Of a stretch of 36,950 bases of DNA, positions 1 through 36,950 are shown piece by piece. Positions within the stretch are counted from its first letter, which is position 1. Each line of letters starts with the position of its first letter. The position numbers and the translations under genes are program-made. Location: positions 1 to 36,950 of the IMG/VR virus record IMGVR_UViG_3300022858_000223. One strand, written 5' to 3'. Origin of the DNA: a virus (taxonomy: Duplodnaviria > Caudoviricetes). The notes beneath the pieces are model-generated. The model ran no database searches. It was given only the letters and a program-made list of their open reading frames with translations, and was not told the origin of the DNA.

Positions 1-29
1 AAATTATTTCGTAGGTTGTCATAGGGTTA

Positions 30-590
30 TTAAAGAATCTCAATGCCACTTTCTTTTAAGGCATCTAAAGATTTCTTACTAATTTTAATTGTTACTTTTT
101 CATCTTCTTCTAAATCAAGTTTGAAGTCAATAATACTTTCAACAACTTCTTTATCAAATTCAGGAATTTCAGCTAATTGTTTCCATTGTTTTGTAGTTAC
201 TTTTTTCCATTCATCTGACCAACTATTTTTATTTAATTCCAATTTCAAATCTTTTAGAATTTCTTTTACAATTTTATTAATTTCATTCCACCTATCTTTT
301 GTAACAGACTTATTAAAGACGTAACAATTTTTCTGATAACCAATTCCTTTAGATTCATATTTTCCTTCTCCTAAACAAAATATCATTTTTTCTGACATTT
401 TTAACCCTCCAGAATACTTGCAGGAATCGCAGGAATTGCAGGAATCGCAGTAATTGCAGTAATTGCAGGAATTGCAGAAATTGCAGGAATTGCAGAAATT
501 GCAGGAATTGCAGGAATTGCAGGAATTGCAGGAATTGCAGGAAACGCAGGAATTGCAGTTAATTAAATTGTTTGAATTTTTATTTTCCAT
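30..590 (-). CDS. Cys-x-x (CNS) tripeptide-repeat protein, predicted beta-solenoid N-terminus
   Basis: 16 consecutive CxX triplets (CNSCVSCNS...CKY) followed by a globular C-terminal region. Confidence 0.85.
   Translation of the reverse strand: MENKNSNNLINCNSCVSCNSCNSCNSCNSCNFCNSCNFCNSCNYCNYCDSCNSCDSCKYSGGLKMSEKMIFCLGEGKYESKGIGYQKNCYVFNKSVTKDRWNEINKIVKEILKDLKLELNKNSWSDEWKKVTTKQWKQLAEIPEFDKEVVESIIDFKLDLEEDEKVTIKISKKSLDALKESGIEIL
414..558. repeat. 9-nt tandem repeat (GGAATTGCA-like) encoding the CNS repeats
   Basis: Directly visible tandem units, inside the 30..590 CDS. Confidence 0.9.
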
Positions 591-594
591 AAAT

Positions 595-681
595 TTAATC
601 CTTAATCTTTAAGTAAATTATTATCCAGACTGGTAGTAGCATAATCGCCACTCCAATTATTGTTATTATTGTTTGTTGCAT
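595..681 (-). CDS. 28-aa single-TM peptide (MQQTIITIIGVAIMLLPVWIIIYLKIKD)
   Basis: Manual translation; hydrophobic core; ends 4 nt before the next ATG. Confidence 0.6.
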   Translation of the reverse strand: MQQTIITIIGVAIMLLPVWIIIYLKIKD

Positions 682-735
682 TATCTCTTATTAATTATTT
701 ACTTAAATCTAATGGGGTGCTTTGCCTCGTCCACC

Positions 736-808
736 AACTACCCAGCGAGGCTAAGAGACACATAATGTGTTTCGTTCCTGCGAACTCATCAGTCTTAGAC
801 GGGTAGCC
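736..808 (-). ncRNA. Hammerhead ribozyme, type I (core 751..798)
   Basis: Minus strand reads CUAAGA-CUGAUGA-GUUC(GCAG)GAAC-GAA-ACACA(UUA)UGUGU-C-UCUUAG: full consensus core with three perfect stems. Cleavage is predicted after GUC, between 757 and 756. Stem I extends via GGCUACCC/GGGUAGUU. Confidence 0.95.
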
Positions 809-860
809 TAACGTTCCTATTCACAACACCCCTAATAGGACTCAGATTTCAATAAACAAC

Positions 861-975
861 TAATCTCAACTCGCTAGAGGCTACCACACAATGTGTGGTT
901 CTAAGTGGAAGGAGGTGAATCCTTGTTAGGAGGTTTAGTCCTTTAAAGAACAATTCCTATAACGAGTTGGGGTTA
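861..975 (-). ncRNA. Putative structured RNA with two CCUCCU (anti-SD-like) motifs
   Basis: Closing stem 867..876 with 960..969; internal hairpins at 883..899, 909..924 and 928..942; no sizeable ORF. Strand assumed from operon direction. Confidence 0.55.
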
Positions 976-1060
976 ATTACTGTCCTAGGGAAAGGTTTTT
1001 ATTCGCCTTCCCCCCACAGACATTTCCCTCATAATGAGTATTTAAACCTATTTATGGGTT

Positions 1061-1237
1061 TTAATTAGACCAAGACCCAGACCGAGACCCAGACCAAGAC
1101 CCAGACCGAGACCCAGACCGAGACCGAGACCAAGACTGAGACCAAGACCGAGACCCAGACCCAGACCAAGACCAAGACCGAGACCCAGACCGAGACCCAG
1201 ACCAAGGTGATAAACTATAAGTATTAATCAAAAACAT
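1061..1237 (-). CDS. 58-aa (W/R/G)-Ser dipeptide-repeat peptide, RS-domain-like
   Basis: Manual translation MFLINTYSLSP-WSGSRSGSRSWSWSGSGSRSWSQSWSRSRSGSRSGSWSGSRSGSWS-N. ATG lies 3 nt after the upstream stop; below the ORF-track length cutoff. Confidence 0.75.
   Translation of the reverse strand: MFLINTYSLSPWSGSRSGSRSWSWSGSGSRSWSQSWSRSRSGSRSGSWSGSRSGSWSN
1067..1204. repeat. 23 tandem hexamers (minus strand NGG-TCT, one CAG-TCT)
   Basis: Directly counted: 7 W, 8 G, 7 R and 1 Q codon, each followed by TCT. Confidence 0.95.
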
Positions 1238-1240
1238 ATC

Positions 1241-1552
1241 TTACCATTTTAATTTATAAAATGATTCAATAGCTTGACGCATTACATAACAATTTTTTGG
1301 AAGTTTTTGCTTATCATCTGCTGCTTTAGCATCATATTGTCCAGTTTCAAATACTACACTAGCATCTTCTAATTCAATGTAAGTACCATTAATTGATTTA
1401 ACTTTTCCGTGATAAATGTATCTAGCACATTGAAAAAGATAAGTTTCTCCAATCAAATCTTCTAAATTATTTATCTCTTTTACTTGGATTTCAGACCCAA
1501 GTTGGTCTTTGATTTTTTCGAGTGTTTCATCACTCACTTCGATTGTTGGCAT
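1241..1552 (-). CDS. Sm/LSm-like (SH3-type small beta-barrel) protein
   Basis: Sm1-like pattern LEDLIGETYLF...YHGKVKSINGTYIELEDA and Sm2-like CYVMRQAIESF. Confidence 0.6.
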   Translation of the reverse strand: MPTIEVSDETLEKIKDQLGSEIQVKEINNLEDLIGETYLFQCARYIYHGKVKSINGTYIELEDASVVFETGQYDAKAADDKQKLPKNCYVMRQAIESFYKLKW

Positions 1553-1564
1553 AAGTTTTTTTAT

Positions 1565-1933
1565 TTAATTAATTACCTCTATATTTAAAGTTCTTTTTCC
1601 CCAGTTAAGTGCGTCTGTCTTATGCTCAAACCAAATATCAAACACCTCGCACCCGTATCTACTATTCATTCTGTCTTCAACGACGTAAGTTCTCTCACCA
1701 ATTCGTACGAGAATGCCGAAAGGCTGACAATTATTAGCAACAATGTTACCACCATTATGCAAATCATAGCCACTGGCAGTAATAAAAGGCGAATCGTCAC
1801 ATTGCCCAACTTCACTATTATAGCCATAGACTGTCGCTTCAATGATTGTTGTTTTTTCATAGTCACACACGACACTTTGCAGGGTGCAGGGATCGGGAAA
1901 TGCAAGTGCCATAATAATTAATAGTAAGGTCAT
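1565..1933 (-). CDS. 3D-domain protein (MltA-like 3D/DPBB family) with hydrophobic N-terminus
   Basis: Motifs YNSEVGQCDDSPFITASG, VANNCQPFG, VVEDR, FDIWF and ALNWGKR. Confidence 0.85.
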   Translation of the reverse strand: MTLLLIIMALAFPDPCTLQSVVCDYEKTTIIEATVYGYNSEVGQCDDSPFITASGYDLHNGGNIVANNCQPFGILVRIGERTYVVEDRMNSRYGCEVFDIWFEHKTDALNWGKRTLNIEVIN

Positions 1934-1936
1934 ATG

Positions 1937-2341
1937 TTATTTAATTTGTTTATATAAATTATTAACAATAAAACTAAATTTCTCAGCTACCATTTCTCGT
2001 TCATTTTCTATATAAATTGGTTCAACGTATCTTGAATGAGCTAATTCATTAAATTGCCAATCAATTATATGCCAAGCCTCGTGAAGAAGATAAAGTCTAA
2101 TATAATTAAAATCTTTTTCTTCATATAATTGTCTACCTCCTTTTCTAACAAATAAAGTTATTTGATTATAAGGATAATGAGATTTAATACTAAAAGTTTT
2201 TTCTTCATCTTCACTATCAGCTTCTTGTTCTTCATAAATTACAGTTATTTTATAGCTTTTTAATTGACAAATATCTAAAATAACATTTGAAAAATAATCT
2301 GCAAACCATTTTAACATTTCTTTTTCTTGTTTTTTATTCAT
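1937..2341 (-). CDS. Small zincin-like metallopeptidase (HEXXH)
   Basis: LLHEAWH followed by a downstream Glu helix (EREMVAE). Confidence 0.6.
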   Translation of the reverse strand: MNKKQEKEMLKWFADYFSNVILDICQLKSYKITVIYEEQEADSEDEEKTFSIKSHYPYNQITLFVRKGGRQLYEEKDFNYIRLYLLHEAWHIIDWQFNELAHSRYVEPIYIENEREMVAEKFSFIVNNLYKQIK

Positions 2342-2349
2342 ATTATTAT

Positions 2350-3525
2350 TTATTTATTATATATCTCTATGTCAAACGATACTTTATTATCTAAACTCTT
2401 TTTAACATCTTCATCAATAGTTCCCTTAACTATTAGTGATAGGTAGACGTTCTTCTTTAAGTGGTTGGCTCTTAAAATTCTACCTTTCATTTGTTTATAG
2501 TTTTTAAAACTGAAGTCGTATGAGTAAAACACCATTAATGGGTATGACCATATCTTATCATTCCCCTCTGAACAAGCGGCGTTCATTAAAAGTATACTTT
2601 CTTCTTTTGCATTCTCTCTTATAGATATTTCATTTTTATTCTTTGTCTCACCATTTATTATGGTACCACCTATTTCTTTTTGTATTGTTTCAAGTTCAGC
2701 ATTATATCTACAAACAACTATTACTTTTTTGTGTTCTTTGCAGATGTCTTTGAGTCGTTCGAGTTTTTCACTTTTATAATATTTTGTATCTGTATATCCG
2801 TCTCCCTTCCTTGTTCCTCCACAGACTTGATGAATAGCTGTCCACTTGACGATATGATTGGTTTCTTCAGACTTGATAACATTGATAGCTCTTCGCTGGT
2901 CAACTGTAAGTCCGAAGTATTCTGTTTGGTAGATTTGTTCGGGGACATCGACGCAGTCTTGGAGTTTGACGGTGTTTCCGATGGTGGCAACGAGCTTTGC
3001 GATTTGGGGTTCGATTCCTTTTTTGACCATAGGGATATAACGAGAACCCATACGCACATTAGTAAAGTAGCTATCAAAAAACTTTCTATAGTTCCAGTTA
3101 TAACCAAGGATACGAGCAAGGCAGTAAATATTAAATGGAGTACTAAGATAAGGAGTAGCAGTTAGAAGGTAAATATATTGTGGGTTGTGTTTTTTGACAT
3201 ATTTTATTAATGATTTATGCATCTGACTTTTGATGCCTGAGAAGTAATGTGCTTCGTCTATTATTAGGCAGTTAACTTTTCTATAATCTTTCCAGTCTTT
3301 TCTAAATTCCTCTTTACTAACTACACTTATGAAACCACCTGTCTGTTCAATCCATTGTTCTTTAATGCTCTTAGGACATACTACAATTATATCTAATTCA
3401 TCAGAAGAATTTTTATGAGCCAATCGTATCGCTGCAAGTGTCTTGCCTGTTCCACATTCCCACGCCAGTAAATGTTTATCTGGGGCGAGGTCTACGAGTT
3501 GTTGTTGATGTTTGTAGAGTTTCAT
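2350..3525 (-). CDS. SF2 SNF2-like helicase/ATPase
   Basis: Q-motif LYKHQ, Walker A GTGKT, DEAH, motif III TAT and motif VI QMKGRILR. Confidence 0.9.
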   Translation of the reverse strand: MKLYKHQQQLVDLAPDKHLLAWECGTGKTLAAIRLAHKNSSDELDIIVVCPKSIKEQWIEQTGGFISVVSKEEFRKDWKDYRKVNCLIIDEAHYFSGIKSQMHKSLIKYVKKHNPQYIYLLTATPYLSTPFNIYCLARILGYNWNYRKFFDSYFTNVRMGSRYIPMVKKGIEPQIAKLVATIGNTVKLQDCVDVPEQIYQTEYFGLTVDQRRAINVIKSEETNHIVKWTAIHQVCGGTRKGDGYTDTKYYKSEKLERLKDICKEHKKVIVVCRYNAELETIQKEIGGTIINGETKNKNEISIRENAKEESILLMNAACSEGNDKIWSYPLMVFYSYDFSFKNYKQMKGRILRANHLKKNVYLSLIVKGTIDEDVKKSLDNKVSFDIEIYNK

Positions 3526-4082
3526 CTCCCTGCTATTATTTTATTACGTTTGACTTCTACCCCTGGAATTATGTTGCAGGGTTTGAGGGCATCAGCTCGT
3601 AGGGCTACCATATCTATTACCCAATATTTCTTAGGGACTAACTTTTCATCTGTAATTATCACTTCTTTATTTGTTCTAAAGTGTATATTGCCTTTTAGTT
3701 TTTCTTCTAGATAAGATATTTTTTTAATCTCTTCGTGTATTTCATTATTTTGTCTTCCAGGTACTAACTTATTCTGTAACTCTCTTCTTTTTTTAATTTT
3801 ATCCGCTTCTATCACATCTGAATATACTACTATTTTCTTCTCTAACGTTTCACAAGTGTCTTTCAGGAGGCTCTCAAGGGGCTTGTAGTCCAACCTAATC
3901 AGTCTTAAGGACTCATTTATAGGTTTAGTCTTTGCTTCTTTATGTTCTTTAATTTTTTTTGAAACCTGCTTAATGTTGGATAATATCTGACTACCCTCGT
4001 CAAAGGTAAATTTGTCAGTTATCTTATGTTCGTTAGCCGTCTTAGCTATCGCTGTTGTTTTAGTTTGTAGTTCTGTGTTCAT
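3522..4082 (-). CDS. Gp157/Gam-like coiled-coil phage protein
   Basis: Long helical N-terminus; C-terminal ITDEKLVPKKYW...IPGVEV pattern; next to SSB. Confidence 0.55.
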   Translation of the reverse strand: MNTELQTKTTAIAKTANEHKITDKFTFDEGSQILSNIKQVSKKIKEHKEAKTKPINESLRLIRLDYKPLESLLKDTCETLEKKIVVYSDVIEADKIKKRRELQNKLVPGRQNNEIHEEIKKISYLEEKLKGNIHFRTNKEVIITDEKLVPKKYWVIDMVALRADALKPCNIIPGVEVKRNKIIAGR

Positions 4083-4092
4083 AATTTTATTA

Positions 4093-4169
4093 TTCAGACT
4101 GGGAGAGATGGTGTAGTCACTATGAGTGAATGTACATCACCCACTGCTCGCACCTCTCCCAGACTTGAA
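4093..4169 (-). ncRNA. Intergenic GC-rich structured element
   Basis: CTGGGAGAG (4099..4107) and CTCTCCCAG (4154..4162) form a closing stem with nested helices; no U-tract. Confidence 0.5.
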
Positions 4170-4175
4170 TATTAC

Positions 4176-4565
4176 TTACTCAAAGCTCTCTGGCATTGCG
4201 TCTTCTGTAGCTACTTCAAACGATTCATCTTTTTCACCTACATACGGTACGATACTTTTGGCGGCGTTGTAGCCCTTAACCTTTGCAGGGATTTCCTCTT
4301 TGAATAGTAATCCTACTACCATACCTGGCTCTACGTTCTTTAGTCTGTCGTTGACGAAGGAATTTTCTTTCTTAACTCCTACGTTCCAGAGTTCACCGTC
4401 TTCGGTGTTCTTGATGACGTATACGATTTGAGCTGGGAATTGATCTTGTCCAGCTTTCTCGTACTTCTCTGTTAGTGTTCCTTTGATTTTGTCCCCTACT
4501 TTTTCAAACTTGAACCAGTTTGATTGTGGGATATTCTCGTCTGAGAATAGTTCGTCTTTTGCCAT
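4176..4565 (-). CDS. Single-stranded DNA-binding protein (OB fold)
   Basis: WFKFEKVGDKIKGTL beta-rich core and acidic C-tail ending ESFE; replication context. Confidence 0.65.
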   Translation of the reverse strand: MAKDELFSDENIPQSNWFKFEKVGDKIKGTLTEKYEKAGQDQFPAQIVYVIKNTEDGELWNVGVKKENSFVNDRLKNVEPGMVVGLLFKEEIPAKVKGYNAAKSIVPYVGEKDESFEVATEDAMPESFE

Positions 4566-4607
4566 AGTGTTTAATGTTTAATCTTTAGGCTTTAATATGT
4601 CAACGAG

Positions 4608-4727
4608 TTATATTAATTTACGAGCTATATCGTTTATTTCATCTAAAGCTTTTGTTAGCTTTTCAACTTTATCTTTTAAATCATTAATTTCATCTTCAAA
4701 TTCGTCGCATTGTTTACAATCTTCCAT
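4608..4727 (-). CDS. 39-aa CxxC coiled-coil peptide
   Basis: Manual translation MEDCKQCDEFEDEINDLKDKVEKL...; tiles with neighbours. Confidence 0.55.
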   Translation of the reverse strand: MEDCKQCDEFEDEINDLKDKVEKLTKALDEINDIARKLI

Positions 4728-4732
4728 AGTTG

Positions 4733-4846
4733 TTAGTCGTTATTATTTATCGCATTGACTTCTTGGTTGATGTAATCCTCTCGACTGTGGTCAGCCGAAT
4801 AGTCGTCATAGGCATACTGGTCTTCTTTTGTAATTTCGTCATTCAT
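4733..4846 (-). CDS. 37-aa acidic hypothetical peptide
   Basis: Manual translation MNDEITKEDQYAYDDYSADH...; ATGA overlap with the upstream ORF. Confidence 0.5.
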   Translation of the reverse strand: MNDEITKEDQYAYDDYSADHSREDYINQEVNAINNND

Positions 4847-5022
4847 ATATTTAAATTTAATTGTTTAGTATTATCAGAAATGCCTTGTTCTATATTTTGT
4901 GTCTGTTGCATTGTACCTTCGTATCCACAACTTACACACCACACCCAATTCCTAGCGTCTTTAGGACTTGCGATGGCTTGTGCACCGCATTGTGGGCAAG
5001 TTTTGTCGAAGGGTAGGGACAT
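4843..5022 (-). CDS. 59-aa zinc-ribbon protein
   Basis: CPQCG...WCVSCG by manual translation. Confidence 0.65.
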   Translation of the reverse strand: MSLPFDKTCPQCGAQAIASPKDARNWVWCVSCGYEGTMQQTQNIEQGISDNTKQLNLNI

Positions 5023-5023
5023 A

Positions 5024-5149
5024 TTATTTATATATTGCTATTAGTAAGGTTACCCAACTTGCTATTGCACAGACCAGCATAAATTGAAAGTCTAAGTTGC
5101 GGGACTTTATTGTTTGTAATTGTTTCCACGTTGTTTGGTACTTTTTCAT
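5024..5149 (-). CDS. 41-aa peptide with C-terminal TM helix
   Basis: Manual translation ...FQFMLVCAIASWVTLLIAIYK; tight gene packing. Confidence 0.5.
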   Translation of the reverse strand: MKKYQTTWKQLQTIKSRNLDFQFMLVCAIASWVTLLIAIYK

Positions 5150-5152
5150 ATG

Positions 5153-5350
5153 CTATTCCCCCCCCCATACCACCTTGCCACCTGTTATGGTTACAGTGAT
5201 GCCTAATTTATTAAGTTTAAGTACTGTGTCTATGTTGAAGTTGCAATTTGTGTTCGCTATCCGCCATAGGTTACCATAATGTAGTCCTGTCTCCTTGCAC
5301 ACGCTGTAGAGCGATCTGTCCTTTGATTTTAGTAATTCTTTGAGTGTCAT
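5153..5350 (-). CDS. Cro/CI-type HTH regulator
   Basis: SLYSVCKETGLHYGNLWRIAN helix-turn-helix; first gene after a promoter. Confidence 0.8.
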   Translation of the reverse strand: MTLKELLKSKDRSLYSVCKETGLHYGNLWRIANTNCNFNIDTVLKLNKLGITVTITGGKVVWGGE

Positions 5351-5380
5351 TTTGTTTGGTTATTTCTTTAACTTACTATC

Positions 5381-5427
5381 AGTATACGCTACATATTATA
5401 TACTGTCAAGGGTATAGGTGTGGATAA
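5381..5427 (-). promoter_or_regulatory. Sigma70 promoter with upstream DnaA-box
   Basis: TTGACA (5409..5404)-17 nt-TATACT (5386..5381); TTATCCACA at 5419..5427. Confidence 0.85.
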
Positions 5428-5835
5428 CTATAATAGCTTCTTCTGTTTAGATTGACTTAGACGTGCCTTTATTATGTTTATATATTCTTCTTCTCGTTCT
5501 ATTAGTATGAAGTCCCGCCCTGTATTCTGACACGCTACTCCTGTTGTACCTGAACCCGCGAACGGATCGAGGACACATCCTGAGTCCTCAACATTACACG
5601 CCATACGGTGTTGAGTTCTACTACCTGCAAATATAAGGGCAGTACCCCCTGGTTTTAACACCCTTAGACATTCCTGCCAAATAGCTACACTAGGCACATC
5701 ATAGTCCCATTTCTTACCCATAAAGCTAAGACCATAGGGTGGGTCAGTTATTATGGTGTCGACAGAGTTGTCAGGTAGCTTATCTAATTGTATTATGCAG
5801 TCTCCGTGAATTACTTTATTTATTAGGTCTTTCAT
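5428..5835 (-). CDS. N6A/N4C DNA methyltransferase (beta class) with large internal deletion; possible pseudogene
   Basis: DPPY catalytic motif and VLDPFAGSGTTG SAM motif are both present, but only 135 aa; central region missing. Confidence 0.8.
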   Translation of the reverse strand: MKDLINKVIHGDCIIQLDKLPDNSVDTIITDPPYGLSFMGKKWDYDVPSVAIWQECLRVLKPGGTALIFAGSRTQHRMACNVEDSGCVLDPFAGSGTTGVACQNTGRDFILIEREEEYINIIKARLSQSKQKKLL

Positions 5836-5838
5836 AAA

Positions 5839-5970
5839 TTAATTATCAATAACATCTACAATAACATCACACAATTTAATGTAACTTCTCATATTAGCCA
5901 TCTCATTAGCATAATCTTGACAAGCCTTAATTATTTTTTCTTTCTGTTTTTTAGTTAGATTGTTTCTCAT
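5839..5970 (-). CDS. 43-aa hypothetical peptide
   Basis: Manual translation MRNNLTKKQKEKIIKACQDY... Confidence 0.5.
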   Translation of the reverse strand: MRNNLTKKQKEKIIKACQDYANEMANMRSYIKLCDVIVDVIDN

Positions 5971-6071
5971 ACTTTTATTTATTATTAATCATATAGTTAC
6001 CATTAGTGTTAGTTGAAAATCTAAATGTAGAAGCACTAGCATTTCCATTGAAGTTTAATCTAATCATACTT

Positions 6072-7862
6072 TTAAAAGTTAATTTCATTAATATCTAATT
6101 CTTCTTGTTGTATATCTTCTATTACTGGAAAGACACAGTGACCACCTTTACCTGCAACAATTTTTAGTTTTACTTCACCTTCAAGAGACTTTATAGCATC
6201 ATCAATAGATTCTCTACTGACGATGTCCTTTAACTTATCTTTAATAGTTGTTTTATTTAACCCTGGTTCACTATTTACTATTTTAAACACCTCGTCTCTA
6301 GCTTTGTTAATTGGATCAAGCAACTCTGCACTCTCACCTAGAAACTCAAACTCTGTTCGTTCATCTTCCTCATTATATTTAATAGCTAAGTCAAATGCCC
6401 CAACCGATTCTCTCCTTCTACTTTTTTCGTTGCTTACTGTCATCGCTAGATACTTCTTGCCGAATGGAGATATTAGTTTCTTACTTCTAACCTCAAGGTA
6501 GATCCCTGCGTTATCTGCTATAGCAGTTGCTCCTCTACCCCTACTTAGTCCAGTTGTGTCTTTACTTTTATTAACGTGATGTAGGAGTATCATTGTTACC
6601 TTAAACTCGTTGCAGATATCCATAAGCTCTATCATTACTGGAGTGATACCACTATTACTGTTTTCATCTGCACTATGTATCTTACTAAACGTATCAAATA
6701 CTACTAGGCTAATCTTATTTTCAGTAATATTTTTCTTTAGCCACGCAACTGAATTTTTATCACTTATATTCCACGATTTTTCACAACTTATAATACTATT
6801 ATTGTCAGGATGACACACGTTCTTAGCTCTAACAATACAATCGTCTTCTGTCATCTCCATATCTATTAATAAACAATTCGACTTTGTAACCTCAAACTTC
6901 CCAAGAAATGGATTGCCCATTGTTATATCATCAATCATTTTTAATATCAGTAGTGATTTACCACACCCGGTTGCACCGTGTATTATATTTAATGATTGTT
7001 TCTTTATTAAATCCTGAACTAAGAAAGGTTGAGGGTCTGGAGTCTTTAGCATTAAATCACTAAAAGTAATTGGTATATATTCATTAATTACCTTTTCTTC
7101 TTCTCTCAGTCTTGTTTTAACTACTGATTGGAAAATCCCTAGTAGTTCTTCTTCTCCCCAATCTTTACCTGGTTGTACTCCCATATTCCACGCCTGCATT
7201 GTGGTCCAGCCAGTTGTTCCCCACTCATTTTGAGGAGTTAGTGATAAGATAAACCCAGCCATACTCGCACCTTTTATATTCCTATCCTGACCCATTTTCA
7301 CACCTTTTAGTAATTCAATAGGATTTTTTCTATTTTTTATATCTTCCTTTATTGACCCAAAAATGTTGTAATCAAAGACTGGCATCTCTTGTTCTTCAAG
7401 AGAAATTGCCCAAGAATAGTCACCGTCTACTTCTCCATCTTCACTATGGTGTAGACTAGGAGGTGCTATAACATAGTTTCCTGTTGATCTAATCTCTCCA
7501 AAACCAGTAGGTGTACCAGTAGTTTTACCATCGTGCTTAAAGTAGTAATGGAATCCGTTACCAGTTTTTACGATTGGAGTGTGGGGTAAAATGATTCCAG
7601 TCTGCTTAAACTTTTCCATATCATCAACATCTAGTACTATTAGGTTTGATACTTCACCGCAAAGTATACCAATTTTAGCATCTGGCCAAGTTGTCCACCA
7701 TTTTTCTACTTCTTCCTTAGTAGGTAATCTATCTTGGTACTCTAGACAAGAAATAAGGTATGGTGCTTTTTTATCTTTTTTACCTTTACTATTTTTTCCT
7801 ATTGGTAATAAAGAAAATCCAAGTGATAGATAGTAAATAGCCCATTCTTTATTTGTTTTCAT
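6072..7862 (-). CDS. Bifunctional primase-polymerase fused to an AAA_25/RepA-type helicase, probable C-terminal wHTH
   Basis: PrimPol motifs LIVLDVD, TGNGFHYYF and GNYVIAPPS; Walker A GATGCGKS; Walker B LVVFDT; LLHHVNK; RGATA. Confidence 0.92.
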   Translation of the reverse strand: MKTNKEWAIYYLSLGFSLLPIGKNSKGKKDKKAPYLISCLEYQDRLPTKEEVEKWWTTWPDAKIGILCGEVSNLIVLDVDDMEKFKQTGIILPHTPIVKTGNGFHYYFKHDGKTTGTPTGFGEIRSTGNYVIAPPSLHHSEDGEVDGDYSWAISLEEQEMPVFDYNIFGSIKEDIKNRKNPIELLKGVKMGQDRNIKGASMAGFILSLTPQNEWGTTGWTTMQAWNMGVQPGKDWGEEELLGIFQSVVKTRLREEEKVINEYIPITFSDLMLKTPDPQPFLVQDLIKKQSLNIIHGATGCGKSLLILKMIDDITMGNPFLGKFEVTKSNCLLIDMEMTEDDCIVRAKNVCHPDNNSIISCEKSWNISDKNSVAWLKKNITENKISLVVFDTFSKIHSADENSNSGITPVMIELMDICNEFKVTMILLHHVNKSKDTTGLSRGRGATAIADNAGIYLEVRSKKLISPFGKKYLAMTVSNEKSRRRESVGAFDLAIKYNEEDERTEFEFLGESAELLDPINKARDEVFKIVNSEPGLNKTTIKDKLKDIVSRESIDDAIKSLEGEVKLKIVAGKGGHCVFPVIEDIQQEELDINEINF

Positions 7863-7987
7863 ATTTTTTTATTTTTAGCAAAAAGCTGAGAGCCAATGTT
7901 AGTTTTCCGACCAACTGACTCCCAGCTCTTTGATAATAATAAAACCCCGTCAAAATGCGGGGTATAATTGTTGGTCGGAAAGTTCAT
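7859..7987 (-). CDS. 42-aa putative leaderless leader peptide coupled to the replicase
   Basis: MNFPTNNYTPHFDGVLLLSKSWESVGRKTNIGSQLFAKNKKI; ATG is 6 nt after the -10 box; TGA overlaps the replicase ATG (ATGA). Confidence 0.5.
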   Translation of the reverse strand: MNFPTNNYTPHFDGVLLLSKSWESVGRKTNIGSQLFAKNKKI

Positions 7988-7993
7988 AAATTT

Positions 7994-8041
7994 ATTTTAG
8001 CAAGAAAAAATAAACGTGTCAAATGATAGAAGTGTGGATAA
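7994..8041 (-). promoter_or_regulatory. Sigma70 promoter (extended -10) with upstream DnaA-box
   Basis: TTGACA (8022..8017)-17 nt-TAAAAT (7999..7994) with TGn; TTATCCACA at 8033..8041. Confidence 0.85.
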
Positions 8042-8077
8042 ATATTGGTAAATAGTCGTTGGCTAATTTAAGCCAAA

Positions 8078-8287
8078 ACCGTTTTACGGAGAGGGGGTCA
8101 AATAGGTATGACACACCGTAAAACGTTTTGTCAAGGGCTTACGGAGGCTTACGGAACGCCCGTAAATAGAATGTGACTTAACCCAGCTATTATTTAGTAC
8201 CCTTTACGGAGGCTTACGGAACGCCCGTAAACGAATGGGGTACGTTTACGGACTTACGCCCCCCTATAGGGGCGGAGACCGTAAACC
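8078..8287. repeat. Iteron-like cluster, putative replication origin
   Basis: About ten TTACGG/CCGTAA motifs in both orientations; exact 28-bp direct repeat at 8139..8166 and 8204..8231; GC hairpin CGCCCC..GGGGCG; non-coding and adjacent to the replicase. Confidence 0.75.
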
Positions 8288-8345
8288 CTGATAGTAGAAA
8301 TTAGAAAAGGAGCAATATGATTGTATTCTTTTTTAGACTGTGCAT

Positions 8346-8374
8346 TTGACAAAAAAGACAATCTATGATAAAAT
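8346..8374 (+). promoter_or_regulatory. Sigma70 promoter for the late arm
   Basis: TTGACA-17 nt-TAAAAT with extended TGn. Confidence 0.85.
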
Positions 8375-8431
8375 GTAAGAGCAGTAAATTGATTGGTACA
8401 ATGTTTACAACTTTACATAAAGCAAACATAA

Positions 8432-8574
8432 TAAAAACCCTGAGCCACACGTCAAAAAAAGACGATGGTTTGGGTTTTTTGTTGCACCTAGGCTATTAAA
8501 CAGACAGATATAGGGGAACAAGTCATCAAACAACTGTTAAACTACAGCCTTAAATCATATCTGTCTGTTTGATA
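8432..8574 (+). promoter_or_regulatory. Structured 5' leader of the packaging operon
   Basis: AAAAACCC...GGGTTTTT hairpin followed by an ~18-bp stem TATTAAACAGACAGATAT/ATATCTGTCTGTTTGATA. Confidence 0.55.
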
Positions 8575-8616
8575 CAATATAACTAAACACAGTAAAATAT
8601 ACTATTTTAATTTTGT

Positions 8617-8865
8617 ATGCCTAATCCAAATGGAAATCCTAATTTAAAAGGAAATAAAAATAGTGGGAGAAAATCCACTAGGGTAGAGTTTGCTAAAAAC
8701 GAAGCTATAAGAAAAGCGTGGCTTAAAGTTAATGAAGAATTAGAAGCAAGTGGTGTGGAAAAGATAGCATTGCCATTGGCTTTAAAGGATATGGTGGTTA
8801 AGAAAGATGTAACAACAGACGGTGAAAGTTTAAATAAAGTTTTAGTTGAATTTATAAATGGATAA
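8617..8865 (+). CDS. terS: Putative terminase small subunit
   Basis: GNPN...GNKNSGRK N-terminus and KDVTTDGESL C-terminus; overlaps terL. Confidence 0.65.
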   Translation: MPNPNGNPNLKGNKNSGRKSTRVEFAKNEAIRKAWLKVNEELEASGVEKIALPLALKDMVVKKDVTTDGESLNKVLVEFING

Positions 8866-10108
8866 ACTAAAGACGATAAAAATTCCGATTGAATATAAGC
8901 CGTTATTTGATAAAAATTGGAGAGAAGCAGCAGTATACGGTGGTAGGTTTTCACTTAAATCACATACGGTGGCACGTTTTTTACTTATAAGGGCTAGAGA
9001 AACAAAGACTAGGGTAGCCTGTTTTAGAGAATTTCAGAACTCTATAGCTGAAAGTAGTCATCAATTATTAAAAGAACTGATTGATAAGTACGAATTAAAT
9101 GAGTTTGAGGTAACAAATAACTCAATTATTAATAGATTAAATGGCTCTGACTTTATATTTAAAGGGCTACGAAACAACGAACAGAGCGTAAAGTCAACTG
9201 AGGGAATAGATATAGCTTGGGTAGAAGAAGCTCAGACAGTATCTGATAACAGTATTGAGGTATTAACACCAACAGTTAGAAAACCTGGTTCAAAAATTAT
9301 ATATACATACAATAGATTATTAGAAAATGATCCAGTTCACGTTAGATTGGTCATAGATGGTAGACCTGATACCATAATAATCAATGAAAACTACGATATA
9401 GCCATCAAGCACAATATGATGCCTGATGTTATCTTAAAGGAAATTGAAGATGACAAGCGGAACAGACACGCTTTATATCAGCACAAGTGGATGGGCGAAC
9501 CTAACAGCCTTGAATTAAAGATTTTTAAGGAGTGGAAGCAGATTGATGATGTGCCACACGAAGCTAGACTGGAAGCTAGGTGGCTAGACTTTGGTTATTC
9601 GATTGATGAATCAGCTATTGGTTCACTATACTATCACAATAATGGCTGGATACTAAAAGAAGACTTATACAGGAAAGAGATGAGTAATAGGCAGTTAGCT
9701 AACTTTCTAAACGCTCTAGAGAAGCCACAGACGTTGATAATTGCCGATTCAGCTGAACCTAAGAGTATTGCAGAGCTACAGTCATATGGATTGAACGTAA
9801 CAGGCTGTAAGAAAGGCCAAGATTCAGTAGTAAATGGCATTCAACTGGTACAAGATCAACCAATATCAGTCACTAAGGGTAGTTTGAACATCTGGAAAGA
9901 GTATATGAACTACTTTTGGCTAGTAGATAATAAGGGAACAATCATAAATAAAGAAGACCCAGCGTGTGCTAATCATCATATGGCTGGCATAAGATACGTT
10001 TTACAGAACTTTGGCAGGATTAAACAAGAAGAAAGCTATTGGGACAGGATATACAGTGATGAACTACACCCCGAAACAGTAGTAAATCTTATTAATAAAG
10101 GTAGATGA
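8858..10108 (+). CDS. terL: Terminase large subunit, PBSX/SPP1-like
   Basis: YGGRFSLKS Walker A, WVEEA Walker B, TYN coupling motif; nuclease motifs LDFGY and ADSAEPKSI. Confidence 0.97.
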   Translation: MDKLKTIKIPIEYKPLFDKNWREAAVYGGRFSLKSHTVARFLLIRARETKTRVACFREFQNSIAESSHQLLKELIDKYELNEFEVTNNSIINRLNGSDFIFKGLRNNEQSVKSTEGIDIAWVEEAQTVSDNSIEVLTPTVRKPGSKIIYTYNRLLENDPVHVRLVIDGRPDTIIINENYDIAIKHNMMPDVILKEIEDDKRNRHALYQHKWMGEPNSLELKIFKEWKQIDDVPHEARLEARWLDFGYSIDESAIGSLYYHNNGWILKEDLYRKEMSNRQLANFLNALEKPQTLIIADSAEPKSIAELQSYGLNVTGCKKGQDSVVNGIQLVQDQPISVTKGSLNIWKEYMNYFWLVDNKGTIINKEDPACANHHMAGIRYVLQNFGRIKQEESYWDRIYSDELHPETVVNLINKGR

Positions 10109-10208
10109 ATATATCAGAGAAAAGTATAATAACAGTACAGGCTAATATTGACAAAGAGAAATGGGACAATAACTGGGATAAAATATTTAAAAATAAGGCA
10201 AAAAAAAT

Positions 10209-10472
10209 ATGTCGGAAGACTATAACTTCGACCCAAAAGACGCACTAAATGCTAAAAATGCGTTTTTACCTACAATAGGTGTAAAGAAAGAGCCAAAGGA
10301 TGACCCAATCATATCAAAGATAGTGGGACACCCAGTAAAGATTAACAACCCAATTCTAATTAGACTAATAGTTAAATGGAAGAAAGAAGAAGGTAAATCT
10401 GATAGTGATACTTCAATTAGTGGATACCTTAATGACCCTAATAAATTAGAAGAACTAAAAAAAGCATTATGA
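10209..10472 (+). CDS. Hypothetical protein
   Basis: ORF in operon orientation. Confidence 0.65.
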   Translation: MSEDYNFDPKDALNAKNAFLPTIGVKKEPKDDPIISKIVGHPVKINNPILIRLIVKWKKEEGKSDSDTSISGYLNDPNKLEELKKAL

Positions 10473-10618
10473 CAGACATATTAACACCTGAGCAACAAAC
10501 ACAAAAAGACTTAAAAGACAAACAAATTAGAGTAACCAAAGAGATAGAAGCTATTTTAGATAAAGAAAACTTAATGCTACGTATGACTCAAAATATAGTA
10601 GTATTACCAAAAGAATAA
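10469..10618 (+). CDS. 49-aa hypothetical protein
   Basis: Manual translation MTDILTPEQQTQKDLKDKQ...; ATGA overlap. Confidence 0.6.
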   Translation: MTDILTPEQQTQKDLKDKQIRVTKEIEAILDKENLMLRMTQNIVVLPKE

Positions 10619-10619
10619 T

Positions 10620-10883
10620 ATGGAAAATAATTATAAAATAACAATCTCTGTACTTGGCAATGAGTGGTCAGAAGAAGGCAAGACAATCCATTCTACACTT
10701 GATAAGTTTCCATTGACTTGGGAACAGATTAAGTCAAAAGGTGTAGTGGTCGTAACTAAAGGTAATCTGAAACGCACACAATTAATCCCTGGTGTAACAC
10801 TAAGACGGATATTATCCAATAAGATTATGAAAGCTGTATGGTCTAAAAGATTGAAACTATTACTCGAAGCAGATAAAAAATAA
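10620..10883 (+). CDS. Hypothetical protein
   Basis: ORF tiling between terL and portal. Confidence 0.7.
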   Translation: MENNYKITISVLGNEWSEEGKTIHSTLDKFPLTWEQIKSKGVVVVTKGNLKRTQLIPGVTLRRILSNKIMKAVWSKRLKLLLEADKK

Positions 10884-10891
10884 TAAATAAT

Positions 10892-12673
10892 ATGACTACA
10901 TCAACAATCTTTGATTACATAACAGGGGAGAAGACCAAGTACGATCAGCCAATTACCCTAACTGAGGGTTGGGATTGGTCAATGAAGGAACACTTAAATC
11001 GTTCCTTTTTGTATTTGAACAGCCAATTTGAAGAAAACAATGAGGATAGAATACTAAGACCGTTTAAAAACATTGTGCAACCAATTTTAAACATACAGTT
11101 TAGGACAGAGGGGTTTGATGTCAAAGATATTGAGTTATATGTTGATAACAAAGACGAATACTACAAGTCATTACTAATCAAGAAGTACCACGAGAAGTGG
11201 GCGTTAGAAAATGAAATAGACACATTCATTGATGAGATGACTGAAAGTTACTGCACCTATGGTGGTGTACTAGTACGAAAGACAAAACAAGCTAAGCCAG
11301 AAGTAATTGACCTTAGAAGTTTAGCTTTCTGTAATCAGAACGACTTACTTAACCATCCATTTGCTATTAAACACGAGATGAGTTTTGCAGAGCTTAGAAG
11401 TAAGGGAAAGAAGATGAACTGGGGTAGTGAGGGTGCTGACATTGATATTGACACTCTAATTGACCTAGTAAAACAAGAAAACGATGAAAATACTACAATA
11501 GAAATATATGAATGTCACGGTAGCTTACCTATTGAATGGTTAAATGATGAAGACATAATTGATGTTAGTGAAGAAGATGTACCACAAATACAAGTAGTAG
11601 CATTTTATAAAGATGAGAATCACAACGATCAAGGTGTCACACTTTTCAAGAAGAAGATGCCTGTATTACCTTTCAAATTCTTAAAGCGTGATGACGTTTA
11701 CAACAGGGCATTGGGTAGAGGTGGCGTTGAAGAACTGTTTGAAAATCAAATCTGGACTAACTGGAACGAAGTAAAGATAACTGAAATGCTAGATAGTGCT
11801 AGTAAGACATTGTTTATGTCTGATGATCCAACCTTTAAGTCAAGGAATAACCTTAACAACGCACAGAACAACGAAGTGTTTGCCCTACAAGAGGGTAAGA
11901 GAATCGGACAGATTGATACATTCCCACGTAATGTAGGGGTTTTTAACGATAGTGTAGAAAGGTTTTGGCAACACGCACAACTTATGGGTTCAGCACCTGA
12001 ACCATTACTAGGTGAGACACCAAGTTCTGGTACACCATTCAAATTATTTGAAGCACAAACTATTGAAGGAAAGGGTATGCACAAGTACAGACAGGGTAAG
12101 TTAGCAGTATTTATGGATGAACTTTACAGGGAATGGATTCTACCTTACTTGGCAAAAGAGATTGTCAAAGAACAAGAGTTTATGCAGGAACTAAGTTTCG
12201 ATGAGATGCAACTGGTTACTGAGAAGGTACTAACAAGTAGAACTAATGACTTTAAGAAACGAATGGTACTAAGTGGCCAAGTGATAAACGAAGAACTTGT
12301 CCAAGACTTTCAGGCTCAAGTTAGAGTATCCGTTTCTAAAGAGGGTAATAAACGATTCTTCAAGATACTTAAAGACGAAATGAAAGATATCAGCATATCG
12401 GTAATGACTAACATTGCAGGTAAACAAAAGAACTTAGCCTTAATGACTGATAAGTTGGTAAATGTCCTACGACAGTATATGTCTACACCTGAACTACGAC
12501 AAGACCCTGAAATGACTAAACTGTTAAATACTATATTAGAAAGTTCAGGACTATCACCAATTTCCTTTGGTCCATCACCACAACAGGCTCAACAACAAGT
12601 GCAACAGCAACAAGGTGGCGGATCAACTCAACCATTACAAGAACTAAGTCAGGGTAACCAACCACAACAATGA
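10892..12673 (+). CDS. Portal protein (P22/podovirus-like)
   Basis: Size and position after terL; GRGGVEELFENQ motif region; Q-rich C-tail. Confidence 0.88.
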   Translation: MTTSTIFDYITGEKTKYDQPITLTEGWDWSMKEHLNRSFLYLNSQFEENNEDRILRPFKNIVQPILNIQFRTEGFDVKDIELYVDNKDEYYKSLLIKKYHEKWALENEIDTFIDEMTESYCTYGGVLVRKTKQAKPEVIDLRSLAFCNQNDLLNHPFAIKHEMSFAELRSKGKKMNWGSEGADIDIDTLIDLVKQENDENTTIEIYECHGSLPIEWLNDEDIIDVSEEDVPQIQVVAFYKDENHNDQGVTLFKKKMPVLPFKFLKRDDVYNRALGRGGVEELFENQIWTNWNEVKITEMLDSASKTLFMSDDPTFKSRNNLNNAQNNEVFALQEGKRIGQIDTFPRNVGVFNDSVERFWQHAQLMGSAPEPLLGETPSSGTPFKLFEAQTIEGKGMHKYRQGKLAVFMDELYREWILPYLAKEIVKEQEFMQELSFDEMQLVTEKVLTSRTNDFKKRMVLSGQVINEELVQDFQAQVRVSVSKEGNKRFFKILKDEMKDISISVMTNIAGKQKNLALMTDKLVNVLRQYMSTPELRQDPEMTKLLNTILESSGLSPISFGPSPQQAQQQVQQQQGGGSTQPLQELSQGNQPQQ

Positions 12674-12924
12674 ATGAAGTATTTGAGTCAAAACTAAAAA
12701 TACTAGCGTCAGATAAAATAACACTAGATGCAATCAAAGCTATTTTCTTAGAAAAGTTTGAAAAGGAAAAGCCAAATGTCTTACCACAAGACGATGATAC
12801 TGTATTGGGTCAAAAGTATCGGGCTTATGAGAAAGCTATAAGCATATTTGATGAAGTTTTAGAGGGCATAGAAACTTACAAAGATAATAAAACTAATACT
12901 GAGGATTTTAATAAAGGTCGTTAA
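12670..12924 (+). CDS. Small helical protein following the portal
   Basis: ATGA overlap with portal. Confidence 0.7.
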   Translation: MNEVFESKLKILASDKITLDAIKAIFLEKFEKEKPNVLPQDDDTVLGQKYRAYEKAISIFDEVLEGIETYKDNKTNTEDFNKGR

Positions 12925-12944
12925 TAATAATTAAATAAAAACTT

Positions 12945-13367
12945 ATGAAAAACGTAATAATCACAATATTCGTGATTTTAGCAATAGGACTTGCAGCAAC
13001 TGCTTATATTTTGTATCCAGATGATACAGAATATAATGTAGGTAGTATTGTCACTGGGCAGTCTTATTATGCTACAAGTACACCTTGGGATGCGGCTCAG
13101 ACTGATGGTGAGATCAAGGGTGGCTGGGGTTCACTAGCTCAAGTGGCAGTTACAAGTGCAGGAGATTTGAAATTTTGTTTGTATGATGCAATTTCAACAG
13201 ATGTAACTCATTTTTCAGAGCTTGGTAGATCTACTTCAACTCAACAACTTACCTGTATCAGTACCGCTACCGTGGGAACTTACACTTTTGATGCTCAGTT
13301 GATTTATGGTCTATATCTTGATGTCACAGAGGGCACAACGGGAACAACTACAGTCACATATCGTTAA
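12945..13367 (+). CDS. Signal/TM-anchored beta-sandwich protein in the head module
   Basis: N-terminal MKNVIITIFVILAIGLAATAYIL; beta-rich remainder (GTYTFDAQLIYGLYL). Confidence 0.65.
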   Translation: MKNVIITIFVILAIGLAATAYILYPDDTEYNVGSIVTGQSYYATSTPWDAAQTDGEIKGGWGSLAQVAVTSAGDLKFCLYDAISTDVTHFSELGRSTSTQQLTCISTATVGTYTFDAQLIYGLYLDVTEGTTGTTTVTYR

Positions 13368-13386
13368 TTAATAACAGACAACCAAT

Positions 13387-13554
13387 ATGTCTAAAATGAA
13401 CGAAGCAAAAATGGCTTCTTTGTCAGACAAGATTTATGATGATGAAGCCGAACAAGAGCTTAAGAGAGAGAAGAAACCGCTTAAGAAACTAATTCCTAAA
13501 AGCGAGGAAGTAGTCGAACCTCATCTAAAAAGAAAGGAAAATAAATATGTCTAA
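13387..13554 (+). CDS. 55-aa charged hypothetical protein
   Basis: Manual translation MSKMNEAKMASLSDKIYDDE... Confidence 0.55.
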   Translation: MSKMNEAKMASLSDKIYDDEAEQELKREKKPLKKLIPKSEEVVEPHLKRKENKYV

Positions 13555-14230
13555 AAAAATAAAGAAAGTTAATGGAATAAAATACTACGTAGTTATTTCA
13601 TTAGTCGCTTGTTTAGGAGTTGGCGCTTTTGCACTAGCTTACTCAGTAGGTCAAACTAACAACACAACTGTAAATACAGATGGTGGAGATTACGTTGTAA
13701 ATAATGCAACAGCCGAACAAGCCCCAGATGAATTTAATCTTGGTGCTCAACCAGGAACAGACTTAACAGTAGATAATCTAACATATGGTTCATCACGCTC
13801 TAAAGGGTTAACCTTTAAAGAAGGTGCAACTTCTACTCCTGGTGGATTATTCGTATTAGATAACTATGGACCAACTAAAGTTTGTTCTAGAGTAGAGCTT
13901 GATATTTCTACAGCTAGTACTGTTGGTGGTGTGCTTGGTACAGGACTTCCATTGGTATTCTCAGTATCTACATCAACTATTGGTACATTGAATGCTACTG
14001 CAAGTTTAATTGCTACATCTACTCTTGCCACTTCTACAGTTCAGTTGTTTGATACCACTGCTAATGCAGGTACTTATGCAACAGCTGGAACTGATGACGG
14101 AAAATCTTGGCTGTGGGAACAAGGTGATAGTATTATCGGTCAGTATGATATTCTAACTGGCTCAGATGCTACATCTACATCTTATGGAATGGCTGGTAGT
14201 GTATATGTAAATTGTCACGAACGAAATTAA
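13547..14230 (+). CDS. Signal/TM-anchored Thr/Gly-rich beta protein in the head module
   Basis: Basic N-terminus then YYVVISLVACLGVGAFALA; ATST-rich domain. Confidence 0.65.
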   Translation: MSKKIKKVNGIKYYVVISLVACLGVGAFALAYSVGQTNNTTVNTDGGDYVVNNATAEQAPDEFNLGAQPGTDLTVDNLTYGSSRSKGLTFKEGATSTPGGLFVLDNYGPTKVCSRVELDISTASTVGGVLGTGLPLVFSVSTSTIGTLNATASLIATSTLATSTVQLFDTTANAGTYATAGTDDGKSWLWEQGDSIIGQYDILTGSDATSTSYGMAGSVYVNCHERN

Positions 14231-14276
14231 ATATAAATTAAATTGGCGGTGACTTGTCCGCCTTAAAAACAAATCT

Positions 14277-14867
14277 ATGACTGATGAAGAATTGGAGAAC
14301 GAAACTCCTATAAATGACGAGGGTGTAGAACAGCCACCTGAAGCTGTTGAGGAATCTAATGATGAAGTAGTGAAAGCTAACGAAGTAGCTAACAATCAAA
14401 AGATTCGTGCTGAGAAAGCTGAAGCTGAGAATAAAAAACTTAAAGCTGAAGCGGAGACCAAAACTCCTAAAAAAGAAGAACAATCAGACGAGCCAGATTA
14501 CAAAGACAAAATTGATAAGCTAACATTGAAAACTGAAGGCGTAACCCATTCGGATGATGTAAAAATCGTTACGGATGAAGCTAAACGATTAGCTCTCCCT
14601 GTTGAAGAAGTGCTAGGAATGGAACATATTAAGTCCAAACTTAAAACTGCTGAAACACAGCGAGAAGCTGAAGCTGGTATGCCTGATGAAAGTGGAAAGA
14701 CTAGCGGTGGAAACAAAAGTTCCGTTGAATACTGGGTCAATAAGACCGATAAAGACGGAGTGTATAAGAATCCTCCAGGTAATGATGTTGAATTTAACAA
14801 CAAAGTTATCGATGCTAGAATCAAACAAAAACAAGATGGCAGCAAATTCTCAGATGAAATGTATTAA
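14277..14867 (+). CDS. Capsid scaffolding protein
   Basis: Acidic N-terminus and coiled coil; directly upstream of the capsid gene. Confidence 0.75.
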   Translation: MTDEELENETPINDEGVEQPPEAVEESNDEVVKANEVANNQKIRAEKAEAENKKLKAEAETKTPKKEEQSDEPDYKDKIDKLTLKTEGVTHSDDVKIVTDEAKRLALPVEEVLGMEHIKSKLKTAETQREAEAGMPDESGKTSGGNKSSVEYWVNKTDKDGVYKNPPGNDVEFNNKVIDARIKQKQDGSKFSDEMY

Positions 14868-14917
14868 TCTGGTGGTCGGCGTTTGGTTGATTAATAAACC
14901 AACTAAACTAAATTTTT

Positions 14918-15793
14918 ATGGCTATTGCAACAACTACTAATACCTATAATAAACACGATTACGTTTCCCGATTGAGGGCAAGAATCAATCTCCCTACTGT
15001 TTGGAGTGACGTATTGAAAGTTACTTATAGTGATGTTAGAACAATCGTTAATGGTTACTGGTCAACTGAACCAGCTACTTCTGCTAACACACGAGCATCT
15101 GCTTACACTTACTCTGATTACGAGACTGCTCAAGATACATTGACAATCAATCAATCAAGGGTTGTACCTGTATTTATCGATGAAGCAGATAGAGCCCAGC
15201 AAGATTACGTTAGTATGATGGACATTGCTACTTATCAAGGTAAAAAGATTTCTGAATATCTTGAAACAGTAACTTTGGCTGCAGCTATCGGTGGTACTAA
15301 CTTTGGTGTAACTGATCTAAGCAACACAGGTGCAGACGATACTACTAAGATTACAGTATCGGCATCAAACATTGATGACCTTATCCGTGCTATCAAACGT
15401 AAGATTTACGAGAACAACGGTGTTGATTTCGCTGTTGAACGTGGTATCTTCATTGTTTGGGGAGCTGAACACTTTGAACTACTTGAAGCCTTTACTCAAG
15501 CTAACGGATTCACAGAAGCTGACATTGCTTTAAAGAATGGCATTGCTGTTCAAAAAGCATTCCGATATATGGGAGTTGACCATTACTTATCAACTTCTCA
15601 CACTGCAAATCATCTATTTGCTGGAATCAAAAGGACAATGGAATTAGGTATTCTACGGAGTACATTCGGTAAAGTAAAACATATCGAAGATCCATCACAG
15701 ACTTCAGGACTTGGCATTGTCAGTCGTGTAGATTGGGGATTCAATCTACCTGCTTACAACTTAGAATTCATTATTGACGTGAACGTCAACTAA
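14918..15793 (+). CDS. Major capsid protein (HK97 fold, P22-coat-like)
   Basis: Position after scaffold; DTLTINQ...FIDEADRAQ pattern; 291 aa. Confidence 0.85.
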   Translation: MAIATTTNTYNKHDYVSRLRARINLPTVWSDVLKVTYSDVRTIVNGYWSTEPATSANTRASAYTYSDYETAQDTLTINQSRVVPVFIDEADRAQQDYVSMMDIATYQGKKISEYLETVTLAAAIGGTNFGVTDLSNTGADDTTKITVSASNIDDLIRAIKRKIYENNGVDFAVERGIFIVWGAEHFELLEAFTQANGFTEADIALKNGIAVQKAFRYMGVDHYLSTSHTANHLFAGIKRTMELGILRSTFGKVKHIEDPSQTSGLGIVSRVDWGFNLPAYNLEFIIDVNVN

Positions 15794-15810
15794 TAATTAA
15801 ATATTATTCC

Positions 15811-15850
15811 TCGGGCAAGCACTTCAGACCGCTATGCCCGAAGGTCTGAA
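15811..15850 (+). promoter_or_regulatory. H-type pseudoknot after the capsid gene
   Basis: TCGGGCA 15811..15817 pairs TGCCCGA 15835..15841; TTCAGACC 15823..15830 pairs GGTCTGAA 15843..15850; the stems are interleaved. Confidence 0.65.
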
Positions 15851-15856
15851 AATAAT

Positions 15857-16111
15857 ATGAAAGATTGTATAAAACTAAAGTGCCACAAGTGTTGTGATGA
15901 GCTTTTCTTACCTTATCCAGAACAGGATAAAGACATAATTAGGTGGATAGAACTTCACGGTATAGAAGTTGTTGATAACAGCTATGGTCGTTTCATAAAG
16001 ATACCTCAAAAATGTTCTAAGCTAAAACACGGAAAATGTTTAATATACGAGGATAGGCCTGAAATGTGCAAAAAATTTGATTGCGAAAACTTTAAAGAAT
16101 TTTTTAAATAA
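15857..16111 (+). CDS. YkgJ/CxxCxxCC-type Zn/Fe-chelating protein
   Basis: CIKLKCHKCC...CSKLKHGKCLIYEDRPEMCKKFDC. Confidence 0.85.
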   Translation: MKDCIKLKCHKCCDELFLPYPEQDKDIIRWIELHGIEVVDNSYGRFIKIPQKCSKLKHGKCLIYEDRPEMCKKFDCENFKEFFK

Positions 16112-16116
16112 AAATT

Positions 16117-17070
16117 ATGAAGCTATACGAGCCTATAAGTCAAGAAAGTATCTTTGACGAAATAAATGATATATGTGGTACTACTGACCAATCTTATACA
16201 AATAAGCAAAAGGTTGCACGTGTTAATGAAGCACTAGATAAATACTTTTTTCTAGCGGTACAGTCTGCACCACAAGGAACTTTTGATGATACTGGTAATA
16301 CATCAATACCAGTTGAAACACCTGACTTAGTAGACGGTACTAACGCCTACAAGTTAAGCTCTATCACAAACAACATTCTACAGATTTTACGAGTATCAGT
16401 TATAGATAGCAATGGCGAAGAAAATGATTTAATCTATGAAGACTTTGAAGATATAAAAGACTTCACAGAACGATACTCAACTGATAGTGAAGATAGAGGC
16501 GATCCAGAATACTGGACTAAAGTTGGAGACTACGTGTATATTTATCCTTGTCCTAACTATGCAGAAACAAGTGGTTTAAGACTTTATGTTAGCAGAGAAC
16601 TAAATAAATTCCCTTACGTAACTTTTACCACAACTTTTGCAACAGATTTATTCACTACAAGTGCAGCCCACGGCTTAGTAGCTGATGATGGGCTTGTTTT
16701 TGTAACTGACACTACTATCCCAGGTGGGCTAACAGCTGACACAACAGTTTACTATGTAATTGCATCAGGTTTAACACTTGATGACTTTAAAGTATCAACC
16801 ACGCTAGGTGGTTCGACAATTACATTAAGTTCAGACGGAACTGGTAACCAAAAATACGTTAAAGTATCCGGTGAACCAGGTATTCCAGTTATCCATCACG
16901 ATTACTTAGCTCAATATGCTTCGTACAAGTTTATGGATGCTGACCACCCTAAGTTCGCTAAGACTAGAGAGTTACTTGCAATCTATGAACAGGAAATTGA
17001 AGAATACTGGCAATCAATGATTAAGCCAGGGAAGACAATAATTGAAACTAACAAGAGAGTCTATAAATAA
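16117..17070 (+). CDS. Head-tail adaptor/tail tubular protein with inserted beta domain
   Basis: GDPEYW...IYPCP and IPVIHHDYLAQYA adaptor motifs; position after the capsid gene. Confidence 0.7.
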   Translation: MKLYEPISQESIFDEINDICGTTDQSYTNKQKVARVNEALDKYFFLAVQSAPQGTFDDTGNTSIPVETPDLVDGTNAYKLSSITNNILQILRVSVIDSNGEENDLIYEDFEDIKDFTERYSTDSEDRGDPEYWTKVGDYVYIYPCPNYAETSGLRLYVSRELNKFPYVTFTTTFATDLFTTSAAHGLVADDGLVFVTDTTIPGGLTADTTVYYVIASGLTLDDFKVSTTLGGSTITLSSDGTGNQKYVKVSGEPGIPVIHHDYLAQYASYKFMDADHPKFAKTRELLAIYEQEIEEYWQSMIKPGKTIIETNKRVYK

Positions 17071-17072
17071 AT

Positions 17073-18569
17073 ATGGCAGATAGAAAACCACTAATAATCA
17101 ATGCACCGTCAACAGGGATTTCCCAAAGTCCCCACGTTGGTTTTTCTGACGTTAGAAATTTAGATATATTTACTATCCCCGGAATTGTTAGATTGAATAA
17201 TAATCTTGATAAAGTATCAGGAACAACTGCTACAGGTTTAGTTAAATGGATTGTCCGTGATCCAGTTACGTCAGCTAATTTCTACGCAGTAGATGATGGT
17301 GGTGAAGTTTATGTATCAACAAATAGTGGCGTAAGTTTCGCTAAACTAGGTACTCAACCAGCAAGTGCTGCAGGTAAGGGTCAGGGTTTAGCTATCTGGA
17401 AAGATTACTTGTTTTGTCCTAGGGGTGCAGAGATGGATTTATACGGACCACTATCAAGTAGCCCAGCTTGGCGTGATGCTTGGGCTGGATTAACAATGGC
17501 ATCTGACACTTTATGGCATCCAATATCTGTTTCTAAAATAAATGATAAGTTATTCATAGGCTCTGCTAATTACATTGATAGTATTGCTGAAGTAGTTGGA
17601 CAAACTTTTGCTTGGGATGACGCAGGGACTTATACAGCAACCGCTGAAGCATTAGACTTACCAGCCGATTATCGTGTTAAGTGTTTAGAAGAACTTGGTA
17701 ATAATTTAATGATTGGTACTTGGAAAGGAACAACAATTACAGACTTTAGAATAGCTGATATATTTAGTTGGGATATGAGTTCAACAACTTATGGTCAACC
17801 AATCAACTTAGTTGAAAATGGTGTCAACGCAATGCTTACACTAGGCAACTATCTGTATGTCCTAGCTGGTGTTGATGGGAAGATGTATAAGTCAGATGGC
17901 GTTGGCGCAACTGTTATTTGTCAAATACCAACTTCAATAGCAAATATTGAAGGTAATAAATATCTTGAACCATACCCAGGTTCTTTTATAAATTTTAAAG
18001 GCAGACCGACTTTTGGAGTTAATAGTGGTGGTGCAACCTTTACGTCAGGTATGGGTATATATTCTTTACTAGAAACAAGTAAAGGAAACATTTTAAATAT
18101 GGAACACATTGTGTCTACTGGTAGTGACGGCACTTCTGCTATTCTAAAAGTTGGTGCTTTATCACAAGTATCTAGGGACACAATATTAGCTGGTTGGGTT
18201 GATGCAACTACTTTTGGAATAGACAAAACAACTACAACAACAAGACAGGCTAGTTACGGTGGTTACTGTGAAAGTCCATTGTATGTAGTAGGAAGTTATA
18301 TCGATAAACGTCAATTTACTAAGTGTGAGTTTCAGTTATCAAAAGAATTAGCAGTAGGGGAGTCAATACGGATTAAACTTAGAGTTAATCTAACTGATGA
18401 TTGGACTACACTTGGAACATACACTTATACAGATCTTGGTGCAGTAGTTTCACATCAAGTTAAAAATATTAACATACCAGAAACAGAGCTTATACAAGTT
18501 AGAGTTGAACTTGGTGCTGGGACAAGTAATCTAACAACACCACATTTAAAATCAGTAACCCTACAATAA
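17073..18569 (+). CDS. Tail nozzle/stabilisation protein (beta-propeller)
   Basis: Repeating beta-blade patterns; follows the adaptor as in podoviruses. Confidence 0.65.
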   Translation: MADRKPLIINAPSTGISQSPHVGFSDVRNLDIFTIPGIVRLNNNLDKVSGTTATGLVKWIVRDPVTSANFYAVDDGGEVYVSTNSGVSFAKLGTQPASAAGKGQGLAIWKDYLFCPRGAEMDLYGPLSSSPAWRDAWAGLTMASDTLWHPISVSKINDKLFIGSANYIDSIAEVVGQTFAWDDAGTYTATAEALDLPADYRVKCLEELGNNLMIGTWKGTTITDFRIADIFSWDMSSTTYGQPINLVENGVNAMLTLGNYLYVLAGVDGKMYKSDGVGATVICQIPTSIANIEGNKYLEPYPGSFINFKGRPTFGVNSGGATFTSGMGIYSLLETSKGNILNMEHIVSTGSDGTSAILKVGALSQVSRDTILAGWVDATTFGIDKTTTTTRQASYGGYCESPLYVVGSYIDKRQFTKCEFQLSKELAVGESIRIKLRVNLTDDWTTLGTYTYTDLGAVVSHQVKNINIPETELIQVRVELGAGTSNLTTPHLKSVTLQ

Positions 18570-20728
18570 TGACTGTTACAATAACACCTTCGGTAGGTGA
18601 TATAGAAAATAATATTGTTCCGTTAGATTTACTTGTGACTGATGAGGACAGAAGTACAGCAATGGCAATAGGTGGAACACCAGTTGCTAACACTCAAAAT
18701 ACAGGTGCAACACCACCGCCACCAGATTCTAATATAATAAAAAGTGGAAACGGAAGTGTAGTCAAAGGTTTTCTAAAGTCTCATAATTATAGCCCTGGCG
18801 ATTCAGGTTGGATTATAAAAGGTAATGGTGATGTAGAATTTTCAGATGGTGTGTTTAGGGGAGATATATCTGCTGCAACTGGTACGATTGGTGGTTGGAC
18901 AATAGGTGCAACTTTCATTGGAGATAACGCAGTAGCAAATGATGCAACAGTATTATTGGATAGCACAAACTCTTTAATCAGATTAGGTGCAACGTCAGGT
19001 GATTATATAACTTTAGACGGAGGTAATGTTCGTTTACGAAGTTCTAATTATGTTACTGGTGTTTCAGGTTTTACAATACAGGCTGACTTAGTTGAAGCTG
19101 AGAATATTGTTGCTAGAGGAATTTTAAGAGGTTCAACTTTTGCTTACGATGTTATCTCTGCTATTGGTGGACAATTAATGGTTGCTAACGCAGATGCACT
19201 TGACGCTGATATGACGGCGTTAGATGCTTCAACATTGACAACTAAAGACACAACAGACTTTGCAGTAAACGATATTTTAGTAATTAGAGGAATCGCTACT
19301 TCTGGTATTGATGAGGAATGGCTACGAGTTACTAATATTGGTTCTGCACCTACTTATACAGTTACCAGAGATTTGGCTAGCTCTTATGCGGCCAATTCTA
19401 ACCCTATATGGAAAGCAGGAACTCCTGTTGTAAAACAAGGTTCTAGTGATGGTGCTTCAACTTTTTCAGGTGGTTGGCTACGTTTATATGGAGAGGGAAC
19501 TAATAGCCCTTATTACTCTGTGTTTAGAAGAACTGGTGTAGCTTATAACACTATAACTGAAGCAGTACGTCTTGGTAACTTAAATGGTATTGCAGGGTTT
19601 TCATCTGATACTTACGGATTTTATACTGGTGATATATCAACAAATAACTACTTAGTTTATGATACTACTTCTGGAGAAATGATAATTAACGGTTCTTCTG
19701 TTGACCAACAATCTATTTATGGAGATGGTAGTGATGGTGACGTAACAACAAGTGGCGATGTTGGATTAACAGCTGATGTGTATTACAACAATTTGACTAT
19801 TTCTGCTGGGGATACATTAACAACAAATGGATATAGAGTTTTTGTAAGAGAAACATTAACTATTGCTGCTACTGGAGTTATTGGCTGGAAGGGCGTTGAC
19901 GGTGGTGCTGGCGGAGATGGAGATGATGCAACTGCTGGTGGTCCAGGTAATGGTGGCACAGCTGGTGCAGCTGGTGCTGCTTTAACAGATGGTTATTTAA
20001 CTGGTTCGGTTGCTGGAATAATTGGTGTAGTAGGTGCAGCCGGTGTGACTGGTAGCCCAGGTAAGAATGGTATTGCTGGAACATCTGGTAACACAGGTAA
20101 TAATGGACAGACAAATTCATTGGGTAATGATGGCAATGATGGTGGTGCAGGTGGTAATGGAGGAAACATTTCTATATGGACTGGTGGTGCAGGCGGTGCT
20201 AAAGGTGCAGGTGGAACTGAAGGTGCTAGTGCAACTATAGTACCTCATAATGCTTATCTTGCTATTAGAATGATTGATGAAAGCACTATTGGAAGTCCTG
20301 CTGCTTATACAATAAATGCTAGTGGTGGTTCAGCTGGGTCAGGAGGTTCTGGTTCTTCTGATAATGGTGGAAAGGGAAGTGGTGCTGGTGGTGGTTCTGG
20401 TGGTTCTGGTTCAGGTGCTGGAATTGGATTTATAGCTGCTAAATTAATTATTAATGTTGGTACAATAAATTATTCTGGTGGTGTGGGTGGAGATGGCGGA
20501 GATGGCGGAAAGCATTTTCCAGCTGGTTCTTTTGCTGCTGACGGTGGCGGTGGAGGAGGTGGTGCAGGAGGAAATGGTGGATATTTGGTTTTAATTTATA
20601 ATAAATTAACTAATACTGGTACTATATTTGTAGCAGGTGGTACTGGTGGTACTGGTGGTACTGGTGTTTTTAATGGTGATGACGGTGAAGCTGGTAATGA
20701 TGGTACTTTAGTAGAATTAGCAAACTAA
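18569..20728 (+). CDS. Tail fibre/spike with Gly-rich C-terminal domain
   Basis: NYSPGDSGWII and GTIGGWTI fibre motifs; GDGSDG followed by long GGxGG repeats. Confidence 0.75.
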   Translation: MTVTITPSVGDIENNIVPLDLLVTDEDRSTAMAIGGTPVANTQNTGATPPPPDSNIIKSGNGSVVKGFLKSHNYSPGDSGWIIKGNGDVEFSDGVFRGDISAATGTIGGWTIGATFIGDNAVANDATVLLDSTNSLIRLGATSGDYITLDGGNVRLRSSNYVTGVSGFTIQADLVEAENIVARGILRGSTFAYDVISAIGGQLMVANADALDADMTALDASTLTTKDTTDFAVNDILVIRGIATSGIDEEWLRVTNIGSAPTYTVTRDLASSYAANSNPIWKAGTPVVKQGSSDGASTFSGGWLRLYGEGTNSPYYSVFRRTGVAYNTITEAVRLGNLNGIAGFSSDTYGFYTGDISTNNYLVYDTTSGEMIINGSSVDQQSIYGDGSDGDVTTSGDVGLTADVYYNNLTISAGDTLTTNGYRVFVRETLTIAATGVIGWKGVDGGAGGDGDDATAGGPGNGGTAGAAGAALTDGYLTGSVAGIIGVVGAAGVTGSPGKNGIAGTSGNTGNNGQTNSLGNDGNDGGAGGNGGNISIWTGGAGGAKGAGGTEGASATIVPHNAYLAIRMIDESTIGSPAAYTINASGGSAGSGGSGSSDNGGKGSGAGGGSGGSGSGAGIGFIAAKLIINVGTINYSGGVGGDGGDGGKHFPAGSFAADGGGGGGGAGGNGGYLVLIYNKLTNTGTIFVAGGTGGTGGTGVFNGDDGEAGNDGTLVELAN

Positions 20729-20729
20729 T

Positions 20730-21020
20730 ATGAAGAAGGTTATTATAATTAGAAAAAAAGATAACAAGATAACAATGTATGGTAATGTTGATTTTGATAA
20801 AAAGATATTTAAAAAGAAAGAAATTACTATCACCAAAGATGAGTTTGAAAAGATAAATAATACTAACGAGTCTTTTTATAAGAATGGAAAGTTAAGTTTT
20901 AAAAGGTTTGGTACTGTTGTTCGAAAAGAAGAATTAGAAAAAATTAAAAATGAAATTAAATCTATAACAGATATTAATATATTAAAAGATAAGATAATCC
21001 AATTAATAAATATTATTTAA
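20730..21020 (+). CDS. Hypothetical protein, possible fibre chaperone
   Basis: Small basic ORF directly after the fibre gene. Confidence 0.5.
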   Translation: MKKVIIIRKKDNKITMYGNVDFDKKIFKKKEITITKDEFEKINNTNESFYKNGKLSFKRFGTVVRKEELEKIKNEIKSITDINILKDKIIQLINII

Positions 21021-21024
21021 TAAT

Positions 21025-23247
21025 ATGGCTATAACACAACATCCATCTGCACCTTCTGGTTGGGGAGTAGATTCATCAGGTCACTTTGCTCCAGTTTCTT
21101 CAGCTCCTAGTAGTGGCGGTGGTGGTGGAGGAGGTGGCGGCGGTACTACTTATTACCCAACTGCTGCCGCTGCTCAAGCAGCAGGTATTAATGTATCAGC
21201 AGCCCAACAGGCTAGTTTAGCGTCAGGTGCAGCAACACAAGCATCTGTTAATGCTAATAATGCTGCAGCTTGGTCTCCCACTTCTGTTACTGGTAAGGCT
21301 GCTTTAGCGTCTTTGGCTGCACAAGGTATTTCCCAAGCTGATGCCATAGCTAATACACCATATACTCAAGATCAAATGAACCAATTTTATGGTGTTGGCA
21401 CACCTGCTGCATCAAAATTTATAGAACCAGGTGGTGCTAATCAACAACCAGACCCAAATAATCCTTGGGCTGGTATTCCATCTTCAGTTAGTGGTCAACT
21501 AAGAACAGAAGCAGAAGCACAGGCATATTGGACTGGTGGGCAAACTAATGCACAACCAGTTGCGAATCAAAAAGCTACCCTAACTTCTCCTAATGGTGAA
21601 AAGAAAGTAGTTACGGTTGGTTCACAAGAAGCTAGTCAACTCTTATCTACTGGTTGGACACTAGGAGATAAAGTTGGTGGTGGAACTGTAGACTCTAACT
21701 TACTAGGTAATGTACCAGATATTAATATAGGAGACGGAACACAGAGAACAGGTAGTAGTGAAGCAGATACATCTATTGCAGGTTCTAAAACGTATGTTGA
21801 ACAAACTAGAAAAGAACAAGCACAAGCTGAAGTTGAGGCACAGCGAAGGGAGAAAGATGAGCAAGATTTAATAGCTGACAAGTTGCTTGCAGATATTACA
21901 GATTTAACTGCAAATGCTAAAAGTCAGGAAACTATTAAATTAGAAGAAAGAGCTAAAGCTGATATACAGGCAAAAGAAAATGCAGTTAGGCGAAAGGCTG
22001 ATGAGATTGATATTATGTTAGCTAAAGACGCGGCTTTAACTGCTTCATATAATACTGCTAATCAAACTGAAGAAGGTAGACCACAAACTCTATCACAATT
22101 ACGAGGATCACAAGCACAGAATTATAAAATGTACTTAGCCCAGCATAATCAAATTGCAGCTGATACTGCTTTATTAGTTGCTCAAGGTAAGTCGTTACAA
22201 GGTGATTTGAATGGTGCTATCGCTTCTGCAAATGAAGCTATTAGTCTTCGTTATAACTCGCAACAAGATGCGATAAACAACAAGATTAATATGCTTAATA
22301 TTTTAATGCCACAAATAGATAAAAAGGATAAAGAGTACGCTACAGCTATGAAGAATATATATGATAGAGAAAATGATGCACTAGATGAACGAAAGAGTTG
22401 GATGGCAACTGCAGTTAATGCTGGTATCTTTGATGCCGGTGTACTAAAACAAATAGAAATTGCTGGAGGTTTTGCAGAAGCGATGGGAATTATAGGTCAG
22501 AATAGAGTAGCAACTGGTGGAGTCGGTGGTGGTGGATATGAAAGTGGATATAATATTCCAGAATTTCAACCAATTAGTTTTGAAGAATTTATACAAAGAA
22601 AACAAGATGAAGCTGGTATGACATTTGCTGACCCTGAATTATATAGGTCTGAATATGATACTTTAATTAAACAAAGTATAGAATCACAAGAAACACAAGG
22701 AACTGATATAATTGGTGCTTATGCACTTGCAATGAATCAAGGGCAAGCTAGTTTATCTAGTATTCCAAATGATATAAGAAATGAAGTTGTTTTAAGAAAT
22801 GCACAAATTGGTGGAATTAATACTAAATTATCTGAAACAGCTATAAAACAAATTGCTGAAACTCAAAATGCTTTAGATGGGTTACTTGATTTACAAGATA
22901 AAATTGCTGGTAATTTAGAATATATTGGTCCAATTAAAGGATTGCAAAAATTAAATCCTTTTTCTAAAGCTAGACAAATCCAAGCTGATGTTGACAGAAT
23001 TAGACAAAAAGTTGGTAAAGCATTAGAGGGTGGTGTTCTTAGAAAAGAAGATGAAGAAAAATATAAGAAGATTCTAGCTACTCTCACTGATACACCTGAG
23101 ACTGCAAGATACAAGATTGAACAATTAATTACTGATATACAAACTGATTATGAAAGATATGTAGAAGCGCAAGCAAGTGCTGGTAGATATATTGGTGGAT
23201 TTGACCAACAATCAATAACTAATAATGACCCGTTAGGTATCTTATAA
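21025..23247 (+). CDS. Putative DNA ejection (internal virion) protein
   Basis: Low-complexity N-terminus, A/Q-rich coiled coils, terminal DPLGIL; position in tail module. Confidence 0.6.
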   Translation: MAITQHPSAPSGWGVDSSGHFAPVSSAPSSGGGGGGGGGGTTYYPTAAAAQAAGINVSAAQQASLASGAATQASVNANNAAAWSPTSVTGKAALASLAAQGISQADAIANTPYTQDQMNQFYGVGTPAASKFIEPGGANQQPDPNNPWAGIPSSVSGQLRTEAEAQAYWTGGQTNAQPVANQKATLTSPNGEKKVVTVGSQEASQLLSTGWTLGDKVGGGTVDSNLLGNVPDINIGDGTQRTGSSEADTSIAGSKTYVEQTRKEQAQAEVEAQRREKDEQDLIADKLLADITDLTANAKSQETIKLEERAKADIQAKENAVRRKADEIDIMLAKDAALTASYNTANQTEEGRPQTLSQLRGSQAQNYKMYLAQHNQIAADTALLVAQGKSLQGDLNGAIASANEAISLRYNSQQDAINNKINMLNILMPQIDKKDKEYATAMKNIYDRENDALDERKSWMATAVNAGIFDAGVLKQIEIAGGFAEAMGIIGQNRVATGGVGGGGYESGYNIPEFQPISFEEFIQRKQDEAGMTFADPELYRSEYDTLIKQSIESQETQGTDIIGAYALAMNQGQASLSSIPNDIRNEVVLRNAQIGGINTKLSETAIKQIAETQNALDGLLDLQDKIAGNLEYIGPIKGLQKLNPFSKARQIQADVDRIRQKVGKALEGGVLRKEDEEKYKKILATLTDTPETARYKIEQLITDIQTDYERYVEAQASAGRYIGGFDQQSITNNDPLGIL

Positions 23248-23251
23248 AAAT

Positions 23252-24847
23252 ATGACAAAACAAGAATTTGCTCAAAAAATAAAACAAAAGTATTCAATCT
23301 ATAATACTTTACCTGATGATGTATTAGTAGAAAAAATGCTGACTAAATATCCATCTTATCGTTCTCAAATTGATGATTCAGAAGAAGTTAATCAGTCAAC
23401 TGAAAAACAACCTAATTATTTCAAAAGGGTTGGTAGTGAATATATGCAAGGTGCTAAAAATATTATTTCTGGTATTCAAGAATCAGCTCAAGAAGTTGAG
23501 GCTGGTAGACAAAATCAAAATTATGTTGCTGGAAATATACAATCTACTGTTGGAGCATTAAGGGGTGGACTAAGAACAGCAGGTGAAGTTGCTAAGCAAG
23601 CATTTACTCCTATTGTTGAAGCACCTGGAATTAAACAGGGGTTAGAATATGCAGGAGAAAAAATATCAGAATTACCTGGAGTTCAATGGATAGGTACTAA
23701 GATTAGTGAGTTTGCAGAAGCTAATCCTAAGCTTGCTAAAGACTTACAGAATGTTTTAGATATTGCAATCTTAGGAACTGGAAAAACAGTAGAGAAACCT
23801 ATACAAGAAGCTGTAGGTAAAACTTCAGGTAAAATAGTAACAAATTTAGAACAAAAAGTAGTTAAACAAAGTTATCAAGAAGCATTAGATGTAATAAAAC
23901 CTACTTTGAATAAAGTTGAAAAAGAAGCGGCATTATCAAGTGGTAGAGGGGTCGTTAAAAATAAAATTTTACCGAGAGTCTACGAAACAATTACTCTTGC
24001 TCCATCTAAAGTTGAACAAAGAATAGCTCAAGTTGTTGAAGGTATAGTTTCTAAATCAAAAAATGCTATTGATAATATTAATGCAATTAAAAATAAAATA
24101 ACTGAATTAGCCAAAAAAACGGAGGAAGGATTAAAAAACAATAATACTATATTTAACAATAATCAAATTAAATCTGCTTTAAATTCTGTTAAAGAAGAAA
24201 GCAAAATAGTATTTGGTTCTGATAAAACATTACAAAATTCTTATAACTCTGTTATTGATGAAATGATGAAACAACTAGGGAAAACTAAAAATGATTTAGG
24301 TGGTTTATTACAAGCAAGAAAAAACTTTGATAAAATCATTGAACAAAAGTTTCCTAAATTATTTGATAAGTTTGCTGGAGATTCAGTAAGGTCTAATGCA
24401 GTATTAGATGTAAGACGTGCTGTCAATGATTTTATTGCTACTAAATTACCAGAAAAAAATATTTATAAAAAACTATTGAAAGAGCAGACATTAATGTATA
24501 AGGGTATTAAAAATATATCTAATAAAACTGCTTCTTTAGTAGATACCTCTGCAATTAAAAAAGCAATGGCAGCATTAAGACAAAATCCTTTAGTAGCTGG
24601 AGTAACTGGCGGTATTTTAACTTTTGGAGCACTTACTGGACTATTAAGTAACCCAGTAGTTATTGGAAGTATAATCGTAGGTGGAACAGTAAAAGTAGGA
24701 AAAACAGTAGTAACATCAAAATTATTAAAACAAGAATTGATAAGAGTGTTGAAAGGATTAGAAAAAGCTGGACAAAAAGAAGGAGTTAACGCTATCCAAG
24801 CGATAATAGATATTTTACCAGCAGGTATTAGTAAAATAAAAGAATAA
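23252..24847 (+). CDS. Putative DNA ejection protein with C-terminal hydrophobic segments
   Basis: N-terminal FAQKIKQKYSIY..LPD..L...YPSY motif; helical; Gly-rich hydrophobic C-terminus. Confidence 0.6.
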   Translation: MTKQEFAQKIKQKYSIYNTLPDDVLVEKMLTKYPSYRSQIDDSEEVNQSTEKQPNYFKRVGSEYMQGAKNIISGIQESAQEVEAGRQNQNYVAGNIQSTVGALRGGLRTAGEVAKQAFTPIVEAPGIKQGLEYAGEKISELPGVQWIGTKISEFAEANPKLAKDLQNVLDIAILGTGKTVEKPIQEAVGKTSGKIVTNLEQKVVKQSYQEALDVIKPTLNKVEKEAALSSGRGVVKNKILPRVYETITLAPSKVEQRIAQVVEGIVSKSKNAIDNINAIKNKITELAKKTEEGLKNNNTIFNNNQIKSALNSVKEESKIVFGSDKTLQNSYNSVIDEMMKQLGKTKNDLGGLLQARKNFDKIIEQKFPKLFDKFAGDSVRSNAVLDVRRAVNDFIATKLPEKNIYKKLLKEQTLMYKGIKNISNKTASLVDTSAIKKAMAALRQNPLVAGVTGGILTFGALTGLLSNPVVIGSIIVGGTVKVGKTVVTSKLLKQELIRVLKGLEKAGQKEGVNAIQAIIDILPAGISKIKE

Positions 24848-24897
24848 TATGTATTTAATGTTTTCAATCTTAGGTGGTTTATTATTTATGCTTGTAG

Positions 24898-25698
24898 TTG
24901 ATAAATATGGTGAACTTGACTAAAAAAGAAAAACTAAAGAAACTTCTTGAGATAGTAAAATCAAATAAGTTGACCCCTGATAAACTTAAAGAGGTTTTAG
25001 CTTTACTTAATGACGGACTTTCAAAAGATGAGTTCATAAAGTCATTTAAGAAGATTACTGAACATACTTTAAGAACTGAGATTAAGTTGGTAGAAAAGGT
25101 TAATAAGGCTATAGCCGAGCTAAAAGGTGCTAATAGTACCTCCCTAGAAGCCACACAAGCCACTCTAAGGGCAGTAGCCGATAGGTTTGAAGTATCACTT
25201 AATAAAGCACTAAAAGACCAGGAGAACAGCTTAAATTTTATAAGAGATAAGGTAAGGAAGATTAAAGATGGTGAAGACGGGAAAAGTATAGAGGGTAAGC
25301 CAGGTAAAGATGCAGACGAAGAAAAAATAATTCAAAAAGTATTAGATAAGATACCAGACCACTCAATAAATGTTGAAAGTAATTCAGAAGATATTTTAAA
25401 ACTCAGAGAAGACCTTGCCAGAAACAAACGACTAAAAGGTGGTGGTACGTCAGCCGCAGGTGTTGCACAGACTTTCAAATATATTGCTCATACTGAAAAA
25501 CCTGTTGGACTTATTAATGGAACTAATAAAGTGTTTACAGTTGCTAAGAACATTTGGTGGGTGGCAGGGTTCACTATAAGCAACCAGCAGATAGCAGAAC
25601 TACCTAACTTTACTTATGTTGGTAAAACAATAACTTTTGCTAGTGCAATTCCAGCTGCGTATTCTACTAGAGATTTTGAAATTAAGTATATTGGCTAA
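24898..25698 (+). CDS. Hypothetical structural protein (likely start ATG 24907)
   Basis: Coiled coil, short GxDG collagen-like stretch and C-terminal GLINGTNKVFT beta domain. Confidence 0.6.
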   Translation: MINMVNLTKKEKLKKLLEIVKSNKLTPDKLKEVLALLNDGLSKDEFIKSFKKITEHTLRTEIKLVEKVNKAIAELKGANSTSLEATQATLRAVADRFEVSLNKALKDQENSLNFIRDKVRKIKDGEDGKSIEGKPGKDADEEKIIQKVLDKIPDHSINVESNSEDILKLREDLARNKRLKGGGTSAAGVAQTFKYIAHTEKPVGLINGTNKVFTVAKNIWWVAGFTISNQQIAELPNFTYVGKTITFASAIPAAYSTRDFEIKYIG

Positions 25699-25699
25699 A

Positions 25700-28600
25700 A
25701 TGAAAAAAGTATATCTCACAATTTTAACTTTTATACTATTGTTCGGTTTTGGGACAGTAGCTTTTGCTGATTGGCTTGATCCGTTTCTTTCTATCCAAGT
25801 AGGTTCTAGTCCTTCAGCTGATTACATATTACAAACAGATGGAACAGATAGCACTTGGATTCTTCCAAGTAGTATAGCCGGCATAGGTGACTGGATATTC
25901 AATGCTTTTGGTCAGTTAACTCCATCTTCTACTGTTGATGTTTTACTACCAGCTAACGCTACAATAACAGATAATCTATATGTAGGTGGCAATGGCACTT
26001 TTACTGATCTAAACTCTACTAATATAACAGTTGATACGCTTCTTACTCTTGACTATTTAACTCCTGGTTCAATTGCTTATATTGATGGAACTAATAGTTT
26101 GGCTGAGAATAATAGTGATTTATTCTATGATACTACCAATAATAGAATTGGGATTGGAACTAATAGCCCACAAACTAAACTAGAGGTTAGTAGTGGTACT
26201 ACTACTCTTGAATTACTTGATGTTAGTTCTAATAGGATTAAGAATGTTTCAGACCCAGTTGATAGTGGAGATGCTATTAACAAAGCATACTTTGACGCTA
26301 ATGCTACTGGTGGTCTTTCTTGGCAGGAAGCGGTTTTGGATATAATTGATTTTTCTGCTAGTGAACCTGCTGTCCCTACTTTAGGTGATAGATACATTTC
26401 TGACGCTACTTCAACTGCTCTTATTACGAGTCAATTTATGTATAATCAGTTTATTTACGAATGGGACACCATAAGTTGGGCTACTACTACACCAACAAAT
26501 CAGATGGCTTTGAAGAATATTGCTGATGGAATGTTTTATACTTTTAATTCTGATGATTGGAACTGGAATAGTTTAGGTAGTGCTTTTAGTCATAATTCTC
26601 TGCTTGGTTTGCAAGGTGGAGCTAGTAATGAATATTACCACCTTACTTTTAATGAATCAGAAAATATATTTATTAAGGGCGTTGATGATACTGATGATTT
26701 AACAGAAGGCTCTACTAATCTTTTTTATACTAACGCTAGAGTTGATACTAGAGTTCAAGGTCAAGATTATTCTGTTACAGGTGATTGGGACTTTGGACAA
26801 CCTTTAACAGTAGCAGACCCAACAAGTGATTTACACGCTGTTAATCTTGAAACAATGAATTTATATCTTTCAGGGTTAGCTTGGCAAGAGCCAGTAATAG
26901 ATAAAGACCTTTCAACTCCTCCTGGTAGTCCAACACTAGGGGATAGATATATTGTTGCTGGTAGTGCTTCTAATTGGTACAACACCTCTTGGAGCAATAG
27001 ACAGGAACTTGATTTAGCTAATGCAGACGTTACCAGTGCTATGACAGATTATCCAGTGCTTATTAAATTGACTGATAGTGGCAATTCAGTATTTGCAACT
27101 GCCCAGGCTAATGGTAATGATATTTTATTTACTGACGAAGATGGCAATAAACTAAAACACGAACTAGAAGCATTTAACGCTACTGATGAATTGATAGCTC
27201 ACGTTAAAGTTCCCTATCTAAATTCAACCTCTACTACTAATATTTATATGTATTATGGTAATGCTGTTGCTGGAAACCAACAGGAAGTTGCTGATACTTG
27301 GGATAGTGACTACGAGATGGTTTATCATTTTGGAGAAACAAGTGGTAGTGCAGATGACTCAACTGGAGTCTATGATGCTTCAAATACAAACGTATCTTAT
27401 AGTGCTACTGGTAAGATTGGTGATGCTTATGATTATAACGGTTCTAATTCTTATACCGATACAAACTATACAACAAGTTTATCAGCTAGTGATTTTACTA
27501 TTGAGGGTTGGTTTAAAGCAGATTCAACTACTGAAGTTTACGCAATCGCACAGGCACATACTGCTCCTGGTTATTCTTCTGACTTCATATTCTACTATAA
27601 TGGAGCTTCTAATCTTTGGTGGATGAGAAGTAAACAACTAGCTCAACCAGGAGGATTCACTGGTACTAATTGGAATTATATTGTAATGGCTTGGGATGAA
27701 ACTGCTGGTACTTATGAGGGCTTTGTAAATGGTGTTAGTGCTGGAACTTCACCAGTTGTTACTGGTTATGGTGGATTAAACTCAATTAAAATAGGAACTC
27801 GTGGAGATGCTGTATCTTCATTCTGGGGTGGTATTATGGATGAAGTTAAAATATCAGCTTCAATTAGAAGTGATGATTACATTTCAACTACTTTTAACAT
27901 ACAAGACGACCCAGCTAATTTTGTTACTTTCGGAGCTGAAGAAAGTATTTCGGCTAGTGGTGATTGGGCTGGACACGTTGATGACATTACAGAATGGGAT
28001 GGAGTAAGTTGGACTTTCGCTACTCCTGAATCTGGTTGGGCAACAATAGTTACTGATGAAGAATTACAATATACTTTTAATGGTAGTGTTTGGGCTTTAA
28101 GCTCTGGAGCTGTTTCAGCTCATAATGATACTACTGGAAAACAAGGTGGAAAAACTGGTGAGTATTTTCATTGGGAATCAGCCGATTATACGGAAGTTAC
28201 TAGTTGGCTTGATGATGTAGTTTTATCTGATGGTGGTTCTATGAATATTGGAACTGGTGATTTTAATACTACTGGCAATATAGCTACAGTAGAAGATATA
28301 ACAGCTGCAGGAATAATCCAAGGTGAAATGGTACTTGCTAATGGCTCTGGAAGTCACCCATCAGGAATAGGAGCATACCTTGAATTATATGTTTTAAGTG
28401 GAACAACTGCTCGTATTCTTCCTTATGATGGTTCTAGTTATTATGATTTGGCTATTGGAGATTGGAATGGTGGCGACCCAAATATTATGCTTAAAACTGG
28501 TGGTAAGGTAGGAATTAACGAAGGAAGTCCTGAAAAGAAACTACACGTCAATGGTGATGGATATTTTAAAGGTTCAGCCGACACCGAACAATTAACTGTT

Positions 28601-31600
28601 AGAGGTTACTTAAATCAAGCTGATGATATATTTGTTGTAGAAAAGAGTGATGGTACAGATTTATTTACAGTAGATAATCTTGGTAACGCTACTACCACAG
28701 GAGATTTAAAGATTGAAGGTAGTTTATCTATTGATGGCTCTGTTAATTTTGCTACTACAACTTGGACTTTTGATGATGGTAATAACGTAGGCTCATTAGA
28801 ACAAAAAGTTTTTGATTCTAATTCCGTTCCTTACAATGCAGATATTAAAAAAGGAATTGTAATGAGTGTGTTTGGACTTTTAGATTATGGCTATATTTGG
28901 AATACTACTGATGACCAAGGACCATTTATGGCTTTTGGGTCTGAAGATTCAGTTGAAGCAGGTATTATGGGCTATAACACAACTACATCTTCTTTCTCTT
29001 TTGCTAATGTTGTTGTTAAAAGTCCAGGGGTAACAGAAACAGAGCCACTTGAATATATAATATTTGCTTCTGAGGTTATAACTCAAATTGCTTCAACCTC
29101 TGATGCAATATTTGGTATGAATGTTGATGGAACAGATGCTACTTCCGAAGTTAGTTCACAACTAAGACTAAGCTCTACAACTGGTGCTTTACATTTTGAA
29201 AATGCTACTTTATATGACTTTACTGATGATATGCAAATAACTGGTAATGTTCATACTTTTGGCAGTTCTACTACAACTGGTTCTTTATATGTTGGTGCTG
29301 CACCTGGGGCAGGAGATGCTTCTGCTTTGAATTATGATGCTATATCTAGTTTTGGAGTACATACTAGAAACCTTTTTCTTTACGCAGACGACATAACTAC
29401 TGGAACTGCCTATTATAATATCTTTAGTGGTTCAGTAGACGCCCCAACTGATTCTGATGCTAATATGTTTATACTTAAAAATTCATTCACAATCGAAGGA
29501 ACTTCTAACTATACAGGAGCAGTAGTTGGTTTAGATAGTGATTTAACTCAAGAAAGTACTGGTAATGTTAATGCAATGTATGGAAGTAATATAGGAGTTG
29601 AACTTGCCAACACTGGTAATGTGGATACTGTTGTTGGTGGTGCATTTAGTATAGACAATGGTCCAGGTGATACTGATGGTGGTGGAGATATTAATGATGG
29701 TCAAATTGTTGTAGCAGATTATACTTCAAATGATTTAGCAGGTACAAATACCTCTATTAAATTGTTTAATACTGTTATAGACCACCAAAACGGAACTTCG
29801 ACTGATATCTATAATTTTTATTCTAATGCTTTATCATATACAGGTGGAAGGGTTGATAGACATTACGGATTTTATTCTCCAACTGGTTGGGGTACTAGCC
29901 AAGCTACAACATCTTACCCATTATATATTGCTGATGGTACTTCTTACTTAGGTGGTGATTTACTAGTTGGTGGTAACGCAACAACTACTGGTTATATGAG
30001 TTCTTCTCATTTTAAGATAGGGGATAATACTGTTTTGCAAGATGCAGGGACAGATAGTATCTTTGTTGGAATTCGAGCTGGACAAGATAACACTGGATGG
30101 AGTTGTGTAGCAGTAGGTGATGAGGCTTTATTTTCAAGCAATAGCGGTAATTACAATACAGCAGTTGGTCGTTACTCTATGAGAACAAACGATGATGGTA
30201 CTAGGAATACAGCAGATGGCTATCGTTCACTCTATGCAAATATTACTGGTGATGAGAACACAGCAGGTGGTTATCAGGCTCTAACAAAAAGTATAGGTAA
30301 TTTTAATACTTCCTATGGTAGTCAGTCTATTACTCAAAATACTTCTGGAGATTATAACACTGCGGTTGGGTCAATTACTTTTTTAAATAACTTAACTGGT
30401 TCAGGCAATGTAGGGCTTGGTTATTACGCTGGTGCTTATGAAACAGGCTCTAATTCTTTTTATGTAAATAATCAAGATAGAACTGATACTGCTGGAGATA
30501 AAACAAAATCTTTATTATATGGTACATTTGCAGTTGATTCAGCAGACCAACAATTGACAGTTAATGGAAATCTTAATGTTACTGGTAACTCAACTACAAC
30601 TGATTCATTTTATGTTGGTGGGGATTTAGAGGTTGGCGATGATGCTACCATAACTAATAAGCTATATGTTGGCAATCATAAGATTGAATCAGATGCTACT
30701 CTCTCTGCCTTAGCAGTTCAAGGCCAAACTTCTGGACAACCTACATATTTTGCTGTTGGCAATAAAGATGACGACGGAACAGACTACGCTGGACTTGTAG
30801 TGTCTGGAAGAAACGCCTTTACTGATATAGCTAATCGTGAAGTACTTATAATGCAATGGAATACTGGTGGCAAGTATGATATTAATACTTTTGCTGCTGG
30901 TACAGGAACAGCTAGAGATTTAGATATTTATGCAGGTAGTGGCAATGGTGGGCAATTATATTTAGAAGCCGGTGGTGATGTTAGAATCCCAAACTTATAT
31001 TCTACTTCAACTTCAATGACTAATGCTACAACTACTGGCACAATGTCTGCTACAACTATCGAAGTTAATGACGATTACATAACTGACTTTACAGGAACAA
31101 ATCTCTCAGTTACTGCTGGTGTTTTAAATGTTTCTGGAATCAGTAGTGGAAATCCATTTGACCAATGGCTTGATACTACTTCAACAGTTCAATTTGCAAC
31201 TACAACAATAAGTGGAATATTATCATTAAATGATGGTGGTAATTCTACTTATGTTGGTGAATTTGCAGGTGTGGTTGATGACAGAACTGATAATAGAAAC
31301 GTAGGTATGGGAACATATGCTTTGTGGAGAAACACATCAGGTTATCAAAATACAGCAATAGGTCATAGTGCTGGTTCTTCTATCACAGAAGGGTATGGTA
31401 ATGCTACTTTAGGTTATCAGTCAGGAAATTCTCTCTCAACAGGAGATTATAATACACTTATTGGCACTGGTTCAGGGTCAGGTATTGTAGGTGGAAATAA
31501 TAACACAACATTAGGATATAATTCAGGAGATAAAATTACTTCAGGACTTGGAAATACAACTTTGGGTAATAATTCTGGAGACAATATTACTACTGGTGAT

Positions 31601-32995
31601 TATAATATAACTATTGGTACTGTATCTGATGTAGCTAGTGCCACAGCAGATAACCAAATGAATATTGGTAATGTAATTTTTGGTACAAGTATTAATGGGG
31701 CAATAGGAACTGGCAATGTAGGAATAGGAACAGATGCTCCAGGTGCTTTATTAGATGTAAGAGGTGATGCGATTTTTAATGAAGCTGGAGATAATTATGA
31801 TTTTAGGGTGGAAGGATTAACTAATCCAAATATGATAACCATAGATGCATCACAAGATAAAATTTTAATAGGCTCACCAACAAGGACTTCTAATAATAAT
31901 GCAATAATGTTATTTAATACAGTCGAAGACGATTTAATTTCAGCACACCTCTCAAATGTGGAGGGAATAATAGGACACTTCGGAGGAAATGATTTTGGAT
32001 TTTCTGCAAATATAAAACCATCAACAGATGCCCAAATAAGAGCGGGTTATGCAGGTTCAAAAATTGAATCAGGAATTGAATTAATTAAACTAAGCACTAT
32101 GAATACAGCAGGAACTATAACAGAAAGAATGAGGGTTCATACCAACGGCAATGTAGGAATAGGAACAGCTAGTCCTAATGTTACTTTAGATGTTGTGGGA
32201 ACAGCAGCTAATGGAGATGATAAATTCGATATGATGTTAGATTCTCAAACTAATGATGGATTAAGTGGAGGAATGATGCTACGAGGTTTTCTACCTAGAC
32301 TTGCTTTTGATGACCAATCAACTGGAGCTAATTGGATGGATATGCGTATGGATGGTAATGACCTTATTTTCGGAGGTGGTGATAATACAGATATATTTTC
32401 AAGAACTGTTGATAATATTTTATTTTTATCATCTGATACTGGAAATGTAGGGCTTGGAGTAATTAATCCTACAAAGACTTTACAATTAGGAGCAAGTGAT
32501 GATGTTTGGATAACAGATGGTTCTATTTGTGTAGAAAATTCTGGTGGAACTAATTGTGCTGGTTCAACAGATGGTGTAGTTTACGCTGATGACTTTGTAG
32601 AACATTCAAGACCAATACCAGAAGGTGATGCTTTAAGTGTAATTATGAATATGAAGAATAAAGAAGATGGCACACTAGACCATAAGAGTTTTCCTAGTTA
32701 TGTTTCAAATGAAGTTTCTTGGGAAGATACTTACGAATATAAGTATGATGAAAAAGGAGCAACTACTACTGAAACTTTAATTAAGGAGTCTGGAAGCAAA
32801 GTAAATGAGGGTGTTTCTCTTTCAAGTCAGATTAAATATTTGATTAAAGCTGTACAAGAACTATTTACTAAAGTCCAGTTGGCTCTTGGTTGGAATCAAG
32901 ATAATGAAGACAGGATTGAATTGTTAGAAAAAGAGAATGAAGCTCTAAAGACTCGTTTAGATAAATTAGAACTAACTAATGAATTAAGTAAATAG
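25700..32995 (+). CDS. Giant (2431 aa) fibre/adhesin: signal peptide, DUF2793-like repeats, DUF2341 + LamG, NTAxG beta-roll repeats, C-terminal S74-like chaperone/coiled coil
   Basis: Start moved to ATG 25700 (MKKVYLTILTFILLFGFGTVAFA-DW). Motifs: PTLGDRYIV; GNDILFTD...IYMYYGN; FTIEGWFK...GIMDEVKI; GNVGIGT repeats; LIKAVQEL. Confidence 0.85.
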   Translation: MKKVYLTILTFILLFGFGTVAFADWLDPFLSIQVGSSPSADYILQTDGTDSTWILPSSIAGIGDWIFNAFGQLTPSSTVDVLLPANATITDNLYVGGNGTFTDLNSTNITVDTLLTLDYLTPGSIAYIDGTNSLAENNSDLFYDTTNNRIGIGTNSPQTKLEVSSGTTTLELLDVSSNRIKNVSDPVDSGDAINKAYFDANATGGLSWQEAVLDIIDFSASEPAVPTLGDRYISDATSTALITSQFMYNQFIYEWDTISWATTTPTNQMALKNIADGMFYTFNSDDWNWNSLGSAFSHNSLLGLQGGASNEYYHLTFNESENIFIKGVDDTDDLTEGSTNLFYTNARVDTRVQGQDYSVTGDWDFGQPLTVADPTSDLHAVNLETMNLYLSGLAWQEPVIDKDLSTPPGSPTLGDRYIVAGSASNWYNTSWSNRQELDLANADVTSAMTDYPVLIKLTDSGNSVFATAQANGNDILFTDEDGNKLKHELEAFNATDELIAHVKVPYLNSTSTTNIYMYYGNAVAGNQQEVADTWDSDYEMVYHFGETSGSADDSTGVYDASNTNVSYSATGKIGDAYDYNGSNSYTDTNYTTSLSASDFTIEGWFKADSTTEVYAIAQAHTAPGYSSDFIFYYNGASNLWWMRSKQLAQPGGFTGTNWNYIVMAWDETAGTYEGFVNGVSAGTSPVVTGYGGLNSIKIGTRGDAVSSFWGGIMDEVKISASIRSDDYISTTFNIQDDPANFVTFGAEESISASGDWAGHVDDITEWDGVSWTFATPESGWATIVTDEELQYTFNGSVWALSSGAVSAHNDTTGKQGGKTGEYFHWESADYTEVTSWLDDVVLSDGGSMNIGTGDFNTTGNIATVEDITAAGIIQGEMVLANGSGSHPSGIGAYLELYVLSGTTARILPYDGSSYYDLAIGDWNGGDPNIMLKTGGKVGINEGSPEKKLHVNGDGYFKGSADTEQLTVRGYLNQADDIFVVEKSDGTDLFTVDNLGNATTTGDLKIEGSLSIDGSVNFATTTWTFDDGNNVGSLEQKVFDSNSVPYNADIKKGIVMSVFGLLDYGYIWNTTDDQGPFMAFGSEDSVEAGIMGYNTTTSSFSFANVVVKSPGVTETEPLEYIIFASEVITQIASTSDAIFGMNVDGTDATSEVSSQLRLSSTTGALHFENATLYDFTDDMQITGNVHTFGSSTTTGSLYVGAAPGAGDASALNYDAISSFGVHTRNLFLYADDITTGTAYYNIFSGSVDAPTDSDANMFILKNSFTIEGTSNYTGAVVGLDSDLTQESTGNVNAMYGSNIGVELANTGNVDTVVGGAFSIDNGPGDTDGGGDINDGQIVVADYTSNDLAGTNTSIKLFNTVIDHQNGTSTDIYNFYSNALSYTGGRVDRHYGFYSPTGWGTSQATTSYPLYIADGTSYLGGDLLVGGNATTTGYMSSSHFKIGDNTVLQDAGTDSIFVGIRAGQDNTGWSCVAVGDEALFSSNSGNYNTAVGRYSMRTNDDGTRNTADGYRSLYANITGDENTAGGYQALTKSIGNFNTSYGSQSITQNTSGDYNTAVGSITFLNNLTGSGNVGLGYYAGAYETGSNSFYVNNQDRTDTAGDKTKSLLYGTFAVDSADQQLTVNGNLNVTGNSTTTDSFYVGGDLEVGDDATITNKLYVGNHKIESDATLSALAVQGQTSGQPTYFAVGNKDDDGTDYAGLVVSGRNAFTDIANREVLIMQWNTGGKYDINTFAAGTGTARDLDIYAGSGNGGQLYLEAGGDVRIPNLYSTSTSMTNATTTGTMSATTIEVNDDYITDFTGTNLSVTAGVLNVSGISSGNPFDQWLDTTSTVQFATTTISGILSLNDGGNSTYVGEFAGVVDDRTDNRNVGMGTYALWRNTSGYQNTAIGHSAGSSITEGYGNATLGYQSGNSLSTGDYNTLIGTGSGSGIVGGNNNTTLGYNSGDKITSGLGNTTLGNNSGDNITTGDYNITIGTVSDVASATADNQMNIGNVIFGTSINGAIGTGNVGIGTDAPGALLDVRGDAIFNEAGDNYDFRVEGLTNPNMITIDASQDKILIGSPTRTSNNNAIMLFNTVEDDLISAHLSNVEGIIGHFGGNDFGFSANIKPSTDAQIRAGYAGSKIESGIELIKLSTMNTAGTITERMRVHTNGNVGIGTASPNVTLDVVGTAANGDDKFDMMLDSQTNDGLSGGMMLRGFLPRLAFDDQSTGANWMDMRMDGNDLIFGGGDNTDIFSRTVDNILFLSSDTGNVGLGVINPTKTLQLGASDDVWITDGSICVENSGGTNCAGSTDGVVYADDFVEHSRPIPEGDALSVIMNMKNKEDGTLDHKSFPSYVSNEVSWEDTYEYKYDEKGATTTETLIKESGSKVNEGVSLSSQIKYLIKAVQELFTKVQLALGWNQDNEDRIELLEKENEALKTRLDKLELTNELSK

Positions 32996-33092
32996 ATATG
33001 ACAGAAGAAGAAATAAAAAAGAAGATTGAATTTATTGAAGACCTAATTCATCAAGCTGGTCAATCTATTAAAGAATTAAAAAGGGAACAACT

Positions 33093-33395
33093 ATGTCAGA
33101 AGAAAGGTTAGCCGTCATTCAACGCATTGATGATTTTGAAAAGTTCGTTGGTTCAAAATTTGATGACAATAAAGAACAGCATACTACCATAATGAATAAG
33201 CAGGATAAAACAAATGGTAGAGTTAGAAGCCTTGAGATGTGGCGGTCAATGATTATTGGTGGTTTAATAATTCTTAATATGATTGTTGTTCCAATAGGAA
33301 TTTATATTTTAAAAGAAATTTTATCTAATGAAATTATAACAACATCAGCGTGTGCAAATTCAGAAAAACAATTAGCGAAGAATTTAAACTACTAA
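33093..33395 (+). CDS. Single-TM protein, holin/XhlA-like
   Basis: TNGRVRSLEMWR followed by a TM helix; at the start of the lysis region. Confidence 0.55.
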   Translation: MSEERLAVIQRIDDFEKFVGSKFDDNKEQHTTIMNKQDKTNGRVRSLEMWRSMIIGGLIILNMIVVPIGIYILKEILSNEIITTSACANSEKQLAKNLNY

Positions 33396-33553
33396 AGGTA
33401 GAACTTTATTATCTACGGAAACGAATTAAATGGTTAGAAAAGAAAGCTGGAATAAAATGTCCTCATTGTCACTTAGAATATTTAGATAATAACCAAATTG
33501 CCTGTGAAGATTGCGGTAGAGTATGGGACAGGTGGAATGTATTAAGCGAATAA
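33350..33553 (+). CDS. Small coiled-coil plus zinc-ribbon protein
   Basis: CPHC...CEDC; start uncertain. Confidence 0.5.
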   Translation: MCKFRKTISEEFKLLKVELYYLRKRIKWLEKKAGIKCPHCHLEYLDNNQIACEDCGRVWDRWNVLSE

Positions 33554-33554
33554 T

Positions 33555-33659
33555 ATGAAAAACTATTTAAAATCAGACCCAGACCCACCAGTCATTGTCT
33601 TGGTTTCAATTCTAATAGTGATAACGATTGGTTTAGTAATTTACAATCGTTTACAATAG
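33555..33659 (+). CDS. 34-aa single-TM peptide
   Basis: Manual translation MKNYLKSDPDPPVIVLVSILIVITIGLVIYNRLQ. Confidence 0.55.
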   Translation: MKNYLKSDPDPPVIVLVSILIVITIGLVIYNRLQ

Positions 33660-33956
33660 GTGTTTACAATGTTCATTCTATAGGTTTACAATAGTCACTT
33701 GCCAGTTCAGCCTTGTCTGGACTTATCAAAATAAGAGTGCAGTTAGGCTCCTTGTAGGTACCCCCATACAAATAAGGAGCTGAGCTGGGAGGTGATTACA
33801 ATGTTCATTTTAGGGGTTTACAATAGTCATTTCCCAACTTAATTTCTTTGACGGAATCGTGGGCGAAAAGTAGTTTAAGCCACGACCAGCGAAATTCTGG
33901 GTGAAAAAACTAGAAACTATGTTTTAAAGGAATTAAGTCTGGAGGTGATTACTATG
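33659..33956 (+). ncRNA. Two tandem repeat-delimited structured RNA units with stem-sequestered GGAGGTGA
   Basis: ~50-nt imperfect direct repeat at 33659 and 33791 (partial at 33944). Closing stems pair 33692..33711 with 33779..33798, and 33824..33850 with 33925..33951; many G-U pairs favour the + strand. Confidence 0.7.
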
Positions 33957-34145
33957 GACAATGAATGTCTCTGCGAGTTTGCCTCTAGTTGCCCGATTCA
34001 CCAAGACGGACAAGGATGTGTGCTAAAGCACAACCGCATCTGGGTGATGAATTGTAGCGAGTGGCAAAAGTTTGACGAATCGGCGAACGCCACAACAAGA
34101 ATAGAAAGGAAAGTGTTAGTAGCACAAGACGTAGGTTGCGACTGA
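33954..34145 (+). CDS. 63-aa Cys-rich protein with a strong SD
   Basis: GGAGGTG 6 nt upstream of ATG 33954; CLCEFASSCPIH...C...C; GC-richer than neighbours. Confidence 0.6.
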   Translation: MDNECLCEFASSCPIHQDGQGCVLKHNRIWVMNCSEWQKFDESANATTRIERKVLVAQDVGCD

Positions 34146-34164
34146 CGCAAGTTCTTTAAGCTCT

Positions 34165-34236
34165 TGGGATGGAGCATATTATGAAAACCAGCTACGGGGA
34201 CAAATCCGTAGGTCAAATTCAAAAGGCTCCCTCCCA
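34165..34236 (+). ncRNA. Structured element upstream of the lysin
   Basis: TGGGA-T-GGAGC pairs GCTCC-C-TCCCA, enclosing hairpin CTACGGG/TCCGTAG (34192..34211). Confidence 0.5.
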
Positions 34237-34308
34237 CCCTTTTCTTATGAAACTACTACTACAAACAATTGACCATATCAAAGGTATCTTACGATTAATT
34301 TTTACATT

Positions 34309-35352
34309 ATGAAAAATATGGGCTTCAATCCAAAATTAGAAGTAGAACACTCATCTGTAGAGGATTATGTTTTAGGGTCAACCAAAACTTTAACTGGTGT
34401 AGCTGATAAGATTTCTGGTATTGTTGGTGCAGTCTATGCTTGGCCTAGCCCCAAAGATGGTGTTTATCCAAGAGTATTAAATAAAATTAATCACGCTATT
34501 GATTTTGTTAATGAGATGTCAAAAAAATATCTACCAGACGGAACAGTCCAACGAGGGAGTCAAGATTGGATGAACTGTGCTACCAACGCACCTTTAAATG
34601 AGTTAGAAAAACAATTTAACTATGCTATTGAAAAAGGATTTTTTACCGATGGTTTAGTTGAGTGGTTTAAAGAGGTTGGGTTTATTAATAATGGAAAGTT
34701 TGAAATAGCAGATGCTTTCAATACAATACTTTCAGGCACTACAAGAAATGGTAACTCACTTAAATCCCCGATTGAGTCTATAAGAATTGACGGCATAATT
34801 CCTAAGTCAGTATTGCCTGATAGCAAATCAATGAACTGGAGTCAATACCATAATCCAAATAGAGTCACTAACGAGATGCTAGAACTTGGCCAAGAGGTTA
34901 AAAAATATATAGAGTTCGGTTATCAGAAAGTTTCTTATAGTAAATTTAATCAATTCCTAGATATTAAGTGGGATATAATGGATAGTTATGTTGATAGGGT
35001 AGACGGTGACTTTATAAAGAGATTGGCATCAAATTATAATATAATGTCTTATGGATATCACCTAACTATTAACCAAATTAATGAACCTAAAAAAGAGGAA
35101 AATAATATGAAAGTAGAAATTGAAGTAGTTAAAAAACTTAATTCACCAGACTATCTTTTACGAGATAAAAAAGAACCTAGTATATGGCACAGACTTGGTA
35201 ATGAAAAAGTATTTACAGCTATAGCAGGGGACTTCCCTGAAGAAATTGAGGAGTTAGATATTGCTGACGAGAATATTAAAGATCCAATTTACTTTAGCAG
35301 TTCTTTACTAGATATAATTGTTAGTTTCTTTTCTAAACTAAAAGGTAATTAA
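34309..35352 (+). CDS. Papain-like (C1-type) cysteine peptidase, putative lysin
   Basis: Q...MNCATNA (catalytic Cys region), SGTTRNGN..SIRIDGIIP, WDIMDSY and INHAI; flanked by holin-like genes. Confidence 0.6.
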   Translation: MKNMGFNPKLEVEHSSVEDYVLGSTKTLTGVADKISGIVGAVYAWPSPKDGVYPRVLNKINHAIDFVNEMSKKYLPDGTVQRGSQDWMNCATNAPLNELEKQFNYAIEKGFFTDGLVEWFKEVGFINNGKFEIADAFNTILSGTTRNGNSLKSPIESIRIDGIIPKSVLPDSKSMNWSQYHNPNRVTNEMLELGQEVKKYIEFGYQKVSYSKFNQFLDIKWDIMDSYVDRVDGDFIKRLASNYNIMSYGYHLTINQINEPKKEENNMKVEIEVVKKLNSPDYLLRDKKEPSIWHRLGNEKVFTAIAGDFPEEIEELDIADENIKDPIYFSSSLLDIIVSFFSKLKGN

Positions 35353-35367
35353 TTAAGATAAAATTGT

Positions 35368-35598
35368 ATGAACGAACAACTTAAAAAGAGACTGTTATCT
35401 CTATTATGGAGAATGGGAGCTGTAGGTGCTGTAGCAGCAATTGCTGTCCTCACAAAAGCGTTACCTGAGTTAGCAGACTTAGGTGTCCCAGGTTTAGTCA
35501 CAGCTTTCCTTGGTTTAGCTGTAGCAGAAATAACCAAATTTTTAAACAAGAAGTACAAATTGGGTGGTAAAGTTTTAGGTGCTATTAAAAGAAGTTAA
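35368..35598 (+). CDS. Putative holin (2 TM)
   Basis: Two hydrophobic helices and basic C-tail; directly after the peptidase. Confidence 0.7.
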   Translation: MNEQLKKRLLSLLWRMGAVGAVAAIAVLTKALPELADLGVPGLVTAFLGLAVAEITKFLNKKYKLGGKVLGAIKRS

Positions 35599-35615
35599 TT
35601 ATTAAATACTAATTT

Positions 35616-35696
35616 ATGATTGACGAAGAAAAACAAGAAGAAGTAGCTGAAGAAGCTACAGAAGAAGAAGTGGAAGCAGATGTTCCTACTTTGTAG
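35616..35696 (+). CDS. 26-aa very acidic peptide
   Basis: MIDEEKQEEVAEEATEEEVEADVPTL by manual translation. Confidence 0.4.
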   Translation: MIDEEKQEEVAEEATEEEVEADVPTL

Positions 35697-35698
35697 GT

Positions 35699-35745
35699 AA
35701 AAAAAAGACCGTATAATTTGCCTTATTTTATACGGTCTTTTTTTT
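35699..35745. terminator. Bidirectional intrinsic terminator between the convergent arms
   Basis: A-tract + GACCGTATA / TATACGGTC + T-tract. Confidence 0.85.
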
Positions 35746-36121
35746 ATTTCAATTCACAAGTTATACCATAGGTTTTAGCAAACTTTTCAGTTATACTTTT
35801 TCTACCTATGTTATCTTTCATAAATATCCAATGTTCTATTTTAATCATATAGAATCTCTTGCACCCTCGTTTATAGAACTGAACTACTACATATCCTGGA
35901 TCATCTACCATTGTGAAGCAATCGAATGGCTTTGGTGCAGGGTCGGAGTCGGGTAGCTTGTATGAGACGCTGTTATTGCTCAATCCTAGCTCCTGGTGAG
36001 GCTTTAGGGCGTTAAAGGGTATAAACCCCTTCTTAGTAAACTTCAGTTCAAATCGAGCTGTTTCTTTGATATTATACTTGCACCATTTGCTGAACTTTGT
36101 TTGGAAGTCTTTTTCTAACAT
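35744..36121 (-). CDS. PD-(D/E)XK nuclease, RecU-like Holliday junction resolvase
   Basis: EKDFQ, FELK, LKPHQ, KLPD..KPFDCF and RKSI motifs. Confidence 0.65.
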   Translation of the reverse strand: MLEKDFQTKFSKWCKYNIKETARFELKFTKKGFIPFNALKPHQELGLSNNSVSYKLPDSDPAPKPFDCFTMVDDPGYVVVQFYKRGCKRFYMIKIEHWIFMKDNIGRKSITEKFAKTYGITCELK

Positions 36122-36207
36122 AGGAATAATTTATAGAATAAATATATTAAACTAAGGTCTGCTATTACCCCAGCTACTATTAAAAAGTTTAGAAATCTAT
36201 CTGTCAT
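36115..36207 (-). CDS. 30-aa hydrophobic peptide
   Basis: MTDRFLNFLIVAGVIADLSLIYLFYKLFLC; overlaps both neighbours. Confidence 0.5.
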   Translation of the reverse strand: MTDRFLNFLIVAGVIADLSLIYLFYKLFLC

Positions 36208-36533
36208 AATTGTTTCTTTAGCCGTTCAGCACTATCTAAAATAAAATTAGCCATTGCGTGCATTCCAGCTTTGAAATTAACAGAATAATAATTATCGTTT
36301 ACTCCTTTTTTTTCTTTTTCGTGAATTATTTCCTCAAACTCCTCAATCAGTAGGAGGGCAAGTTCCTTTTGGGAGGTGATAAGTTTCTTTTCAGCTTCTA
36401 TTAAACACCTTCTCAAAGTTTCTTCACACCCTCTACTTTCATACCAAACTTCAGCAGCTATTTCATCTTGAATAATCTTATGTATTTTCTCAGCACTAAG
36501 TTGTATTTTTTCTGTGATGTTTAACATACTCAT
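36204..36533 (-). CDS. Hypothetical protein, paralog A
   Basis: Shares MLNITEKIQLSAE and LITSQKELA..IEEF with the next gene. Confidence 0.75.
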   Translation of the reverse strand: MSMLNITEKIQLSAEKIHKIIQDEIAAEVWYESRGCEETLRRCLIEAEKKLITSQKELALLLIEEFEEIIHEKEKKGVNDNYYSVNFKAGMHAMANFILDSAERLKKQL

Positions 36534-36850
36534 ACTTTTCCAGTTAATTTATTAACGATGCTATTTATTTCTTGGATTCGTTGGTTGTAGCCTTTTTTCC
36601 AACCGCTTCTGTGGGAATTAAGTTTAAAATGTCCTTTATCTTCCTCCCCAACAAACTCCTCAATAATAGAATTGGCAAGTTCCTTTTGGGAGGTGATGAG
36701 GAAGTCTTTAAAGTTTTTAGCTTCAAATTCTTCAAATTCTCTTGGAAAATCACCAATAACTTTATTATTTCTTAGACGATAAACTTCCATTGGAAATTCT
36801 TTATCAAAAGCCTCAGCACTAAGTTGTATTTTTTCTGTGATGTTTAACAT
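36530..36850 (-). CDS. Hypothetical protein, paralog B
   Basis: Same shared blocks; GWKKGYNQRIQEI motif. Confidence 0.75.
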   Translation of the reverse strand: MLNITEKIQLSAEAFDKEFPMEVYRLRNNKVIGDFPREFEEFEAKNFKDFLITSQKELANSIIEEFVGEEDKGHFKLNSHRSGWKKGYNQRIQEINSIVNKLTGKV

Positions 36851-36855
36851 AGGGG

Positions 36856-36950
36856 TTAAATTTTATCACTCAATAATCCTTTTATCTCATCTAATTCTTT
36901 TGAATACTGATGAGAATAAGCACTTGGCTCTACAATCTTAATAATAAGAA
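36856..36950 (-). CDS. 3' part of a 38-aa ORF that begins at position 22 if the genome is circular
   Basis: Joined translation MTTYEIIFLIIKIVEPSAYSHQYSKELDEIKGLLSDKI-stop. Confidence 0.55.
   Translation of the reverse strand, partial: LIIKIVEPSAYSHQYSKELDEIKGLLSDKI

Follow-up and report, generated by a model that had tools for sequence, protein, structure and literature searches.

The window analysed here is a whole virus record of 36,950 nt, the genome of a tailed phage that encodes a terminase (8858-10108) and a major head protein (14918-15793), together with a primase-polymerase (6072-7862) and an SNF2-type helicase (2350-3525). The region of interest forms the end of a leftward run of small early-type genes (Table 1), where a gene for a predicted Sm-fold protein, a gene for a dipeptide-repeat peptide, a spacer with CCUCCU motifs and a hammerhead, a gene for a 28-residue hydrophobic peptide and a Cys-repeat gene follow one another on the minus strand. 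The gap between the Sm-like and repeat open reading frames (ORFs), both on that strand, is 3 nt. In the original prediction, these neighbours had been joined into one four-part ribonucleoprotein cassette, with the ribozyme setting the 3′ end of an anti-Shine–Dalgarno (anti-SD) RNA to be loaded on a phage Sm ring; the small hydrophobic ORF that it placed after the ribozyme is present.

Table 1 Features of the Sm/peptide/ribozyme region
Feature	Coordinates	Strand	Evidence
Predicted Sm-fold protein, 103 aa, pI 4.9	1241..1552	-	AF2, Foldseek, VIA, homologues
Repeat peptide, 58 aa, net charge +7, DNA unit NGG-TCT	1061..1237	-	ORF, coupling, codon tests
Non-coding mosaic block with two CCUCCU motifs (933-928, 915-910) and a 17-nt palindrome (883-899)	850..977	-	
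Movable hammerhead block: enclosing helix, ribozyme, AT-rich leader up to the next start codon	681..886	-	MFE fold, contigs
Type I hammerhead	751..798	-	Descriptor, Rfam
Hydrophobic ORF, 28 aa, start 69 nt after the ribozyme	595..681	-	ORF

Between 682 and 1060, the coding strand carries no ORF of note. A promoter scan returned two promoter-like sites (3.0 expected), and a terminator scan of the coding strand found none. SD-like words precede only 2 of the 40 genes checked in this phage (one of the 40 windows was shifted by a base, which did not affect the count), so its translation is largely SD-independent. The 28-aa gene has a paralogue (72.6% DNA identity over 113 nt) at 5640-5735 of L157, a longer assembly from the same phage population, where it sits away from any Sm gene. 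No GenBank phage matched positions 595-1060 at the DNA level. One weak partial DNA match was seen in GTDB genomes.

A widespread gene pair

The AF2 model of the 103-aa protein, built from an alignment of 66 homologues, reached a pLDDT of 89 and consists of a weak N-terminal helix (residues 8-21), a short helix (30-33) and bent strands spanning 37 to 99; the protein comprises an acidic N-terminal strand-helix segment (1-21, low confidence) and an Sm core (25-102). Every PDB match listed by Foldseek, a comparison that the original prediction had itself proposed, was an Sm/LSm-type chain (best E = 6.8 × 10−4), and VIA gave Z scores of 9.0-9.9 to Sm/LSm chains for the top 50 matches, over 60-75 residues. 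The short helix and five-stranded bent antiparallel sheet of the model, with these matches, support the earlier assignment of the protein as Sm-like, at the level of a predicted fold. Sequence searches returned no corresponding family: neither Pfam nor PHROG gave a match to the protein, Pfam LSM and Hfq matched neither it nor any of the 66 aligned members at E ≤ 0.1, and a search of PDB sequences with the family profile gave nothing meaningful. We found 113 homologues, and a profile search reached 834 cluster representatives at E ≤ 0.001, some of them tandem two-domain forms; two large repeat proteins in its results (P0118 and P0194) were treated as false matches. Subfamily A, which includes the window protein, and subfamily B are linked at a profile probability of 98%.

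Conservation within the family is concentrated in a few positions. G49, in strand β2, is invariant in 66 of 66 rows, with a corresponding Gly in all 55 subfamily-B rows, and a conserved Gly in this strand is described as a hallmark of the Sm/LSm/Hfq superfamily in the available part of PMC3710371. Other fixed residues are C42, R44 and E96 (62 of 62 rows), whereas Y45, T70, G71, D80, Q82 and W103 are near-fixed (58-62 of 62), Trp being the C-terminal residue in 61 of the 62. C42-Y45 belong to loop L2, on the lumen side of the ring in Sm proteins, and T70-Q82 to a long loop L4 (loop geometry from the accessible sections of PMC3710371). With loop L3 set at residues 55-57 from the model strands, without residue-level superposition, position 55 is Asn in 45 and Thr in 16 of 62 rows and position 57 is Asp in 23 of 62, subfamily B differing, and the loop-L3 Asp of Sm proteins is not retained in register. 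The fold is predicted to be Sm-like, the canonical Sm pore residues are not clearly kept and the U-binding pocket is putative. The protein has a net charge of −5, with about −6 in the N-terminal part in both subfamilies.

To quantify linkage with the repeat gene, we fetched 132 loci (52 viral and the best 80 of 134 metagenomic), dropped ten that were cut inside the Sm gene and merged duplicates, leaving 95 loci (36 of subfamily A, 56 of subfamily B and 3 of DUF6948); with four A/B loci too short to judge, 88 were informative, the window phage counted. An X-Ser ORF starts −4 to +22 nt from the Sm stop codon in 62 of the 88, lies farther off in 5 and was not found within 1.5 kb in 21. Among the 62 coupled loci, 52 have the peptide start codon no more than 4 nt from the Sm stop (−4 to +4), and the start codon stands in the X-Ser frame. 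The reverse search, with two DNA patterns for the repeat, yielded at least 246 loci, 225 of them distinct; upstream sequence of at least 700 nt was available for 117. Among the matches listed, an Sm homologue was found upstream of 87 of these 117 repeat loci and downstream of 8, never on the opposite strand (0 of 117); the other 22 had no detected Sm gene within about 900 nt, comprising 4 with another repeat gene upstream and 18 with neither. The two patterns, both narrow, match an estimated 160 and 230 viral stretches. The Sm and repeat-peptide genes therefore form a real and widespread two-gene module of uncultured phages, bearing out the co-occurrence that the original prediction had put forward as a check, although pairing is not obligatory, given the 21 Sm loci without a repeat and the 22 repeat loci without an Sm gene. 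Peptide genes are often amplified to arrays behind one Sm gene (for example, at L006, L014 and several loci from the repeat search). Natural Sm-repeat fusions were found neither among 261 proteins nor in a search of 225-2000 aa. Read-through of the Sm stop codon, which is in frame with the peptide in the window, was rejected as a route to such a fusion, as offsets of −4, −1 and +1 prevail elsewhere.

The window peptide consists of an 11-residue leader followed by 23 X-Ser units (G8, W7, R7, Q1); the earlier description of 23 (W/R/G)-Ser dipeptides was right in position and unit number, with 22 of the 23 being W/R/G-Ser and one Gln-Ser. No Pfam family matched it, and AF2 gave no structure (pLDDT 50), which is weak evidence for sequences of this kind. 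Across loci, arrays range from 25 to 101 aa, and the order of W, R and G is near random (pair ratios of 0.84-1.19). A leader motif occurs in 15 of 28 peptides from subfamily A and in none of the 34 from subfamily B, a match between leader and subfamily that may reflect shared ancestry alone.

Codon usage in the arrays bears on what is conserved. The dominant Ser codon is nearly uniform inside one locus and differs among loci (TCT in 20, TCG in 18, AGC in 11, TCA in 8 and AGT in 5; n = 62), with about 20 changes on the Sm tree (a quick tree with many forks open). Such switches, with the residues unchanged, argue that selection acts on the peptide. The X codon is NGG in 1,173 of 1,216 cases, although the Sm genes themselves most often encode Gly by GGA/GGT and Arg by AGA. 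W, G and R are all present in 50 of 52 arrays and AGG and CGG occur together in 1 of 44, so the first codon base is not free; with Arg codons so rarely mixed, three residues are conserved rather than four bases, and the NGG bias can be attributed to tandem homogenisation from the single Trp codon. An origin of the repeat in a diversity-generating retroelement was considered and rejected. Variation in targets of such elements is adenine-specific, and the A of TCA and AGY Ser codons is unvarying within arrays (37 of 37 TCA codons in L229 and 42 of 42 AGC codons in L017); no reverse transcriptase was found among the 28 window proteins scanned.

A parallel module is built on DUF6948 (PF22253), members of which appear among the viral structure matches (BFVD) of the window Sm-fold protein. 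Of 48 distinct DUF6948 loci, 43 are coupled to Gly-(Ser/Tyr/Asp) repeats, whose product is acidic and shares with the Ser-(Trp/Arg/Gly) peptide a design of small, aromatic and charged residues; in some of these loci a longer protein begins with the Gly-X tract. At the Pfam cut-off of 27 bits, DUF6948 matched neither the window protein nor five subfamily-B proteins, whereas three subfamily-C proteins scored 86-108 bits. The profile link between the cores of the window family and DUF6948 was not significant (4.6%), so kinship between the two is drawn from the similar fold and from an N-terminal segment common to the window family and some DUF6948 members, not from a profile match. Averaged within each of the three groups, the charge of the Sm core stays close to neutral (−0.3, +1.3 and +1.5), and no co-variation of charge between core and partner was found: partners range from strongly basic to strongly acidic, so core charge does not track the partner.

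The spacer and its hammerhead

The spacer between the peptide gene and the 28-aa gene had been described as hairpin-rich and non-coding. The second part holds, as noted above; the first is moderated by folding statistics, since positions 690-1065 fold with z = −3.4 but the sub-blocks, compared with an approximate dinucleotide shuffle, are weaker (−1.6 for both 681-886 and 757-1060, and −0.45 for 887-1060), leaving structure only moderately above chance. Both CCUCCU motifs exist as claimed. Two or more such motifs occur in 0.7% of 20,000 shuffles, and a 9-nt extension at 917-909, picked after seeing the sequence, in 0.14%. Block 850-977 recurs in other contigs between foreign flanks, and there 17 nt are missing at 911, so that a single CCUCCU remains; among 41 loci only the window phage carries two CCUCCU after the peptide gene, with a single motif in one other. 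The spacer is a mosaic, and the CCUCCU block is not part of the Sm module. A role of this block as an anti-SD RNA was accordingly rejected, because SD sites are barely used by the phage and one motif is lost in the variant.

The hammerhead itself (798-751) was correctly recognised. It has the full core (CUGAnGA, GAAA and NUH) and three stems, all Watson–Crick (stem I of 6 bp, stem II of 4 bp and stem III of 5 bp), with stem I prolonged through an internal loop to 808-801/743-736 and a predicted cut after C757. A descriptor search found it as the sole match in the window, with no match in 40 shuffled windows. Rfam returned no match in the window at gathering thresholds, the HH9 model scoring 20.8 bits (E = 0.02) against a gathering score of 52. 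In the minimum free energy (MFE) fold, a long enclosing helix pairs about 849-825 with 720-705; the hammerhead fold lies 3 kcal/mol above the MFE for 811-735, and the isolated piece 805-745 folds no better than shuffles (z = −0.6). We take the element to be a canonical type I hammerhead that, judging from its perfect core, probably cleaves itself.

Its distribution is unrelated to that of the Sm gene. By strict and relaxed descriptors alike, none of the 61 other Sm loci with at least 700 nt downstream has a hammerhead, nor, among the matches listed, does any of the 127 repeat loci with as much downstream sequence, so that the co-occurrence expected of homologous loci was seen nowhere outside the window phage. 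At gathering thresholds, Rfam recognised nothing in 40 Sm loci beyond three tRNAs, of which one belongs to the window phage and the other two lie 2-3 kb away. In the other direction, the hammerhead core and stem II are common to 104 viral stretches, and in the flanks of the 80 examined, the only Sm gene or repeat near a hammerhead was that of the window phage. The 93 distinct similar hammerheads comprise 71 of type III, 19 of type I and 3 unclassified. Where enough downstream DNA was available (70 similar phage hammerheads), a start codon follows within 60 nt in 64, versus 27.5% of random points; the position just upstream of start codons agrees with the arrangement known for phage hammerheads, which flank genes of changing identity according to the part of PMC3088659 that is available. 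A pattern built on the extended stem I matched only the window phage and two chance sites inside coding DNA. No non-coding similarity connects seven loci that carry relatives of the downstream Cys-repeat gene; among five of these that were checked, none has a confirmed hammerhead, and three show loose matches to the core pattern alone.

In contigs of public sequencing runs, the hammerhead block appears as a movable unit. Block 681-886 (206 nt) lies between foreign flanks in contigs of 868 and 1,119 nt from runs X13 and X22, the flanks being judged from at most 30 letters each, so that an Sm gene further along a contig is possible, and X9 contigs have loose ends matching those of the block. A 239-nt contig of X17 covers 681-918 in the window arrangement. 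Variants at 729 and 843 preserve base pairs and those at 713 and 850 fall on unpaired edges; in one X22 contig (depth 5.3), a change at 785 would break the first pair of stem II. The hammerhead block is an element independent of the Sm pair, and the single four-part cassette is contradicted by the absence of the hammerhead from the other Sm and repeat loci searched and by the foreign flanks of both non-coding blocks.

Possible modes of action

We conclude with high confidence that the region holds two separable units, not one: the gene pair and the independent hammerhead block. How they act can be proposed more tentatively. We favour, at somewhat less than even chance, a model in which an Sm ring with a low-complexity peptide tail supplied in trans condenses RNA, while the hammerhead independently cuts the early message, so that the next genes gain a leader of their own. 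Both genes are expressed together from one message, as their geometry shows (peptide start −4 to +4 of the Sm stop), and the Sm cores would assemble into a ring, as expected from the family. The basic peptide may then dock, possibly by way of its short hydrophobic leader, on the acidic N-terminal segment and the long L4 loop, so that the conserved R44 and Y45 of loop L2 would stay exposed to the pore, where nucleic acid could bind; the opposite charges of protein (−5) and peptide (+7) count in favour of such docking. By analogy, stickers (Trp and Arg) and spacers (Ser and Gly) could build a multivalent RNA–protein assembly in the infected cell. Cleavage after C757, predicted from the perfect core, would yield a downstream product with a 5′-OH ahead of the 28-aa and Cys-repeat genes, and the cyclic phosphate on the upstream message would be a by-product. 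Counting against this model are the acidic Gly-Asp/Tyr partner of DUF6948, which fits RNA condensation less well, and the absence of a natural Sm-repeat fusion, which a split tail might predict. Sm loci without a repeat and repeat loci without an Sm gene, a core charge that does not track the partner, the L3 Asp out of register and the non-significant profile link to DUF6948 weigh in the same direction, as do, for the ribozyme, the change at 785 in one contig and a hammerhead fold above the MFE.

The same pair could instead comprise an effector and its chaperone or antidote, the peptide being active (on membranes, by binding ribosomes or nucleic acid, or by forming fibrils), the Sm-fold protein keeping it soluble or harmless until it is required and RNA binding by the Sm fold not being the point. 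Short Trp/Arg-rich peptides are often antibacterial, and amplified peptide genes behind one Sm gene, pore residues that are not clearly kept and the stoichiometric supply given by tight coupling all fit such a role, but an obligate antidote would have to be encoded elsewhere for the 18 of 117 repeat loci (among the matches listed) with no Sm or other repeat gene nearby, and the acidic Gly-Tyr/Asp counterpart is unlike a membrane-active peptide; we regard this reading as rather unlikely. The strictly alternating pattern of both module types, in which one small residue is invariant, the near-random W/R/G order and variable length, and the Gly-X tract that heads a longer protein in some DUF6948 loci would also suit a peptide that acts alone, either as β-sheets with a two-residue period (Ser face in, Trp/Arg out) or in a protamine-like manner on phage DNA or RNA, with the Sm protein nucleating, capping or simply co-regulated. 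The AF2 result on the peptide speaks weakly against this idea, which also leaves the consistent Sm-fold partner unexplained, and we hold it to be improbable.

Were the hexamer repeat an RNA ligand of the Sm ring, with spaced GG pairs serving autoregulation and the peptide secondary, the excess of NGG codons over the usual Gly and Arg codons of the Sm genes would be accounted for; retention of Ser across the TCN and AGY codon families, one Arg codon per array, the start codon in the X-Ser frame and homogenisation from the Trp codon as an explanation of NGG make this very unlikely. The least credible reading is the four-part assembly itself, to which we assign only a slight chance. In its favour, all four parts lie side by side in one orientation, cleavage at the predicted site would put a cyclic phosphate on the Sm message, and the CCUCCU pair and its extension are rare in shuffles. 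Yet hammerheads are missing from the other Sm loci and from the repeat loci (among the matches listed) and occur elsewhere without an Sm gene, the CCUCCU pair is confined to this phage among 41 loci, SD-like sites are scarce in its genome, and both non-coding blocks appear between foreign flanks, one of them minus a CCUCCU. Loading through the cyclic phosphate, as had been envisaged, also fits poorly, as recognition by Lsm2-8 requires oligo-U, whereas the upstream product of the predicted cut would end in the paired 3′ strand of stem III and GUC (759-757), without a U run.

Relation to known systems

In eukaryotes, some Sm/LSm proteins have basic tails made of dipeptide repeats. Eukaryotic Sm/LSm and archaeal SmAP chains (PDB 9dtr_r, 5vsu_G, 5mkl_A1 and 1i8f_E) share with residues 25-102 of the window protein the predicted fold (Z = 9.0-9.9, r.m.s.d. 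of 1.5-3.6 Å), the invariant Gly in strand β2 and a long L4 loop, but identity is 5-21%, the L3 Asp is out of register, Pfam LSM and Hfq do not match, the window protein has an extra acidic N-terminal segment, and its low-complexity part is a separate gene of Ser-X rather than Arg-Gly composition. In SR proteins, the RS tract is joined to one or two RRM domains; the window peptide resembles them in having Arg-Ser dipeptides in a disordered basic tract, whereas RS accounts for only 7 of its 23 units, with Trp and Gly just as frequent, and it is a stand-alone phage micro-protein of 58 aa with no RRM and no Pfam match. Bacterial Hfq likewise combines an Sm core with a low-complexity, disordered region that may adjust how RNA is handled (PMC5606850, part of the text), but in Hfq the tail is in cis, there is no sequence match, and the structure matches in the lists shown are to Sm/LSm chains with long L4, not to Hfq. 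Lsm2-8, described in the available portion of its report as a heteroheptamer that reads a single-stranded oligo-U 3′ end with a cyclic phosphate by means of the Lsm8 C-terminal His and Lsm3 Arg27 (10.1101/2020.04.22.055376), differs from the cassette, which has one Sm gene, with a C-terminal Trp in its product. A previously known phage-borne Sm-fold protein has the same fold, with no profile match and no repeat-peptide partner in the accessible part of its description. The DUF6948 module resembles the window pair in predicted fold, in the N-terminal segment of some members and in its coupled repeat gene, and differs in its acidic partner, in cores that do not align significantly and in the lack of a Pfam match for the window protein.

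The hammerhead resembles those of phages and prophages in its canonical core, its place in a phage intergenic region and its varying flanking genes, and differs in being a single type I copy in a longer enclosing helix that scores below Rfam gathering thresholds; a role proposed for phage and prophage hammerheads is to divide long transcripts, yielding shorter messages (Perreault et al. 2011, PMC3088659, in the sections available). Full-text searches, with most subscription journals and supplements outside their reach, found no literature on an Sm-fold and repeat-peptide pair and, with the same bounds, no paper that names DUF6948. The ribozyme is of a known kind, an ordinary phage mRNA-processing element, and the Sm and repeat-peptide module is apparently undescribed.

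The pair is very common in uncultured phages, given the number of cluster representatives that match the Sm profile, and is often missed by annotation (for example, in MW202825.1, where the Sm homologue is present without an annotated gene). We raise, as a speculative idea that we consider rather improbable, that a two-component RNP-granule machine exists in phages, made of an Sm ring and a rapidly tunable low-complexity peptide in two chemistries, the condensate of which would sort or sequester RNA during infection; in the window phage, the ribozyme-trimmed message could be an in-cis substrate of such a granule. The two chemistries are reminiscent of the RS and [G/S]Y[G/S] domains in proteins of eukaryotic granules. 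With only two genes, the pair offers a minimal system for testing whether Sm rings and low-complexity dipeptide repeats function together outside eukaryotes.

Structured RNAs and the shared leader

A longer assembly of the window phage (L157:4550-6309), which extends approximately 1.7 kb beyond window position 1, carries a tRNA-like element that is recognized by Rfam, with no call from ARAGORN. The AT-rich leader that follows this element is the same as that following the window's hammerhead, and a paralogue of the 28-aa gene lies farther along, beyond both element and leader; a structured RNA together with a leader may constitute a recurring exchange unit. Among the phage hammerheads that share the core and stem II of the window ribozyme (viral stretches L053-L156), most (64 of the 70 with sufficient downstream DNA) had a start codon 60 nt or less downstream, and some contigs carried two hammerheads. 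Upstream of the window's hammerhead, a 17-nt palindrome (883-899) resembles its stem III (758-770) in sequence.

The Sm family and its X-Ser arrays

The Sm family includes tandem two-domain proteins of 187-218 aa (P0121, P0125, P0141, P0152, P0161, P0163, P0190, P0239 and P0240, from the Sm profile search). Among GenBank phages, the sole match was MW202825.1 (L247:1501-2200), the annotation of which omits both the Sm homologue and the first X-Ser ORF, itself followed by a second. TCC was the dominant Ser codon in none of the 62 coupled Sm loci (those with an X-Ser ORF starting within -4 to +22 nt of the Sm stop); TCC followed by NGG would create CCNGG palindromes, which may be selected against as targets of restriction or methylation.

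A Cys-repeat protein and other genes of the window

Neither Pfam nor PHROG assigned a family to the Cys-repeat protein encoded downstream of the 28-aa ORF. Sequence comparison revealed that the Cys repeats are retained in two relatives (L238 and L240), and that a third (L241) joins a pentapeptide Asn-Ser-Gly repeat to a matching C-terminal region, so that the repeat type appears to be exchangeable. Elsewhere, the methyltransferase looks internally shortened.

Features of the window and of its longer assembly (L157)
Feature	Coordinates	Strand	Description
tRNA-like element	L157:5058-5127		Rfam, 36.7 bits
Cys-repeat protein, 186 aa	30-590	(-)	Cys-Asn/Asp-Ser/Tyr/Phe tripeptide repeat, then conserved C-terminal domain
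DNA methyltransferase, 135 aa	5428-5835	(-)	Two closely spaced N6_N4_Mtase stretches
Likely tail-associated protein (predicted), 2452 aa	25637-32995	(+)	DUF2341 and two DUF2793 matches
Apparent tandem paralogue pair (adjacent small ORFs)	36204-36533 and 36530-36850	(-)	Near-identical N-terminal stretch, common internal motif

Translation starts and the host

Across the whole window, translation starts are AT-rich and lack Shine-Dalgarno (SD) sequences (SD-like sites at 2 of the 40 genes checked), which suggests that the phage infects bacteria whose translation does without SD pairing, for example a member of the Patescibacteria or Bacteroidota.

What the first reader, a model, noticed from the sequence alone, without database searches (positions are those of the whole stretch)
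714..840. Consensus hammerhead ribozyme embedded in competing structures, possibly a switchable cleavage site
Seen: a perfect type I core at 751..798 with a GUC site. Stem I can extend (801..808 with 736..743) across a CCUCGC bulge that could contact loop II (GCAGG). The same 3' bases can instead form hairpin GCCUCG/CGAGGC (724..751), which excludes the extension. An upstream hairpin (815..821/834..840) displays GGGGUG in its loop, complementary to CACCCC at 714..719, so a long-range pseudoknot could clamp the ribozyme. Inference: cleavage is conformationally regulated and separates upstream genes from downstream early genes.
Basis: partly seen in the sequence, partly recalled or inferred. Interest (0 to 1): 0.8.

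Follow-up and report, generated by a model that had tools for sequence, protein, structure and literature searches.

The report
Twin-knotted phage RNA with embedded hammerhead
The self-cutting hammerhead RNA motif is really there, but its flanks are not rival folds of a switch: they are predicted to form one two-fold, doubly knotted RNA structure shared by dozens of unrelated phages, which likely holds both cut pieces together and likely works as a small RNA in its own right, of a kind found in no library searched.

Summary
The type I hammerhead is real (minus strand, 751-798, GUC, predicted cut 757/756; 0 of 200 shuffled windows give one). It is an ordinary phage hammerhead. The switch reading fails. 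The 'rival' helices use different bases, and all eight helices of 705-849 fit together.

The flanks form a reciprocal double pseudoknot: each of two hairpin loops pairs, over 7-8 bp, with the tail of the other hairpin. I found 46 members in unrelated phages and prophages. All four helices are kept in 46 of 46, with freely changing letters. The hammerhead is an optional arm: inside the knot in 27, directly 5' of it in 10 (a circular permutation), absent in 9, some of which are 85-nt cores beside or between tRNA genes. In 33 of 37 the cut lies 7 nt before a knot hairpin. Neighbouring genes are not conserved.

Most likely this is a portable, stand-alone phage small RNA that nicks itself and stays clamped by 30 bp. 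A role in trans as a two-site decoy is my inference. No Rfam family or paper searched matches; earlier notes of this scan saw a sister subfamily. No cleavage or expression data exist here.

The parts
705..849 (-). Whole element: closing helix + reciprocal double pseudoknot + hammerhead arm (145 nt)
   Evidence: Eight disjoint helices; best parse in the window, 61 against next 54; 3 of 3 differences in variant L113 are structure-compatible
842..849 (-). Closing helix P0, 5' strand (pairs with 705-712)
   Evidence: 8 bp; G.U is A-U in L113; closing helix of 5 or more Watson-Crick pairs in 18 of 36 non-5' members, shuffled mean 7.4, 0 of 2000 reach 18
815..840 (-). Hairpin H1 (834-840 with 815-821); loop carries pseudoknot strand X
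   Evidence: same letters found by pattern in L003, L023, L108, L118, L120, L122, L037
825..832 (-). Pseudoknot strand X (loop of H1), pairs with the tail of hairpin H2 at 714-721
   Evidence: 8 bp; X helix 103 of 105 cells paired in 15 members with 12 distinct strands
801..808 (-). Tail of H1 (Y'), pairs with the loop of H2 at 736-743
   Evidence: 8 bp; Y helix 104 of 105 cells paired, 14 distinct strands
751..798 (-). Type I hammerhead ribozyme as one arm of the knot (stem I 793-798/751-756; core 786-792; stem II 782-785/774-777; GAAA 770-773; stem III 766-770/758-762)
756..757 (-). Predicted cleavage site, 3' of C757 (GUC)
   Evidence: By analogy with the hammerhead consensus (PMC10085705); not tested
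725..750 (-). Hairpin H2 (746-750 with 725-729); loop carries pseudoknot strand Y (736-743)
   Evidence: G-C is G.U in L113
714..721 (-). Tail of H2 (X'), pairs with the loop of H1
705..712 (-). Closing helix P0, 3' strand

Best explanation
Bases 705-849 of the minus strand hold a type I hammerhead motif set as one arm into a conserved RNA module whose two hairpin loops are each complementary to the other hairpin's tail; the module is predicted to fold as a single doubly knotted structure, the hammerhead would nick it once at 757/756 while the two pieces would stay paired, and the released RNA likely acts on its own, in trans, probably as a two-site decoy for a host RNA-binding or RNA-cutting protein. 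Steps: (1) SHOWN in sequence: eight compatible helices, covariation, optional hammerhead, variable gene context. (2) INFERRED from the intact core: constitutive self-cleavage giving a 2',3'-cyclic phosphate and a 5'-OH end 7 nt before hairpin H2. (3) INFERRED: the pieces stay clamped by helices X, Y, stem I and P0 (30 bp). (4) INFERRED: the RNA is cut out of longer transcripts by processing of closing stems or flanking tRNAs. (5) SPECULATIVE, about 0.3 on its own: the pseudo-two-fold core binds a dimeric host defence or RNA-decay protein.
For: Single fold: disjoint helices. 46 of 46 members keep H1, H2, X and Y, and a loop pairs with its own tail at 6 or more of 7 positions in only 1 of 92 cases. 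Tool count on a MAFFT alignment of 25 sister-subfamily sequences: 89% of cells paired, 19 of 24 pairs with two-sided change, 0 of 500 shuffles, slid controls 53% or less. Window's own subfamily (15 members): partner shuffles average 66 of 105 cells against 103 and 104 observed, 0 of 20000. Stand-alone gene: 9 of 46 lack a hammerhead; about 85-nt cores fill the spacer between two tRNAs in L122, L324 and a 101-nt one in L297; copies lie antisense to flanking genes in L207, L237 and L406. A 205-212-nt cassette is 95-98.5% identical between a T7-like lytic phage and two unrelated E. coli prophages. Cleavage under selection: all 37 hammerheads match the core pattern, one through the U3-A8 covariation reported by Perreault 2011. 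The cut lies 7 nt before a module hairpin in 33 of 37, and a tRNA 3' end lies 4-6 nt before the first hairpin in five members. Long closing stems: 10-21 bp in nine members; predicted -23 to -27 kcal/mol in L405 and L280.
Against: No cleavage, structure-probing or expression data: four RNA runs covered nothing in 564-1055. The nested MFE of 705-849 lacks the hammerhead; stem I pair probability is 0.10, and enforcing the hammerhead costs 2.1 kcal/mol (the program cannot score pseudoknots). My parser picks the best pairing, so its paired-cell counts are inflated, and it reaches 59 by chance in GC-rich coding DNA. The 46 include close relatives and were found with biased patterns. A model of the sister subfamily does not detect the window's element, so common descent of the two subfamilies rests on shared architecture and intermediate members only. 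No partner protein was found: RtcB in 2 of 42 records, TROVE in 2 of 42. Why a nick is kept in 37 of 46 yet absent in 9 is unexplained. The window's copy sits between same-strand genes, which fits a cis role equally well.
Confidence: 0.5

Rival explanations
1. Cis-acting transcript protector: the hammerhead cuts the polycistronic RNA, and the knot plus the 5'-OH and cyclic-phosphate ends would shield or staple the neighbouring mRNAs against exonucleases.
For: Always outside annotated long genes, often upstream of a same-strand ORF; in the Q-holin late leader of an E. coli prophage; fixed 7-nt distance from cut to hairpin; Perreault 2011 proposes processing of prophage transcripts by hammerheads.
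Against: Copies wedged between two tRNAs or antisense to flanking genes have no attached mRNA to protect; neighbours are not conserved.
Confidence: 0.2
2. The knotted core is itself a catalytic RNA (a new self-cleaving or ligating class), with the hammerhead as a fused neighbour.
For: Small, doubly pseudoknotted, found with hammerheads and tRNAs in phages; invariant G-C next to a frequent U.G pair at the same end of both knot helices in the window's subfamily (30 of 30 and 20 of 30); a pistol-like piece in L003 (by eye) and a weak twister-sister match in L055 lie close by.
Against: Few unpaired positions are shared by both subfamilies; a second ribozyme inside a ribozyme looks redundant; no Rfam ribozyme model fits the core.
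Confidence: 0.12
3. Natural allosteric ribozyme: the two-fold core binds a ligand or protein, and binding gates the grafted hammerhead. This is the version of the reader's regulation idea that survives.
For: Fixed graft geometry in both permutations; short 3-5-bp stem I in 21 of 37 hammerheads, which may need the knot to form; weak nested folding of the hammerhead in context.
Against: 9 of 46 copies have no hammerhead to gate; no conserved downstream gene class; no ligand clue.
Confidence: 0.1
4. The flanks are only a peripheral scaffold that speeds up the hammerhead, like the stem I/II contacts and pseudoknots of other natural hammerheads.
For: Helix Y extends stem I across an internal loop, and the HH9 model aligns over this part in L241; pseudoknot contacts raise hammerhead rates (PMC3088659).
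Against: The module persists intact without any hammerhead; none of its helices involves loop II; 106 of 113 sampled phage hammerhead-pattern matches have no module.
Confidence: 0.05
5. One reading: mutually exclusive pairings turn cleavage on and off.
For: A nested-only folding program returns alternative folds and an MFE without the hammerhead.
Against: No base is shared between the supposed rivals; all four helices are co-conserved in 46 of 46 with covariation.
Confidence: 0.03

Closest known systems
Type I hammerhead ribozymes of phages and prophages (Rfam RF00163, HH9 RF02275; Perreault et al. 2011, PMC3088659)
   Same: Full core, open stem I, GUC site, phage intergenic location. About 520 stretches of IMG/VR hold a general type I pattern; 112 of 113 distinct sampled matches fold as hammerheads.
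   Different: The described pseudoknots join stems I and II of the ribozyme. Here the knots lie wholly outside loop II, form a separate two-fold module, and occur without the ribozyme. Only 7 of 113 sampled matches carry it.
Permuted hammerheads and HRIMA motifs (Eckert et al. 2023, PMC10085705)
   Same: Natural permutation of an RNA architecture; pseudoknot-rich RNAs found beside ribozymes.
   Different: There the hammerhead blocks themselves are rearranged. Here the hammerhead is a standard type I (CGS) and the surrounding module is circularly permuted. Letter search of the supplement found no window-subfamily motif.
Type III antitoxin pseudoknot RNAs ToxI and CptI (PMC4627078) and phage mimics of them (PMC3475682, listing only)
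   Same: Small pseudoknot units that act in trans on proteins; repeated units; a precedent for a phage RNA decoy.
   Different: Antitoxins are tandem H-type knots closed within each repeat, cut by their toxin and encoded upstream of it. Here each loop pairs only with the other unit's tail, and no conserved protein gene is adjacent.
Phage tRNA-array RNAs: GOLLD and ROOL (PMC5737381), Y RNA-like YrlA, T4 species 1 and 2 RNAs
   Same: Structured non-coding RNAs lying among phage tRNA genes; L367 has the module about 25 nt after a Y-RNA-like match.
   Different: No Rfam match to these over the module; T4 rnaC and rnaD do not parse as the module (scores 39 and 0); the core is only about 85 nt.
HDV-like/theta ribozymes, pistol, twister, c-di-AMP riboswitch, phi29 pRNA (topologies recalled from memory, not from a call)
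   Different: No Rfam model of any of them hit the module in seven scans. As recalled, their strand orders differ from hairpin-tail-arm-hairpin-tail.

Membership tests
Type I hammerhead ribozyme | CUGAnGA, GAAA and NUH around a three-way junction | tested here: met
Type I hammerhead ribozyme | Stems II and III closed by loops, stem I open | tested here: met
Type I hammerhead ribozyme | Reaches an Rfam hammerhead gathering score | tested here: not met
   HH9 20.8 bits against 52; nothing at gathering. Other clear phage hammerheads also fall short of RF00163's 34 bits (28-31.5), so this limits the Rfam label, not the class.
Type I hammerhead ribozyme | Stem I / loop II tertiary contact | tested here: inconclusive
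   No conserved Watson-Crick contact seen by eye; non-canonical contacts cannot be tested
Type I hammerhead ribozyme | Mg2+-dependent self-cleavage after C17 | not testable with these tools
   No raw reads cover the site
Conformational RNA switch | Mutually exclusive helices sharing bases | tested here: not met
   no base used twice; 46 of 46 co-occur
Conformational RNA switch | Conserved link to a regulated gene class | tested here: not met
Type III antitoxin RNA | Tandem repeats, each an intramolecular H-type pseudoknot | tested here: not met
   Own-tail pairing 1 of 92
Type III antitoxin RNA | Cognate toxin gene directly downstream | tested here: inconclusive
   Downstream ORFs vary or are tRNAs; the window's 30-590 ORF has no Pfam or PHROG hit; members' ORFs were not scanned for toxin families
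Any Rfam 15 family (for the knotted module) | Covariance-model match over the module | tested here: not met
   over the element only hammerhead models and chance-level hits (mir-8186 E 0.5 in L053; partial Bp2_287 E 2.8-6.4 in L346)
Sister subfamily seen in earlier scan notes (lambdoid late-leader cassette) | Same four-helix reciprocal topology and 7-nt hammerhead graft | tested here: met
Sister subfamily seen in earlier scan notes (lambdoid late-leader cassette) | Detectable sequence homology to the window's element | tested here: not met
   Model R1 gives no match at 705-849 at E up to 5; weak partial hits to L237, L241, L067, L207 (E 0.007-0.16)

The most novel reading that the evidence does not exclude
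The twin-knot is a two-fold, two-site RNA receptor that phages trade as a cassette: it binds a host immune signal or dimeric defence protein, and where a hammerhead is grafted at the fixed 7-nt position, binding gates the cut. That would make it an RNA-only anti-defence sponge and a natural allosteric hammerhead.
Probability: 0.1. Interest if true: 0.92.

Novelty: categorically new. Interest (0 to 1): 0.68.

Why it matters
The hammerhead alone is ordinary. The module around it is a compact, pseudo-symmetric RNA architecture with reciprocal loop-tail pairing, natural circular permutations and an optional ribozyme arm. It occurs in phages of Actinobacteria and Proteobacteria and in many uncultured ones, and it is absent from Rfam 15 and from the searches listed. 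What phage hammerheads are for is an open question (PMC3088659 calls their functions unclear). For about 6% of them (7 of 113 sampled) the answer may be that they mature or nick this RNA rather than divide operons. The question is directly testable: the 85-nt core suits probing and crystallography, and cultured carriers exist on laboratory hosts (Mycobacterium phage Gaia on M. smegmatis, Arthrobacter phage Constance on A. globiformis), with copies in 15 of 5426 E. coli genomes. The score is held down because function is unshown, earlier notes of this scan already describe the sister subfamily, and unread candidate-RNA supplements may list it.

Tried and rejected
Expression: the run search gave five RNA runs with 6-7% of words. 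Four were laid; cover was almost all on the W/S/R repeat ORF, from other organisms, with none over 564-1055, so there is no evidence either way.

Prokaryote genomes: the window-subfamily pattern gave 7 loci, none a member. blastn of window-subfamily modules against cultured phages found nothing useful (one chance hit in 74). One Achromobacter phage hit did not parse (score 42).

A first loose descriptor matched random DNA often and was dropped for a strict one (8 distinct hits, all members; it missed 4 known members) and a scored parser with controls.

Link to the Sm-like gene or to the Cys-rich gene 30-590: no hammerhead folds in 15 homologous loci, best parse 55 or less.

Link to RNA repair or Ro60: RtcB 2 of 42, TROVE 2 of 42, YrlA 4 of 42 below cut-off; no control set was run, so this is read only as 'not general'. 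T4 species 1 and 2 RNAs: no.

My first reading that Gaia's hammerhead was dead was wrong: its core is the U3-A8 covariant.

tRNA adjacency is 5 of 9 without hammerhead against 4 of 37 with (Fisher p 0.008). I treat it as weak: members are not independent, and ARAGORN missed Gaia's annotated tRNA-Ser 5 nt upstream, which makes 5 of 37.

A promoter scan found no convincing promoter or terminator at the element.

Literature: ten full-text searches showed no description of the module; the letter search hit two unrelated papers.

Full report
1. Observation. The window is a 36,950-base virus record with terminase, major head, primase and helicase genes. The finding lies on the minus strand, between a W/S/R-repeat ORF (1061-1237) and a Cys-rich ORF (30-590). 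The hammerhead is exactly where stated: 751-798, stems of 6, 4 and 5 bp, full core, GUC, predicted cut 757/756. It is the only one in the window, and none of 200 shuffled windows gave an equal. Rfam gives a weak HH9 match only. With an extra closing helix (842-849/705-712), eight helices occupy disjoint bases, 102 of 145 nt. A nested-only program prefers a fold without the hammerhead; the hammerhead-enforced ensemble is 2.1 kcal/mol higher, and the program cannot add the crossing helices.

2. What the flanks are. A pattern for the hammerhead found an unrelated phage (L003) in which hairpin H1 follows the ribozyme instead of preceding it. Patterns on the letters of H1 alone and of the hammerhead alone then gave more copies. 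All share one order: hairpin 1 with loop strand X, tail Y', an arm, hairpin 2 with loop strand Y, tail X'. X pairs with X' and Y' with Y. All 7 distinct folded hammerheads carried it. In 15 members of the window's subfamily, 103 and 104 of 105 cells pair, with 12 and 14 distinct loop strands; dealing partners anew gives a mean of 66 and never reaches the observed value in 20,000 trials. These counts come from a parser that seeks pairing, so I controlled it. Members scored 54-68; 2 of 300 shuffles reached 54; among 113 hammerhead flanks 7 scored 55-68 and the rest 49 or less. In GC-rich coding DNA chance scores reach 59, so the score alone is not a test there.

3. A sister subfamily. One of those seven (L196) matched cultured phages: Arthrobacter phages Constance and Karkharias, Mycobacterium phage Gaia, M. 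abscessus (pro)phages, Enterobacter phage SDFMU_EhYP, and Pectobacterium and Dickeya phages, and 15 of 5426 E. coli genomes. A loop-letter scan gave 120 loci and 102 distinct matches; 27 parsed at 54 or more with the anchor in a loop (the scan stopped at 27 of 64 parts). Of 29 rows at 50 or more I dropped six before counting: two bad parses (L391, L368), two partial parses (L330, L336), two duplicates (L389, L307). Exact or near copies of other members were not counted either. On a MAFFT alignment of 25 of the 26 non-5' sequences (L374 left out as a near copy), 89% of cells pair, 19 of 24 pairs change on both sides, no shuffle of 500 reaches this, and slid controls fall to 53% or less. One pair (the end of Y) is mostly unpaired in that register (6 of 25). 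The structure was read from one of these sequences, and kinship inflates such tests. A model built from this alignment does not detect the window's element. The two subfamilies therefore share architecture, helix lengths and graft geometry, with intermediate-looking members, but common descent is not shown.

4. Anatomy of the family (46 members, some closely related). All keep the four helices, and a loop almost never pairs with its own tail (1 of 92), so the swap is obligatory. The hammerhead is inside the knot in 27, directly 5' of it in 10, absent in 9. The two hammerhead forms are circular permutations. In the 5' form the second arm is a hairpin. In the inside form that hairpin is opened into a closing helix (5 or more Watson-Crick pairs in 18 of 36 non-5' members, shuffled mean 7.4). 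All 37 hammerheads match the core pattern, including a U3-A8 covariant in Gaia that Perreault 2011 reports in nature and cites as active. The cut lies 7 nt before a module hairpin in 33 of 37. The minimal core is about 85 nt; in L122 and L324 it fills the spacer between two tRNAs. Context is otherwise free: intergenic, tRNA arrays, a Q-holin late leader, antisense to head genes. A 205-212-nt cassette is 95-98.5% identical between a T7-like phage and two unrelated prophages. Variant L113 differs from the window at three positions, all compatible with the structure, yet has other genes on both sides.

5. Mechanism. Shown: compatible, covarying helices; an optional but intact ribozyme; fixed geometry; mobility. 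Inferred: the RNA folds into one structure and nicks itself at 757/756, and the pieces stay joined by 30 bp, so in this phage the cut would not free the two halves of the transcript unless they are unwound. Copies with no attached mRNA argue for an RNA that works by itself, released by tRNA processing or by cleavage of long closing stems. The latter idea came from an earlier scan note; I tested it only as a predicted stem. Its two equivalent halves suggest a two-site binding surface, and phage RNA decoys have a precedent in type III antitoxin mimics. I give 0.5 to the stand-alone, self-nicking, clamped RNA, and about 0.3 to the decoy role specifically. Rivals: cis protection of mRNA ends 0.2, a new ribozyme 0.12, ligand-gated hammerhead 0.1, mere scaffold 0.05, switch 0.03. 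Against my reading: no expression or cleavage data, no partner gene, and no account of why the nick is common yet dispensable.

6. Comparison. The hammerhead is a new member of a common class (about 520 stretches in IMG/VR for one pattern). The module matches no Rfam 15 family. It is not T4 species 1 or 2 RNA and fails the repeat test for type III antitoxins. Papers seen: PMC3088659 (passages, sections 6 and 8, 11 supplements searched by letters with no hit); PMC10085705 (parts 2-4 of 8, supplement searched by letters); PMC4627078 (passages); PMC5737381 (passages; supplement unreadable); PMC10690425 (listing; six supplementary files searched with no hit, files 1, 2 and 4 not searched); PMC3475682 and PMC4201824 (listings only). 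Theta, pistol, twister, RAGATH, c-di-AMP and pRNA comparisons are recalled. The unread files could list this motif as an anonymous candidate. Seven earlier AI notes of this scan, read after I had derived the structure, describe the sister cassette in lambdoid late leaders. They agree but are not independent support. The window's own sequence found no such notes.

7. Verdict. The ribozyme is ordinary and the switch is very unlikely. The real finding is a portable, pseudo-symmetric twin-knotted RNA, here in a subfamily and permutation not noted before in the look-ups made, and testable in vitro and in cultured phages. Novelty: categorically new as an RNA architecture, subject to the unread supplements. 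Interest 0.68.

Noticed in passing
window 1061-1237 (-) and 1241-1552 (-): A 58-aa ORF of W/S/R/G repeats follows a 103-aa ORF with only a weak LSM/Hfq-like lead. Similar repeat words occur in 5 of 6 homologous loci, and similar repeats reach very high contig depth in four RNA runs from other organisms. A possible Sm-like plus RS-repeat gene pair.
   Followed up: partly
window 30-590 (-): 186-aa protein with an N-terminal C-x-x repeat (CNSCNS...), no Pfam or PHROG hit; relatives in 10 viral loci.
   Followed up: partly
window 860-910 (-): Small hairpin 70 nt upstream of the element (z -1.7); not shared with variant L113.
   Followed up: no
window 5428-5835 (-): 135-aa DNA methyltransferase that matches both ends of the family profile and looks internally shortened; a 301-aa relative lies directly after the module in L113.
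   Followed up: no
window 33620-34300 (+): Long, mostly non-coding stretch with repeated TTTACAAT words and GGAGGTGATTAC repeats; possible origin or regulatory region.
   Followed up: no
L120 1004-1088 and 1345-1499: One contig carries a window-type module without hammerhead and a sister-type module with hammerhead, about 250 nt apart around a tRNA-Glu.
   Followed up: partly
L207 and L237: Module plus hammerhead lie antisense inside what looks by eye like a group I intron interrupting a major capsid gene; Rfam did not call the intron.
   Followed up: partly
L153, L176, L189 (after the hammerhead): Type I hammerheads directly 5' of another unnamed RNA of about 110 nt that ends in ACCA, in tRNA arrays for L176 and L189.
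   Followed up: no
L233, L232, L177, L188: Hammerheads placed directly 5' of tRNA-like genes (L233) or of a further unnamed structured RNA; hammerheads may make 5' ends of phage RNAs generally.
   Followed up: no
L003 about 2050-2100 (-); L055 1363-1433: A pistol-like fragment upstream of the hammerhead (by eye) and a weak twister-sister match downstream of the module (27.6 bits).
   Followed up: no
L367 and L324 records (G018, G017): The only two TROVE-bearing records of 42 both hold hammerhead-free modules, one right after a Y-RNA-like gene.
   Followed up: partly
Alignment A2: Many sister-subfamily hammerheads open stem II with an extra A on each side, and the two inter-hairpin linkers may pair with each other (CUR with YAG).
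   Followed up: no

Follow-up and report, generated by a model that had tools for sequence, protein, structure and literature searches.

Why do phages that mostly avoid Shine-Dalgarno (SD) initiation keep a stem-locked SD of 9-10 nt for one small gene? The question is raised by a locus in a virus record that is complete within the 36,950 bases analysed here (the window) and carries genes for terminase, capsid, primase-polymerase and helicase, and its answer bears on translation start in SD-poor bacteria and on the packaging and swapping of non-coding RNA functions by phages. When pairing with the 16S tail (sequence taken from PMC6107228) was scored, none of the 33 non-overlapping window ORFs of at least 80 aa had an SD of -8 kcal/mol or better, and the other three phages that carry the module described here are also SD-poor (0/30, 0/4 and 3/42 ordinary ORFs with an SD). 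The first-pass annotation had singled out the SD-start pairs of this locus as the only strong ones it saw. The three ORFs it named all exist, and those at 33801 and 33954 have strong SDs (-17.7 and -16.8 kcal/mol), whereas that at 33669 is weak (-6.3 kcal/mol). The region is contained in 24 listed sequencing runs, all labelled salt lake metagenome, with no RNA dataset among them. A Parcubacteria label appears on two of 56 homologs of the downstream 347-aa gene, which does not establish the host, and the capsid homologs compared bear no host label; a search for tRNA and tmRNA returned none.

We found at this locus (Table 1) what the comparisons below support well as a mobile and hitherto undescribed RNA frame whose cargo is exchangeable. 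The locus had been described as a repeat-spacer array of structured RNAs, built on a repeat of about 50 nt that recurs at periods of 132 and 153 nt. Both periods are real, and a 47-nt repeat is present in two full copies at the first of them (33658-33704 and 33790-33836, 87% identical); the second corresponds to a 30-nt match, in which only the SD half of the repeat, that is the 3' arm, returns as a third partial copy at 33941. A covariance model likewise finds two units in the window and no third. In place of an array there are two framed units, followed by a protein gene and a tail stem that ends near 34242, and the stretch 33954-34240, once taken for a third structured cargo, consists of this gene and the tail stem. 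CRISPR-type features are equally lacking, with two full repeats, periods of 132 and 153 nt and structured cargos of 35-105 nt, and the CRISPR-DR2 model matches the region at an E value of 8.6 only. The motif (T/A)TTACAAT does occur six times, as had been noted, always between 33640 and 33817; such clustering within 185 nt was seen in 0/20,000 random placements and arises because one block was duplicated. The last codons of the 34-aa ORF supply two of these copies. Small membrane-type ORFs also lie upstream of the first unit in loci L108 and L141, and from our reading of the sequences we regard the small hydrophobic genes upstream of the module in three of four lineages as holin-like.

Table 1. 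Positions of the module and its neighbouring genes in the window
Feature	Position	Strand	Remarks
Hydrophobic ORF, 34 aa	33555..33659	+	just 5' of the module
Linker block 1	33658..33691	+	two TTACAA copies 22 nt apart
Framed unit W1	33692..33798	+	closing stem of ~20 bp, two-hairpin cargo
SD arm of W1, GGAGGUGAU	33788..33796	+	paired in the predicted fold
13-codon mini-ORF	33801..33842	+	runs into the W2 5' arm and has its stop codon there
Framed unit W2	33824..33951	+	26-bp closing stem (5 G.U), cargo with a possible H-type pseudoknot
SD arm of W2, GGAGGUGAU	33941..33949	+	ribosome-binding site of the Cys/His gene
Cys/His protein gene, 63 aa	33954..34145	+	purifying selection
Tail element	34166..34243	+	10-bp G/C-rich closing stem, inner hairpin, ACC, U run
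347-aa gene	34309..35352	+	downstream, outside the module

The suggestion that stems enclose unrelated structured cargo holds for both units, which fold far better than shuffled sequences on the plus strand (W1, z -5.1; W2, z -5.5; 0/200 shuffles as good) and more weakly on the minus strand (z -0.7 and -2.2). Stem covariation, the absence of which was among the outcomes set beforehand as counting against the first-pass reading, was found. In an alignment of the frame from ten units, 92% of 238 cells are paired, as opposed to 33-52% in slid controls of the same alignment, and 12 of the 24 frame pairs show two-sided change, a value that none of 500 shuffles reached, although relatedness among the ten units, which represent four lineages, makes the shuffle test overstate the significance. 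All but one of the 12 two-sided changes lie at pair 11 or deeper. In the outer part of the stem, GAGGU on the 3' strand is invariant in 10/10 units while four of its five partners vary, as would be expected if this strand had a second partner in the 16S tail. The plus strand folds better than the minus strand as RNA by 5.8-17.3 kcal/mol in each of 12 units, the same comparison as single-stranded DNA yields only -0.6 to 5.5, and all 12 units are co-oriented with their flanking genes. Continuous stems of 18-26 bp are present in 11 of the 12 units, and only unit D has a shorter closing stem (13 bp). The predicted burial of the ribosome-binding sites, with an unpaired probability of 0.005 for the SD arm of W2, and the covariation in the stems both agree with the earlier claim that the stems sequester SDs. 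We consider it very probable that the units represent a selected plus-strand RNA frame, which carries swappable cargo and masks a working SD.

Inside W2, the stem UCGUGG/CCACGA (33857-62/33880-85) and the complementary stretches UAGUUU/AAACUA (33871-76 with 33907-12 or 33914-19) are indeed present. A loop-to-downstream match of 6 bp, as in the proposed pseudoknot, arises in 322 of 5,000 shuffles, and the cargo of W2 is without homologs for comparison; the pseudoknot is thus a possible feature of the model. In cargo B of locus L119 (1811-1854), two hairpin loops share 6-7 complementary bases and could form a kissing interaction.

The frame occurs in four phage lineages, including that of the window, with seven cargos (W1, W2, A, B, C/C', D and E) in arrays of one to five units per locus, upstream of the same Cys/His gene family, and our model R1 finds units at only one site per contig searched. 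In one lineage, loci L108/L121, L119 and L120 have arrays of three, five and four units, respectively, whose cargos are A, B, C, C' and D, and in L119 a 134-aa gene lies between two units. Locus L141, of another lineage, contains a single unit (cargo E), followed by an SD-led ORF of 10 codons and the Cys/His gene, after which come a basic Cys/His ORF of 56 aa and two more stem-closed elements. In the remaining lineage, the L032 type (also L095, L107, L118 and L123), W1, the Cys/His gene and the tail are 95-99% identical to those of the window and are flanked by a ParB-methyltransferase region and the terminase small subunit. This type is without linker block, mini-ORF and W2, so that unit 1 joins the Cys gene directly. 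In contigs from four runs, the block shared with this type starts at 33692, the first base of the 5' arm of W1, and ends at 34242, where the tail ends. The 152-nt block 33799-33950 is missing from this co-occurring phage, and the corresponding join of 33798 to 33951 was seen in 4/4 runs examined; as a second phage explains it, the join is not evidence of excision. Units and one gene have thus been gained or lost at the module site.

Searches beyond these loci returned mostly chance matches. Three pattern scans of viral contigs gave two matches in unrelated sequence, both by chance; 97 loci, of which two (L032 and L095) are true by fold and sequence; and 12 loci with one true member (L127), which is the L108 record again. 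A T4-like sequence that appeared in five copies was discarded, since its match runs across the beginning of a clamp-loader-like gene encoded on the opposite strand; the remaining pattern loci fold weakly (L133 and L135, 16 bits), and L124, L137 and L142 are chance protein matches. The module is absent from the annotated phages and plasmids searched, and the terminase relatives L101-L105 do not extend to the module region. Among the carriers, the second module phage G001 (L140 6011-7540 and 8152-8445) encodes GroEL, GroES and two DNA methyltransferases, and the terminase large subunit gene of L120 (4096-5187) has, by eye, an apparent intein-like insertion. We found no published description of the element, and the seven supplementary files of PMC10690425 that were covered contain no arm or tail motifs and no contig names (files 1 and 2, outside this search, may bear on novelty).

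The gene at 33954-34145 is under purifying selection as a protein gene, judging from its comparison with a 71%-identical homolog (15, 6 and 25 differences at codon positions 1, 2 and 3; dN/dS 0.14). C7, C13, H16, G19, C22 and C34 are invariant in 12 aligned members of the family, the L141 protein being 41% identical to that of the window, and this residue pattern makes a metal-binding function likely. Among 1.84 billion representatives, a profile search matched 10, of which eight short proteins were kept and two long repetitive ones dropped. The protein has no Pfam or PHROG family, its AlphaFold model (pLDDT 53) is too poor for a structure search, and its ESM Atlas matches all stay below 0.8, with none named. 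A match to RT-3 RNA (Rfam RF03068; 33996-34156, 17.5 bits, E 0.095, gathering score 40.5) was rejected, as it falls inside this selected gene, is absent from the L108 region and has no reverse transcriptase beside it in the window; RT motifs are described in PMC5737381. In L108 and L120, a second small Cys/His ORF follows (weak DUF1660 match, E 0.019, below the cut-off), whose SD lies within the final codons of the preceding Cys/His gene; the window retains only the last few bases of this ORF. The stem of the tail spans 34166-34235, and a 25-nt core within its inner hairpin (34188-34212) is identical in the diverged L108. Tail covariation is not significant (two pairs, 56/500 shuffles). Extra stem-closed elements after small genes in L141 (1740-1803 and 1810-1876) and L108 (1839-1877), with z -2.6 to -4.9 and a C-rich tetranucleotide plus U run at the end, resemble the window tail and may form a second frame family.

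The arrangement of starts behind the SD arms limits what the frame can do. An ATG follows 8-9 nt after GGAGG in six of nine units checked, as with the 8 nt between the W1 arm and ATG 33801, and four of these starts belong to the Cys/His gene, since W2, W1b, C and D each directly precede it; no ATG stands at a usable distance from the arms of A, B and the L119 copy of C, and two SD arms are degenerate. For W2, B, C and D, the predicted cost of opening the SD is 13-15 kcal/mol, which the 17.5-18 kcal/mol gained by pairing with the 16S tail would cover; for W1 and W1b the cost is 18.8-21.9 kcal/mol and exceeds this gain. If only the outer 11-bp duplex were left, its strength (-9.5 to -13.8 kcal/mol) would be exceeded by that of the SD:anti-SD pairing (-15.2 to -18.4 kcal/mol) in 6/6 units; if 14 bp of the outer stem persisted, the duplex would equal or surpass SD:anti-SD in strength in W1b and D, while the advantage shrinks to below 2 kcal/mol in W1 and E. 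The position of a cut would therefore matter. In the window, folding also suggests that, after removal of the 5' arm, the SD can be captured again by another sequence, which lies within the Cys gene.

We tentatively prefer a module in which an RNA stem with swappable cargo locks the SD and is opened by cutting of its long inner part, a reading to which we give somewhat less than an even chance. The unit would be transcribed within a late operon, with the conserved stem around an exchangeable cargo burying the SD of the Cys/His gene. A host double-strand RNase would cut the long inner stem; the cargo would thereby be set free as a small RNA and the ribosome-binding site become accessible, because the remaining outer 11-bp duplex would lose to the 16S tail. 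Recombination between the repeated arms may account for the gain and loss of units. Since the Cys/His protein is selected, it must be made, behind W1b and C as well, where the stem is entered by no ORF; the lock therefore has to open in such contexts too, and a cut in the inner helix would fit all of them. Release of the cargo by the cut would further explain why different folded RNAs share one frame and why some units lack a gene downstream.

The first-pass annotation had instead proposed a timer or sensor cascade for lysis, in which ribosomes on each mini-ORF open the next stem; more broadly, translation of any upstream ORF could melt the 5' arms in series and expose one SD after another. 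In three of six contexts an ORF does read into the arm and stop inside the stem, and when a terminating ribosome is modelled there, exposure of the SD rises from 0.005 to 0.34 in W2, from 0.11 to 0.35 in unit E of L141 and from 0.002 to 0.47 in unit D of L119; L141 in addition places its SD-led 10-codon ORF between unit and Cys gene, and blocking of the W1 5' arm lets the W1 3' arm pair with the W2 5' arm. This shift of register, however, lifts exposure of the second SD only from 0.007 to 0.065 and has no effect in L120, and in the other three contexts the ribosome footprint is without consequence. Among the latter is W1, where a ribosome at the stop of the MFIL ORF (33669-33683, within linker block 1) would change exposure from 0.114 to 0.127 and leave the stem closed. 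The cascade also lacks its ORFs elsewhere: the linker block of L108, L119 and L120 has AGG for the MFIL ATG and TACAAG for TACAAT, the L032-type phage has no mini-ORF, and the junction of B to C in L120 is without an ATG. The mini-ORF of the window shares frame and stop with the end of the 43-aa membrane-type ORF of L141, and since this common stop codon is part of the conserved stem, the read-in may be incidental. Nor would a relay explain the differences between cargos. A link to lysis is weak, because the downstream gene varies among phages: in other carriers it encodes the terminase small subunit, an unknown 209-aa protein or a Ser-rich repeat protein, none of them a lysin. In the window itself, the 347-aa protein (invariant Q81 and C90, model pLDDT 87) matches almost only papain-type cysteine proteases by fold, and weakly so (best E 0.009, none at 0.001 or better), which does not bear out its earlier designation as a lysin; it has no relative in the viral contigs searched. 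Ribosome coupling is plausible locally in the model, where an upstream ORF such as that at 33801 enters the 5' arm and termination could provide a second route of opening, but it is not the rule, and serial melting as the general principle appears unlikely to us. Our best guess from the sequence comparisons is that processing signals, the alternative raised in the first-pass annotation, describe the stems better than a relay does.

Other readings explain the cargos or the SD in different ways. The cargos could be sensor domains for a metabolite, an ion or a protein, perhaps the Cys/His protein itself, in the manner of tandem riboswitches; their folds are compact and contain several helices, tertiary pairings are possible in W2 and B, and the opening costs of W2, B, C and D lie within the reach of the 16S tail. 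Against this, four unrelated cargos precede the same gene, which differs from the usual riboswitch-gene pair, no cargo segment appears by eye to be able to pair with the 5' arm, closing stems of 18-26 bp are long for a switch, and Rfam offers no riboswitch match, so that we regard sensing as decidedly unlikely. A long SD might alternatively read the state of the ribosome, such that only ribosomes with an exposed anti-SD out-compete the stem. A normally hidden anti-SD in Bacteroidetes and the rpsU precedent of Flavobacterium are reported (PMC13000453, PMC7797042), and genomes without SDs except for an extreme one of 9-10 nt, with an opening cost close to the pairing gain, would suit such a device. 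We nevertheless hold it to be quite improbable, considering that W1 and W1b cost more to open than pairing returns and that neither the cargos nor the SD arms without ATG would be explained. What the phages exchange could also be DNA-level recombination or mobility sites, similar to attC or REP hairpins, with the SD as a by-product. The varying order and number of units, the gene between units in L119 and the sharp shared ends point in this direction, but the units show a large strand bias as RNA and a small one as DNA, the junctions fall at varied points in the arms, GTTRRRY/RYYYAAC ends (the attC consensus) were not seen by eye, and there is no integrase, transposase or reverse transcriptase among the 37 window ORFs or the 19 scanned of about 40 ORFs in G001; this origin is accordingly very improbable in our view. 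Still less do we expect that each repeat is a promoter that drives its own small RNA, in the manner of PeSL (promoter-early stem-loop) cassettes. Linker block 1 resembles a -35 TTTACA and a -10 TACAAT separated by 18 nt, both linker blocks match sigma-70 promoters at 10 and 9 of 12 positions, and the 22-nt spacing is kept in L108 and L120. Yet the region holds 14 such sites compared with 10.4 +/- 3.0 in shuffles, the -10 element overlaps the first base of the stem, so that a transcript would begin inside the 5' arm, and it reads TACAAG in relatives. The linker block, moreover, does not precede W1b, B, C, C', D or E, and linker block 1 is found neither in the L032-type phage nor in L141.

A bolder version of the preferred cut-and-release reading would regard the module as a library of payloads in a standard RNA chassis, traded among phages whose hosts make little use of SD pairing; the payloads would be cut out as effectors while the extreme SD ties their release to protein synthesis. 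We consider this extension improbable, though not negligible; were it true, the cargos would be several new functional RNA classes on a common expression scaffold, and the SD would couple payload release, or exposure of the anti-SD tail, to the synthesis of a small metal-binding protein. In any case, a constant frame with an exchangeable interior that recurs across unrelated phage genomes constitutes an RNA family without an Rfam match, and it offers a small protein family together with seven compact RNA candidates, all of them testable in vitro without the host.

The closest known parallels share parts of this design. RNase III processing stems of phage polycistronic RNA, such as R0.3 and R1.1 of T7, are long intercistronic helices beside a ribosome-binding site, as are the units described here, and a continuous helix of about two turns, the usual length for such sites, is present in all units but D. 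To our knowledge, RNase III sites do not enclose swappable cargos of 35-105 nt. Leader-peptide attenuators of the ermC type have an upstream ORF that ends inside an SD-hiding stem, as in three contexts here, but we see no conserved leader peptide and no stalling motif, and units without a read-in ORF serve the same gene. Mini-III of B. subtilis is described as preferring ACCU/AGGU sites (PMC4357697); AGGU is invariant on the 3' strand of the frame, although its partner is ACUU, AUUU, ACAU or GCUU and never ACCU. PeSL cassettes, as described for the T4-type phages RB49 and phi1 (Arbiol et al. 2010, PMC2839356), are repeated intergenic regulatory cassettes that end, like the window units, in an SD followed by a start codon and act as recombination points for the gain and loss of small genes. 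According to that account, they carry consensus sigma-70 promoters and a short terminator-like hairpin and number about 50 per genome in early regions, whereas the units here number one to five at one late-region site, have no conserved promoter (a promoter-like block stands only before W1, W2 and A, and is degenerate in A) and use the SD as one strand of a long stem around a variable folded cargo. No ribozyme or riboswitch of Rfam 15 comes near its gathering score in the window (33600-34310), L108 (980-1900), L119 or L141, and of the pistol, twister, hatchet, hairpin and HDV-like cores, none fits by eye.

A second structured element of the window, at 861-975, had been put forward as an RNA complementary to the SDs. 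It does pair with the SD arms, mainly through an anti-SD-like core, but the strand that is used is unsettled: the element folds on both strands (z -3.7 and -4.3), with a perfect 13-bp closing helix including G.U pairs and two SD-like stretches on the plus strand, and with part of the anti-SD-like stretch in a loop on the minus strand. Among the 11 loci compared, on incomplete contigs, it was seen only in a near-identical copy of the window phage. Near this element, a complete-looking hammerhead ribozyme core with three stems lies on the minus strand at 751-798, upstream of ORF 590-30 and inside a stem closed at about 716-835; the Hammerhead_HH9 model gives 20.8 bits (E 0.016), below its gathering score of 52. 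Short tandem repeats occur at 1068-1206, as a 6-nt run of the GACC(C/G)A type, and at 415-565, as a 9-nt run that encodes a Cys-rich repeat at the start of ORF 590-30. Strong folding (z < -4 on one or both strands, with 15 shuffles per stretch) was also observed at 4081-4200, 7861-7980, 8221-8580, 12961-13080, 31141-31320 and 35641-35820, the last of which includes a stretch (35656-35805) that resembles a bidirectional terminator.
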